The translations under genes and the position numbers were made by a program. DNA of 64,000 bases, taken from positions 372,001 to 436,000 of the forward strand of contig JALDZX010000014.1 in NCBI GenBank assembly GCA_022813865.1, read 5' to 3'. The stretch's first letter is position 1, and each line of letters opens with the position of its first letter. Below, piece after piece: positions 1 through 64,000 of the stretch. Origin of the DNA: Xylographa opegraphella. Lineage: Eukaryota. The notes below the pieces were generated by a model. The model made no database searches and had not been told where the DNA came from. It saw only the letters and a list, made by a program, of their open reading frames with translations.

Positions 1-21
1 AGCTGTTTGACCCGCTCGTAG

Positions 22-1107
22 GCTCGTACCTTAGTTCATGCTTCGAACCTCTATCACAACGCTTGGACAGGGGAACTGTCCAAACTGCTGGTAACCAAAA
101 CTCGAGAATCGGGGGCCATGAAGGATGCTGCAAAAGTCTTTGTCTGCAACTCGGGTAGTGAGGCCAATGAAGCAGCAATTAAGTTCGCACGGAAGGTTGG
201 CAAAGTGCGGGACCCCTCTGGCGAAAAGTTCGAGCTGGTTTCTTTCCAAAACTCGTTTCACGGTCGCACGCTTGGCTCGCTTTCCGCAACCCCAAACCCA
301 AAATACCAAAAACCATTTGCCCCTATGATACCGGGCTTCAAGTACGGATTATACAACGACGAGGCAGCTCTGAAAGGTCTCATAACCGAAAAGACTTGTG
401 GAGTTATTGTGGAACCCATTCAAGGTGAAGGTGGTGTCATGGTCGCCAACTCGTCATTCTTGCAAGCTCTACGTGATCGATGTAATGAGGTTGGCGCCGT
501 CTTGGTATATGATGAAATACAGTGCGGACTGTCTCGAACAGGGTCTTTCTGGGCACACGGCTTATTGCCAGCTTCAGCACATCCGGATATCCTCACAACG
601 GCGAAAGCATTAGGTAATGGTTTTCCAATAGGGGCTACTATGGTCACGGAAGAAATTGCTCAATGTATTGTGACTGGTGACCACGGTACAACTTTCGGTG
701 GCAATCCTTTAGGCTGCCGACTGGCCCACTATATTGTATCTCGTCTGTCAGAGTCTCAGCTGCAGCAAGAAGTCCTCGAGAAGGAAAAGATTTTTCGTAA
801 AGGCTTCAAAAAGCTGCAGGTCATGTATCCAGATCTCATAACAGAAGTACGAGGACGTGGCCTTATACTGGGAGTCCAATTAACACAAGATCCGACACCA
901 ATAATCACGGCGGCCCGTGAGCGAGGCTTGTTGGTAATCACTGCAGGAACTAACACGTTGAGGTTCGTACCTCCCCTGATAGTCACTGAAGACGAGATAG
1001 AGGAAGGCCTCAATATTCTCGGCGAGGCGATGAAAGCTGTGATGGTAGCACCTGATGCTATTAGTGGTACAAAAGGTCAACAAGAAATGGCCCCTCCTGG
1101 GCGATGA
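22..1107 (+). CDS. ARG8: Acetylornithine aminotransferase (class III PLP aminotransferase), last exon; 5' part lies outside the window
   Basis: Motifs NSGSEANEAAIKFARK, FHGRT, EPIQGEGG, DEIQCGLSRTG, AKALGNGFPIG and HGTTFGGNPL. The exon begins after an intron end (ttgac...tag, 19-21) and reads ARTLVHASNLYHN. Confidence 0.93.
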   Translation, partial: ARTLVHASNLYHNAWTGELSKLLVTKTRESGAMKDAAKVFVCNSGSEANEAAIKFARKVGKVRDPSGEKFELVSFQNSFHGRTLGSLSATPNPKYQKPFAPMIPGFKYGLYNDEAALKGLITEKTCGVIVEPIQGEGGVMVANSSFLQALRDRCNEVGAVLVYDEIQCGLSRTGSFWAHGLLPASAHPDILTTAKALGNGFPIGATMVTEEIAQCIVTGDHGTTFGGNPLGCRLAHYIVSRLSESQLQQEVLEKEKIFRKGFKKLQVMYPDLITEVRGRGLILGVQLTQDPTPIITAARERGLLVITAGTNTLRFVPPLIVTEDEIEEGLNILGEAMKAVMVAPDAISGTKGQQEMAPPGR

Positions 1108-1322
1108 GGGTTTGCATTTCAAGTTCATTAGCCATGTAAAGAGATATACCGGCTACGATCTCGGTTGTCTCATCATGTGTCAATCGGCCTTATTTGCAAT
1201 TCTCTCAAATGTGGCAACGACGCTACGGAATCCGCCCACGCGCTGTGAATGCTCTCTCAAATTTTAGTACCTCCACAGTACAGTAAGGTAAGCTTCAAAC
1301 GTCGGCCATCAGACAAGCAATC

Positions 1323-2123
1323 ATGAGAAAGGGAAAAAATGCCGGTCGTTCCTGCCCAGTACAACCGCCTAGTTGGACACTTGGACTTCTCAATCCATTC
1401 AAGGCGATAGAACATCACCAGTCTACACATGAGCTGGAAGCTCATGCACAAAGAAACCTCAACACATCGAATGAGCCTCTATATGCCCAGCAGCCTTCGC
1501 AGCTACCAATCACAGCATCAAGCGTCTCACTACGCCAAACGGATAAGACCTCGAGTTACTTTCCTTCTGCTAGGGCGTTCAGTGATCATACTCAAAGCTG
1601 CAATGCTACTCTTCATGATTCGCCTATGATTGAAGACAAAAAGCCGTCCTTCCATTGGACGCTTTCCGGCAATGCCAGTGAACGACGAACCATACCCATA
1701 ACAGTCCATGACAACGCCTTTCACAGTCAATTCGAAACGGTCCGAAAGTCGACTGATAGCAGTTCTCTCTACAACACTATGACTATTGCCGAATACCTGA
1801 GTTACAATGAAGGTGGTCCACTACTCCATGGAACAATATACTCTCATGTTGATTCGAGCTTAAAATTAGAGCCTTCTATGAGAGTCCCCGGCTGTTTTCC
1901 AGGCAGTCCTCTGGTTCAGCCGTCAGCCGACGAGCTTGACTTTTTAGAACTTCGCCGAAAAGTCAATACCTGGTTGGAGATTTCCCGACTTCGTAATGGC
2001 GGTCGTCATCCAAAGCTGAGACAGTATATATCGGCGGTTTTGCAGGAGTTTGAAGATGGGTACAAGGAATTGGAGGATAAGCTTGCCGAAAAGTTATTTC
2101 CTCTGTCAGGAGTCAGGTACTAA
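1323..2123 (+). CDS. Hypothetical protein, 266 aa, single exon
   Basis: Long ATG-initiated ORF with a Ser/Pro-rich N-terminus and a helical-looking C-terminus; no motif recognised. Confidence 0.5.
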   Translation: MRKGKNAGRSCPVQPPSWTLGLLNPFKAIEHHQSTHELEAHAQRNLNTSNEPLYAQQPSQLPITASSVSLRQTDKTSSYFPSARAFSDHTQSCNATLHDSPMIEDKKPSFHWTLSGNASERRTIPITVHDNAFHSQFETVRKSTDSSSLYNTMTIAEYLSYNEGGPLLHGTIYSHVDSSLKLEPSMRVPGCFPGSPLVQPSADELDFLELRRKVNTWLEISRLRNGGRHPKLRQYISAVLQEFEDGYKELEDKLAEKLFPLSGVRY

Positions 2124-2716
2124 ACCGCTGAGGTCGGATACAAAAAGTCGGAGGTTGAGGCTAGAGATTGGAGATACATTCTTTGTACGTTGGCAGTTGG
2201 TAGAGCCAGGATGCACTTTGTTTGAAGCGTTCGTGCTGTTCGACTCGGTTGTGGCAGTCATACCAAGTTCTTTGGTGGCCTTGATAAGCACGACTCAGTG
2301 CCTCAGAGCTGTTACCAAACCAGCAGTCATCGGGGGGTCTTGGTAGACATGTACAAATGCAAAGCGATCTTCCCGCATGCACTAGCCTTCGAAGGAAAGA
2401 TCAGTCAATCTTAATAGGACTGATACACTGAGACATGTGATATAAGTGTCTATATATGTATTCAGACAGAAGAAGAACTTTAGAAGCGGGTGTCGCGGTA
2501 ATCACGGGTCAATTTAGAATCTACATTCATGCAAACAGTGATACAAAATTTGGACAGGTAGATAGCTATCTGAAGCTCCAGCTCCAAGAAACAGAAGGAT
2601 ATCAACGTAATAAGGTGCTACAGTTGCCATTTCCAGCCCTCGTGATCTTCACTTTCGCAAACGAGAAGTCCACGGCTTGGTTCTAACATAGCTTCCTGAC
2701 CCCACCCGCTTCCGCT

Positions 2717-4141
2717 TTATTGGTGTTTTGCCATGGTGCCCTTTTCTCTAAACGTACTCACGGCTGGTATATCCGCCTTATATCTTTCCTCCTGAGTATG
2801 GTAGGCTCTCGGAGTCAACTTGATGAGCGTATGCAGTGGGACTTCCATCCAAGGGCTTTTCTCTTGCGGCACATTCATGTAGTATGCATAGATGCACCTA
2901 AGCACCGCCTGATGGGTCACGATGATCACGTTCTCACTCCGCTCTAATTCCATGATGATTGGTTCCAGTCGGATGACCACGTCCCGATAGGATTCCCCTC
3001 CTCGGTAGCGATAGTTGTATTTATCCTCGTCGCGGGCTGCGAAGTCTTCAGGGTAGAGGTTGGATATTTCTTCATAAGTGAGGCCATCGCAAACACCAGA
3101 ATCAAGCTCATCGAGGGCTTTCCATTCCAGCTTGGAGTCCACGCGAGGGCTTGCTGCCAGAAAGCGAGCAGTCTGTATTGTGCGTTTGAGGGTAGAAGTC
3201 CAAATGGTCAATTTTCGGTCGTCGCCAACGGACTTATCGACAAGAGACGGAAGAGCGCGAGCATAGAGCTCGCCGCGCGTAGAGATGTTCGCGTCGCCTC
3301 CAATCTTTCCTTCGAGATTGTACTCTGATTCGCCGTGCTACCGTCCGGTTAGTCTGTGTATAACATCTGGTAAATTCTAGACCTACACGGGACAGCCATA
3401 TGGATCGTGGCTTGATGTGTAAATTCATGAGATAGTACACTACACGGCTTTGTAGATAATCTTTAATTTGGTTGATGATGACATGCTGGCCGACGTCAAT
3501 GAGCTTCACATAAGACAAGTCCTTCTCCTCATCGTCGATTGTCTGATAGACCTTCTCGTAGTTCCGTATCCTATTCCGAAAGTCTTGTGCGGCGAGCTCC
3601 GGATCTTGGCCCTTGTAGTCTGGGGAAGTGGTCTTGACCTCTAAAACGTTGCTCATAATCAAAGCTTCGTCATCACACTTTGATTCTACGAATAGTGTCT
3701 GAATATTCTCTTCCTCACATCTCTCATGTACCCATCGACGCCGTTCCTTGGTAGAGTTGGTGGCATCTAGGATTGCCACAATGCCATTGCCATCGTTGAA
3801 CCACTTTATCATATCTGTCACGGCCGCTTCCGCTGCTGCATGTCGCAGCCGCTCTCCCTCCTTGTTACTTGTGTCGAAGAAGTCTGCTGTGGGCTGTGGA
3901 GTATCTGCTCGGCGGTATGTGCCCACGTTGAAAGTCTTGGCGTGTACAGACAGCCATCGTAGGTATCGAACAACTGCTCAAGCCAGATGATTAGCCAGGA
4001 TTTCCTATATCCACGGGGATCACGTTACTCACCTTTCTGCGCGATGAGTGATTTCCCACGAGCGGGCAAACCGACCATTACCACAGCTATGCGCGTGTCT
4101 TCGACCTGAACTCCGTTCTGATTAGTCCTCGTACGGAACAT
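2717..4141 (-). CDS. FBP26: 6-phosphofructo-2-kinase/fructose-2,6-bisphosphatase; introns 3974-4032 and 3338-3386
   Basis: VMVGLPARGKS P-loop in exon 1, ILDATNST, WLSR|HGESE histidine-phosphatase motif restored across the intron, YRYRGGESYRD and VPLHTLIKL. Confidence 0.92.
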
Positions 4142-5507
4142 GTTGGTTAATCAGAAAAGTGCTGATCTAGTTGGAGGTTGAGACACAGGAAAGAGAGACA
4201 GATATGCGGCAAGCTTCAGATTAAGAAGATTCGACCACGCTCTCTAGAAGAGCTGTGACGTGAGAAGAGGAATGGGATGTATTCCAACGATAGGCCGTTG
4301 ATAAGCGGTCTCAGTTTACAACCGCGTGAGCACGCTGGCTTCTGGTGAGTTGGTTCTCTGTGAGCTTTCCTCGCTCGTATAACAAGGGCTCTAAGGACCA
4401 GGGACATCCAGTGGCAGACTTTTGTGGCAGTTCACTGATGACAATTGCATTTGGACCTGATAGCCTTGCCTCATTCGTGAAGAGATGCAGCAGAAGAAGC
4501 TGTACAGGAATTGTGCAAGCATAGACCGTAGCGATGCTACTGTAATGCTGTCATTCAAAATCCGAAAACAATATGTAATAATTAGGAAGATTGCGGAGTA
4601 GTGGGCACGAGACCCCGCACTACCAAGAGCATTAAAAAAAATCAATCCCTTCAACCGGCATTCGGATCACGCCACGACACGAGCTCGTCCGAGATGTAAA
4701 ATAGATCGCGTGGTACAATGGAAAAGAACCGGAGCAGCAATTCAGGATGTGAATAAAGCCACCCAGCCAAGCGCACACGGATTCCAAGACTGGGCTGCAA
4801 ACCACGTAGGCCAGAGGTGGGATCTTTAACGAGAAGTGCTGCATCCCCTGAAAGAGAAGGTCTGAGAGGATACGGATCTGATGCAAGGGATGCCGAAGAA
4901 GTAGAGGAGCGACCTGAGCGCTACATAGGCTGTGCGGCTCAAGAATGACAGAGCATCGGTAACAAAAAAGGAAAAGAATGGATACCAACTTCCGACGAGG
5001 AGTGAGACACAGTCCTACTCACATTACTCATAGAAAACACCTTCGACGACCCCATCTTCCGCGCCGCTGTCCGCCTCTCAGGAGAGCCAATCCGAATCTC
5101 AGTCCTCAGCCGAACCGACCCGAACAACACGGTGCGACAATTGGTGTCAATATTCCTCCGCTCGACCTCTCAAAAGAAACCTGTTGGACGGCGAATAGTG
5201 GTAGGAATAAGGATAACAATAAACTACAATCTCCCAACGCCTCCTATTTCCGTCGCTGATTGCGTGGGTCCGTCTTATCTCGGCCTGGCGGACTAGCGTG
5301 CCATTCGACAGGACACAAAGTACAGGAACGTGCTGCCGAACAACCACACATGGAAGCTACACAAGGCAGATACTACGACTTGACTACAGACATCGACCTC
5401 GTTCTACAATGTGTGGTTGTACCCGTCAAAGCTAACTGGTTTCATTGCAATGATGGGTATCTGTAAAACATTCCTGTCCTGCACGAAAATCAAGTAATTC
5501 CGAGCGA

Positions 5508-8500
5508 TTATTCTCCGTCCTCCCACTCACTTGCACCCACAATCCGCACATCGCTTGTATGCCCGGTCACTTTGAGGCCCAGACTCGGTATCCGGAAGTC
5601 CAGCTTCGCAATCGCCTCCTGGCTCTTCTTGTTCACCATCTTCCTTCGCCTCTCTCCTCCGTTCATCTCTCTACCCCGTTTTGCTAAATTATCCCTCCAC
5701 TCACACCATCCTTCCCACTCTTCTCTTTGTCTGCCGATTTGCCACTTCATCGACTGCCGGACAGGCCGCCAGCTTAGTCTATCGGACTGGTTTACCGCTC
5801 TCACCTGCACCATTAGATTCTCAGGCCGAGTGATGAGACTCAACATGGACTTGAGCATATCCTGCGCCTCGAGAGCCAGATGCGTATGTTCCGTCGTCCT
5901 TGGCTTCGAAACGAGCGGCGTTGCTAGGAACGTATGCGATGAATCCATCAACTTCTCGTGGCTTGACAACCGAAGATGACGGATTGTTGTCTGTAGTATC
6001 TCAATTTCGGCTTTAAGCTCCAAGACGTTGCCGAGAGCCTCGATAGACATGGTTTCGTTTGGCCCTCGTGTCTCCCTTGATCCAAGGTGGACTTTTGCAT
6101 GACCAGCCTGGTGCTCCCATGCATCACGTTCTGCCTGTGAAGCCTGGAGGTCTCGTTCTAGCCGAGTCAGCTTCTTCGCTAATTCCTTCTCTTTGGCTGC
6201 GGATGATTCGACGACACTCTCCAACTCTCGTAACCTTTCCCTGCGTCCGCTCGACTCCTTCACTCGTTTGTCAAGCACTTCAACGTTAACAGTCAACTCC
6301 TCCAACATCTTATCTTTCATCGTCAGAGCTATGTTCTTGTCCGAAAGCTCGGCTTTTAGACGTTCAACCGATTTCTCATACGAAGCAGATGTGGTGGACG
6401 CGGCTCGTAGATTCTGCGAAAGCAGTTCCCAGGGCGGTGATGTCGGGGCTGGAAACTCGACGCAGTGAGAAAGAGTCATTGTAAGATTATGAAAGCTCTG
6501 TATTTGATTTGTTGCAGTAACTACAAAGGACGAGAGATTGGAGAGAAGCGATGTGTCGGCTGGGTCGATTGCTTTGGCTAATTCTTCAACCGAAAACGGC
6601 GCGGTACGACCCTCTTCGCTGATAAGATGGAACAGTGCCAAACCAGACTTGTGAGAAACCGAGACGAGCTCGGCTATGGACGACTGAGATTGCTGAATAC
6701 TTAGTAACATAGATGGATCAAGTGTCAATAAGCGCGATTGCAATTCTTGAAGCTGGTGTATGGCCTTGCTCGAGACTACCTTAGCGCTTCGATTTTGCGC
6801 GATCAAGGTGTCAAGTTTACCAAGCAGATGCTGCATAGTTTCGTCGTCTTCGTCTTCATCTTTTTGATCGCCTTGAATGCGCGCAGAAGCTTTGCTCTTT
6901 GCCATCGCTTTAATTACTGATAGAGCTGTGGCGGAGTTTTCCAAATTGCTTTGCATGAGAAAGGCACGCATACGTACGTCTCCAGCATGCTCGGGTAATC
7001 CATCCGTAATATGCAGCTCGGCCAGATGTGCAATCAAAGCCACGGACCTATGTGTAGATCAGCATAGGGTTGTGGAGACACAATTGCCATTAATTACCTT
7101 TGGAGTTCCATGGCACATTGCCGTCCTTTCAGCTCGTCCCTTTTCAGACCATCAATCCAGCCGTTCAATCCACGTTCTACAGGATCAAGGTCGAAGAATG
7201 CATTACCCAGACGCCGGAATGAGTCCGTGGAACAAGACTGGATGAATTGGACAAACCTATCGCACATGGTAGAAATCCATGTTAACTTGTAAAGAACGTC
7301 AAGGTACGCAAAAATATCATCCTCATGGCCTGTAAGTTGGTGACTGCTCAGTCGCTCTTTAACAAATCTATGCAGAAGGGAGGATTTGAAACCAATTCTC
7401 CTGAAACGAAGAAGCGCATTCACTGCTTCGCGATCATCGGCAAATGCATCTGGTAGGAAATGCTGAATAATTGCAAGGTGCTCGGCCGACTCGCGTGCTT
7501 CCATTGTCCCCAGTTCGAGGTCGATGGTTTTCACTTGCGCTTTGGTCACCGAAACTTGCAACCGCATGTTAAGATCCATCATAGCTTTTGACCTGCTCCC
7601 AAGCTCATTCGCTTCGGATGCCGTAATCTGCTGCGATGCTTTCATGTCTTCCAAATCACTTTGCAAATTTGTTACCAGCTCTCGAAAGCGAGTAATAGTA
7701 TACTCTAGATCCTCCAGTGCCTCATCCTGCACGGCTGATTTTCTGACCTGTTCCTGGACTAGAGTCTCCCTGTAGTCAATCTCATCTTGTAATTGCTTCT
7801 CCGTTTCCATATGATTAAGCTCAAGCTCATCATTTAGCTCCTTCAGGCTTTCTAGATCTTCGACGGCCGCCTTGAGCTCATCCAGATGTTCATTTAGTGA
7901 CAAGTTCTTCTCCGTAAGTTCTTCGATCATCTCTTCCGCACCAAGGGCAATCTCAAGCTGTTGCCTGAGATCTTCAATTGTTGCCTCGGACTGAGTGAGT
8001 CGTCCTTGCATATCTGTATATTGATCCCTCACAGTGGCAAACTCTTTCATATCTGTTTCCATCTCCTTGATTTGCTGCTTCAGCTCAGCTTCTTGTTCCT
8101 GAGCAACGTCACGAAGACGCATAAGAGCTTCGCGCAGACGTTCATTACTCCTTTCCATTTGCATCCAGCCTTGGCTGGTTCTCTCTTCCGGACTCATCTC
8201 CTTGCCCAATTCCAGATTCTCTTCCCGAAGAATTTCAACTTCTAACTCCAATTCCTCGTGTTTCTGCCGTAATGATTCTAATTCGTTTCGTACAGCCTCT
8301 GCAGTCTCTTCGGCCATCTCTCGGTCTAATGTTGCCATCTCCATAGCTGAGTCTACATCAACTTGTTGGCTTTCGCTGGCTTCCGCTTTGGCTTCCGCTT
8401 CTTTGATCTGTCTCTTGAGATTGGCGATCTCTTGTTGTTGTGGTTGATACTTGGCTTGAAGCTTTTGTATAATGCCCTCAAACTTGTCGCGTTCGCCTTG

Positions 8501-9634
8501 AACCTTGTCTAAAGATTTCAGTTTCTCGCGGTCCTCCAAACGCTTCCTTTCCATCATCTTCAACTTTATTTTGAGATCTTCTACTTCTCTACTCAATGTC
8601 AAGCTTGTCGACATACTGGGGCCCACCGGACGCTTGACCTCAGCCGAGGAAGGGTCTAATCTCGAAGAAATTGTGTCTGGTGAAGCCGTTTCTCGACTCA
8701 TAGCTGATGTACGGGATAAAGCTGGGCTAAGAACGCTTTGAGATTGTACATCATGAGACTCACCACTGGAAGTGGGGAGCTCTTCCGGGCCATGTTCCTC
8801 ATGAGGAGACTCTTGCCCACTTCCACCACTCGTATGACTGCCTCCGCTAAGGGAGCTTGATCTCGGTTGTCCTTGTTGAAGAGTAGATAGTCTGTTGACG
8901 GGCCTTCGCAAGGTACCAAGTGACGGCTTACCAGCTCCATTAACGGCCCCAGCCAGAGATTGGCGTGGGGGCCGAGTGACGGTTGGAACACCTATAGACG
9001 GCCGACCACCGACGCCTGTCCGCAATATTGGTCCGGTTGGATTAGGCCTTAATACACCTGCAGGACGTATTTCTCGTGGAGTGACATGGCCGGAAGATGG
9101 CCTTGACGACAATTGCTTGACTGGTGATTTGCTAGGGGACTTGAGCATAATCAAGCATTAGCATTATATATTTTTGCGAGGCCTATAGGGAAAGAGGAAG
9201 CTTACCCGCAGCATTCTCGCAGAGGCTGCAGAGCTTGTACTAGGAGTAGGACTGCCACCATTGATGCTCTGTCGTTTTCTGGCAGTCGAGTCAAGAATGC
9301 TTTGCCTCTTGTGACCGCCTGCAAGTGCTGTAGATTGCCTTGGCTTGCTAGCAGCTCCGTTGAGATTTCCTTCCACTTTCTTCGAAGGCCGGGGAGTTAG
9401 CTCATCGACGAGGGCAGCCACTCCAGGCCGGACGAACATTCCATGTCCTGATTTGCAGTCAAAGTACCGCTGACCCTGTACAGACCCATCATTTTTCCCA
9501 GTAGCATCGCTCAACTCCACTCCCATCCAATCTCCCGCAGCAAAATGGGTGTTACCGAGAAAGCGGACGATAGCCGTACGCCCATCCTGGAGCTCCACGG
9601 TCTGACCGACAGCGAAGGCGGAGAACTCGCCCAT
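5508..9634 (-). CDS. NIP100: Dynactin p150(Glued) subunit (NudM/Ro-3/Nip100 family); introns 9140-9205 and 7048-7097
   Basis: N-terminal CAP-Gly domain (WMGVEL...GKNDGSVQGQRYF), a Ser/Pro/Arg-rich linker, EMATLDREMAEE and long coiled coils. Confidence 0.93.
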
Positions 9635-9886
9635 TTGGTATCACGATAGAGATAGTCATGGGTGTTTATACCAACTTTCAAGTACGTGGAGAAGGTCCTT
9701 AGTCTTTCTGGGTGGCATAATTCATTGTTGTCTCTCAGCGGCAAGGCGCGATACATAACGGAGTTTAATAATCCCTGAATTCCCCATGAACGCGCTTTTG
9801 TTTGACCGGTTTGCATTCACTTTCACTAATTTTCTCTTGGACCTTCAATCCAGGAGCGAGTGCATAAGATACCTATATGTGCTACC

Positions 9887-10877
9887 ATGTCTTCTCAGAC
9901 TATCACACTCATCATTTCGCCCCGAGGTAAGCCAATTAAGACGCTACCTCCCCAATCCGAAGTCCCTCGCAATGCGCCGGCAACGGAGCTGTACAATTAT
10001 CTCGCTGCGGCATCAGGGACTTCAGTCCGCCGTTTACGAGTCACCAAAGGCAGCGACGGGCAGCTGGTACCAAATAGAGCAGATGTGTCTTTAAAACAGA
10101 CTGGTTTGATGGATGGCAGTAAGGTCTTTGTAAAAGACCTTGGTAAGAATACAACTGCTCAAGCGGCAAAGTTAGCGCACCGACTGATTTGCCTCAGGAC
10201 CTCAAATATCATGGCGAACGGTCTTTGTAATCGAGTATCTCGGTCCGATTGTCATTCATCCTCTCGTCTACCTATTGCGTCCGTACATATATGCCTCACC
10301 TAATAAGCTATTCCCATTTCCAGCTCCTTCATCACTCCAAACTCTGTCCCTCCTGCTCGTGTCTCTTCACTTTCTCAAGCGCGAATATGAGACAATTTTC
10401 GTTCATCGCTTCTCCGCAGCGACAATGCCTTTGCGGAATATTTTCAAGAATTCAGCGCATTACTGGATCATTGGCGGTTTGAACATGGCATATTGGATCT
10501 ACCGACCAAATGCGCCTACAGCGAAGCCGATGAATGTCTACTTCACGGTCTTAGGTGTACTCCTTTTTTTTATTGGCGAAATCGGGAACTTGAGCTCACA
10601 CCTTACGCTGCGAGATCTGAGAAGCAATGGAGGAAAGGAACGGGGGATACCTCGGGGTCTCTGGTTTGAACTCGTGACATGTCCAAATTACATGTTCGAG
10701 ACAATGGCTTGGGTTGGCGTCTTTCTCATAACCAGGGATTCTGCGACGGTGATCTTTCTGGTTGTATCGGTGGCAATGATGTGTATCTGGGCAAAGAAGA
10801 AGGAGAGAAACTACCGCAAAGAGTTCGGAGACAAGTATAAGAAGAAGAGATACACTATTCTGCCTGGCATATATTGA
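9887..10877 (+). CDS. TSC13: Very-long-chain enoyl-CoA reductase (steroid 5-alpha-reductase family); intron 10143-10197
   Basis: Ubiquitin-like N-terminus, VKDLG|PQISWRTVF, HFLKREYETIFVHRFS, KNSAHYW, VTCPNYMFE. Confidence 0.93.
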
Positions 10878-11217
10878 GCTGTCCGGATGATAGTCCTTCG
10901 AATTGTTATGAACAGGGAGGTATCATGTCATTCGATGAAGAGCTGTCTTATGCCCTGCTTAATTACGTTCGATTCCATAGAAGCTAGACTTTGACTTACG
11001 GCTCTCCGAAATGAGTTACTGCTGTTTTCTTCATCCTGTGGAAATGGGAGAACACACTACACCGGAACCAGGTCCATGCTCCATGCCAGAGTCGCAGCTC
11101 CTGACATTCTAACCCATTCAGCGTATTGAACTAGGCGTGACTATCCTGAAGTCCAATCTGTGTATTTCTGTCGTTCTCTTTATTCAATGACAATTATCTT
11201 GAAGATTCCTACCACCC

Positions 11218-12600
11218 ATGCCGATCGCCGAAGAAGGGTTGAAGGTCTTCAACTATCCCGAGATCAGACCAAAGTGAGCTATACTATTCTGGTGAAGGTT
11301 GTGCAGATTCATTGAATGAAAGAGCCCAGATATACCTTATCGAAATGACAGAACGCACAGTTATGATATGAGGGGAATGCAACTTGTGTTTGCGGCCGTA
11401 CTATATGTTGTTTAGCGATTGCGCGGAGTTTTGCCTTACGAGTGCCTAATATCAAGCTTTTCAGTTTCGAATGGCTAGGGTTCATTTCAATATGCTTGTG
11501 GCATAATGCTAGATTTGGTGACTGGTGGCAGAACAGACAGTATCCAAATACCTATGAGCCACGTGTTGATACTACGGTCGTCCCAACCACAAATCTGACC
11601 ATACATGCTGATTTCAGAGAAAACGTCCACGCTGGCTGTATGACTTCTACAGAAGCAGAAACAGCATCGCGCAGAAACTATTCTGTACCAGATTGTCAAG
11701 CGCTTTTACGCCTCTGGTGAGGTGACGCCTACCACGGTAGCGCAAAGCATGCTTCCTTTGATACGTCGTGATACTAATCCTCATGGCGAGCACTCCGTTG
11801 CCTGACCTAAAAGCCGGGTCGCTTCGATTGTAGCAGCGGCGGACGCCTCAACGTTGCGGTACAAGCAGAATAGGCCCCTCAGCATTCTTGATGGTATTCC
11901 TATAGCGGTCAAAGAGTAGTATGATGTTGAGGGCTATCCGACTCGTCTCGGCTCTGGGAAAGATTATAGCCAGGAATCCGTTCCAGAAATATTAATAATA
12001 AGTTGGGGCTCTGAAGTTTCGAAAGCTATCCAATCATGAACTCGGCCTTGGTAAGTCTTGGTCATTCAAGGTCCCACCGCTCTTTCAATAGATATTTAAC
12101 TCTGTTTTTCTTACCATGCTCGTCAATGGACTTCCTCTCTATGGAATATGATTCTTAATTAAAGGGTTCATTTCAATCGCCTCAAATAACAACGCAGATT
12201 CCGGCACGCGTTTCAATTCTCTCAACAACCGTTACTACAGGGGCGGATCGGAGAGAGGGACTGCTTGTGTTATAAGCTCTGGCCTAATTCCCATCGCGGT
12301 AGGCAGTGATCGTGCTGGAAGTATTCGGATTCCAGCCTATTTTTGTTAACTAATCGCATGGGATATTCACACGGCCGAATCTCCTACATACTTGGTATCA
12401 ATTACTTTGATACATGCAGTTGTCAACCGGTCACTCGCTGCAGGCAGTGTCCCCCTTTCAGCCGTCTACCTTATCATCAGCCGCCCCAACCCAGTCTGTC
12501 CTTCTTCGGTACTTCGCTTCACCTCTACCGTCAGCCCTTGCTTCCGGTCATGGCAATTAAAGTATAGGTCGAACATTTGGTATTCCGGAGGCATGGTTTT
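11218..12600 (+). pseudogene. Decayed amidase-signature family gene (fatty-acid amide hydrolase-like); ends approximate
   Basis: Fragments in shifting frames with stops: LWHNARFG...YEPRVDTTVVP, YSVPD...YASGEVTPTTVAQSMLPLIRRD, DGIPIAVKE*YDVEGYPTRLG (TAG 11917-11919), [11 protein letters not shown]...[22 protein letters not shown] (TAA 12347-12349), SHGRIS. Confidence 0.85.
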
Positions 12601-12987
12601 GTCGGACTACTTCTATCATTCAAGTCGGATTTGCAAAAGCAGAAGGCGGACCCGGAGAGGGAGCGGAGGCGGGTAAGAACACGATTGGAGAAAATCGGAT
12701 CGGGTTGATGAGCATGGGAGAGTAGGGAAGTAAAGAAGTGTATTGATCCGAGCTGACTGGTAGACTACCGACTTCGCGTCGATTACGGAATGAATAGACT
12801 TCTGAAGGCACAGATCAATTCAATTAACTCATAAGTGCATCCCCAATTCATATTGGTGAATCCACGTCGTTCCAGTTACGAAGAAGGAACTGCAATAATA
12901 AGTATCCTAGTTTGCTTTTGCGACTTTACGTTATAATGTAAAACACGGGCGAGAAAATCTAATTATGCCTCCTTGAGACATCGAGCA

Positions 12988-13070
12988 GCCCGTTTGGCTT
13001 AGTGGTACAGCGTCTCACTCGTAACTCGTTCGACATGAGAAGATCCTCGGTTCGATTCCGAGAATGGGCA
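12988..13070 (+). tRNA. tRNA-Thr(CGT) with an 11-nt intron (13024-13034)
   Basis: Acceptor stem GCCCGTT/AATGGGC, A box TGGCTTAGTGG, anticodon stem TCTCA/TGAGA with CGT at 13020-13022, intron at position 37/38, T arm CTCGG-TTCGATT-CCGAG. Confidence 0.95.
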
Positions 13071-13075
13071 TTTTT
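13071..13075 (+). terminator. RNA polymerase III oligo-T terminator
   Basis: TTTTT directly after the tRNA discriminator base. Confidence 0.8.
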
Positions 13076-13877
13076 GGCCGCTCTGAATCGAGGTGTCTTT
13101 GTGTTTTTGCTTCGGTCGAATAGCTAGCAGGATTGCAGGGAATTGTGACGGAGAACAGCTGGAATTGAGGTACTTTTTGCGCGTGAGCTGTGCGGCCGCT
13201 CCAGCCCCGTGCTGAGATATTCACTTTGTTCGAGCCCTCCCGTACGCTAGGCGGCTAGGAGGCAGGAAGAACCCGCCACCCGAGGATGCGGGCTAACTAC
13301 TTATAAGTTAGCTGGGGTCTAAGCGAGCCCTTGCCCGAGAAACCGGTATCTGGCACGTTGAAATCCAGGAAACGGGAGATATACAGAGTACAGATCAACA
13401 TCGTCGTGCGTCAACTGCGTGGTGGTAAAGCTGCTCGAAGCAGTCTTGATTGGCTAGGACATCTTCAAGAATCCACAAGCAGCATCTGCAGCCGAAGGCG
13501 AAAATGACCCGGTCGTGTTGCGTACTGCTACCTATGCCAGTTTCCAAAGCTGTTGATGCATCCCAGACGAGAGATCTGCCAGGAACAAACGGTCTGACAC
13601 AGTGTTCGGGCCTTGGATGAATCCATGTTCCAGTGTGCGCCAGTCGAGCCGTCCGATATGATGCTATTTCTCTTGTCGCAAAGCCTCGTTCTTGATTTCC
13701 AGCCATCTGCAATGTTTCCATAAGAGGCTGGTGTCCCGCCCAGCCACTCGAAACACCATGATCATGATATTTGAGTACGCAGCACGCTGCATATCTCTTT
13801 CGCATTTTTGTCCCAATCTGATCATATTCTGAATTTTTGGTTGCCTGTCGCTGTATCTGTACACATATTAATACATA

Positions 13878-15359
13878 ATGTTGTCCACAACTTGTCTTGG
13901 TTTGGCCCTTTCCCTCCTACCGGGCATATCACTCGCTCAATCTCTCATCACCTATTCTGTCACCGTCAGCGGATCTCCAACGGTGTTTGTTCTCCCTGTG
14001 CCTTCGTCAACCAGTACATCTACTGTCTATGTGACAAATCCAGCCTCAGTTGTGACCACCACCATTCCGCCGCCAGGGACGACCACAACCCTTACCGTCA
14101 CTGAACCGGTAATCGTTAGCATAACGATACCACCACCAGTGACAACAACCCTGACTACCACTGAGCTGGGAAGCAATAGCACAGCAATACCGACTTCAGT
14201 GACAACAACGACTCTAAACAGGACTGGACCAGTCATTGTTAGCACAACAGTACCAGCACCAGTGACAACAACAACCCTGACTATAACGGAACCGGTAATC
14301 GTGAGCACGACGATACTACCACCAGTAACGACAACAACCATAACTATTACTGAGCCCGTGATAGTCAGCACAACTATACCACCTCCAACGACAACTGTGC
14401 CAATAATTGTAAACACAACCATCGGCGCATCCCCGACGTCAACAGTGACTATCACTCAACCCACGGCTGTCAACAGCACAACCATCGGGCTGTCTTCAAC
14501 ATCGACAGTCACGGTCACACAGCCAGCTTCCATCATCAGCTCGACCGAAGAGCCCTTCTCAACGTCCACGGTCTACGTCACCGAACCAGCCGCCATAGTC
14601 ACCACAATCATAGGCCCCTCCCCAATATCATCGGCCGAGATCATCCCTATCACAGTCGGCGGCTTTGAGACGACACTCACCATCCCCTACTCGGCTTTCT
14701 CGAGCCAGGTCACCGGAGCAGTCACCGTCTCTCCTATCACCCCGGTGATCATCCCACTACCGGCCACATCCGTTCCCAGTTCAGCAGTGGCATCAATCTC
14801 CTCAGCCGCTGCTTCGGCCATCTCTTCAATCTCCTCTGTCGCTGCATCCGCTGAGTCCAGCATCGCCGCCTCCGCCAGCTCAGCCGCAGCTTCCATCTCG
14901 GCTACGGCATCCCCAAGCCCGACTCTCACCACCGCCACCATCTCCGGCAGCGTGACCGTCTTCCCCATCGTCCCGATCTTTTACTCCGTGCCCACCACCT
15001 CCCCCACCGCTATCGCCAGCCCAGCCTCCGCCTTTTCCACCGCCGTCGCAGGCGCCTCCTCCTCCGCCAACAGCGCCCTCGCCTCCGCCGCCTCTGTACT
15101 CTCCACCTTCTCCACCGCCATCGTCTCGCCGCCCGCCTCCTCCTCCGGCGGCGTCGTCGTCCTAGGCACCGCTACCGTCACCACCACAGCGGCCGAGAGC
15201 TTCGTCACCAGTACCGTGGGTCCAACCACCTCCCAGCCGAGTGAGACGCAGCCGGCCCAGACGAGCAGTACCGCGGCGCCGAAGAATGCCGGCGCGAGGC
15301 TGAAGGTGGCGGGGTGGCTGGCGGCGCTGGGGCTTGTAGGAGCGGTGGTTTTGATGTGA
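13878..15359 (+). CDS. Secreted Ser/Thr/Pro-rich, probably GPI-anchored cell-surface protein (adhesin- or mucin-like)
   Basis: Hydrophobic signal peptide, Thr-rich repeats, and C-terminal KNAGAR followed by a hydrophobic tail typical of a GPI signal. Confidence 0.85.
   Translation: MLSTTCLGLALSLLPGISLAQSLITYSVTVSGSPTVFVLPVPSSTSTSTVYVTNPASVVTTTIPPPGTTTTLTVTEPVIVSITIPPPVTTTLTTTELGSNSTAIPTSVTTTTLNRTGPVIVSTTVPAPVTTTTLTITEPVIVSTTILPPVTTTTITITEPVIVSTTIPPPTTTVPIIVNTTIGASPTSTVTITQPTAVNSTTIGLSSTSTVTVTQPASIISSTEEPFSTSTVYVTEPAAIVTTIIGPSPISSAEIIPITVGGFETTLTIPYSAFSSQVTGAVTVSPITPVIIPLPATSVPSSAVASISSAAASAISSISSVAASAESSIAASASSAAASISATASPSPTLTTATISGSVTVFPIVPIFYSVPTTSPTAIASPASAFSTAVAGASSSANSALASAASVLSTFSTAIVSPPASSSGGVVVLGTATVTTTAAESFVTSTVGPTTSQPSETQPAQTSSTAAPKNAGARLKVAGWLAALGLVGAVVLM
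14080..14390 (+). repeat. Coding tandem repeat, about five units of 60-63 bp (TTTLTITEPVIVSTTIPPPV)
   Basis: Units are visible in both DNA and translation; more degenerate copies flank them. Confidence 0.85.
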
Positions 15360-16455
15360 GGGGGTGGTGCTGGGTGGGTGGATTGATGGATGCGAAGGGT
15401 TTGCTTCTTGTGTATATATTTGGGTGGGGGAGGCTGGGGTGTCGTTTCATATATGACGGCGAACTGGGGTCGAGCGCGGTGTTTGGATGGTTGGTTTTGG
15501 GATAGATGGCTCTATGGTTTCTGGGTGGCGGGCACGATGCGCAGGTGGAATGTTGGGAGGGGACGGGGGGACGGGTTTGTGCATATGTGCATACGTGTAC
15601 AGGTGGGGGATTGATTAGATGTTCATACGAAAAACGACGTGACTGGTGATGTCCATGAATTGTCTAATGTAATGAATCGAGACATCTATATCTATCTAGT
15701 TGTTAAGCGTCAATACGACGACTTTCCACTGTCTATTCCTTGTGCACCGAACTGGATGATTTGCTTGTTAGCCCAGGACATCGGCGTGGTGGCTGTCCTG
15801 GGACAGCGTGTGAGCGGAGTGGACCGTTGGTTTTTGAGTAGCCGTGATCATTATCTAGGACTTGGCCATTGATTGATTTGTCGAGGATCGGCCTTTGTAG
15901 GTTATGATGGTCGACAATTACTGGGGTTTCAGAGAGAACTCTAGCGATAATACGAAACACAGTCATACCTACCCGAACACAAGATTAATTTTTAACATTT
16001 GAGGTCTTTGAAATCGGTTCGATGGTAAAGGGTGATTGGATTTTGATTGTAGGTCAGATCCAGTGTAGTCCAGGACATCAAGGGTCGCGTGTCCAGCGTC
16101 ACAAAATCGACATTGTCGAATCAGGACGATCTGAGGAACTGGCTCGGGTTAGCCTGTGCCATCATCGAGGACTTAATGTAGGAAAGTAATGAGGAGGAAT
16201 AATCTCAGACAGCAGTTGGTAACAAATATGTTTATCCACAAGGTAATTCAGAACAGGTCTGTGTTGTGATTTGTGCTTCATCACTGATATTCACGGAACA
16301 CGAGAGGTTACGTACCAGTATCGGAGGAGCTTCTCGAGCTCGGTCTAGATTTCCGGTACCTCGTCTCTGCACGTGGCCGTGGCTCCGCTTCTGATTCTGT
16401 CTTCGATAGAAGGTGTGTCTGAGCTCTGCTGCGCAATGGCATCGGTAGCTGGTTA

Positions 16456-17403
16456 TCACACTTTCCGTTTCTTGAAAAATGGCTCTATAGTCATTTGCCC
16501 TTCGTCGAACTTTGAGCTGCCAACGCCACCGCCGGTGCGCTTAAGTCCGACAAGATGATCCTTGCAATTGACAGCTTTGATAACCATGATACAGCCAGGT
16601 AGGGATTTAGGAACAACAACAGGATTCGGTTGAGAATTCTTAGGGATAGCCAAACTCACTACTGTGTCAGCAGGAGAATTTGTTTTGGCCTTGATGTCAA
16701 GTTCCAGATAACCGGAATTAGACCATCCCCCAAGATGCTCCAGCGTCGTGGGTCCACCGCCTCTGATTGCAAGCCCAGGTCCAAGTTTGACATTTTGAAT
16801 TGGAAATTGCTTCAGTATAGATCTCCATAGCGTAGACAAGATTATGCCATGAGCGACGATCAGTACTACCGGATCCTTCCCGGAGTAACCGCTTCGCAGA
16901 AGCTGTAGCAAATGCAGATTTACGAAGGTGTCCATCCTTAGGGCCATTGCCTCCTTCGTTTCAACATCTTGAAAGCCTGGATCTTTCGTGTGCTGTTCCC
17001 GATGGTTGTCTTTTCCGGACTTATTGAAGTCGCGAAGTCGAGCAAAGAACGGTTTCCCTTCGTAGAATCCGAAATCTTGCTCTCTCAGTATTTCCAGCTT
17101 CATAACCTCCACACGCTCATGGCTCCCGTCACCCTTGAGTGTCCGTGCAGCACATATTGCCTCCGCGGTTTTGTAAGCTCGCTGCAGATCGGACGCAAAT
17201 ACATGGGTCGCTGTAACTCCAGACTGTGCAAGGTGCCGACCGAGTCTTTCGGCTTGCAGTGACCCATGGATCGTGAGGGCACTGTCCCTCACACCTGCGC
17301 TTGGAGATGTTAGTCGTACATCGACCTCGGCATCAATGAAATCATACTAGACTTGTGCTACATTATCGACAGTTTCACCATGTCGGATCAGAAATAGCCT
17401 CAT
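16456..17403 (-). CDS. Histidine phosphatase / phosphoglycerate mutase family protein; intron 17300-17347
   Basis: MRLFLIRHGET in exon 1, YAGVRDSALTIHG, ASDLQRAYKTA, LREQDFGFYEG, VAHG. Confidence 0.9.
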
Positions 17404-19261
17404 CCTTATATGATAACTGTCGGCACCGTACGAAGCACCATGGAAAGACATGTTTTGCGAGCGGATTTTCGTTGCCTTAGCCGTAAGTTACTTAGTACAT
17501 GCACTAACTTGGAGAGGCCTAGTACACACATGCCTGAGGCATCAATTCCTTAGTGCTACTCAAGGTACCTGTACATGAACACTGCGACTAGGGGAGACGG
17601 CTGGCTACCTTACCTTATGTTCAATGCACGATCACAACTGACGCTAGGTACTCCCCTGGACTGTTTTTGTGTCTCCTCGAAACCCTGCCTTCAATGCTAC
17701 CGTCGAACAATTCTGCACTTTATTGTATTCGGTTTCCAAGCGATAGCGAGAAGCGATTTTTGCAAAGATTGAGATGCCGCATGGTGCAAGAATGGTATAT
17801 TCCCTTAACCAAGTTGAGCCTACCATGGTTGATTTTTTCTATTAAAATATAGCTATCAATATTGCTTTTCATGTCTCCTCATATGGTCAGTAACTTATAA
17901 TGCTTCATTATTGCTCTGGGCTACAAATATCGCGTTCACCTCCGGAGGGATTGATCACAAGGTCCTATGTGAAGCAAGAACAACAAGACTATGATGTCAA
18001 CGCCATGCCGAATAGTTGTTCGGACTGCGGATGTATTCCTAGAGAATAGGCAAATTTGTTCGTTGATTTGAAGCCGCAGATCGTCGTGTTACCGGCCTTA
18101 TTGTGGCGCTGGAAAGTCGTAATTATTACCGCTCAATGCTCGGCGGAGTAGTTGAATGAACTGCTGGACGTTACTGTCATTCAATGAGTCTTTTGGTTTT
18201 TTTGTTGTATAAGGCTACCGATGCTGCAGTATTGACGCTCCAAATCTCAACAATGGACGACAGTGCATGGATTTCCCCTCCTAGAAGTTGCAGGCTTTTG
18301 ACTACCGGCTGCTACATGCACATCTACGAGTTAAGGCGTTCTTATGTTCAGACGTCGAATACGCATCAGAAGAGCTGGGAGGTGAGAAGCAATTTAATCA
18401 CCAGAGTTAGTCACCTCCTTGTAATGTCTAACAGCCTCAGAAGCATATGTACCTCTCACTTCCACGTCTTCAAACCTTTGATATGGGCAGAAGTACAACG
18501 GACGCTTATTAATATCATCCTTGTGTGCACTATAGTGCGTGCTTCAACCACGCTCTGGCATTCATCTCATCTGCGCTTTCGCATTTGTGGGTCAGACTCG
18601 GCAAGATATTGTTGCTTCCCTGGAATTTTCCGTCTTCTTATATTCACGATCGGGTAGGTTGATACGTGGCAGACGCAGTTGTGATCCTGGATACTACCTC
18701 TTCTCACATATACTTGTTGGAAGACACCTGCACTGGTTGCAGTGTAAGAATCACTACATATTGTTCGCCTTTGTCTTTAGGAATCCCCTCATTGCTAAGA
18801 TGGCTTATCATTTATACCACTGATGATGTATTCGGAAGCGAATACGATGAGGTCCTTTTATGTCCAGTTTCTCACCTCGTCCTTATATCCGGACATGTTT
18901 TACATCTCCTCTCGTTCCAAGTTGAGCTTGCGTTCGTAAATACGGGTTTGGTGCTACTCGCAAAAGTGTCTCAATCTGCCGTATGGATGCCCTTCACGTC
19001 GCCCTCGTCCTTGGTGCTACCCACATCGATCTCTCTATGATCTGATATCTTTTCTGATAATTTTGAAATTTCTCGAATTTGTCGAACTCGACTCGGCTCG
19101 AATCTGAGGGACTATGAAGTTCTGACATTTTATCTGAAGCACCACTTCTGGATCATTTGCCTCAGCATATATCGAGTAGGGTCTATGCATGATGCTTCAA
19201 TCAGGTACATACGTTCCTGGTATGATTTCAATCTCAGCTTGCTGATTTTATTGCTGTAGTG

Positions 19262-21034
19262 ATGACCATTACGCCAGTTCAGGAGCAGGCGGAATTCGTA
19301 TCTCGCTTTCCGATAGATTATGGCTATCAAGAAGACATGACGCTAATTGGTGGAAACCTTCCGTATCAAAGTTACGACTTCAGACCTGGCCCGCGACAAT
19401 ATAAGAGAGTGCGAACAACATGGCTGGATCAAGATAATAGTGGGGACTTCGACTCCGATTGCAAGCATCTTTCACCAAAAATCGCAACCGCCACCAAGAG
19501 ACAGAGAAAGCATTGTAGTGAAGAAGTGTCTGAGCGACCCGAGACCAAAAAGTCCAAGCTGTTCTCCTGGCAAGTAGGCAGGCACCATGGCCACAGTTGC
19601 TGTATCACCATCACTTTGAAATCAGAGCGTGGAGCCATTCTTCTGCAGTATCTCAGTACCTTCCCTGATAATTGGCCTGAATTAGAGCCCGCGGACCCGC
19701 ACAAGGAGCAAAACTTCACAGAACTTAGTCCCGGCTCAGTCAAGCCTCAACGTCTTCGACAACGAAACAAGATTTTATCAGACTCCACCTTGTTGGACGT
19801 GGCCCAAAATGATAACCAGCTATCACTAGCAGATGTTACTCTAGGTCATCCTGCAGCTCGAGGTTGTAAAGGCTGTTTTGAAATTAACTCTTCATGTTCG
19901 TTGTTGCAGGAAGGTGAGAGGTATCCCTGCTTCAACTGCAGGGAAGACAGCATTGACTGTGAACTCATACTACCACCCCCCCAAAAGCGGCAATGCGAAA
20001 ACTGTAGGCGAAGGAAAATTGTGTGCTCCTATCGCATTTTTGACGATCATACAAATCCATGCCACGACTGTATCAAATCTGGATACAACTGTGTTGCTGG
20101 TCCTTTCAACGGGAGGACCCGAACTGGCCCATCTCTTGACCAAGATTTCAGCCAGTTTGTTCCAACCGTCCAGCCTCCATTTAAGTCATGCACAGAGTGC
20201 CGGAGGTCCAGGAAATCGTGCTCGCTACTCTCTCATCCTGGGTATAGTGGTTGCAATCGATGCACCTCACTGGGTCAGCACTGTACGTTTGAAGCGGTCG
20301 TAATTGATATTAAGGGGACTGCCCAAGAGCGCGAGTATGAAACCTCAAAGTTATTAGTTGTCGGACTCAATTCTACTGCCTCAACGGGGTCCAGGGTTAC
20401 GAAGACCATGAAAACACAGCTAGGCCATCCAATACTTTTCAACTACGAAACTTCTGATAATGATTGCAGTCCGTGCCATTGGTGCGAGGATGAGATTTAC
20501 GGTATCTTGGGCCTTGCACAAGTCCACGTCGAGGTTATTGATCATCAAGAGGTTCAAGGATATGTTGAGATTGGGGGAGGTCCTACTGCAGTAGGGAGTT
20601 CCCCAAGCCGAATGTGTGGATTGTGTACATGCGAAAGACTCCGAATCACAGCTTGCACGACACACAAGCTTGAGCAGATTCAGGATGCGGATCTCGATGC
20701 GATCGATCCAGATACCGTGATGGAGTGGATGATACCGGGTACGTCCAATTCGGCACCATTTAAATGGTGTAGTCTTTGTCCACGTCCTGCAAATTTTGCA
20801 TGTTGTTCTCCTGTGAGAGTGGTGGATGGGGTTGACAAAGGAGAGTCCGGGTGTGGATTGAAGCTGTGCCATGACTGCGCTTGCAATCTGATCAGTGAGC
20901 ACGAAGGGGATTTGACGAAGTTGATCACGGCGATGGAGGAGGACGAGAGTCTCGCCATCTTCGAAACACGAGCAGACATTAATCTTCTCCGGTCTGATGG
21001 GTACCTCTTGAGCCAGATCTATGCTGGGCGATGA
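19262..21034 (+). CDS. Cys-rich protein with three Zn(II)2Cys6-like clusters; a short upstream exon (ATG 19189, intron 19205-19259) is possible
   Basis: Three CxxCx6C...CxxCx6C units plus a Cys-rich C-terminal region; an acceptor (ctgat...tag) lies just before the ATG. Confidence 0.8.
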   Translation: MTITPVQEQAEFVSRFPIDYGYQEDMTLIGGNLPYQSYDFRPGPRQYKRVRTTWLDQDNSGDFDSDCKHLSPKIATATKRQRKHCSEEVSERPETKKSKLFSWQVGRHHGHSCCITITLKSERGAILLQYLSTFPDNWPELEPADPHKEQNFTELSPGSVKPQRLRQRNKILSDSTLLDVAQNDNQLSLADVTLGHPAARGCKGCFEINSSCSLLQEGERYPCFNCREDSIDCELILPPPQKRQCENCRRRKIVCSYRIFDDHTNPCHDCIKSGYNCVAGPFNGRTRTGPSLDQDFSQFVPTVQPPFKSCTECRRSRKSCSLLSHPGYSGCNRCTSLGQHCTFEAVVIDIKGTAQEREYETSKLLVVGLNSTASTGSRVTKTMKTQLGHPILFNYETSDNDCSPCHWCEDEIYGILGLAQVHVEVIDHQEVQGYVEIGGGPTAVGSSPSRMCGLCTCERLRITACTTHKLEQIQDADLDAIDPDTVMEWMIPGTSNSAPFKWCSLCPRPANFACCSPVRVVDGVDKGESGCGLKLCHDCACNLISEHEGDLTKLITAMEEDESLAIFETRADINLLRSDGYLLSQIYAGR

Positions 21035-22062
21035 TATCAACGATCTAGTCTCGGTAGTCTAGCTTCCGGTCTCATACTATCCACGAAACTTTTTCCAAGT
21101 CAATAATCCTATAATATCTAGAATAGCACATACTTCATTTGACATCGCTGCTCATCACGAGCCCATTCTGATATTGGATTTTGGTAGTAGTGCATTGCCA
21201 TGCATGAGAATATAAGCATAACTCGATGGCAAGGTTACTAATATGATCAAGGAGGGAGCCATTAAGAAGTACACAAAGTGGCATCCGTGGTGAACACGTA
21301 GAGTAGTTAACCTATATCTATATCTGTGCTTGCGGCGTGGAGCCATGGACTCGTCCATCTGCCATAAAGGCTTAGACCGTATGTTTACAAGGAGGCTTCA
21401 AGGTATGGATAGAGGATTTGGAACAATCAACACTCAGGGAATGTTACTATTGGTGATGAAGCTTGATGGAATCCGCAAATAAGGTTGGTGGATGCTTTGA
21501 CGGGGCAAGATGTACCACGGCGAGCACGGCTGCTTGCTTAAGCTTCTTGGCGCGCTAAATTCAAATTCTAGAATGACCAGGTCCGTTCACCTCTATCACC
21601 TCGCCCAGACTGCCCATCCACGAAGTCCTCACCTCATTCACATCGAGCGCTAGGCAACATTTTCATCGTTGCCGCAGCTGGAATCTTAGCCCCCACGAAG
21701 AGCTCAGTACACACCTTCGGGACAAATACCCTGGAGACCTGCACCTCCGGAGCATTTTAGTTTCGTACACGTCCTGAGTCTCATCAAGATCGCTCTGTAA
21801 AGTTCGAGCAAGCCTCATAGCGGTCACTCTCGTTCTAGACGAAACACCACTCGAAGCTGCCTGTAGAATTTACGTAGGGTATGCTTCCCAGTCCTTACTG
21901 ACACTTACCGTATCAGTATTAGCTAGACCTTCAAAACCGCAGCAAAAGCCGGGGGCGGAATTAATCTTCAGCTCAATCTCAATCAGAGCTTCACGACTCC
22001 CTACAATTCTGGAATGTTTGGGGCTTGACACATGAGTCTTCAAAAATCAGCTGGTCGTCAAG

Positions 22063-25000
22063 ATGGGGAGAATTAAGAAGGCTGCGGGACCGAAGCACGA
22101 GGCAACGCTGGTGAGTTATTGATCTATAGTTGAGAAAGAAGAATGTTCACTGACTGTGCTGGATGCACAGTCTCCAGCACTCTCCCAGTTTGTCTCTACA
22201 GCTGCAAGCCTTCCTTTAGCTAAGCTGCCGTCACATCTCCATTCATTCCCTGCCCGATGGCCCTTCCCAAGAGGTGATTTGTATCACTGGATTCCGCTTT
22301 TGGATCATTTCGACAGCATTCTAGAGGATTTTGTTACAGAATATCGCCTGAACGAAGGGCCCCAGCTTCAACGCTTCGACCGAAGGCTTTTGCAGAAGGG
22401 TCCTTCGGTGACCGATGGAATCAGTACCAAGGACGATGTACAGGAGTTTGGTGTGGAAGGAGATCGAGAAGTCGTGGAGACCATATTGGCGTTCTCTAGG
22501 ACATTGATGGAAAATTGTGGCAATCGCAGTTTGTACAGCAGCAGTGATCGCTTAGGCGAATTGCTCAACACTACATCACTCTCTTTGTTGTCTACCACAC
22601 TTCGTCTCATGGCCCGGCTTGCGCAGAGATACCATGCATCTCGCCAGCGGGGCACCAACGCCAGTCAGCACTTGAATACTGCACTGTTAGCGAGTCATTA
22701 TAACATCGACTTGGACAGTGTACAGAAACTTGCCGACACTTTCGTGAAGACTGGGCCACCTATCCTTCCAATGGGTGCTTCTGCACAAGCTAAGGCACCT
22801 GGCGTCAAGGCCAAAGAAAAGGCATTTCATGATTTAGAGGCTGAGCGAAAGCCGAGGATACTGGTTAGTGGTAGTGACATGTTTGCCGTTGTGAAAGACG
22901 AATCCTCCCATGAAAACGGGTTGAAATCCAACGGTCATATGGCACTGGAGGGTAAACATTCGAATTACGATGAGTGGGGAGATGTTTGGTTCACTTATTA
23001 CCGATCCTCTGCTCCTGCTGAACCGGACTCGAAACAAGTGTTTACTGGAAACGAGAGCTCTGATTCCCCAGCACTACCCGAGTCCCCCACGCCAATTCGG
23101 CGGACTCCTGGTACATCCCGACCGAGCGGCCTCTCGAATTCGGAGGGTTCGTCTAACGTTCCTGTCGCTACCACACTCGCAAAGTCATCTGAAACCAATG
23201 TAGCTGGAATTCGTACTATCATGATACCGTATTCAACTATAGCGTCCATTCCGCTTGAAGAGATACTGGAAAAGAATCTCCCAGAACTTCCCAAAACTTC
23301 CCGTTATGATTTCCTCAGCAGGATAAGAGTTGCGAAGGCGCTCACACAATCACTCCACTCCCGACGTCAAATACTGTCCATCCGCATACTGGCAATCACC
23401 AACCTTGCATACATTTATCCGGAAGAGCAATTCCAACAGAAAATCTTACAACATGATTCGGACGAACCTCGGCGCCTTCAACTTGCATATCAGCTCGCCG
23501 AGCTGATTCATCCTCCAGGGAACGGTAAAGCAGGAATTCCATTAGTGCTGAAGACGATAGCGCTCGGTGCGCTTGAAGCACTATCAAAGCATAAGCATCG
23601 CGCTGCTGATGTTTGTACTGCGCTTAGCATCAATGTCAATCACGGGGTCCTCCTGTACATTCTTCGAAAGACTGTCGCAGATTTGGCCATCGAGGACAAT
23701 GATGTCAATTCCGTTGAAGAAGATGACTGGCGTGACGCGCTTTTCTCTCTCCTTGATTCATTACCTGCCTCCACTTCTCGTACGGCCGAATCGCTTGTTG
23801 GGGCTGGTCTCTTTGACATTCTCACGGAAGCTCTTACACTTAGGACACGCAAAGCAGAGCGGACTCATCCAAAAATATTGATGTTCATGAATACCATTGT
23901 TTACACAGTCCGTGACGCTTTGATGACCTTCGCCAACGCTAAGGGATTGGATATTGTGGCCGATCTCATTGCATGGGAAGTAACAACAGCCCTACAACTT
24001 GTCAGCGTTGGCCAAGGGCTTCCTCTAGGTTTCAAAAATCAAGTAATGGATTACGACATGCCATACTACCAGCAACAAACATTGCGATGGCTATTCAAAT
24101 TTGTTAATCATATGATGCAGCACGGAAACGCCAACTTTGATCGGCTGTTACGGAACCTGATCGACTCGCCTCAACTACTGAGCGGTCTCCGGCATGTGCT
24201 TGCAAACGCAAGGGTTTTTGGTTCAAATGTGTGGAGTGGGGCGGTCAATATACTCAGTAGCTTCATCCATAACGAGCCTACTAGCTATGCTGTTATTGCT
24301 GAAGCAGGCCTAAGCAAGAGTTTTCTTCAAGCCATAACAGCGAGGGACGGCGACACTTCCGGTAATGGAAATGCCAACCGGTTTCCACGGGCTGACCTCG
24401 GAGATATTGGAGATACGCTAGATACCATCATTGTTCCCCAAGCTTCGGAGAATTCCGGACAGACTCATCAGAGGATCAGTATAGTACGAGCTCAAGAAGA
24501 CGTCTCGACTCTCGCTCGTGGCATTCTTCCAGCGACTGACGCCATAGTTACCATTCCCCAAGCATTTGGAGCCATTTGTCTGAACACTGCTGGTCTGGAG
24601 CTTTTTCTGAGTTCTGGTGCGCTCGAGAGTTTTTTCGAGGTTTTTGAGAGCCCTAGTCACGTCAAGTCGATGAGTGCAGAAGTTGATCTGCCAAGGCTTC
24701 TTGGAGGTTCTTTCGATGAATTGGTGCGGCATCACCCAAGATTGAAGTCTGCGGTGATGCTCTCCGTAGTTGTAATGCTGGCTCGTGTGGTGCGCCTTTG
24801 CAGGAGTCGAGCTTGGGCAGATGGAATTGGTGCAAAGTTATGGACAGTGTCCGAGGATGGGCACGCTCGCGTTAGTGGCGGAAAGCAAGCACTTCTTGCA
24901 GGCATTGCTGATATTGCCCCGTCAAATTCAATGCGTGACTTTGATGAGGATATTACGATGACCGAGACGACATCGGAAGAGGTCGAGGATGACCGGGTCG

Positions 25001-28000
25001 CTTCCAACCTTCCGTCCTCTTTGGGCAATGGTAGTCATTCTCACAAACACTTGGGGCCCTGTGTGTCAACTTACATCAACGTGGCTGCAAAATTTCTCGC
25101 CGGTTTCTTCGAGAACACCTCGCTTTGCGCGCTCTTTATTGAATACGGCGGAGTTGAGTCAATCTTGAATATGGCAACTGTTCCTAGTTTATCATACGAT
25201 TTCAACAACAAGCAGGCCAAAGAAGAGTTAGCTAGAGTCATCCATATGCTCATTGAACAAAAGCCTCACTTAGTACTTCCTTCGATCATTAACCGCACCC
25301 TGCAGAACCTTGAAGTGGTCCAACCTCTGGTCAATCACAACAAAGGATCAGCATTCTTCTCACAATTTACCACGCTTGGCTCCAAAGTAAGTGGTAAAAA
25401 TCGTGAGCAAGATGAGCAGCCTCCGGATGCTATCAACGGGACTGCAATCATTAAAGCGTTGCTCAATATCCATACGCTCTGCAACATCTTCTATGAAGCT
25501 TTCGCTCAACCAATTTTCACATCTCGAGCAACACATACGCTGTTCAGTCAAACAAATCTTGCTGATATGTATATTACCCTTGTAAAGAGCCTAGGTCGAT
25601 TACACGCAGTCTGCGTCTGGGAAGAGATCCTACTCCAGAACAGTATACCTGAGGCATTGAAAGAAGCTACACGAATCAAGGGCTATGGCATGGGAAGCGA
25701 CGAAGCAGACGAGGTCTTTGGATTCATCCGACGCGATCCAAGCGGGATCCGGATTCCTATTGAAAGTCTTGCTGCGGTGGGCTCCTCATCTACCTCAGAT
25801 CGTCCCATGTCTGCTTTTGACGAATCTACGAACGATAGGATCCTCGGCGCGTCATCAGAGATTGCAAGTACGGTTCAACTGAAGAACGTACGGTCTATAC
25901 GATACTTACTGAGTCAAATACCCTCGTGTATCACTCCATTCTTTCAAGGGCTTGGCAAAGCACTGATTCCCAAGCGGCGACTTGAATCTTATTTAAGGCA
26001 AAGCGCTTATATGGTCGCAGAAGCCCTGGCTGACGCCACATTGGGTCAACTGAAGTATGATCTTCCTAGAAATACGCAGCATGCGAAGGATCGGTATGCC
26101 TATTGGATTGTGATATTGACCTCAATATCACAATTGATGATTGAAGGTCTGTTTCTGGAGAACACTTCTGCTATACTAAACTGACCGTGTTCACTAGGTC
26201 CAGCCGAACGGGCGCATCCTCAATGCTTGACTATGGTCCTTCAAGCCTTCAAGAGTCAGGGCGGATTGGTTGCTATTAAAGATCTCCTCGAGATCTTTTT
26301 CGAAGAAGTGAAACAGATTTCTACTGCTCCGGAGCAGCTGGACCACAACTCCGACGGAGCTGGTCGCCTAGCCTCTGCATATGGGGGCATTAAGATTATA
26401 CTCACATTTTATACTCATATCGTCACTTCAAAAGATATCATCGACTCAAGCCAGACACAAGGCATGTCGTCGATCGATCGCGACCGCGAACACCCGAACT
26501 ACTTCTCTCCAAATCAATTCTTAGTTGAATTGCGAATGGCTGTATTGCCAATTGTTCGATCCCTATGGGACTCCGGCTTCGCTGATAGAGCTTCTAGCTC
26601 TATATTGAAATGTATGATTGAAATACTTCGGACAGTCTTAGACGGGGAGCATGAAATGGGCGCTTTCAAGCGCTCGGACAAGATACCGGTTCATGCAAAA
26701 GCTCAGTTCAAACCATTCGCTATCTCTCGGGAAAAACTTGAGTTGTTGAAGGCGAAGGACATTGATCCGGGGCTCGCACGAGAAGCCCTATATCGTTGCG
26801 TAAATAACCGTGAAGCTGCTGAAGAGTATTGTAAGGCACGGGTCAATTTCCGCCAACTTCTGAGAGCACCTATTCCGCTACACGATCTGGAAAAGGAAAA
26901 ATCACCTTCTCCAGCGAGGACCCCACAACGCCAAGACTCTGAGGCTACCGTACCTGATGCAGAGAATGCGTCAACTGACTACACAATGTCGCTGCCGTCC
27001 ACGGCTTCACCCGAACGAGAAACCAGCATTGTACCAGCTCCGAACTCTCAACCCGAGGTCGAAGGCACTAATGGGTCTTCTACCACTTCCATGGCACCGC
27101 CACCAGCACCCGAGTCGCCACCCCTAATTGACGGTGATGGCGGTGAGGGGATGGCGATGAGTATAGATAATTTGTTAAGCATTTCTGACCTGCTCAACCC
27201 AGCTCCGGTCAATGGGGATGGCGTAAATGTGAATAAACTTGGAACTATACCCGTTTCCGTCAAATCAATGGAATCTAGCAAAGCGGCCAACATTGTCACG
27301 GTCGATGATCTCGACGAGGAACGATCTATCGTGCGGAATAATCTCATCGACCGCGCTTTGGACGTCCTCAATGTCCATACAGATATTACGTTTGAGTTGG
27401 CCGACTTAATCACTACAGCTGCAAGTAAAGCTCAGGAAGCCTCTACAATGCGAAGAGAAATAGGTGAGACTTTGATTCAGTCTCTCATATCATTTCAGGC
27501 AGAGGACGACCTTCGCCTCGCTGGAAAAAAGATAGCTTCATATGCAAATCTCCTCGCCATAGTTTTGCAAGAGCCTGAATTCTATGATGCGTCTTTGGAG
27601 GAATTGAGAATGAATTTTGGTCAGCTTCTCGGCTTTATCAAAGTCTTTCCAGAACAGACTTCAACAGAATCGTCACCCTGGGTAGCCCAGATCTTACTGG
27701 TAGTTGAGAAGCTCCTTGCCGAAGATGTGCAACCTCAACAAATTAAATGGACCCCATTCGCGAAAGACGAAGCGCATTCTGATGATTCGATAGTCGACAT
27801 CGAAGAGCCCCTCGTGTCATATGACGAGAAGTTACAGCTATTCCTTAAACTGGTCGAAGCATTGCCACATATTGGAAAAGATGAAACCTTAGCTCTTTCT
27901 GTTGCGAGAGTCCTTGTGATACTGACCAGGAATCGGAAGATCTCCAATTTACTCAGCGAGAAACAAAACTTGCAGAGACTTTTCGTGATGATGAAGCAAC

Positions 28001-31000
28001 TGGCCGGATATGAAAGCGAGAAATTGCAGAGCTCGTTTATGGTAGTTCTACGTCACATAATGGAGGATGAGGAAACCATTAAGCAGATCATGCGCAGCGA
28101 GATAATCGCGAACTTCACGACGAGAACTGCTCGTCCAATGGATACAACAAGCTATGTGCGCCACATGTATCACCTGGTGTTGCGTTCTCCTGCAATTTTT
28201 GTGGAAGTGACCAACGAAAAACTGAAATTGGCGAAATTCGATCCAAGTCAGAGACCTCAAATTCTTACTTTGAAGGTAGACCCTCTGAAAGAGTTATCTT
28301 CTAGCATCAAGGAAACTTCTTTGTCAGAAGTTCTAGAGATTCTTGAGGATGTCCATGGAGTGAGTAAAGACGACGTCAAGCAATCCACGGAGGATCAGCC
28401 AAGCACGAGTACCACAGAAAAAGCAAGGAATTCTGAAATCAAGCCGCCGGTAGTCGAGCACCCGGACGGTGTGATACACTACCTTCTTACTCAATTGCTA
28501 TCGTATAAAGACGTTGACGACAAACAATCCGAGGTAAATTCGAAAGAAGCGACTCATAAGATACCACCCGCGTCATCCCTCGACATAGAAATGGCCAACG
28601 TACCTTCACCTTCTCTGTCGCCATCAAGGGTGCCTAATGTGGTGGAAAATGGTTCCGAAAAACAGGGTGAGAAGTCCGAGTTCAAACTGGAAGAACATCC
28701 AATCCATATCTACCGCTGCTTTCTTCTGCAATGTCTCTCCGAGTTATTGTCATGCTACAATCGTGCAAAGGTGGAATTCATCAACTTCTCTAGAAAAGCC
28801 GATCCGAAGGCTATGACACCATCGAAGCCACGATCTGGTGTTTTGAGCTATCTTTTGAATGTACTTCTACCAGAGGGTACCTTGTTACATGACCAGTCAA
28901 TTGCTGCCCAGAAGAAAACCGCGACCTCGAAAGCGGCGATATCAACCATCGTAGCATTATGTACAAGAACTGGTGAAAATGGCCACAGGAACACAGTACA
29001 GCTTTTCGACGCCGACCCAGAGCCCGAATTGTTGTTTGTGAGGAAGTTCGTCCTTGAACACGCGCTTAAGGCCTACAAAGATGCGCACGCCTCGATCGAG
29101 GCTCTCGATATCAAATACTCCCGTCTACAATCTCTTGCGGATCTGTTCCTTCAGATTGTCACTAGTAGAACTGCACACATTATCAGTCGCACGCCTGACA
29201 ATGAAGATCCCGCCCACAAGGAGCTTGCAAAGATCATGTTCGAAAAGAACTTCATTGCGGCATTGACAGCTTCGATCGCGGACATAGATCTCAACTTTCC
29301 AGGTTCTAAGAACACTATCACCTATATACTGGGGCCGTTAAAAATTCTCACGGAAACGGCTATCTTTCTTAGTGAAACATCGAGTATAACGACTACGCCA
29401 GGATATACAGATGACGATCAGATATCTACCGCGTCTTCCGTATCGGATCTGAATGATGGACGAGAAGAGACGCCCGACCTATTCCGTCATTCTACCTTGG
29501 GTATGCTGGAACCGGGAAGGGACGAGGAGTCAAGTTCGGAGTCGTCAGACGAAGATGAAGACATGTACGATGACGAGTATGATGATGGGATGGAATATGA
29601 AGAGGAGATGGAGCGCGATGGAGACGAAGTCGTCAGTGACGAAGACGAAGAGATCGACGGCGCTGGCCATATAGAAGGCCTATCTGGTGACGTTGGCATG
29701 GATGTTGAGGTAGTCATTGATGAGGACGATGATGAGGAAGAAGATGCTAGTGAGGATGATGATCCAGATGATTCTGAAGATATAGACGACGAAGAAGAGA
29801 TTGAAATCATCGACGAGATAACTGGGGATGGCAATGAGAGCATGATGGAGGATAATGATGAAGAATGGCAGGACGAGGACGAAGATCGAGAAGATTTTCA
29901 AGACGATGTTGGCTTAATCCATGGGACAGACAATCCTCTCAACCACGACCAACAAAACCATGGAACCACTGTGAGGGACCTTATGAGAGACATGCAAAAC
30001 GTCGGCGGACCGCTTTCAGGTTTAGACGGAAGAGAGTTTGCAGTCCATGACGAGTTTGAAAGAAGTGTATACTTAGAGGAACCAGCTCGCGATGAGGACG
30101 GTGAGTGATGAACGTAATTCAGGCTGAATCATGCATGCTTACTACTATTTTAGATGACGATGAGGATGATGAAGACGAGATGGACGATGAGGATGTCATC
30201 TACGAGCCTGATTATGAAGGTAAGATGTGATTCAAAATGGTAGACAATTGGATTGACTGTTATAGATGACGAACCTGGCATGCCTGATCCACCGTGGGGA
30301 TTGGATCCGGACGAGGAGTTGGGTATTCCATCGCGAGGACACACAAACAATTATAATTCTCATCCACATCGGTCGCACAACCCATGGATTTTCCCGCATA
30401 GAGAAAGAGGCATGCTTGGTAAGATACTTGAGTTTTTATATCAAAGCTTTCTAACTTACGTCTAGTACCACAACGGTCACATCGTGGATCTAACGTTCCG
30501 CGAGGCATGGACGATGGTACTAACCCCTTGCTGCAGCGTCTTGGTCACGCTGGCTCTATTGGTGGCCATCAACGGACCAATCGTCTCGGCCAATCCGATC
30601 CAGCGGCGACCATGAGTGACTGGGTACACGCAATTCATCCTAGACAGCAGTCTGAAGGTGCTGTCTCATTTATCAATAGCATTGTATCTGCTGTAAATTC
30701 TGGCGGTCCTGGCTTTAGCGCTGTCGGTGGACCACATGGAGCTTTACACTTTCACATTGGTGGCAATGGCCCTCTTGCGGCTTTACCACGAGAAATACAA
30801 GCAGTTCTAGGATTTCGACGGTCAATGAACGACTCAATAAGGAGTTCACGAGAGGATTCAATAAATACAACAGCACCAATACCAGTCACAACGGTGGCCC
30901 GGTGGCAAGAAGAAGCACGACTTCTTTTCGGGAACAGTTATACGGAGAAAATCCAGCGTGTGGTAAATTCACTGCTGAAAATCCTAGTACCTCCAGCTGT

Positions 31001-34000
31001 TGAGGAAGAAAAAATAAGGAAACAACAAGAAGCAGAAGCCGCAGAACAACTCAGAAAGCAAAAAGAGGAAGCAGAGAAGGCAGCTGAGGAGGCACGTATT
31101 CTCAAAGAAGCCGAAGAAAAAGAGGCAAGAGCGAAACAGGAACGCGAAGCTGCTGCGATGGCTGCTACCGATAATACAGCCGCGAGAAACGCGGATGCAG
31201 AAATGCACACGGATGAGATCCCGGAACCTAGGAACCCTGATCCTATGGAAGGTGTCGAGTCCGCCCAATCCGACTCAACTACAACTATTCCTGAGCTTCG
31301 TCCTCAGCCAGATGCCTCAGTGGTTGTTGGAGATTCAGAGCAAGTTTCTCGCGTTAGGGCATCTTTTCGAGGTCGCGAAGTTGACATCACGGACCTTCAC
31401 ATTGATCTTGACTATCTCAATGCCTTGCCGGATGATTTGCGTGAAGAAGTACTGATGCAGCAACTCGCCGAGCAGCGTTCGCAAGCCGCTGCATCGGGGG
31501 ACGAGCCAACGGATATCAGCCGTGAGTTTCTCGAAGCATTGCCGCCAGAAATTAGGGAGGAACTGCTACAGCAAGAGGCCCAAGACCGGCGCCGACGTGA
31601 GCGTGCGGAAACTCGACGACGAGCAGCCGCAAGTGGAAGTACGACCAACGCCCGTGCAGAAGACATGGACGCTGCAAGTATCCTAGCTTCCCTAGATCCG
31701 CATCTGCGTCAAGCGGTCCTTCTAGAGCAGAACGAGGACGTACTTGCCCAACTGCCTTCACATATCGCGGAGGAAGCCCGTGCACTGGGTGGTGAACGTA
31801 CTATGCGGCGGTGGGAAGACGTGCCACGTATCAATCGATTAACAGGACGCATAGATGAGCGTCTTGCACCTCGCGAGAATAACCTTGAAACTGGGTCGAA
31901 AAAATCTCCCCGTCGACAAGTCGTACAGATGCTGGACAAGGCGGGCGTGGCAACATTACTTCGGCTCTTATTTGTCCAACAAGGTGATTCACGGGACACT
32001 ATAAATGCAATCCTACACAATGTATCCCAGAATCGACAAAATCGAGCCGAGGTTATTAGCTTGCTGTTATCCATTCTTCAGGATGGGAGTTCAGACGTCG
32101 CAGCCGTTGAGAGAAGCTTCGTTCACCTCTCTTTACGGGCGAAACAGCCGTCGTCTCAAAAATCCCCACATCCTCTCAAGCGAACACTCACTGGTCTTAT
32201 TTCCAGCCCTATTAATTCGGAGATGACTCCCTTGATGGTTATTCAACAGTGTCTCAATGCGCTTGTTCATCTAACAGAGATGAACCCACACATGCCTTCC
32301 TTTTTCCTTATTGAGCATGAAACATCCGCTGGCTTGAGGAATAAAGCGAGTAAGAAGGGGAAAGGAAAAGAAACTCGAGCCTCAAAGTTTGCGTTGAATG
32401 CTCTGCTTGGTCTTCTCGATCGTAAGCTTATCATGGAAAGCTCGGGTTGTATGGAACAACTCTCCACACTGCTTCAGAGTATAACCCAGCCCCTAACTTT
32501 TCTTCTGCGAAAGGAAAAAGAAAAAACAACAGAGTCATCAAAGGAACTCGGAGACGGAGGCGGGTTGGACAATCAAGTGACACTGAATGTTGAGGAGGCC
32601 GTGGTCTCATCAGAGACTGCTGGCCAGAATGAGGACACTCAAATGGCGGAGCACGGAATAAACACACCGGAAGCGGACTCCGAAAGCCCTGCCACCCTGG
32701 GTTCTGCAATGCCTATACGTGACGTTGTGGATGAAACATCGGGACCGGCTGATAAGAACGATGATGGTCAGAAGCCGGAGACCGATATGTCTTTAAACAA
32801 GCAACGAACTTTGAGCCCGCCCGTGGTCCCGGATTACAATCTTCGCTTAATCGTGAACATACTCGCAGCTCGTGAGTGTAGCGCAAAGACGTTCCGGGAT
32901 ACGCTGTCGACTATCAATAACTTGTCAGCGATACCAGGCGCCAAAGGAGTATTTGGCAATGAGCTTATCAAGCAGGCTCAGGATCTAGGGGAAGCAATAT
33001 CACATGACCTAGATGACTTAATTCCTCAGATCCAGAGAGCGGAGACGGGAACGGACATCCAAGGCATGGCTCTTTCGAAGTTCTCTCCATCTTCATCGGA
33101 TCAGGCCAAGCTCCTACGTGTGCTTACAGCGCTCGACTATCTCTTCGATCCTAAGCGTAACGGTGGCAAGTCTACACCTTCAGCAGACGTTGTTTCAGCA
33201 GACAGCGAGTCCAAAGACGACCTTTTGACAACCCTGTATGAAAACTCCACTTTCGGGCCACTATGGGTCAAACTCAGTGATTGTTTAAGCACAATCAGGC
33301 AGAGAGACAGTATGGCAAACGTGGCCACTATTCTTTTGCCTCTGGTCGAAGCTCTAATGGTTGTCTGCAAAAACACTACACTGAAGGATGCCGTGTCTAC
33401 TAGGATAACAAAAGAATTCACCGTCACTAGCCCTCCGCCTGAATCTCGAATGGAAAACTTGTTCTTCCGCTTCACAGAAGATCATCGTAAGATCTTGAAT
33501 GATCTGGTTCGTCACAATCCACGCCTGATGAGTGGAACTTTTTCTTTACTGGTCAAAAATCCAAAGGTCCTCGAGTTCGACAACAAGCGTAACTACTTTA
33601 CCCGACGACTTCATTCTCGATCTGCGGAGGCCCGACTTCCACAACCCCCCTTGCAATTGTCCGTTCGTCGTGACCAAGTTTTCCTCGACTCCTTCAGAGC
33701 GCTCCATTTCCAAAAACCGAATGAGATCAAGTACGGCAAACTCAGCATAAGATTTCAGGGCGAAGAAGGTGTAGATGCTGGCGGAGTTACCCGAGAGTGG
33801 TTCCAGGTGATGTCGAGGCAGATGTTCAACGCAGACTATGCACTGTTTATCCCTGTAGCTTCTGACCGCACGACATTCCACCCTAACAAATCCAGCCATA
33901 TTAACCCCGAGCATCTCACGTTCTTCAAATTTATCGGTCGTATCATTGGCAAGGCTCTCTACGAGAGTCGAGCCCTGGACTGCCATTTCAGCAGAGCTGT

Positions 34001-34842
34001 TTATAAGCGCATTCTAGGCAAGCCAGTTTCGATCAAAGACATGGAGACGTTAGATCTCGATTACTACAAGTCTCTCTTATGGATGTTAGAGAACGACATT
34101 GCGGACATAATAACGGAAACATTCTCTGTCGAGACTGAAGAGTTCGGCGTCACGGATATTGTTGATTTGATAGAGAATGGCCGCAACATTCCTGTCACTG
34201 AAGAGAACAAGCAGGAGTATGTGCAGTTGGTGGTGGAATATCGCTTGACAGGATCGGTTAAGGTGCAACTCGAGGAATTTTTGAAAGGTAGGACTCATGA
34301 TTTGAGCTGAAGATTCATGTGTTTAATGCTTACTCGGGACAGGTTTCCATGATATCGTACCCGCGGAACTCATTTCCATTTTCAACGAACAAGAGCTTGA
34401 GCTGTTGATATCTGGTCTTCCTGATATCGACGTTGACGACTGGAAGAACAACACGGAATATCACAACTACCAAGCGTCTTCGCCACAAATACAATGGTTT
34501 TGGCGAGCCGTCCGATCCTTTGACAAGGAAGAGCGAGCCAAGCTTCTACAATTTGTCACAGGTACTAGTAAGGTGCCTCTGAATGGATTCAAAGAGCTCG
34601 AGGGAATGAATGGCTTTAGTCGATTCAACATTCACCGGGACTACGGCAACAAGGATCGACTTCCAAGCTCCCATACTTGCTTCAACCGTAAGCTGCTGCA
34701 AAGTCCACCGTCGTAATGTCTCGCAGGATCCGCTAACATGTTTCCAGAACTCGACCTCCCGGAGTATGACAGCTACGAAGCTCTTCGACAGCAAGTGTAC
34801 ACCGCCATGACGGCCGGTAGTGAATATTTTGGGTTTGCATAG
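22063..34842 (+). CDS. TOM1: HECT E3 ubiquitin ligase Tom1/HUWE1; introns 22111-22170, 26147-26197, 30101-30153, 30220-30265, 30419-30465, 34288-34342, 34688-34747
   Basis: [13 protein letters not shown]-terminal armadillo-type region, acidic tract, UBM-like [12 protein letters not shown] repeats, HECT domain ([33 protein letters not shown]) ending YFGFA*. All seven introns keep the frame. Confidence 0.95.
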
Positions 34843-35804
34843 GCGTCCTTCCACGGCAGCGCTTGATGGGCATTTGTCGGCGTAGGAATGGCAGCATGGC
34901 CTGACGAGCAATATGAAGAATGTGTCAATCCAAGTAGCTGGATATCTTGTTGCAGGAGGACCGGCATTAGATCCCCATGATTCGCTTCAGCTGATGTATT
35001 TTCTCGACTTCCTGGTTTCGTCAGACATAGGTCACCACAGACAGCGTGCAGGTTGTCTGTTCGATCATACTGCCGGCCATGGGTTTTGCTACTCGTGCGC
35101 ATTTTGTACATAGATTGAAAGGATTGTAATTGGAGAGCTTGTATTCCACGACGTGCACACTTGGCGAATGACCTCGCCGACCAGAGACCTATCGCTTGAC
35201 CCTACTACCCATCCAACCTATCACAGTCTGATCGGGTAGAATGCAGCCCAAATATTTACAACGGCAAGGTTGGAGTTCTCAACGTCTCGCTTGCGCGATC
35301 AACCCCAAACCAAAGATGGAGTGCGGCGAGTAAGCTGAAAGAAACATCATCGATCGCACTCTGGGAGCTGTCTACTGTAGATCTTCCATTATCAAGCAAC
35401 CAGTAAAGAAGAAACGAGTGGCGTATGAAATCTCCTCCGCTTGACCTCAGCCCTAGTGCGTGGATAGACTTTTCAGCATATTTTTCATGATGCCATCGCA
35501 AGTGGCGTTTGCACTTCGCCGAGCTTTCAGTCTGTCGATCCATAATGCTGGTTGACAACGCCAAATACATCCCCTTGGGGAGAGTCTCGATCACACATCA
35601 CCACCGGGAGCCGACAAGATCGGCGAGTGGGATTCAAGGAAACTACTTTTCTGAATTGTCAGACCTGCGCGTGAGCACTGCTTGCTGGTCGAGCGGTATC
35701 AATGAAAGTGGCATTTGTATAAAGCCATCTCCGTCCTCGCCAAGAACGGCATTGTCCATTCATTGCCCATTCCCAAGTCCGGTTTCCTAAACTACATCGA
35801 TAAT

Positions 35805-36934
35805 ATGTCCACCCAAACCGCTGCCACCGGTCTGGCTGGCGCCCTCTTCGGCGCGGCTCTGACAGCCTCCGCCATTTACTTTCCCTCAGTCATTACGTCC
35901 CAGATGGAACTGCGAAACTTCCACATGCTAAAGGTATTCATTGTTGCGAGCGCTTGCAGTGCGTAAGTCTTTCCTACACCCTGCTGTGCGCTGGGGAGTG
36001 ATTGAGCACTTTTGTGAAACATGCACTGTCTAACATACACGACAGCCTAGTTATCCGTGCTTTAAGTATTTATGGCCTTACCAGCTTCGGCCCTCGTTCT
36101 CCATCCACAATCCACCTATTTAGTTCTTACGATGCAAATGTAATCGGTGGCCTTCTTCTTGGTGCCGGAATGGCGATATCCGGTGCATGTCCGGGCACCG
36201 TCTTTCCGCAAGTTGCCACGGGGATACCTTCCGGCTTCTTCACGCTTGCCGGCGCTGTTCTTGGTGCGATTCTATGGACCGGCTATGGTTTCAGACTGAA
36301 AAGTCGTTCACCATCCGCTCCAGCCCAACTTGACTCTAGCGGTCCGCCAACAATTCAATCCCAGCTCAAGATCTCCACGACGCAAGCGCTCATCGCTTAT
36401 CAGGGTATTTGCCTAGTTGTCGTCTTGCTCGCCACGGTGCTGGTGCCGCGGACTTCACTTCCGCCCACGATCCCGATCGTAGGCGGCCTCCTCATTGGTA
36501 CAACCCAAGCATCCAGCTTGCTTTTGACAAACAATCCACTTGGCACATCTTCGTCGTTCGAGGAGATCGGTCACTGGTTTTGGTACGCTTGGCAAGCTCT
36601 CAGGGGAGCTCCCCAGTTGAAATCAGTGCCCGAGAAGCCTTCCACGCGATCCATAACGTTCGTGGTTGGTGTCTTGGTGGGAAGCTGGGCTTACGCGCAG
36701 TTCGCTACCGGGTATTCATCAATTGCTAGAAGATTTGAGGGTGGTCCCAGCATTAGCCCGCAGAATGCATTTGCAGGAGGTTGTATGATGATCTTTGGCG
36801 CGAGGCTTGCTGGCGGATGCACGTCCGGTCACGGCATAAGCGGGATGGCGACCATGGGCGTTGCAAGTTTTGTAAGCGTTGCGTCGATGTTCGCAGGAGG
36901 ATTAGGGTTGGCTGCTGTGCTAAGGCAGAATTGA
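35805..36934 (+). CDS. YeeE/YedE family (sulfur-compound/thiosulfate transporter-like) membrane protein; intron 35963-36045
   Basis: GGLLLGAGMAISGACPG and FGARLAGGCTSGHGISG Cys motifs; multiple hydrophobic helices. Confidence 0.88.
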
Positions 36935-37147
36935 GGCGGTAATGAAGCAATGTTTGAGGCAAACGTGTAGATTATGCAGTCTAAATAAAGAGAAAGAAAT
37001 ACACGGATGGCGGCATTCTCCATGTATCCATATGTTGAGGGTGACTTCTCTGATCAATAGACAGGGCTTTGACGGTAGTGCCTCTACACTCGCAAGGGCG
37101 ATTATCACGATCGACGCATTGAACATACCAGCTTGGAACATGTACCA

Positions 37148-38317
37148 TTAAGGGGCGTGGCTAAACAAAAAGCTCACACTCTCTCCGTTGTGGGTTCTCC
37201 GACAGGCTTCGGCTAGCGTAGCACTGATATCAATGGTCTCTATTTTCGAACACAGCGCCTTCTTTTCTTCATGAGGTACGGTGTTTGTAATCACCACCCG
37301 TTTTAGCTGACTTGCGTTGAGCGTCTCAATGGCCTTGCCGCTTAAAATTCCATGGGTAACCAAGGAGACAACTTCCCGGGCGCCGTGTGCCATTATAGTA
37401 TCAGCAGCTTTTGCGAGAGTTCCGCACGTGTCAGCCATGTCGTCTACGACAATAGCGACCTTGTCCTTAACGTCGCCGACGAGAACCATTCGGGAAACTT
37501 CATTGGGCCGATTGCGTTCTTTATGGATAAGAGCGAAGGGGAGGTCAAGACGATCGGCGATGGAGGTTGCCCTAATGAAACCACGATTAGTTTCGCGGTT
37601 TGAAGGTTGGTAAGTTTGACTCTGTTTCCGTAGAAAACACCGCCACTTCTCATCCTATACACACCTCTTTGCACCTCCGGCATCCGGACTGACTATTACG
37701 GCACTCTCAACATCTAAATTTGTCTTGATCCATCTGACGGTACTGGGTTCCGCGTATAAGTTGTCTACAGGCACATTGAAGAAGCCTTGAATTTGACTAG
37801 CATGTAGATCCATAGTGATAAGATGATTGCAGCCAGCTGTTTGAAGCATATTTGCCATAAGTTTGGCAGTAATTGGAGCTCGAGATTTGTCTTTCTTGTC
37901 TTGGCGAGCGTAGGGAAAGTTGGGTATCACAGCGGTGATACGACGGGCAGAAGCAGTCTTACAGGCCGATATGATGATCAGGAGCTCCATTATGCCGTCG
38001 TTGATGTCGCCAGGAGCGGTTGTCTGGAGGATGAACACTGCAGAATAACGTCAGTCTCGCATCACCTTGCCGCACAAGCTGCCGATGTGGGAGGTATTCA
38101 CCGTCCTCGTCTCGCACAGTCTCTCCGATAGTGACCGAAGTCTCCTGGTTTGAATACTGCAAAACCATAATCTTGGTGAGCTCAATGCCCAAACTGTGCT
38201 CGAATTATTGCCCATCGTCAAGTCTTAGAATCAGAATAGTTTTTACTGGTCTGCTACCAGCTTTGCCAGCTGGGGATGGCTGTTGCCAGTGAGCAACTTT
38301 ATAGAGTTGGTCGCCAT
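37148..38317 (-). CDS. PRS: Ribose-phosphate pyrophosphokinase (PRPP synthetase), three introns
   Basis: [65 protein letters not shown]. Confidence 0.95.
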
Positions 38318-38699
38318 GGTCGGCGTCGTGTGTGAGCTTTCAATGCCTCATATTGATAGTGCGGGTGGAAGCTCTCAATCCGAGCTTCGGAAAATTCTAC
38401 GGAGGCTCGGGAGGCTGGGAGGTAAAATTTCAGCCCTACAAAAGCGTCCACGGAAGCCACAATTTTCACATTGACCCACCAAGTACTACCATGCAGAGGT
38501 AAGAATACGATGTTCGCTATTCATGTTGTACTTCGTCTATCTCGCTTGTGAACAAAGATGGACATGGCCGCCCAATTGGGTGATAAGGTTATCGTGGGCA
38601 TTCCCATGCCCGAAATACTACAACTGCTCGAGGTATACATTAGTGCTTAGTAGACTACCTTACTACAGAATTTCCCACGGCTATCGGGCAGAAGTTTCC

Positions 38700-39560
38700 A
38701 CCGGACTCAGAAGGGAGATGCCCTGCAATGGGCATATGAATTCTATATGTGTTAGATGAGTTGGGTTCTCTGCTGTCCCTTTGGTTCTTAAATGACATTA
38801 TCAGAAGCATGTCTAGCTGCTTGGATGCTCGTTGGTCGAACATAGAGTCCAAACTATTGTCATAACCTCCCTCCAGCATGTCTACTTTATACCGGAATGG
38901 GAAGAATATACTACTTTATTCGAGCTTCTCAAAACCGCATTTTCTCTTGTAATATCTAAGATGTTATGGCTGGGGGTCACTGCCTCGCCGTAGAGCAATA
39001 AGTTCCTCTCAAAGACTCTGACCCTCAGCCTGGTAACATCACAGTCGTCTTTGCACATAGCCTTGGATCTGCCGAGAAATGCCATGAACCGTTCTTTTGT
39101 TGACCTCTCTCTGTCTGGCTTGCGACTGGGTGTGGTCTGGGCTGCCAACCCAACACACTCGAACGCATCCTACACCCTCATTGGTTTCTTTATTGATGAC
39201 GAGTCAAGCTTTTGCGATGCCACTTAAGTATTTATACACATGATCCACCATGTCCTGCAGCTCGTACCGCCAGCCCTAATGTTGCAAAGTAAGATATCGT
39301 AATGATCTGGGCCCAGTCTTTATCAGCCTTAGATTTGCAACGCATCTATTCAGCCTTGGCTGTCTTGTCTGCGAAGCGTCTGAACCTCGCGGGAAGCGGC
39401 CTGAAAATCGCCGAGGCGAACTTGGAGGTACACAGTACGCCCCTGGTGCTGTTTTGAGCGAGTAGTTGACTTCGTTTTGAGAGATCTTCGAGGAGCTCTA
39501 AATCAACGTAGCCCCTCCCTGTCAATGACGACGGCTAAGCAGATGGGAATGTGCTCATAG
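38700..39560 (-). pseudogene. Possible relic of a kinesin-light-chain-type TPR repeat gene; ends approximate
   Basis: Broken frames give KTAKAE*/DALQI*G**RLGPDHYDILLC (39290-39316 for LGPDHYDIL), resembling the AL.I.E..LGPDHPDTL consensus. No intact ORF. Confidence 0.35.
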
Positions 39561-40207
39561 ATACACTCGGACCCTCCTCATCCCACGTACGGGATTTTGA
39601 CACCGAAGATGAATAATCGTTCATCACAATCGGATTCTACGGGCCATAATTGTGTTTAGTTAATCGCGCCCTTTATCTGTAAACCCTGAAACATGTATGT
39701 TCGGAGAAAAGAATCGTCCATAGAAAACTCTGAAGCACCTCATTTTCGTGAAATGTAACATATAGGGAGAAGAGTTGGATACTAAAATTGGGGTAAAGTA
39801 GAGGTAGCGTGGGTGGAAAGGCTCCGCCATTTTGTCTTGCTGAGGGAAGTTTGCTGCAACGGTCGAGGGCGGCGAGCATAGCGCCATGGCTCAAAGCCGG
39901 ATCGCGAGATTGGGTAATATGATTGAAAGAGTTACAAGGCACCTTTCAAAAAGGGATTACCTCGAAAGTATCTCGCATGATTGTGAGACATCGAATTTCT
40001 GTAGCACAAACACCCGAGCATGTAGTTATTAACGCAGTGCTTCGACGCCTTATTATGCCATCCTGCTGTGCATTTTCATAACCGTGTTGTGACAAACAGT
40101 TAGTTGGGGTCAAAGGGGGGGCCGCATATTGTCCTACCCATTGAGCACAGATATTTTCCCGATTATTGACAATATCCAGATGCTCTGTATTATGACTGTT
40201 CCTTGGA

Positions 40208-40861
40208 CTACTCTTTGTCCGGAAGGATAACTCCCATCTCATCCCTCAATAAATGCGTCATAGTACTGCCATCTCGAAGATATACCCAGTCCCCTTGGTC
40301 GCTGTTTTCATCAAGGGACACATAGTCATATCTCTTCGGTCCAGAAATGGGCGAACTTAGCCATATCTGCTTATTGGGTGGCTGCTTATTGATGACATAG
40401 GTCCCGGCAGGCGGCAAGGTGACGGTGAGCACTCCGGCCTTTACCAGTAGAAGACCCGTTAGCATTGGCATTCATACCCAAGCTCGTATGTCCCTGCAGT
40501 AACTACGAGCGCAGCGAACATTTCCCGATGGTGGTTGACTTACGGAAAACTCGACTTCCACATTTTCATCCGCATCCGAAAGATCCTCCAAGCATTGCTG
40601 TACCGCTTCTAAATAATCGTCGGCCAATTGATTGTATTTGTGCTGTGTTATGTTGGAAGGGTCTTTGATGCCCTCGTAGCCTGTGGTGTGTCCAGATGCA
40701 GCTGTAGCAGCACTCGAAGACGCGGATCGTATGGGCTCATGCATTGGACTGAGATACGCGTGAGACTGGCAAACATCAAAAAGTATACGGGTTTTGACAG
40801 CAATGCTCCGCACAGGAACTATGAAGGAGGATTGAAGTCGCATGGTGACTTTCGGCTGCAT
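40208..40861 (-). CDS. YFH1: Frataxin (mitochondrial iron chaperone); intron 40439-40543; start uncertain (ATG 40843, 40861 or 41107)
   Basis: [53 protein letters not shown]. Confidence 0.92.
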
Positions 40862-41296
40862 TTTTATCTGTTCCTTTGCCTCAGAAACTTTTTGGCTATT
40901 AGTGAGCTTTGTACTGCATATCGACTGTCGCTTTAACTTCGGTGCGTTCGTAGCAGGTTCCCATGTGAGAGAAGAACTGGCAAGGCGGCAAGAGCTCCAA
41001 CGTAGCTTGTCGGTACGCTCAGCATGGAATCGTACGCGGGCATTGCAACCTACTTCCCTACTCGCACGGAACAAAGAGTAGATGGATTGTGACAGCCGCG
41101 GATCCATGTCTGGAAAGGATATAACTCGTCAGTAGTTTCTGCTACCTTGAAGTTCAGAAACAAACACAATGACATCGGCCCTTCGCAGGAGGCTAGGATG
41201 CGGTGCAACCTTCTGCCGCGGCCCTTGAGTTATCTCCGAAGCTTGATGAGTGCTGTTCAGAGCACTCACTGAGCGACAACAGCATGGGACGCCGCA

Positions 41297-41991
41297 ATGA
41301 TCAATGCGGTGCTGGTTTTCAACAATTCGGGACAGCCGCGATTGACAAAGTTTTATACCCAGCTAGTATGCTTACATTGCTCCAATGTACCCTGATAAAG
41401 ATGTTACGAGAGACCGACACTGACCATATCCAAAGGATACCGCCGTTCAACAGCGCCTGATCTCGGAGATTTTCACCTTGGTCGCCAATCGTCCTGCTTC
41501 GTCGTGCAACTTCCTACCGTATGCCAGGCTACTGTCATAGCTTCTCAGTCTGATAATTAACGGTTCACTTTAGACTTCCACCACTCCTTGCACCCTCTAA
41601 ATCCTCCACAATAGCCCCTGCTTCATCAACACCAACCGATACACCCTCTCTAATCACCTATCGTCACTACGCGACGTTGTATTTCATACTCATCTCTACA
41701 TCGACTGAATCTCCGCTTGCCCTTCTAGACCTCATTCAGGTTTTTGTTGAAGCTCTTGATCGCCTATTCGAGAATGTTTGTGAGCTAGATTTGATTTTTC
41801 ACTTCGAGACACTGCATGCTGTACTTGGAGAGATGATCATCGGAGGTGTGGTCGTTGAGACAGCGCTAGAAAAGGTGGTGAGAGGTGTGAGAGAGCAAGG
41901 CAAGATTATGAGAAGAACGGGTAACACAGGCGGAAGGTCGGGTGGACTAGGAGGTGGGATATTGGGCGGATTCGGATTAAGAGGAGTGTGA
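41297..41991 (+). CDS. APS3: AP-3 adaptor complex sigma subunit; introns 41366-41435 and 41519-41573
   Basis: MINAVLVFNNSGQPRLTKFY, CNFL, YRHYATLYF, LDLIQVFVEALDRLFENVCELDLIF. Confidence 0.93.
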
Positions 41992-42552
41992 GATCCAGGC
42001 ATACGGAGGACACGAATAAGCTCTGAAATGGGCGCCAAATGTTATGCAATTATGAAGATATAATTAATGCACAGTTGGTCTCGAGATTGAAACCCAATGT
42101 TCGGAGCTTGCGTATCTGCAGGAATTGAGTGCGCAGAAAACCTGACGCCACTAGCCAAGGCCGTACATAATAATGAACTGGGGTCACGCCGCCGACCAAA
42201 CAAGGTCATGACCAAGATTCATGGTTCGCCTGAGCACTCAATTGTTGGTCCGTCAAATTCATCTTTTCCCAGCCTGCAGGAGCTCAAATGCCACAATGAG
42301 CTATGCGTCGTGAGCCATTGAACGGAACTGATATATACAATAAGAGTTCCCACCAGCGAAGAGCGCATGATACACGTTGGTAGCTCCGACCATCTGCCGG
42401 AAAACACGTTCGGTTTCTGCCATGACCCTGACATCTCAGGACCTCGCCACAAAAAAAACCCAAACATTCCGAGCGCATAGGAACCTGTCATATAACTTTT
42501 TCTGTCGTCCATGCCTTAAACTAAGCCGTATTGCGTTCGAGAACTTGACTCA

Positions 42553-42804
42553 TTAGGCAGGTACCTCGACTTGTTGTATAAGTTGCGTATCCCCTTCACC
42601 CTGTGGCTTCGGCAAATCATCGATCTCGAAGACTACCCGTATCATCAGACTGCAGCTTGGACAGACCGCGATGTCCTCCCCATCGCGCAGGTCAGCAATG
42701 CCGATCTCAAATCTATCGCCACATGGGCATGGGTAGTGGTATATCTGTAGAGTGGTGTCGTAGGTCATGTCCTCGATTTCAATCTCATCGTATATAGAAG
42801 TCAT
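42553..42804 (-). CDS. DPH3: Diphthamide biosynthesis protein 3 (CSL zinc finger, Kti11)
   Basis: IYDEIEIEDM, YHYPCPCGDRF, AVCPSCSLMIRV. Confidence 0.95.
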   Translation of the reverse strand: MTSIYDEIEIEDMTYDTTLQIYHYPCPCGDRFEIGIADLRDGEDIAVCPSCSLMIRVVFEIDDLPKPQGEGDTQLIQQVEVPA

Positions 42805-43868
42805 CTTGATAGTTCACGCACTGACAAGTGGTTGTCGTGCTGTGAAGTGAAGCTGTGGCTGGCCGCAATCAAAAAGCGAGAAATTATTTCTTGAACAAGC
42901 GATATTAGCGCGGGCTCGGATATTCTAGGACCGATAACTAAGCGACACCAGATCAGGCGCTTAATCGGCGCTAGAGAGTACCTGCCGAACACTACCTTAC
43001 CTTTGTGACGACTTCTTGGAAGTTGAGTCTTGCCTACGAATAGTCACACAACGAAATCTGCTTTATATCATGATTCGTTGTGAATTTGATAGCTCGTAAG
43101 CAGTTACGCATCGACTGAAACTGGGGCAGATTGGTAGTAGTACGTGAACGGGACCGATGACAGGTTGAAGCGAACATGTATACCACATGCTAATTAATTT
43201 ATATTTCTTTCCTTAATTTCATCTTTCGTATTCCTGCAGAATAAGCAATACTTTAGCTACTCTAACGCGGTACGATGCTAGTTTCATGTGTAAATCACCG
43301 CATATATCCTTCGTGTCTGGAAAGCACGGTGGGTGTTACGGCTCATCAACTCACCACACAAGCACGCCTAGAACGTAAGCTTTAGGTGGACGATTTCAAC
43401 CCAGATTAAGATGGAGAAGCGATGAGGCTGCTCCATGAGCAAGACTATATACTCAAGGTGCTAGTCCTGATCCAGCCCGACCCCTATTACTTGTGACTGA
43501 TGTCATAATCGTTACAGTGGGTGCAATTCTTTCTGCGCTAAGAATAGTCCAATTGCCTAATGTATTTGAAGCCGATACCCCAGATGTCGCTGCCACTCTA
43601 AATCTTAAATTACAGCCTGGCCGGATCCGTCCCAGAGTAGACTTGATATTAATTTGGCGAATTGATTCTAGTTCTCGTGCCTTTTGTCGATGTAATCTTG
43701 AAAGAATAACTGGTAGATAGTATGCCTCGTGAGTGATATGAGCAGCTGTGAGAACACCTTGACATGGATACATTGCCGATATGGCATAACAGCCAGAGGC
43801 AGCGGTGCAAGGAATTCGTACATTCGACACCTTCCCTCCGAGGCCTTTCAAGGCATCCGGCGGTGCTC

Positions 43869-43914
43869 TGCAACGTTCAGGCGGAGATTAGTGCAACGTT
43901 CAGGCGGAGATTAG
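43869..43914. repeat. Perfect 23-bp tandem duplication (tgcaacgttcaggcggagattag x2)
   Basis: Two identical adjacent copies, 43869-43891 and 43892-43914, just downstream of the CTF8 stop codon. Confidence 0.95.
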
Positions 43915-43939
43915 GAGATCTGGTCAGGCGTCGTGCGGG

Positions 43940-44377
43940 CTATTCTTCCGTCTCTCCGACGGGTTCGGGCCTGTTCGAAAATACCACCTTCCAAACCACG
44001 ATTTCCACAACCTCCAGCTCATCTTCTTGCTCTCCGCGCCGGTACCCTTGCTCTTTCGTTCTCCGCCGAACAACTGCTAGAGGCTTCGGTAGCTTCTTAA
44101 GCTCACCTGTCAATCGTTGATGTTTCCCTACATAAAAGTAGACTTTTCTGTGCCAGGCTTCATCTGCGGCCGGATTTGATAAATTGTAATCAGGGAAAAC
44201 CAATCGGCCAATTGCTGTAGGTTCGGAAGACAGAGTCTCTGAGGTTGTGGGCATGTTGATTGTACCTTGAAGCTCTAAAATTGCAAGGCCGGAAGGCGTT
44301 TGGAGGAGCAGAGGAAGCGGACTCGGTGAATGTGATAAGCGCTTACTGGAAGGTGGATGAAGGGGTATTTGAGGCAT
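43940..44377 (-). CDS. CTF8: Chromosome transmission fidelity protein 8 (Ctf18-RFC subunit)
   Basis: LLQTPSGLAILELQGTI, YVGKHQRLTGELKKLPKPLAV, KVVFSNRPEP; ATG at 44377. Confidence 0.9.
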   Translation of the reverse strand: MPQIPLHPPSSKRLSHSPSPLPLLLQTPSGLAILELQGTINMPTTSETLSSEPTAIGRLVFPDYNLSNPAADEAWHRKVYFYVGKHQRLTGELKKLPKPLAVVRRRTKEQGYRRGEQEDELEVVEIVVWKVVFSNRPEPVGETEE

Positions 44378-45500
44378 ATTAAATACAGTGAGATTTCCAA
44401 GAGAGCAGAGTTCACGTCTCGTCGTACCAGAGACAAGATTATCGGAGTGAAGCGAAAGATATTCTAGTTTTTCATTCTGCAAATCTCGAGTCGGGTCACA
44501 TGACTCCAAACCCTAATGAAGACATCTACAACTAGGAGCTCTCTCAACAAACCCGCCATAACACATAACTCTGCGCAATAGTGAGTCATCTAGCCGTCTT
44601 CCAATATACCTAAAAATGTTGACCATACGCTTTTGGCATAACCACACACTTTGCCATTCGCTAATGCTAGGCTTTCCCGTGATTACTTGATTTCTCTCTT
44701 GATTGACTGGAACTAAAGCGGGTGTTGATTGACCGGGCTTTGCCTATGACCGTGTAGAAATCAGGTGCTTCACTTCTGTTCTTGATCGTGTGTAACATAG
44801 AGAACATCTTGTTCCCAACAACGATTCACGTTCCCAGCATCCTCGGCATACAATGTGCCTGTGAACCTGATTCATTCACGTGTACGCTACTATGCTATTG
44901 TCATTTCTGATCAAACGCACACTATTTGAGCGTCCAAAGCTCGCCTCGGTCACTCTTCTCGCTGTATCGAATATTCCAACATTCCAAAACCGATAGCCTC
45001 GTCTGGTGGAGAACTTCACTTCATAGAGTTTTTCTTGCAGATCAAATCAGCTAATCGGCCAGTCGACTTCATAATTCTATCTGAGAGATCCAAGGATATC
45101 ACTTCTCAGTAGGGAGTCTGCACTCCGAATAGCAAATAGCGCCATATCTGATCAGGTAACATCGTATGCCACAACATGTCACGTGGTAAGCGACCTTAAG
45201 GCAGCCGCTGTACACTTCTTTGTTTTCGAGTGCCGACGTGAGAGAACAATAGGGTGGTTTGAAAAGAACAATAGCTTTATTATTTGAACTTAGACCTTAT
45301 TAGGGTCTTTGTCAAGAACAACCCTTGCACGTCACGTCGCTCATAAGGGCCCCCAGTAACATTCTGCACCACACTCTGCTTCACCACATAGGTGGCTCGT
45401 ATTGCCACGCTACAACAGTATCGGCCTTTTCGCTTTTTGTCTTGACTGTTTGAGCTATTCTCTCACTAATCCCGGTCCTTTCATAGTACCGTTACCACGC

Positions 45501-46589
45501 ATGGAGCTTGTCAGTCCGAGAACGTGGGCCTCTCCAACTCAACCCTCGCATACCAACTCGAAAGTCTGGGTTTCTCCTCTCGAAAAAATTCAGGACCGAT
45601 GGCTGGTAATCAAGGACAACTTAAGTCGTGTGAGATTTGATCGATCACCGTTTGTCCCTCAAGACCGCCCAGGCTATTTTGAACATCTCGCGAGCCAAGC
45701 GGAGGATCTGGCCAAAAAGGAAAAGAAGCGTCTGCAGCAGTTAGAATCAGTAGGCGGAGGACATCACTTTTGGATCATCCCTTTCGACGGCCAGAGCTTC
45801 TCAGACAACCGCAGCGCCGTACTTGCGGTATCTTCAATCTGGTCATTGTGGTATGACCCTCCTCAAGGCCGCCCTGAGGCTCCATGGCCGACCCCAGACG
45901 AGTTTCGAGAAGAAGGTGACGAACGTCATACGTCCGGGTTTGGCCGGTTTCTTCCGTTGCCTAGGGTCCCAGGAAATGAAACGGTGGCTTGGAAACAAAA
46001 GGCTTTCCTCGAACCATACCATTTGGACCAAGTCAATCCCGTATTCTGGCGTGAAGATACTCCAAGGTTCCGCGAGGAAGAGGGACGAACCTTGGCTGAG
46101 ACTTTGATGACAGAGTTGGGTGAAGGCAACAGCGATGGTGGGATGAGGAGAGAGGCCGATGTGTTCGATCCTACAATTTCCAGGACGAATTCAGCGACTG
46201 ACGACTGTGCGAGCATGTCTGCTCGAACACAAAATTCACAGTCGGAGCACCAAACAGAATCTCCATTGTACCAAGGTATCGACGGCAAACACAGCCCAAG
46301 CCCGGAGCATATCTCAAGTATCCAACACGGTGAGGCGACACCAGATTTCAATCCAGCCTCAGAGTTCTTCCCCTGTGCAGCTGGAATTACGAAGCGGCAA
46401 ATGATATCCCAGCTCTCGCCCGAAACGCGTTCTTATCTCACTACTACCGGAATTTTCTCAGGTGAAGATGAAATTGATGGTGAAGAATTGCTCTGCGAAG
46501 AAAAGGCTAATGAGGCTCTGTCATTACAGACCAGACGAGTCTGGTCAAGAATGGAACCGCGAGGCCGTGTGAGCGTGTTTGACGTCTAG
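45501..46589 (+). CDS. Hypothetical protein with a conserved-looking Trp/Pro-rich motif; spliced 5' region likely
   Basis: Long ORF containing APWPTPDEFREEGDERHTSGFGRFLPLPRVPGNETVAWKQ; an acceptor (ctaat...tag, 45486) precedes the first ATG. Confidence 0.7.
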   Translation: MELVSPRTWASPTQPSHTNSKVWVSPLEKIQDRWLVIKDNLSRVRFDRSPFVPQDRPGYFEHLASQAEDLAKKEKKRLQQLESVGGGHHFWIIPFDGQSFSDNRSAVLAVSSIWSLWYDPPQGRPEAPWPTPDEFREEGDERHTSGFGRFLPLPRVPGNETVAWKQKAFLEPYHLDQVNPVFWREDTPRFREEEGRTLAETLMTELGEGNSDGGMRREADVFDPTISRTNSATDDCASMSARTQNSQSEHQTESPLYQGIDGKHSPSPEHISSIQHGEATPDFNPASEFFPCAAGITKRQMISQLSPETRSYLTTTGIFSGEDEIDGEELLCEEKANEALSLQTRRVWSRMEPRGRVSVFDV

Positions 46590-48735
46590 CTTCGAGCACA
46601 TCAACATCTTGACAACTGACCAATGGAACGATGCTTTGCTGCGGGAACGATGAGTGGTACTTGACTGGTCGAATAGAAGGACTCATTGCTCTAAAATGAA
46701 ATAACAGGATCGGCCTTAAGATGCGGTATTGCTTTAGCGATCCGACTTTCCTTTCTTGTGTTAATGTCTTTTTTTATACGTGTGCTAAAATCGCTCTGTA
46801 TGATATTTTCTGTTTGTTGTTTGCATATCTGCTTAGTTAAGAATGGTCAGACAAATTCAGACAGAGCATTCGAGTCTAGCTTACGAGATGGCCTATGATG
46901 TTACGCACGCTTAGTATATTGGGATAAAGAGGGCAATTATTGCCACTGTTCTTGGAGGCCTCAATGTTACTCAGCTTAAAATTCCTGAGAACCATGATCG
47001 ATTGTTGCCCAGTGCAAGAACAATGCTGTCGATCCCAATACTGAGCAGATCTGGATGATTGTATTCGAACGACCAATGACATCGTCTTAGGATAAAAATT
47101 CCAATCCAGGAGTCGCAACTTTCAACACTTGCTTTTAGACTATACTACTGGTAGAGCCTATAGTCACTTATCATCAAGGAGGGATAAGTTCAACTTACCA
47201 AGACTACTCCACAAGACTCCCTCACTTTTCAGCGATCAGACTTGACAGTATCTTACCCTGATGAATAACGGCTTTACAGTCAATAATCAAGATCAGCAAT
47301 TGTCCATACGAAATAGAGAACAGCGTAGTAATTTCGCATGTGACTTCGCTGACCGATTTCATACTATACTGATGCTCCAAATTATGTCACCAGCAAAATC
47401 AAGTATCAGCAGTATATATTCAGAGTAATACGCTGCATCATATAGTGCAGTGACATAAGCCGAAAGCAGAAGCAAAGTGCGGCGTTGACTCCATTGAGTT
47501 CACCACGAAGCTGAGAACCAGAGATAAATTTGCAGATGAGAGATCTTACACTATAGCGTACATTATTCTTTGTGGCATGTCGCTTCCAAATGAGATATAC
47601 ATGCTGGTATTGCAACATCGTGATGAGGTGGCGGTGTCTCATTATTCTTTGTTGACAGAGAGGCTTTCTTTATATAATTCCACCAGAGTGGGGTCCGCAT
47701 TGTTTTGCAATTGCCCTATCCGAAACAGTAGCCGTTGCTGCATTTCCTGTCGTTATAAATGGACAGCGACCATAACATGACAAAGCGAATTAACTGAAAC
47801 CGGATCCTGTGATTAATAGACCATTGTCGGTGCCCATAGCCAAGAAGATGCGAGATACCGGACGGATTCCCTCCTTACTGTTCATGTCTCGAGCATAGGC
47901 AGATTGGGCGGTTCGCTCTTCTAGCCACGTGCCACAGGGCGTACCAAAGCAAGGACTACTAAAGACGCTCGAAGAAGTAGACCAGAAAAGCTGATTACAA
48001 CGCTCCATCAATCGAGTCCTGCTGGTGCGAGTCAAGCAATGCTGTCAGATCGGGTCATAACAAGCGTGGGAGCTGCGTTGCCTTCGTCCCCAACACAACT
48101 TTTGCAACGTTCCGAGTAGTCGACCGGTAATCTCACCATGACTTGCGACAGTTCATTGCCCTCTGCTCACCCACCGTTGCTTCTGCCTACGGGACGTACG
48201 GTACCCCTCAGGCATGTATCATATGCATATGCACGAAACATCATTCCACGCATGGAGGAGGTGTTCCACGAGATGTTCCAGAAAGGTGTGGTGTTTCCAG
48301 GAAGCACTGAGTGGCCTTTTCTGGCCTTCCAGCTAGCGGCCCCCTTGGCGCCATTCCTGATTGGCTGATTGGTTGTTTCCCCGATCGTGCCGAGATTCAG
48401 CCGCCAATCAGCCTTCCACTTCGAGCTACTATGCCACGTCCAACTTGATCCCAACTGACCAGCTATGAGAGTGTAGCGCGTTGATTGTTCGCGCCCCCCG
48501 TCTCATACTCGTATACTACAGCGCCAGTCAGTCACTCATTCGTGTGCTACGTGTGCGACGTATGCTACTACCGCGAGGCTGCCGCAATAAGCCAGTTCAT
48601 ACCACGCTCTGAACCGGTTTCGAGCAAATCACGACTGATGGAAGGTGCTTTCTGACTCTTGCTTCCTCCATACGCTCCTTACAATCTTCTTCTGTAATCC
48701 CGACTTCAATCTCCAAGCTTTGATCTATAGAGACT

Positions 48736-51700
48736 ATGGATGTCGCCGACGCCAGGCTTTCCAGCGCAGAAAATTCCGATCGCGAGGTGGTACGCCAACC
48801 CCGGTGCAGCAACCACAAAGACAGATGTTAATGCACAGTCTAGGATACGTTCGAAGATGCCCCTGACAGTGTCATTCAAGCACAGCCAATACACACGAGA
48901 TCTCGGTCGAATGCTTCTGCTCGATCACTGACCGACCGTTCCTCGTCCCTGGCGTCTGTACGATCCTTAACCAGCCGTCAAGAATCATCGACCACACCGG
49001 TTGAACGCCGTCCTTCACACACCCTGTCAGAAAGGCGTCCTTCGGACTCAATTTCGGAACAAGCTACTCCCAGGCTGTCGAAGCCACCATCTACAATGCA
49101 AGATAAAACGGTAGAAGGTTTGCAGGATGTCGATGTTATCAGCCCCAAGAGCAATGCCCTGACAAGCGAGAAGTCCGATGGATCACCTCTCTTGACAGCC
49201 CGTCGTTTCTCAACTTTCGATAATGTGCATCTGAGTGAGGTTGACGAGAGTGTAGAAGTTAACGAGCATAGAGGCCGCTCTGCGACTACCAGTTCAAATA
49301 ACTCGGAGCGGTCGCTCAGTCGATCTTCAGCCGTCTCAGCTTCCCGGCCCCCTCTAAAGTATCGGTTATCAAATCTTTCACAGCCGGTCTCGTCTGCAAT
49401 GGGTGCCCCTAAAATCCAGGGATCTTCCTCGATGTCACGAAAACTTTCCAGCCCGTTCGCCTGGCTCTCTAGAAAGAAGTCTACAGCGCCAGGCAGTACT
49501 TCGCCGCCACACCCTGGTGCTCGAAGGCATACGGCTGCTACGTTAGGGAGTGTCGGGAGCAATCCCGAGTTCATGCTAAGTAAGTTAGACGAAGAGAGGG
49601 GAAGCGACGCGACGCTTCCTGGCGTGAAATTGCCTGCAAGGGAGAGTCTTAAGGAGCGTTTCAAGATACTTCGTATGAAAGAAGAAGCGGGAATAAGCCT
49701 CTCCGAATCCACAGAGCATCGTGGGTCTTCATCCTCTAGAACAGCATCAATGGTCGGAATGGTTGACCATGGCGACGAAGTTGGTCTCGGTATCAATGAC
49801 AGTGGATGCAGTTTGGAGGAACAGGATATCGGCATTACCACAAGCCCTCCAATGCTGCCTGATACTGAGACCTCGCCGGACCGCACACTGGGTCGTAGTA
49901 ATTCCATGGCACCAAACATCGACCATACCCTTGCACCTGGCACAGTCTCGGGTATTTCCTGTGGTCCATCGGCAATGCAAGACCCTGAGTCTCCCATAGA
50001 TTGGGATCTTTGGCAGTCAGTGGTGTATGAAGGTCCAGCAGCTGTTGCTAAAACCAGTGCTGCAGAACTCAATCGAGCTATAGCAAGTGGAATACCAAGC
50101 GCTATCAGGGGTGTCGTCTGGCAAGTCCTTGCCCAGAGTAAGAACGAAGAGCTTGAAGGAGTCTATCGAGAACTTATCGTACGTGGAACGGATAAGGAGC
50201 CGCAGAACCGGTCTCCAAGTTTACCGAGCGCTCCGCAATCAGCAAACAGCTTGAAGAGCAACGGTACCCAAAAAGAATCGATAGCCTCTTCTGCATCATC
50301 AATTCATTCGGAAAACTCTACACCAGCCACGACGAATGGACTAACATCTCCATCTGCAACCCAAGACGTGGATACTGCAAGTGCTGCCAAGCTACAGGCT
50401 GCGATGAATGCTGAGCGGCAGCAAAAGGTGAAGGAAGACCTTGCCGCGTTGAAAAGGCTGGAGAAGACCATCAGAAAGGATCTCGGAGCAAGGACAAATT
50501 ACTCGAAATATGCTGCAGCTGCTGGCTTGCAAGAAGCTCTATTTGGTGTTTGCAAGGCATATGCTTTATTCGATGAAGGCGTAGGCTACGCTCAAGGCAT
50601 GAATTTCATTGTGATGCCGCTTCTATTCAACGTGAGGCAATGTTCTGCTCACATTACCCCTATTACTAACACGAGTGTAGATGCCCGAAGAGGAAGCCTT
50701 CTGCTTACTTGTTCGTCTAATGAACCAATATCACTTGCGTGATATGTTTGTTCAGGACATGCCTGGTCTTCATCTGCACCTCTATCAGTTCGAACGACTC
50801 CTGGAAGATATCGAACCTGCGCTATGTTATCATTTGCACAAGCGTGGCATAGTACCGTCGGTATACGCCACCCAGTGGTTCCTCACGCTATTCGCGTATC
50901 GATTTCCCCTTCAACTTGTGCTTCGTGTTTACGATTTAATTTTGAGCGAGGGCCTAGAAGGCGCTATATTGAAATTTGGAATTGCTCTCATGCAGAAGAA
51001 TGCCGACAATCTTTTGAACATACTGGACATGTCGGCCCTCAAGGTTTTCCTCAACGAACGCTTATTTGATGTCTACATTGATCAAGCACCATCTGCAAAT
51101 TCGATTTTGGAGTCTGGGTTCTTCGGAAACTCGGGAGGCATGGAGAAGGAGATCTATCGAGCAGATCTACTGGTACAAGACGCCTGTGCCGTCAAGATCA
51201 CTCCTGATCTTCTCAAGGCCTATACCAGTGATTACGAGACACGGATTCGCCTCGAGAAGGAGAGAGAAGCGGAACTCGAAGCTCTACGATCTGCTAATGC
51301 ATCATTGGCCGTGAAGGTTCGGTCACTAGAACAGAGAGCAGAAAAGTCGGATACAGACCATGTACAGATGGCGACAGAGATGATCCGGAGCAAGATGGAG
51401 AACGAAGAACTCCGGGCGACGAACAAAGAATTAATGGCTGAGATCGAAGGGCTCAACCAAACGGTTGCTTCCCAACCTGCTGAAATCGAGGCTAAACTCA
51501 AAGACGAGATGGAGCGGATCATGTCACGCAACATTGAGGTTCAAAACGAGAATCGAGCTTTGGAAGAGCAGATGGCGGACATGGAAAGGAATCTGGTGGA
51601 AACGAAAATGAAATTTGCCCAGGTTCGTGCCTCCTGGTATTATACCAAATTATCAGTCACTAATCGTCCTTACAGATCAACTCCGACTATGACACACTGA

Positions 51701-51741
51701 AGCAGAAATGGTCAGATTTGCGGAAGGCACTTGGCGACTAG
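48736..51741 (+). CDS. GYP5: Rab-GAP TBC-domain protein (Gyp5/EVI5-like) with C-terminal coiled coil; introns 48790-48843, 50632-50680, 51623-51675
   Basis: GIPSAIRGVVWQ, IRKDLGART, GYAQGMNF, YATQWFLTLFAYRFP. Confidence 0.88.
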
Positions 51742-52054
51742 AAGGAATGCTATTCCATTGTGTTTTGCTTTATCAATCATGTCCGAGCATATTAGCGGTA
51801 TTGTCTTTCCTGTGCGCGTATAAGATACGGAAAATAGCATTGCACGGCTTATAGCATGATACTCCAGGATGGGATGGGAGGAGTGTTGGAGTTCTTATCC
51901 ACTTCAGCAAAAGACACTCTAGCGATTTACGTCGAATACCTACATGATCTGCTCAGGTCTTATAGCGGTGCCGTGCCCCTTTCAATGAGTCACGTTAGAA
52001 GGAACAGTCATTTTATGTCAACTCACAATTATCAAGTTATCCTGTGGCCCTCCG

Positions 52055-53321
52055 CTATGCGGCGCGAACGCGTTGCGCCAGGTCCGCCCACCTCCCATGC
52101 CTCAATGGATCTAGGGCTTGGAGTGAGACTACCCAGGCGCATAGACTTTCGAAGAGGACAGGCCAAGAGCCAGAAGTGCTTTTATGCAGCATGGCAAGCT
52201 GTAATAATGCCTGATATATCCATTTACAGTCCCGGTCATCCTCGAGCATCTCCAATAGTTTGTCCGTTTCCGACTTGATGTAGGTCAGCCGTTCATACTG
52301 AGAGAGATTGGGAGCCATTCCGCGGGAGGCAAAAGCAGGATCAAACGTGCACATGAGATTCTGGTGGTAGAACCACAGCGATTGATCTCTTGAATCCGTG
52401 TAGAGACCTTCTTGGATCAGGATAAGTTCTACAAGACAGATCAGCTTCCTGTCAATCGGAAATGTAAAGCAGAAGTAGGCTACCCTCGTCTAGCATTTGG
52501 CGCCTCTCATCGTCACAGGCAGCTAGTTCATCGAGCCGTCTGATGATCAAGACGCTGCGGTTGTGCCAGGCCGAGAAATTAGACATGCTCGTTCTTATCA
52601 TTCTGGTTGTGTAGTCGAACTCGCTCTTCACCATACTAGGTCCTGCACTTTTATCACAGAGTTCAGGCCGTTCTAATGCAGCTATCACAATGCGGCGGTA
52701 TCCCCAACCATGGAAGTTACGGCTGTCAAGAGACAGCATCTTGCCGACCAGACGCAGTTCGCCTTCCCATATTTTACGTACCGCTGGCGCATGGAGATCA
52801 CTAGAAGCTTGCTGGAGGAGCCAGAGACGGTGGTTCCAGATCCAATAACATTTGGGGAACTTGCGAAGCAGCGAGAAGACAAAGTTGAGGTCCGACGTGA
52901 TGAGCTCGAGAATACCTTTGTTCAGTTCACGCGGCGGTTCTTCATCACGCCGTGTATCAAGGCTTGAGTCACGAGGAGATTGAGGAGCGATCCGATGTCG
53001 AAGTATTCGGCGGCGGTGATTCCATATCGTGTAGTACTCCGGGTTGAGTGTTAGAAGTTTTGACGTAAGCTGAAGAGCTTCAACCGTGTAGCTCTCGGCC
53101 TGAATCTAATAGCTATGAGAAGTGCAGTGCCAGGAGATTTCGTCGAAGGACCACAACCTTTGCTTCTACGAGATCGACAAGCTCCTTGTACTCTCCGATC
53201 TTCTTCAGCTCGCGTTCTCTCACTTGCTCCGTTCGAGGCTCAATCTCGGTGGTCCGGGGAATGCCATGCTACAATGTTCAACAGGTGTACATGACGGAGT
53301 TTTGAATGATCATACGCTCAT
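52055..53321 (-). CDS. BET4: Rab geranylgeranyltransferase type II alpha subunit; 6-nt first coding exon (ATGAGC) and three introns
   Basis: MS|HGIPR start and PFTA repeats NPEYYTIWNHRR, PKCYWIWNHR, DSRNFHGWGYRR, SNFSAWHNRS, DQSLWFYH. Confidence 0.92.
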
Positions 53322-53786
53322 TGTACTTGCAGTTGAACTTTCGGAACCGAATGATATGCAGAGAAGTAATTTGTTCTATGTCCACGATCGGAAGTAAAAA
53401 AGTAGTAATTATTAGTAGGTTATCCTACATCAAGCACGCCGAATCCGGATTGAAGAACTAGGCCCCGTGGTATATCGGTTGAGAGCAGACTTTCTCATCA
53501 TGAAGTTACTCTCGAGGTTGCCTAATCCTGAGAAGCACTTTCCTGTTTGGATCATCTTCTCGCTGCTCCTTTGCCGAATTCTAGACTAGCATATAGACCA
53601 AAACAACTTTCTCTCGAATGCCATCGAGGTGTCTGGGCATCGGTGACCTACTCATCTAGGCACCGTCAGTCTTCATTCTTTACGAAAAGATACTACATTG
53701 CTAAGCAAAGTATCACTACTATCGGTATACTCTCATTCTGTAATTCCAACTGGCCGCTTTGAAGCGTCTCTCCTTTACATTATTTC

Positions 53787-56356
53787 ATGGCTCGACACTG
53801 CACGTCCATGGAGAATATCCCAATCTCTACAGACTTTTGCCTCTATAGTATTTCACATCCGTCTGTACCAAGACGCTCCTCTTCTTATCATTATCGCGTG
53901 GAGGGAAAACCTTCTAATTATCCAAATCTCGCCCAACATGAACAGAACCCCTTTCCTTCTCCACCTTCCGAGCAAAACCTCACCCCACATGTCCAGGCTA
54001 GCAAAGCCAGAGATGCTTTTCCATTTCCCACACAACCTGGGAAGATAGGACCCTCCACCCCTGAACGAAATGCCCATCAGGGAAGACGGCCGCATCATGC
54101 CAAACGACAATGTACTGGCGTGCAAAGTTCATACCTTACACCGCCGTCGTCTCCAGATCGATTCATTCGCACGCGCCTCCCAGCAGATTCACATAGAAAG
54201 TGCTACAGCCTTAACAAGCCTCCAGATCAACTGTCCTATGCTGAGAGGCTCCTACGCCACAATTCTGCGGCCCCAGATCCATTCAGTCCTCGCAGCCGGC
54301 ATCAAGCTACAGAAAGCGTCAGATTTCCGCGCGACGGTTCCACAGCCAGAACGCCCCATTCTGCCAGCGCCGATGTTGCCATACCAATACCGGGTCTACG
54401 GTCAGGTAGTGTAGGGTTACAACCTCGCCGACCTAGCGCTGGTGCAGTCTGGAATGTTGGTGGTACAATGTTAGGTCCTACGACAGGGGTGCCGAATGGA
54501 CGTGGAGGCTTGCTTGGTAGCGGGACAAATGCACCTATGTATACGTCAACCTTCTTCGAACAGGAGACGGAACACCAGAGCCTTGAACGTTTCGAAGGGA
54601 GGGTTGCTGCCGCGTTGGATATTGATCAGACCAGCAGAATTTTCGGGATATCTCAACCTCCTGATCGCGGTAGGAGCAGAACTTTATCCCGTACTGGTGC
54701 TGAGCGCGTTCAATTGCCAACGACGATTTGGCAGAATGGGCAATGGGTGAACGACGGCCATTCTCCGAGTGAGTTGTCCCAAACACAAAAGTGTGTCCCA
54801 ACCCGAGCCTCTTGTGATAAGCATGCGAGTCCTACACATTGAAACTGCAACCACTGACGTTGAAATTGACAGCCCGAAGCAAAGAGTTCAAGACCGAATG
54901 TCGGGCAGTCCCGTCCACGCCATTTAGATAAGTATATTCTTATATTGTCATCCATATAATTCTGATATCAACTACAGTTTTAGATGCACCCCAACTAAGA
55001 GACGATTTCTACTGTTCGGTCCTTGCATACTGTCATACAAGTCGTACTCTTGCGGTCGGCCTGCACAACCGTGTGTATTTGTGGTCTGAGAAGACTGGTG
55101 TACAATATCCCCGTATGGAAGAGAACCGTCAAAGTACTTACGTTACATCTTTGTCCTTTTCTTCGACGCAAGGTGGAAGCAGTATCCTGGCAATCGGTCG
55201 TAACAGCGGTCAAATAAGTCTGTGGAGCTTATTCGACGAGAGCGATCGATTTCAATCACAGCAACCCAATGCTGTTGCATGCTTGTCATTCAAGCCGGTA
55301 ACTACTCGTAGAGAATCTGAACATCTTGGCACCATTGTTAGCACCGAAGAGCTCCTGGTCGGCGACGAGGTTGGCGTAGTGTATTATTACTCTGTCGAAT
55401 GGGGGAGTGCGCCAGGAGACCAGAGATGGCATGGAGCAATGCATCTGATGGCCAAGATCGATATTCATACACAGCAGATCTGCGGACTGGCATGGTCGCC
55501 CGAGGGTGATTACTTCGCAACCGGAGGCAACGATAATATCTGTTGTCTATTTGACACCAGAGATATACTCACTCCACCACCTGTACCGCTTATGAGCGGC
55601 CCTCTCAACGCGCTCATGACAGGCTTTATTCCTGACTTCATACCAAACGCTCCAGCGCACGAAACCTTGGGAAGCATGCTGGGTGGTGGCAATCACCATC
55701 GCTATGCGCTGCCTGATGGTATTATAAGACCCTTTCGAAGCACATTTTTACCGGGTCAGGATGGCTTGATGCTCAACATTACCGACGGTCGCCAACGACA
55801 TAAATGGCTCCACAGTGCCGCCGTAAAAGCCATCGCTTTCTGTCCCTGGCAACGGGGACTCGTGGCGACAGGTGGAGGCTCCAACGACCGAGCTATTCAC
55901 TTTTTCCACGCTCACTCCGGTGCGTGCCTTGCCACGATCACCGTCCAGGCGCAAGTGACCTCCCTGATATGGTCGACAACCCGACGGGAGATCGCTGCCA
56001 CCTTTGGCTATGCACAACCAGAACATCCGTACCGAATCGCAGTATTCTCGTGGCCTGACTGTCGACAGGTGGTGGCGATACCGTGGGTCGGAGACATCCG
56101 AGCCCTCTATGCAATCCCATATCCTGGCGGGCCCAACGAGGTGACGAGGCAGAGAATCGAGGGCGGGCGATGGTGGTCGCGGACCGCCGAAGAAGGTTGC
56201 ATCGTCGTGGCATCGTCGGATGAGTCGGTCAAGTTCCATGAGGTTTGGAGCGAGGCGCGGAAGTCCACAGGCGGTCACGCTGGGCTCTTGGGCGGGAGTG
56301 ATATTCTGGAGAGCCTGGAAGGGATCGATAAGGATGGTGTCGACGTTATTCGGTAG
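53787..56356 (+). CDS. AMA1: Cdc20/Fizzy-family WD40 APC/C activator, Ama1-like; GT-AG intron 54769-54872 and AT-AC intron 54928-54975
   Basis: C-box (PDRFI), RAVPSTPFR|VLDAPQLRDDFY, HTQQICGLAWS, GGNDN, HSAAVKAIAFCPW, ATGGGSNDR and a C-terminal IR tail. The Ama1 subfamily call is inferred from the divergent inserts. Confidence 0.85.
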
Positions 56357-56868
56357 TCTCATGGCATTGTTTAGCATCGACATTCACTTATCTGACAACG
56401 GGCATGCATGGATCGGTAAACTCATCTCGTGCGAGACATCCTCTCTTTCGTGTTTTTGGTGATCACTTTGGGATTTCGCTTTCGGTTGTAGTGTAACGCC
56501 ACGCAATTCAATGACCCTAAACCATGAATATGAACGTATCCCATTGAGACAGACGACATGGTTCGCATTGAGATATGTCATGCCAATGCCCTCGTCGATA
56601 TAAATACACTGTAGAAGGGTAATTATCTAGTAAGAACAAAAAACAGGCTGGTCGTCACTCCAGTGATAGCATAAGAATACGGACGATGTAACAATATCAA
56701 CCACGCTACACGTCTCCTTCGGACCCTCTTTTAGTGAATAAGCGCCAGCTATCCAAAAGCATTTCTCGCCTTCACGGCTGTATCAGGAACGCCTCGCTAA
56801 ATAGCAACAAAGATGAAATAAGCACAGAAAGATCGGCGCAAGTTGTTAAGGTGGGAGAGGCTGTCTGA

Positions 56869-58456
56869 TCAGGAGACGCCTTTTTGCCGTTTCCCTCCGA
56901 TTCGGGGACTAGGCTTTACTTTGGCAACGGTCCCGTTGATGTCGGTACCATTACCCATGTCTTCCGCTTCTATCTTCACGCCTGACGGTCTTCGCCTTTT
57001 GTTGGGCACGCTCGGACTCGCGTTGGCGCTGGTGCCTTGGCTGCCGGTACCTCCACTCGTATTGGTTCCTTGCTGACTTTGCTGGGCTGCCATAGCTGCG
57101 CTGATCGGTGGCTGTTGTTGAAGATGATTTTGAAGGGGATGGCTTTGCATTGCAGGTGACATGTTGGTCGTACCAGGTGAGGCGGTGGTATTCATCGGCA
57201 AGTTCAGATGCGCTCCTGCCGCAGGTGATGCAAACTGATTGGGTCCGTTGTACCCAGGCGTTCGCTGACCAGAAGGCGGCTGAATACCTAGGTTGGAGCC
57301 TTGCTGGTGCATTGCTGGATTGAAATTTATCTGATTCTGCGGAAGATTCTGGATTGAAAGAACCAGCTGCCGGAGAGCATCTGATGGTGACAACTGGAGA
57401 TTCTGCTGCGAGAAATGGAAAAGGTTTTCCATCGACGAGAAGGTCTCGACTAACTACTTTCTTTTAGTCAAGTCCAATATTGCTCTGAAGAAATCTCTTA
57501 CCTCGAGTAAGTTTAATACTGCGTTGGTTACCCCCCAGCTGTTGATGGGAGACCGTGGAGGGCCCACAGGTAACATGTGCTCCTGCGCGGGCTGTAATTG
57601 TTTGTTCATTCTCTGTTGCGTAGCCCGCTTTCCAGCATTTTTCGACATGTTCGGAGATGCTTTTTGCTCCGGTGAATCTGGAACGGCATGTATCTTGGAA
57701 CGCAGGACATATTCCGCATGCTCAAAAACAAGACATTCCATTATTTCGATCTTCCCGTTCTGATTGAACTGGGCTCTAAGATTTCCGGTCGTCATAACCT
57801 GCAAAAGCTTAGTCGGTAACAGAAAGCGGTTAGGTTGTACATCCTTATTACCTGACAGCCGTTTGGAAACCAATAGATAAAGCTAGATTTGACACAATCA
57901 ACAAAGTGGCCACCGTTAGGCAACTCTTTCGATTTCGCATTCTCCATAATCATCTGGAGATTTTGTACTCCACTATCAAAATGCATCCAATAATATCGTG
58001 CAAGAGCAGGAGTTGGAACTTCCCAGGTCTTGTGAGTACCCGGTTTCTCGGAGTCCCACAGCTGTTGCCGTAGGACTCCCGAAGGTGCATAGAAGCGGTC
58101 AACAAAGTTTTGCCAATAGTTGAGATCGTTCGGCTGTTGTTGTCTCCGGGCCTACAAGACACTCGATCAATATACACATTTTATTATTGGATTGAAGTAT
58201 AATGCTTACCGAAAATTGGCTCAAACAATCTCCGAATTGGAGAAGTGTTAGCACAGAGTTCCCTCCAAGATTGTTCTGCATTCGCGGTTGCATCATAGAG
58301 GCTGCAGCTTGTTGTTGAGCAACCTGCATCCGAGCCTGTGCATGTGCCTGGGCCTGGACTTGAGCTTGCCGCTGAACATGCTGTGTCGTTGCATCTTGCT
58401 GTTGCTGTTGCTGTTGCTGTTGTTGCTGTTGCTGTTGTTGCTGTTGCTGTTGCTGC

Positions 58457-58545
<89 letters not shown>

Positions 58546-58928
58546 CTGTTGCTGAGCTGCTTGCTGTTGTTGTTGTTGCTGCTGCTGCTGTTGAACTTGG
58601 ACTTGTTGCTGAGCATGCTGCTGAGCGGCTTGGGTCTGAGCCTGTTGTTGCTGCTGTTGGTGTTGTTGCACTTGAGCCTGAGCCTGAGCTTGTTGCTGAG
58701 CCTGGGCGTGTTGAACGGCGACAGCAGCCTGTTGATCCTGGGATCCTTGCATCTGAGATGGAGGCCTCATGGGCGGCAGAGGTGCCGGTTGACCTTGACT
58801 ACTGCCCCCTTGGCTCGCAGCCTGCTGCATTGCCATCTGCTGAGCCAATGCATGTTGCTGCTGCTGCTGCTGCTGCTGTTGTACTTGAACCGCTGCTTGT
58901 TGTTGTTGTTGCTGCTGCTGCTGTACCA

Positions 58929-58983
<55 letters not shown>

Positions 58984-59690
58984 ATGTAGTTGCTGCTGGA
59001 GATGAGCAGATAGGCTGACGGAGCGAATGTTGGGGTTGGTGGCTTGCATTGCGTTAAACTGAACTTGAGCGATACTAGGATTCTGTGGATTCATTGGCAT
59101 TCCGACATTTTGCTGTTGTGTAGCTGCTTGTTGCTGAAGCATTCGTTGATGATTGGCCAGGTTTTGTTGTTGTTCCTGCAGGTGTCGCTGGATATGTTGT
59201 TGCTGCATAAGTTGGGGGTTGCTGGCAACTAAACACATTCGTATTAGCATGTGCAACTGAACTCAACCTGTCTGCATCGAATGTTCCGTAAATGTACCTG
59301 GGCTTCCCGATCGCGGGACGCTGAAGAGGATAAGGGAGACTGACTGGCTTGCTGCATTTGTTGCTGCTGCTGCTGCTGCTGAGTATACATTTGCTGTTGA
59401 TGTCCAGGGTTGAGGTGTGAAAGTGCGTGAGGACCGATAGAAACCCCTGGTGGTCCGGTTCCCTGAGGCATACCAGCCATAATCTGCCCTCCTTGGCTAA
59501 CCTGAGGGGCTCCAGGACCACCAGCCATTCCTGCGTGCATCTGCTGAGCCATGCTCACGCCTGGTTGTCCGCCTCCCGGCACACCTTGGTTTGACGGATG
59601 GCCCGAGACCATTGCATGCCCCCCACGAGGCATACCAGCGTGGCCAGGCATTCCACCCGGGTGAAAGGGCTGAGCCATGCTTGCCATCAT
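56869..59690 (-). CDS. ptaB: LIM-domain-binding (Ldb/PtaB/Mfg1/Adn1-like) transcriptional co-regulator with a polyQ region; four introns, including 59229-59344 and 58152-58209
   Basis: Q/G/M-rich N-terminus, LLQFGDCLS, DLNYWQNFVDRFY, LARYYWMHFDSGV, SFIYWFPNG, SPSDAL and a basic C-terminus (PNKRRRPS). Confidence 0.82.
58396..58554 (-). repeat. Uninterrupted CAG/CAA polyglutamine tract (159 nt, 53 codons); shorter tracts continue to about 58998
   Basis: Continuous ctg/ttg triplets on the + strand. Confidence 0.93.
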
Positions 59691-60709
59691 GACTCTGGTG
59701 GGTCCGTGGCTTCCAGAGGCCAACGTAAGGGAACTGTGGCGATTGGCCCTCGGCGCCGACTGTTAAGCTCGATAAAGCAGCAAATCAATCTCAGGTTCGA
59801 GCACTCCCCGACAAAGATATATTGACCAAAAAGGAGACCTGAAATCAGTTCGGACGAATAATTCCTTCACTGGTGCCGCGACAGCATACCCTACTTCAGT
59901 AGCGGGAGCTGTGCGCGATGCACCGAGCTTTCCCTCCAATGCCAGCAGTGTCGGTTAGGGTTAACTCTTCCTCATGTATCATTCAAATGGCTTCAAGCGC
60001 AACGCGCAAAGTCGATCGAGCGCTCGATGCGCAAGCGGAACGTGCCGCTAATGGCGTGCGACAATGCACAGACGAAGCTGGGTACTCGAAGTTCAGACGA
60101 GAAGAGCGACTTGGAAAGCGACAGCAGGTATTATGTTCACAGATTGTAGTTCCCTGCACCGAGTGGTTGACTTATCGTACTCGTTTCACCCGCTGTGCGG
60201 CCCCCACAACGGATAGATCACCGACGGAAGAAGAACACGATGCAGCAATTCCGCAGCAGTTTCCGCAGCAGTTGATCGGGTAATATGCGAGTAGAAGGCA
60301 GAAAGCGCGGAGCGAGAGACGTGAGACGAGTGTGTGTACAGATACGAATAGAGCGGTCGAAAGGGTAGTTACGGCGGAAGATGACTGGCAGCTGGAGCAA
60401 GTTCGTTGCAGTGGTCAGTAGTGGTGGTGGTGATATCTCGCTCGTCCCCAGCCCTGATGATCAACTCACCGGGAGCGCAGGCGCAGGGCGGCCGTGTTGA
60501 TTGGCTCAGCTCCCTAGCGCTCCACGTGATAGCCCACTATGCACCGCTACCTCGAAATCTAGCACAATTCAATTTTATTTCCTGAATCTGCCCCAAACCC
60601 TCGAACATCTTTCCTTTCCTTTCCATGCTCGCCGTTCACCTCGCGGTATCTTGTGCGGTAAGTAAAGTGACCCTCTCCGTGCTATCGTCCCATCCATGCT
60701 TGCTTGTCC

Positions 60710-60832
60710 ATGGCGAGATGACAACCACAAAAAAGTCTTCTTTTCCCAGCTGAGTCGACCTTGAAGAAATCAGCCTTTTCGGACCTCCTTCGCCGGAGGT
60801 CTGCTACTTGCCAGTATACCTTGTCTGACCAT
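60710..60832 (+). ncRNA. snR190: C/D box snoRNA, snR190 homologue
   Basis: Terminal stem ATGG/CCAT, C box GAGATGA (60715), D' CTGA (60750), C' TTGAAGA, D CTGA (60825). Guide GTCTTCTTTTCCC is complementary to 25S rRNA GGGGAAAGAAGAC. Lies directly upstream of U14, as in yeast. Confidence 0.78.
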
Positions 60833-61019
60833 TTCCCACACTCAAATCTGCTTTCATCAAATATGACATGGTGTGGAAGCGCTAACAGGTTTGGCCGTCA
60901 CGATAGATTCCAAATTGCCTCGGGTTTCCTTGCTCCTTGAGTGTGAGATTGCTTATTACTCCACATACAGACCAAAGGTGAGTGCCTCGATTCCAGAACA
61001 CGCATCACAGTGCTTTTCT

Positions 61020-61136
61020 TGATATGATGAAAAACATACCTACATTCGCAGTTTTCACGCTAGCCAGTGCATGAACCTATTAAGTCGCTGCGTGTTGAGC
61101 GTAAATAAGAAATGCCTTCTTTTGGATGTCTGATCA
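61020..61136 (+). ncRNA. snR128: U14 (snR128) C/D box snoRNA
   Basis: C box ATGATGA (61024), domain A CATTCGCAGTTT (61043-61054, antisense to 18S AAACTGCGAATG), domain B GCCTTCTTTTGGATGT followed by D box CTGA (61130), antisense to 18S ACATCCAAGGAAGGC. Confidence 0.93.
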
Positions 61137-62208
61137 CTCACATTGTTACCACTCTCAATGCCCTTCCGCACTAGGAACACTCAGTGCTAACTATCTGCCT
61201 CATACTAGTCACGTGGCTCGACAAGATTACAACCTTTTCCTGATACGATCCAGTCTCATCGACAATAAATATCTGTGGAATGTCTAGAGCACATGAACAT
61301 GGTGGGTCGTAGATAGGGAAATTATGTGTATCCATAGGATTGTCTCAATGTCAAGTTATTTGCACAACACCTGGGGCACAGGTGGATGCTGGTTTCTTAA
61401 CCGGCATGTAACGTTTCGTGACGGGTTCGACTCATCGACGATGTCCTTCACCGTGCACTTGTGCTTGGTCGGGTCACACGGTCCGCACATGACTTCATCT
61501 AGAATATCCCCTTTGATGCCTTTCCTCCCGTAGCAAATAGACTATGCTCGAACGTAGGAACGGCTCTATATATCCACACTGTTTTGTTTCCGCAATACAT
61601 AGCTGGCTCTCTGCACCTCGACTACACTGTCTGAGACAGACTTCACATTCATTATGTCTGCCGGACTTATATCTTGGCCGTTCTTCAACATCTTGTACCC
61701 ACTCCGGAGGTCTTGGTGTCGTGTATAATGAGACGCATCTTAAACCATACCAGCAAGCATCCGGAGGATGTCGCGCTTCGTGTATCAGCGTGAACTGATG
61801 CCTGAATCTGATGCCCTCCTCTGTCTCATGGGAAGCGGACTGCGTTTCTCCAGACAGATCCTGTAGCCACTGGAGAATTGACTAGCATATGACTTCGGCG
61901 CTTTTCTGCACTTGCGTTCTGTTTGCCAGTTGTAAGCGCTCCTTCGTCTTCGAATCTGACCTTCTTTCTTTCTGAATAGGGTTATGTAAGATGAGACGGT
62001 GAATACTCCTTGGACCATTCTCTCGTCTCGCCAGTATCGGTGAGTCAAATCCTGGTGGTGCTACTAGACCGGATTCTATACGAGAATACCATACATGATG
62101 AATAGCCTTTTTCTGTGCCTGTAAATTCTTTGCGACCAAGTTCATCATTGTTTGTCAAGGAGGAAATGCCATCCAAGCTACGACGTATCAGCGATAGCTT
62201 GTTATGAT

Positions 62209-64000
62209 CTACCGACACATGACTATCCATTCTCTGCGTAGTACGTCAGTAACCTTACTCGAGTCTTCCAGTGCTTCTTGAGTTTGCACGAAATGCCTCA
62301 TTAGAGGATGTTCGTGGCCGCCAATGGCTCTCATGCCCTCTAGCAGCTTTGGGCAGATTGCTCGGGCCTCATCGATTCTGTCTTGCAGTCGATAGCAATG
62401 CAAAAGGTAGTACATCGCCATAAGTCGATCAGGATGATGGCCGTTCCTAGCTTCATGCATACCTGCGTATTTTTCTATAGTGTCGCAAAGCTCGCTTTCC
62501 GCTTCTTCCCACCGTTGATCGCAAGCGAGTGTGTGTCCAAGACGAGCTCTCCCATACAATGTGCCAATGTAATTTGCTCCATAGTTTCTCATTACTATCT
62601 TGATCGCCGGGCGCAGGTCTGCCTCAGATTCCTTGTAAAGGCCTCGAGCGCATTTGATTCTGGCGCGGTTCGCAATGGCTATCAAAGTGAACGGGTTCTC
62701 AGGCCCGAGTCTTTCTTTACGTACCTTGATAACCTCGTCCATCATCTCTTGCGCACCGGCTAGGAGGCTGTCCCTCAGCATTAGGTCTGTCATTGCCAGA
62801 TTCTCGAGGATCTAGGTAAAAGTACAAGTGAGTAAAAAGAAATTACTGCATATCTACATACTCACAAGCAGAGTATCCCTATGCGTTGGGCCAATGGTTT
62901 TTGATCTTCTCATGCCCTCCAGTGCCTTTGTATGAAGGATCTTTGCTTCTTGCCACCGAAAATATCTTTGGTGTAGCCGTCCAAGCATGTCATAAGCACG
63001 GAGGACCTCGTCATGATCTGTCCCTAAAAGGCCCGAATATTCGTCGACTGCCGAGTCGCTTAGAATCTCCAATCCTTCCTTATTGCGGCCCTGCGCCGAA
63101 TAGGTACTTGCCAGCGTTATCATAATCGCAAGAATTCTCTCACGCTCGACTCCTGGGGTATTCTTGCACGCATTCAGTACCTGCTCCTGTAGCTTTGCGG
63201 CATCGTCGTATTTACCCCGTAGCCAGTACGTCTGTGCTAGAGCAAGCTGGATGCGAACGGCATCCGGGTGATCCAAATCACGAGCGGCACAAACAAAATC
63301 CCTGACCCGCGTCTGTAGTTCCTCTGCCTCTTTCCAGAGCCCAGCCTGCGCATAGACAAAACTATATTTCGCCAGCTGTACCGCGTCAGATCGGGAGAAC
63401 TTGGGGCGCACGGCCCAAAATGCCCCGAATCGATTCAGTTGCCGATTCGTATGGTGCTGCTTGACGATCCTTGCCTGCTGCTTCCGAACATGTTCTACAT
63501 GCGGTAAAAGGTCTCTCCGAAAATCTTCGTCGGCCACTTGCGTCCCCAATGGTGGTAGAAGAATTGATTGTGCTAAAGTTGTCGCCGCAGCTTGGCACCA
63601 GAGAGCTTGTCGTCCGGTTCTCATCTCCGGTTGGCATAGTGTCATCCTAGAGGGATCCGATACGTCTCGCATCATTTCAGGCCGCTCGCGCAGCCAATCA
63701 TGAATGATTGCATGGCAGGAGTAGCAATCCGAGTCCGCGTGGTAAGTAATCAAGGAATGCTGTGTAAGCTCTGTCAAAGCCTTCCGTACCCGAAATTCAT
63801 CAAAGATTCCCGCCTCAGAAATGCGAAGTGCGTCAGGTAGGACGGAAAGCCCACGGTCTGAGACAAGATATTCCAAAACCTCCATGCCTTTGGCTCTTAA
63901 CTTTGCCCCTAAAGTGATTGCATTCCACACAACAGACTGATTGCTGGCTAGCGCGCCTTTCTTAGAATTCTTTTCGATTATTGGACCATTGGCCGCCCTC
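62209..64000 (-). CDS. NB-ARC/TPR (fungal NLR-like) protein, C-terminal part; intron 62812-62865; 5' part lies outside the window
   Basis: Winged-helix-like ALTELTQHSLI...HAIIHDWLRER followed by kinesin-light-chain-type TPRs (LDHPDAV, LGTDHDEVL, IGPTHRDTL, LGPENPFTL); frame is open to the window edge. The NB domain itself is not visible. Confidence 0.72.

What the first reader, a model, noticed from the sequence alone, without database searches (positions are those of the whole stretch)
54928..54975. U2-type AT-AC intron gating the meiotic APC/C activator (Ama1-like): candidate splicing switch
Seen: the sequence reads CCA TTT AG|ATAAGT ATATTC...TCTGAT ATCAACTAC|A GTT TTA GAT GCA CCC. The conserved Cdc20-family junction PFR-VLDAP is restored only by removing a 48-nt intron that starts AT and ends AC. 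The donor is the U2 consensus GTAAGT with G1>A rather than the U12 consensus ATATCCTT, and the branch site CTGAT (54962-54966) is U2-type. The overlapping CAG (54975-54977) and the next TAG are out of frame with this donor, and the nearest GT (54932) lies after the in-frame TAA. Retention truncates the protein before the whole WD40 domain. Established: Pezizomycotina lack the minor spliceosome, U2-type AT-AC introns are rare, and S. cerevisiae AMA1 is controlled by Mer1-dependent meiotic splicing. Inference: the paired terminal substitutions form an inefficient or regulated intron restricting Ama1 to sexual development.
Basis: partly seen in the sequence, partly recalled or inferred. Interest (0 to 1): 0.88.

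Follow-up and report, generated by a model that had tools for sequence, protein, structure and literature searches.

The report
Ancient AT-AC intron in fungal AMA1
The meiosis-linked cell-cycle gene AMA1 of this lichen-type fungus is interrupted by a rare intron that begins AT and ends AC instead of GT and AG; many related fungi keep the same odd intron and public gene models often miss it, but nothing yet shows that it acts as a switch.

Summary
At 54928-54975 a 48-nt ATAAGT...CTGAT...CTAC segment splits an Ama1-like Cdc20/Fizzy gene. Only its exact removal joins the 55-nt mini-exon (...VPSTPFR) to VLDAP, and that model scores best against all 7 reference orthologues.

The new evidence is comparative. 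Among 80 orthologous metagenome loci plus the window there are 60 distinct junctions at this one codon position: 24 AT-AC, 18 GT-AG, 2 AT-AG, 1 AT-AA, 14 without an intron, and no GT-AC. AT-AC occurs in Lecanoromycete, Dothideomycete and Leotiomycete clades. Sordariomycetes have GT-AG and Eurotiomycetes have no intron.

The 5' sites read ATRNGT with +5G and +6T invariant. None fits the U12 pattern. This is therefore an old U2-type (type II) AT-AC intron.

Public models of the closest relatives (Xylographa, Lambiella) skip the mini-exon.

No RNA data were available, so excision is inferred. The "meiotic splicing switch" is untested: no Mer1-like enhancer or conserved internal motif was found. 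A parallel exists in Fusarium, where FgAMA1 is gated by RNA editing (PMC10776026).

This scan has already noted conserved AT-AC introns in other fungal genes (U1-C, ISU1, TAF2), but not in AMA1.

The parts
53787..54768 (+). Exon 1 of the Ama1-like gene. The ATG at 53787 is the first in frame, so the true start is not verified. The exon ends one base into a codon.
   Evidence: Orthologues align only from about residue 56 of the model, so the N-terminus is uncertain.
54156..54176 (+). C-box-like motif DRFIRTR. The family consensus in alignment A1 is DRFIPxR.
54769..54872 (+). Intron 1, an ordinary GT-AG intron of 104 nt: GTGAGT...CTGAC...CAG.
   Evidence: The junction matches intron-free orthologue P0009.
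54873..54927 (+). 55-nt mini-exon encoding (T)RSKEFKTECRAVPSTPF(R). It ends two bases into the Arg codon.
   Evidence: The VPxxPF[RK] motif is conserved in orthologues.
54928..54975 (+). The 48-nt AT-AC intron, the subject of the finding.
54928..54933 (+). 5' splice site ATAAGT, the U2-type GTAAGT with G1>A.
   Evidence: ATAAGT is one of five hexamers (ATAAGT, ATATGT, ATGAGT, ATACGT, ATAGGT) in 20 distinct AT-AC introns, and 0 of 20 read ATATCC.
54962..54966 (+). Branch-site match CTGAT. The branch A is at 54965, with 10 nt to the 3' end of the intron.
   Evidence: CTRAY lies 10-11 nt from the 3' end in 15 of 20 AT-AC introns and in 10 of 16 GT-AG introns at this position.
54974..54975 (+). 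Terminal AC of the intron, preceded by T (a YAC 3' site).
54975..54977 (+). Overlapping CAG. As a canonical-looking acceptor it is out of frame with the mini-exon but in frame with the exon-1 donor at 54769. This is probably the site gene predictors use when they skip the mini-exon.
   Evidence: the skip model is open but scores lower; the Xylographa and Lambiella models join exon 1 directly to [IV]LDAP.
54976..56356 (+). Exon 3: the last base of the Arg codon, the whole WD40 propeller (VLDAP...) and the stop TAG at 56354-56356.
56348..56353 (+). C-terminal Ile-Arg (IR tail).
   Evidence: The consensus of alignment A1 ends ...EVIR.

Best explanation
54928-54975 is a genuine spliceosomal intron of the rare U2-type (type II) AT-AC class in the AMA1 orthologue of a Xylographa-like lichen fungus.

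Inferred mechanism, from established splicing biochemistry: the major spliceosome recognises ATAAGT through U1 and U6 pairing at +2 to +6, and CTGAT as the branch site. Exon ligation is possible because the first base A and the last base C form the non-Watson-Crick contact that G and G form in GT-AG introns.

Removal joins the 55-nt mini-exon to the WD40 exon and yields an 805-aa protein with a C-box-like motif, a propeller and an IR tail. A retained intron meets TAA at once.

The AT-AC state is old. It is shared by Lecanoromycete, Dothideomycete and Leotiomycete lineages. It has been turned into GT-AG at least a few times, and the intron has been lost in others.

The ends most likely persist because a change at either end alone harms splicing, not because the intron is a proven regulatory device.
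For: - **Frame and model.** Only the AT-AC model restores PFR-VLDAP. It gives the best BLASTP score against all 7 reference orthologues, for example 803 bits to P0009 against 772 for the mini-exon skip and 779 for the weak GT at 54900.
- **Same position in relatives.** A metagenome scan gave 298 relatives, of which 80 loci were kept. With the window these make 60 distinct junctions: 24 AT-AC, 18 GT-AG, 2 AT-AG, 1 AT-AA, 14 without an intron, 1 without upstream DNA, and 0 GT-AC.
- **Only the signals are conserved.** The 20 distinct AT-AC introns are 46-53 nt long and their interiors are fully diverged. A1, T2, G5, T6, A-2 and C-1 are invariant, and a CTRAY or near-match lies 10-11 nt from the 3' end.
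- **Cannot be read through.** If retained, 17 of 20 meet a stop and 2 shift the frame.
- **Not U12-type.** 0 of 39 introns have a U12 5' site or branch site. U12 splicing is reported missing in Ascomycota and Pezizomycotina (PMC2846911, passages).
- **Known rescue.** G1>A being rescued by G>C at the last base is documented (PMC1557818 passages; PMC11585973 passages).
- **Clade distribution.** Every Lecanoromycete DNA locus in the tree is AT-AC.
- **Database proteins.** 29 of 240 read '...T-VLDAP', as expected when an ORF runs through an intron ending AC. P0132 reads a whole in-frame intron as PFR-YV...TT-VLDAP.
- **Base calls.** They are reproduced in a second assembly at depth about 165 (not independent).
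Against: - No RNA evidence. No RNA run holds this DNA, and no database protein pair links a spliced form to an AC-ending genomic form at 93% identity or more. Excision at AT|AC is therefore inferred.
- The covariation rests on few events. There are at least 4 changes of the first base and 4 of the last base on the tree, and only 2-4 phylogenetically independent pairs, so the sign test cannot reach significance.
- AT-AG (L029, L031) and AT-AA (L024=L025) forms sit in genes under strong purifying selection (dN/dS 0.013-0.034). The A1-C pairing rule is therefore not absolute in these fungi.
- An in-frame mini-exon skip (54769 to 54977) exists and could be a real isoform.
- The absence of a minor spliceosome was not tested in this genome, because no genome is held.
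- The tree is a quick LG+G4 search with several open forks.
Confidence: 0.72

Rival explanations
1. Regulated gate. The AT-AC ends make the intron inefficient, or dependent on a sexual-stage factor. Full-length Ama1 is then made only during fruiting-body development, while retained transcripts stop at TAA.
For: - Retention truncates the protein before the propeller.
- AMA1 is gated after transcription in two other ascomycete lineages. In S. cerevisiae it is one of four Mer1-dependent meiotic introns (PMC11585973, passages). In Fusarium graminearum, FgAMA1 (PSC33) carries a premature stop that is corrected by sexual-stage A-to-I editing (PMC10776026, passages).
- The odd ends have been kept across three classes.
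Against: - No expression or splicing data are available.
- No Mer1-like enhancer is present (0 of 39 introns), and no internal motif is shared.
- +5G and +6T are invariant in AT-AC introns and the branch-site distance is fixed. This points to selection for efficient recognition.
- Mutual dependence of the two ends explains the conservation without any regulatory role.
- Sordariomycetes, Eurotiomycetes and others do without AT-AC.
Confidence: 0.15
2. The AT-AC junction is not the main one. The mRNA mostly skips the mini-exon (donor 54769 joined after CAG 54977), or uses the weak GT at 54900. The mini-exon would then be a decaying remnant in this lineage.
For: Both alternatives are open reading frames of 786 and 795 aa. 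Public models of Xylographa and Lambiella, and of many Pleosporales and Pseudogymnoascus, are built this way.
Against: - Both alternatives score lower than the AT-AC model against all 7 references.
- The mini-exon peptide VPxxPF[RK] is conserved in every locus with an intron. It is contiguous with VLDAP in 99 of 240 database proteins.
- The skipped models are what a GT-AG-only predictor would produce.
Confidence: 0.06
3. Minor-spliceosome (U12-type) AT-AC intron.
For: AT-AC ends. The branch site lies 10-11 nt from the 3' end, a distance that also suits U12-type introns.
Against: - 0 of 20 AT-AC introns have ATATCC and 0 have TCCTTRAY.
- Positions +3 and +4 vary as in U2-type sites.
- GT-AG introns at the same position have ordinary GTRAGT donors.
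- U12 components and introns are reported absent from Ascomycota and Pezizomycotina (PMC2846911, passages).
Confidence: 0.01
4. Sequencing or assembly error, or a dead gene.
For: None specific. Both end bases are single-nucleotide differences from a canonical intron.
Against: - The same bases appear in a second assembly at depth about 165 (possibly the same reads).
- The same AT and AC are present in 19 other distinct orthologous introns.
- All three exons are open, and the WD40 exon is 95% identical to that of Xylographa soralifera.
Confidence: 0.02

Closest known systems
U2-type ('type II') AT-AC introns, e.g. human SCN4A/SCN5A and TAF2 of human and fly (Sheth et al. 2006, PMC1557818; passages read)
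   Same: AT-AC ends with an otherwise U2-type 5' splice site. They are very rare (15 human, 6 mouse, 3 fly) and preserved in orthologues. That paper also mentions hypothesised cases in xylanase genes of filamentous fungi.
   Different: This one lies in a fungal AMA1 gene, in a very short (46-53 nt) fungal intron with a CTRAY branch site 10-11 nt from the 3' end. It is traced here over three ascomycete classes, with GT-AG, AT-AG, AT-AA and intron-less states at the same codon. It has not been shown in RNA.
Yeast G1>A 5' splice-site mutants rescued by AG>AC, and the natural AT-AC intron inside RPL30 (as described in PMC11585973; passages read)
   Same: The same logic of a first-base and last-base contact in the major spliceosome, in an organism without a minor spliceosome.
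   Different: Those are mutants, or a cryptic intron within an intron. Here the AT-AC intron is the only route to the conserved protein, and it has been kept for a very long time.
Mer1-activated meiotic intron of S. cerevisiae AMA1/SPO70 (PMC11585973; passages read)
   Same: The same gene family member. An intron whose removal is needed for the active protein, with a non-consensus 5' splice site.
   Different: The yeast intron is GU-AG with an AYACCCUY enhancer, and no such motif occurs here. I recall, without a call to support it, that the yeast intron lies at another position in the gene. Meiosis-specific splicing is not shown here.
Restorative A-to-I editing of the premature stop in Fusarium graminearum FgAMA1 (PSC33) (PMC10776026; passages read)
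   Same: An AMA1 orthologue of a filamentous ascomycete that cannot yield full-length protein without a post-transcriptional step.
   Different: The device differs (a stop codon plus editing), and so does the class (Sordariomycetes, whose intron at this position is GT-AG in all loci seen here).
Conserved AT-AC introns noted earlier in this scan in fungal U1-C, ISU1 and TAF2 genes (AI notes)
   Same: The same kind of intron, conserved among filamentous fungi and often mis-annotated.
   Different: Different genes. None of those notes concerns AMA1. I did not test their claims.

Membership tests
U2-type (type II) AT-AC intron | Intron begins AT and ends AC at boundaries that restore the reading frame and the conserved protein. 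| tested here: met
   only removal of 54928-54975 gives PFR-VLDAP, and that model scores best against all 7 orthologues.
U2-type (type II) AT-AC intron | 5' splice site fits the U2-type consensus except at +1. This is the criterion of Sheth et al., PMC1557818. | tested here: met
   ATAAGT in the window. In 20 of 20 distinct AT-AC orthologous introns the site reads ATRNGT with G5 and T6 invariant.
U2-type (type II) AT-AC intron | Conserved in orthologous genes. | tested here: met
   24 of 60 distinct junctions are AT-AC, in three class-level clades.
U2-type (type II) AT-AC intron | Excised from RNA at exactly these bases. | not testable with these tools
   No RNA run holds the stretch. No spliced and genomic protein pair was found.
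U2-type (type II) AT-AC intron | Removed by the major rather than the minor spliceosome. | not testable with these tools
   No genome is held for this window. The inference rests on the splice-site type and on the reported absence of U12 splicing in Ascomycota and Pezizomycotina (PMC2846911).
U12-type AT-AC intron | 5' splice site ATATCCTT and branch site TCCTTRAY close to the 3' end. | tested here: not met
   0 of 20 AT-AC introns match either motif.
APC/C co-activator (Cdc20/Cdh1/Ama1) | Cdc20/Fizzy-type WD40 propeller. | tested here: met
   PF24807, E 3.6e-63, 214.1 bits against a cut-off of 200.
APC/C co-activator (Cdc20/Cdh1/Ama1) | C-box (DR[FY]IPxR; the motif definition is recalled) in the N-terminal part. 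| tested here: inconclusive
   The window has DRFIRTR at 54156-54176. The consensus of 38 orthologues is DRFIPxR. The window has Arg where the consensus has Pro.
APC/C co-activator (Cdc20/Cdh1/Ama1) | C-terminal IR tail (its role is recalled). | tested here: met
   The protein ends ...VIR before the stop. The alignment consensus ends EVIR.
APC/C co-activator (Cdc20/Cdh1/Ama1) | Orthology to S. cerevisiae Ama1 rather than to Cdc20 or Cdh1. | not tested
   This rests on names given by sources to hits (for example 'meiosis-specific APC/C activator protein AMA1' for P0040, P0084 and P0111). No tree including Cdc20 and Cdh1 was built.
Mer1-type meiosis-activated intron | Intronic enhancer AYACCCUY near the 5' splice site (PMC11585973). 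| tested here: not met
   0 of 39 distinct introns at this position hold the motif.
Mer1-type meiosis-activated intron | Splicing only in meiotic or sexual cells. | not testable with these tools
   No RNA data.

The most novel reading that the evidence does not exclude
AMA1 may be a gene that ascomycetes repeatedly place behind a post-transcriptional lock that opens only in the sexual phase. Yeast would do it with a Mer1-dependent intron, and Fusarium with a stop codon that is edited away.

Lichen fungi, Dothideomycetes and many Leotiomycetes would do it with an ancient intron whose AT-AC ends make exon ligation depend on a sexual-stage condition or factor. In some Leotiomycetes the ends are AT-AG or AT-AA.

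A variant reading is that the AT-AC ends are a fossil of a U12-type intron that survived the loss of the minor spliceosome by moving to the major one.
Probability: 0.12. Interest if true: 0.85.

Novelty: new member of a known kind. Interest (0 to 1): 0.55.

Why it matters
**Annotation.** AMA1 models of the closest relatives (three Xylographa species and Lambiella), and of many Pleosporales, Pseudogymnoascus and other lichen fungi, lack the conserved 19-residue segment before the propeller. GT-AG-only predictors skip the mini-exon. A simple rule would repair them.

**Splicing evolution.** One codon position shows AT-AC, AT-AG, AT-AA, GT-AG and intron loss on a single gene tree. The mismatched AT-AG and AT-AA forms sit in genes under strong purifying selection. 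This is a natural series for asking how a major spliceosome tolerates and converts non-canonical ends.

**Regulation.** AMA1 is already known to be gated after transcription in yeast and in Fusarium. This intron gives a directly testable third candidate.

Tried and rejected
- **Whole genome.** None is held. I could not search for minor-spliceosome snRNAs or for other AT-AC introns.
- **RNA evidence.** No RNA holder is listed for 53790-56356. The only holder, X1, is DNA and may be the source. Laying it gave 0 differences but no independent support.
- **Spliced and genomic pair.** I looked for a spliced protein and an AC-ending genomic protein from one species among 242 stored proteins. No pair of different junction classes involving a PF[RK]-contiguous form reached 93% identity.
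- **Covariation test.** The phylogenetically independent-pairs test found only 2-4 pairs and has no power.
- **Regulatory motif.** 0 of 39 introns hold a Mer1-like enhancer, and no shared k-mer stands out.
- **A-to-I editing of the first intron base.** This would make the AT-AG forms canonical. I considered it and set it aside, because the base before the A is A or G. The preference of fungal editing for U at that place is recalled, not checked.
- **Shifted boundaries.** Moving both ends by +2 (AA...AG) keeps the frame but gives no consistent dinucleotides. It also fails in L026 and L034, where the exon starts with G.
- **Literature.** Eight searches found no paper describing an AT-AC intron in AMA1 or its orthologues. 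Several 'AT-AC' hits were polyketide-synthase domain strings. The search 'minor intron' + 'FZR1' returned 0 papers.
- **Earlier notes of this scan.** There is nothing on this genome or on this protein.
- **Second motif match.** A second ATRNGT..CTRAY..YAC match at 40089-40141 (- strand) was not followed up.
Full report
**What is in the window**

The + strand between 53787 and 56356 carries one gene in three pieces.
- Exon 1 runs from 53787 to 54768. It contains a C-box-like DRFIRTR at 54156-54176.
- Intron 1 is an ordinary 104-nt intron, GTGAGT...CTGAC...CAG, at 54769-54872.
- A 55-nt mini-exon at 54873-54927 encodes (T)RSKEFKTECRAVPSTPF plus two bases of an Arg codon.
- The 48-nt segment 54928-54975 reads ATAAGT...CTGAT...CTAC.
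- The last exon, 54976-56356, starts with the third base of that Arg codon and then VLDAPQLRDDFY. It ends ...VIR-stop.

The last exon is a CDC20/Fizzy WD40 domain (PF24807, 214.1 bits against a cut-off of 200). Its relatives are filamentous-ascomycete proteins, several of which their sources name 'meiosis-specific APC/C activator protein AMA1'.

The closest named relatives are Xylographa soralifera (95% identity over the WD40 exon), X. bjoerkii (94%), X. trunciseda (92%) and Lambiella insularis (82%). The window therefore comes from a Xylographa-like lichen-forming Lecanoromycete.

**Check of the observation**

With the segment retained, the frame hits TAA straight after PFR.

I built four gene models by coordinates in a script and compared them with seven orthologues from four classes.
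- The AT-AC model (805 aa) scored best against all seven, for example 803 bits to P0009.
- The mini-exon-skip model (54769 joined after 54977) scored 772 bits to P0009.
- The model using the weak GT at 54900 scored 779 bits to P0009.
- The retained form stops at residue 346.

That is the route gene predictors seem to take (see "Public gene models" below).

A Logan assembly of run X1 covers 54600-55300 at word depth about 165 with no differences. The run may be the source of the window, so this only argues against an assembly slip.

The motif alone is not remarkable. ATRNGT..CTRAY..YAC occurs twice in the window on both strands.

**Comparative evidence**

A scan of metagenome contigs with an alignment of 38 orthologues found 298 relatives, of which the best 80 loci were kept. 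I read the DNA upstream of the VLDAP codon in each locus.

Three loci (L055, L075, L080) start inside the WD40 exon and say nothing. The remaining 77 loci plus the window give 60 distinct junction sequences:

| State at the PF[RK] / VLDAP codon | Distinct junctions |
|---|---|
| AT-AC (including the window) | 24 |
| GT-AG | 18 |
| AT-AG (L029, L031) | 2 |
| AT-AA (L024 = L025) | 1 |
| No intron (L074 judged by eye) | 14 |
| No upstream DNA, but ending ...TATAC (L026) | 1 |
| GT-AC or GT-AA | 0 |

Every intron lies at the same place, between the second and third base of the Arg or Lys codon that precedes VLDAP.

Collapsing identical introns leaves 20 AT-AC, 16 GT-AG, 2 AT-AG and 1 AT-AA.
- The AT-AC introns are 46-53 nt long.
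- Their 5' sites are ATAAGT (6), ATATGT (6), ATGAGT (3), ATACGT (3) and ATAGGT (2).
- G at +5 and T at +6 are present in 20 of 20, against 14 and 12 of 16 in the GT-AG class.
- A CTRAY branch match lies 10-11 nt from the 3' end in 15 of 20. The remaining five have near-matches.
- The base before AC is a pyrimidine in 19 of 20.
- None has the U12-type ATATCC or TCCTTRAY.
- The interiors share nothing.
- If retained, 17 of 20 run into a stop and 2 shift the frame.

Only the splicing signals are conserved, and they are of the major-spliceosome type.

**Distribution on the tree**

A quick maximum-likelihood tree was built from the WD40 part of 88 sequences: distinct loci, the window and 32 database proteins. 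The class labels are my own knowledge of the named genera. The tree recovers class-level clades.

| Clade | State of the intron |
|---|---|
| Lecanoromycetes (support 97, includes the window) | Every DNA locus is AT-AC |
| Eurotiomycetes | No intron |
| Dothideomycetes | AT-AC (L020, L032, L038, L051, L058, L059, L064, L072) or no intron |
| Sordariomycetes | GT-AG throughout |
| Leotiomycetes | Mixed: AT-AC (L022, L023, L034), GT-AG (L021, L027/28), AT-AG, AT-AA, none (L019, L035) |

The fewest changes needed among intron-bearing rows are 4 for the first base and 4 for the last base. Presence or absence needs at least 6 changes.

The striking 24-to-18 split therefore reflects few events. There are only 2-4 phylogenetically independent pairs, and the sign test has no power.

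The argument for function is not a covariation statistic. It is that A1/T2 and A-2/C-1 stay fixed across lineages whose intron interiors are saturated, and that no GT-AC combination is seen.

AT-AC occurs in three classes. Its presence in their common ancestor is the parsimonious reading, but the tree is unrooted and no outgroup was available, so this is inference.

**Public gene models**

I sorted 240 database proteins from the two searches by their junction.
- 99 have PF[RK] contiguous with [VI]LDAP.
- 29 read '...T-VLDAP'. A simple ORF call would give this if it ran through an intron ending AC followed by A or G. That is my inference from the codon, and two of the 29 are annotated models.
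- 3 read '...R-VLDAP' after non-PF sequence, as a read-through of an AG end would give.
- 34 are models with another junction, mostly exon 1 joined straight to [ILVF]LDAP.
- 14 start at the motif, and 61 start later.

P0132 reads a whole in-frame intron as PFR-YV...TT-VLDAP. That implies ATAYGT...AC and 54 nt.

All four closest named relatives (P0123-P0126) lack the mini-exon. These models are what a GT-AG-only predictor produces by using the CAG that overlaps the AC.

**How it most likely works**

Shown here: the position of the intron, the signals it carries, and their conservation.

Inferred: removal by the major spliceosome, with exon ligation allowed by the A1-C(-1) contact that replaces G1-G(-1).
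- This rescue is documented for yeast and human U2-type introns (passages of PMC1557818, and PMC11585973).
- U12 splicing is reported missing in Ascomycota and Pezizomycotina (passages of PMC2846911).
- I could not check either point in this organism, because no genome and no RNA run are available.

The stricter +5/+6 and the fixed branch distance in the AT-AC class suggest compensation for the weakened +1 position. That favours a constitutively usable intron.

**The switch idea**

Nothing here tests it. It gains some plausibility from two published cases.
- Yeast AMA1 is one of four Mer1-activated meiotic introns (PMC11585973).
- Fusarium FgAMA1 (PSC33) needs sexual-stage A-to-I editing of a premature stop. 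The authors themselves liken this to the yeast intron (PMC10776026).

Against it: there is no Mer1-like enhancer in any of 39 introns and no shared internal motif. Whole classes manage with GT-AG or with no intron. The mutual dependence of the two ends is enough to explain the conservation. I put it at about 0.15.

**Comparison with the known, and novelty**

U2-type AT-AC introns are a known, very rare class: 15 in human, 6 in mouse and 3 in fly in Sheth et al. (PMC1557818). AT-AC is rare in fungal annotations (PMC7072748, passages).

Earlier notes of this scan report conserved AT-AC introns in fungal U1-C, ISU1 and TAF2 (untested by me). None concerns AMA1.

Eight literature searches found no description of this intron.

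I therefore class it as a new member of a known kind. It has an unusually clear evolutionary series and a practical consequence for annotation.

**An unexpected side result**

In one well-supported Leotiomycete clade, L027/28 are GT-AG, L029 and L031 are AT-AG, and L024 (= L025, two contigs) is AT-AA. Their WD40 exons show dN/dS of 0.013-0.034 with dS above 1.3.

Mismatched ends have thus persisted for a long time in genes that are clearly kept functional. No alternative in-frame junction exists for them. How these introns are spliced is unexplained.

Noticed in passing
L029, L031 (AT-AG) and L024 = L025 (AT-AA); the junction lies just upstream of the match start in each locus: Orthologous AMA1 introns in one Leotiomycete clade begin AT but end AG or AA. 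The WD40 exons are under strong purifying selection (dN/dS 0.013-0.034, dS above 1.3), and sister loci L027/28 are GT-AG with weak donors GTAAAA and GTAAAC. This looks like a long-lived intermediate between AT-AC and GT-AG. How it is spliced is unknown.
   Followed up: partly
P0123-P0126 (Xylographa soralifera, X. bjoerkii, X. trunciseda, Lambiella insularis) and many other database models: Public AMA1 gene models join exon 1 directly to [ILV]LDAP. They lack the conserved ~19-residue mini-exon segment, apparently because predictors use the CAG that overlaps the AC end.
   Followed up: yes
window 40089-40141, - strand: The only other match in the window to ATRNGT..CTRAY..YAC (ATGGGT...CTAAC...TCAC). 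It is probably chance. I did not check whether it lies in a gene.
   Followed up: no
window 52455-53105, - strand: An open frame with four protein prenyltransferase alpha-subunit repeats (PF01239, E 7e-35), upstream of the AMA1-like gene on the opposite strand.
   Followed up: no
window 56872-58151, - strand: Three open frames in different frames all match the LIM-domain-binding protein family (PF01803; best E 4e-36). This is presumably one gene with introns, with a Gln/Pro-rich tail, converging on the 3' end of the AMA1-like gene.
   Followed up: no
window 54156-54176: The C-box-like motif reads DRFIRTR, whereas the consensus of 38 orthologues is DRFIPxR. The Pro is replaced by Arg in this species.
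   Followed up: no
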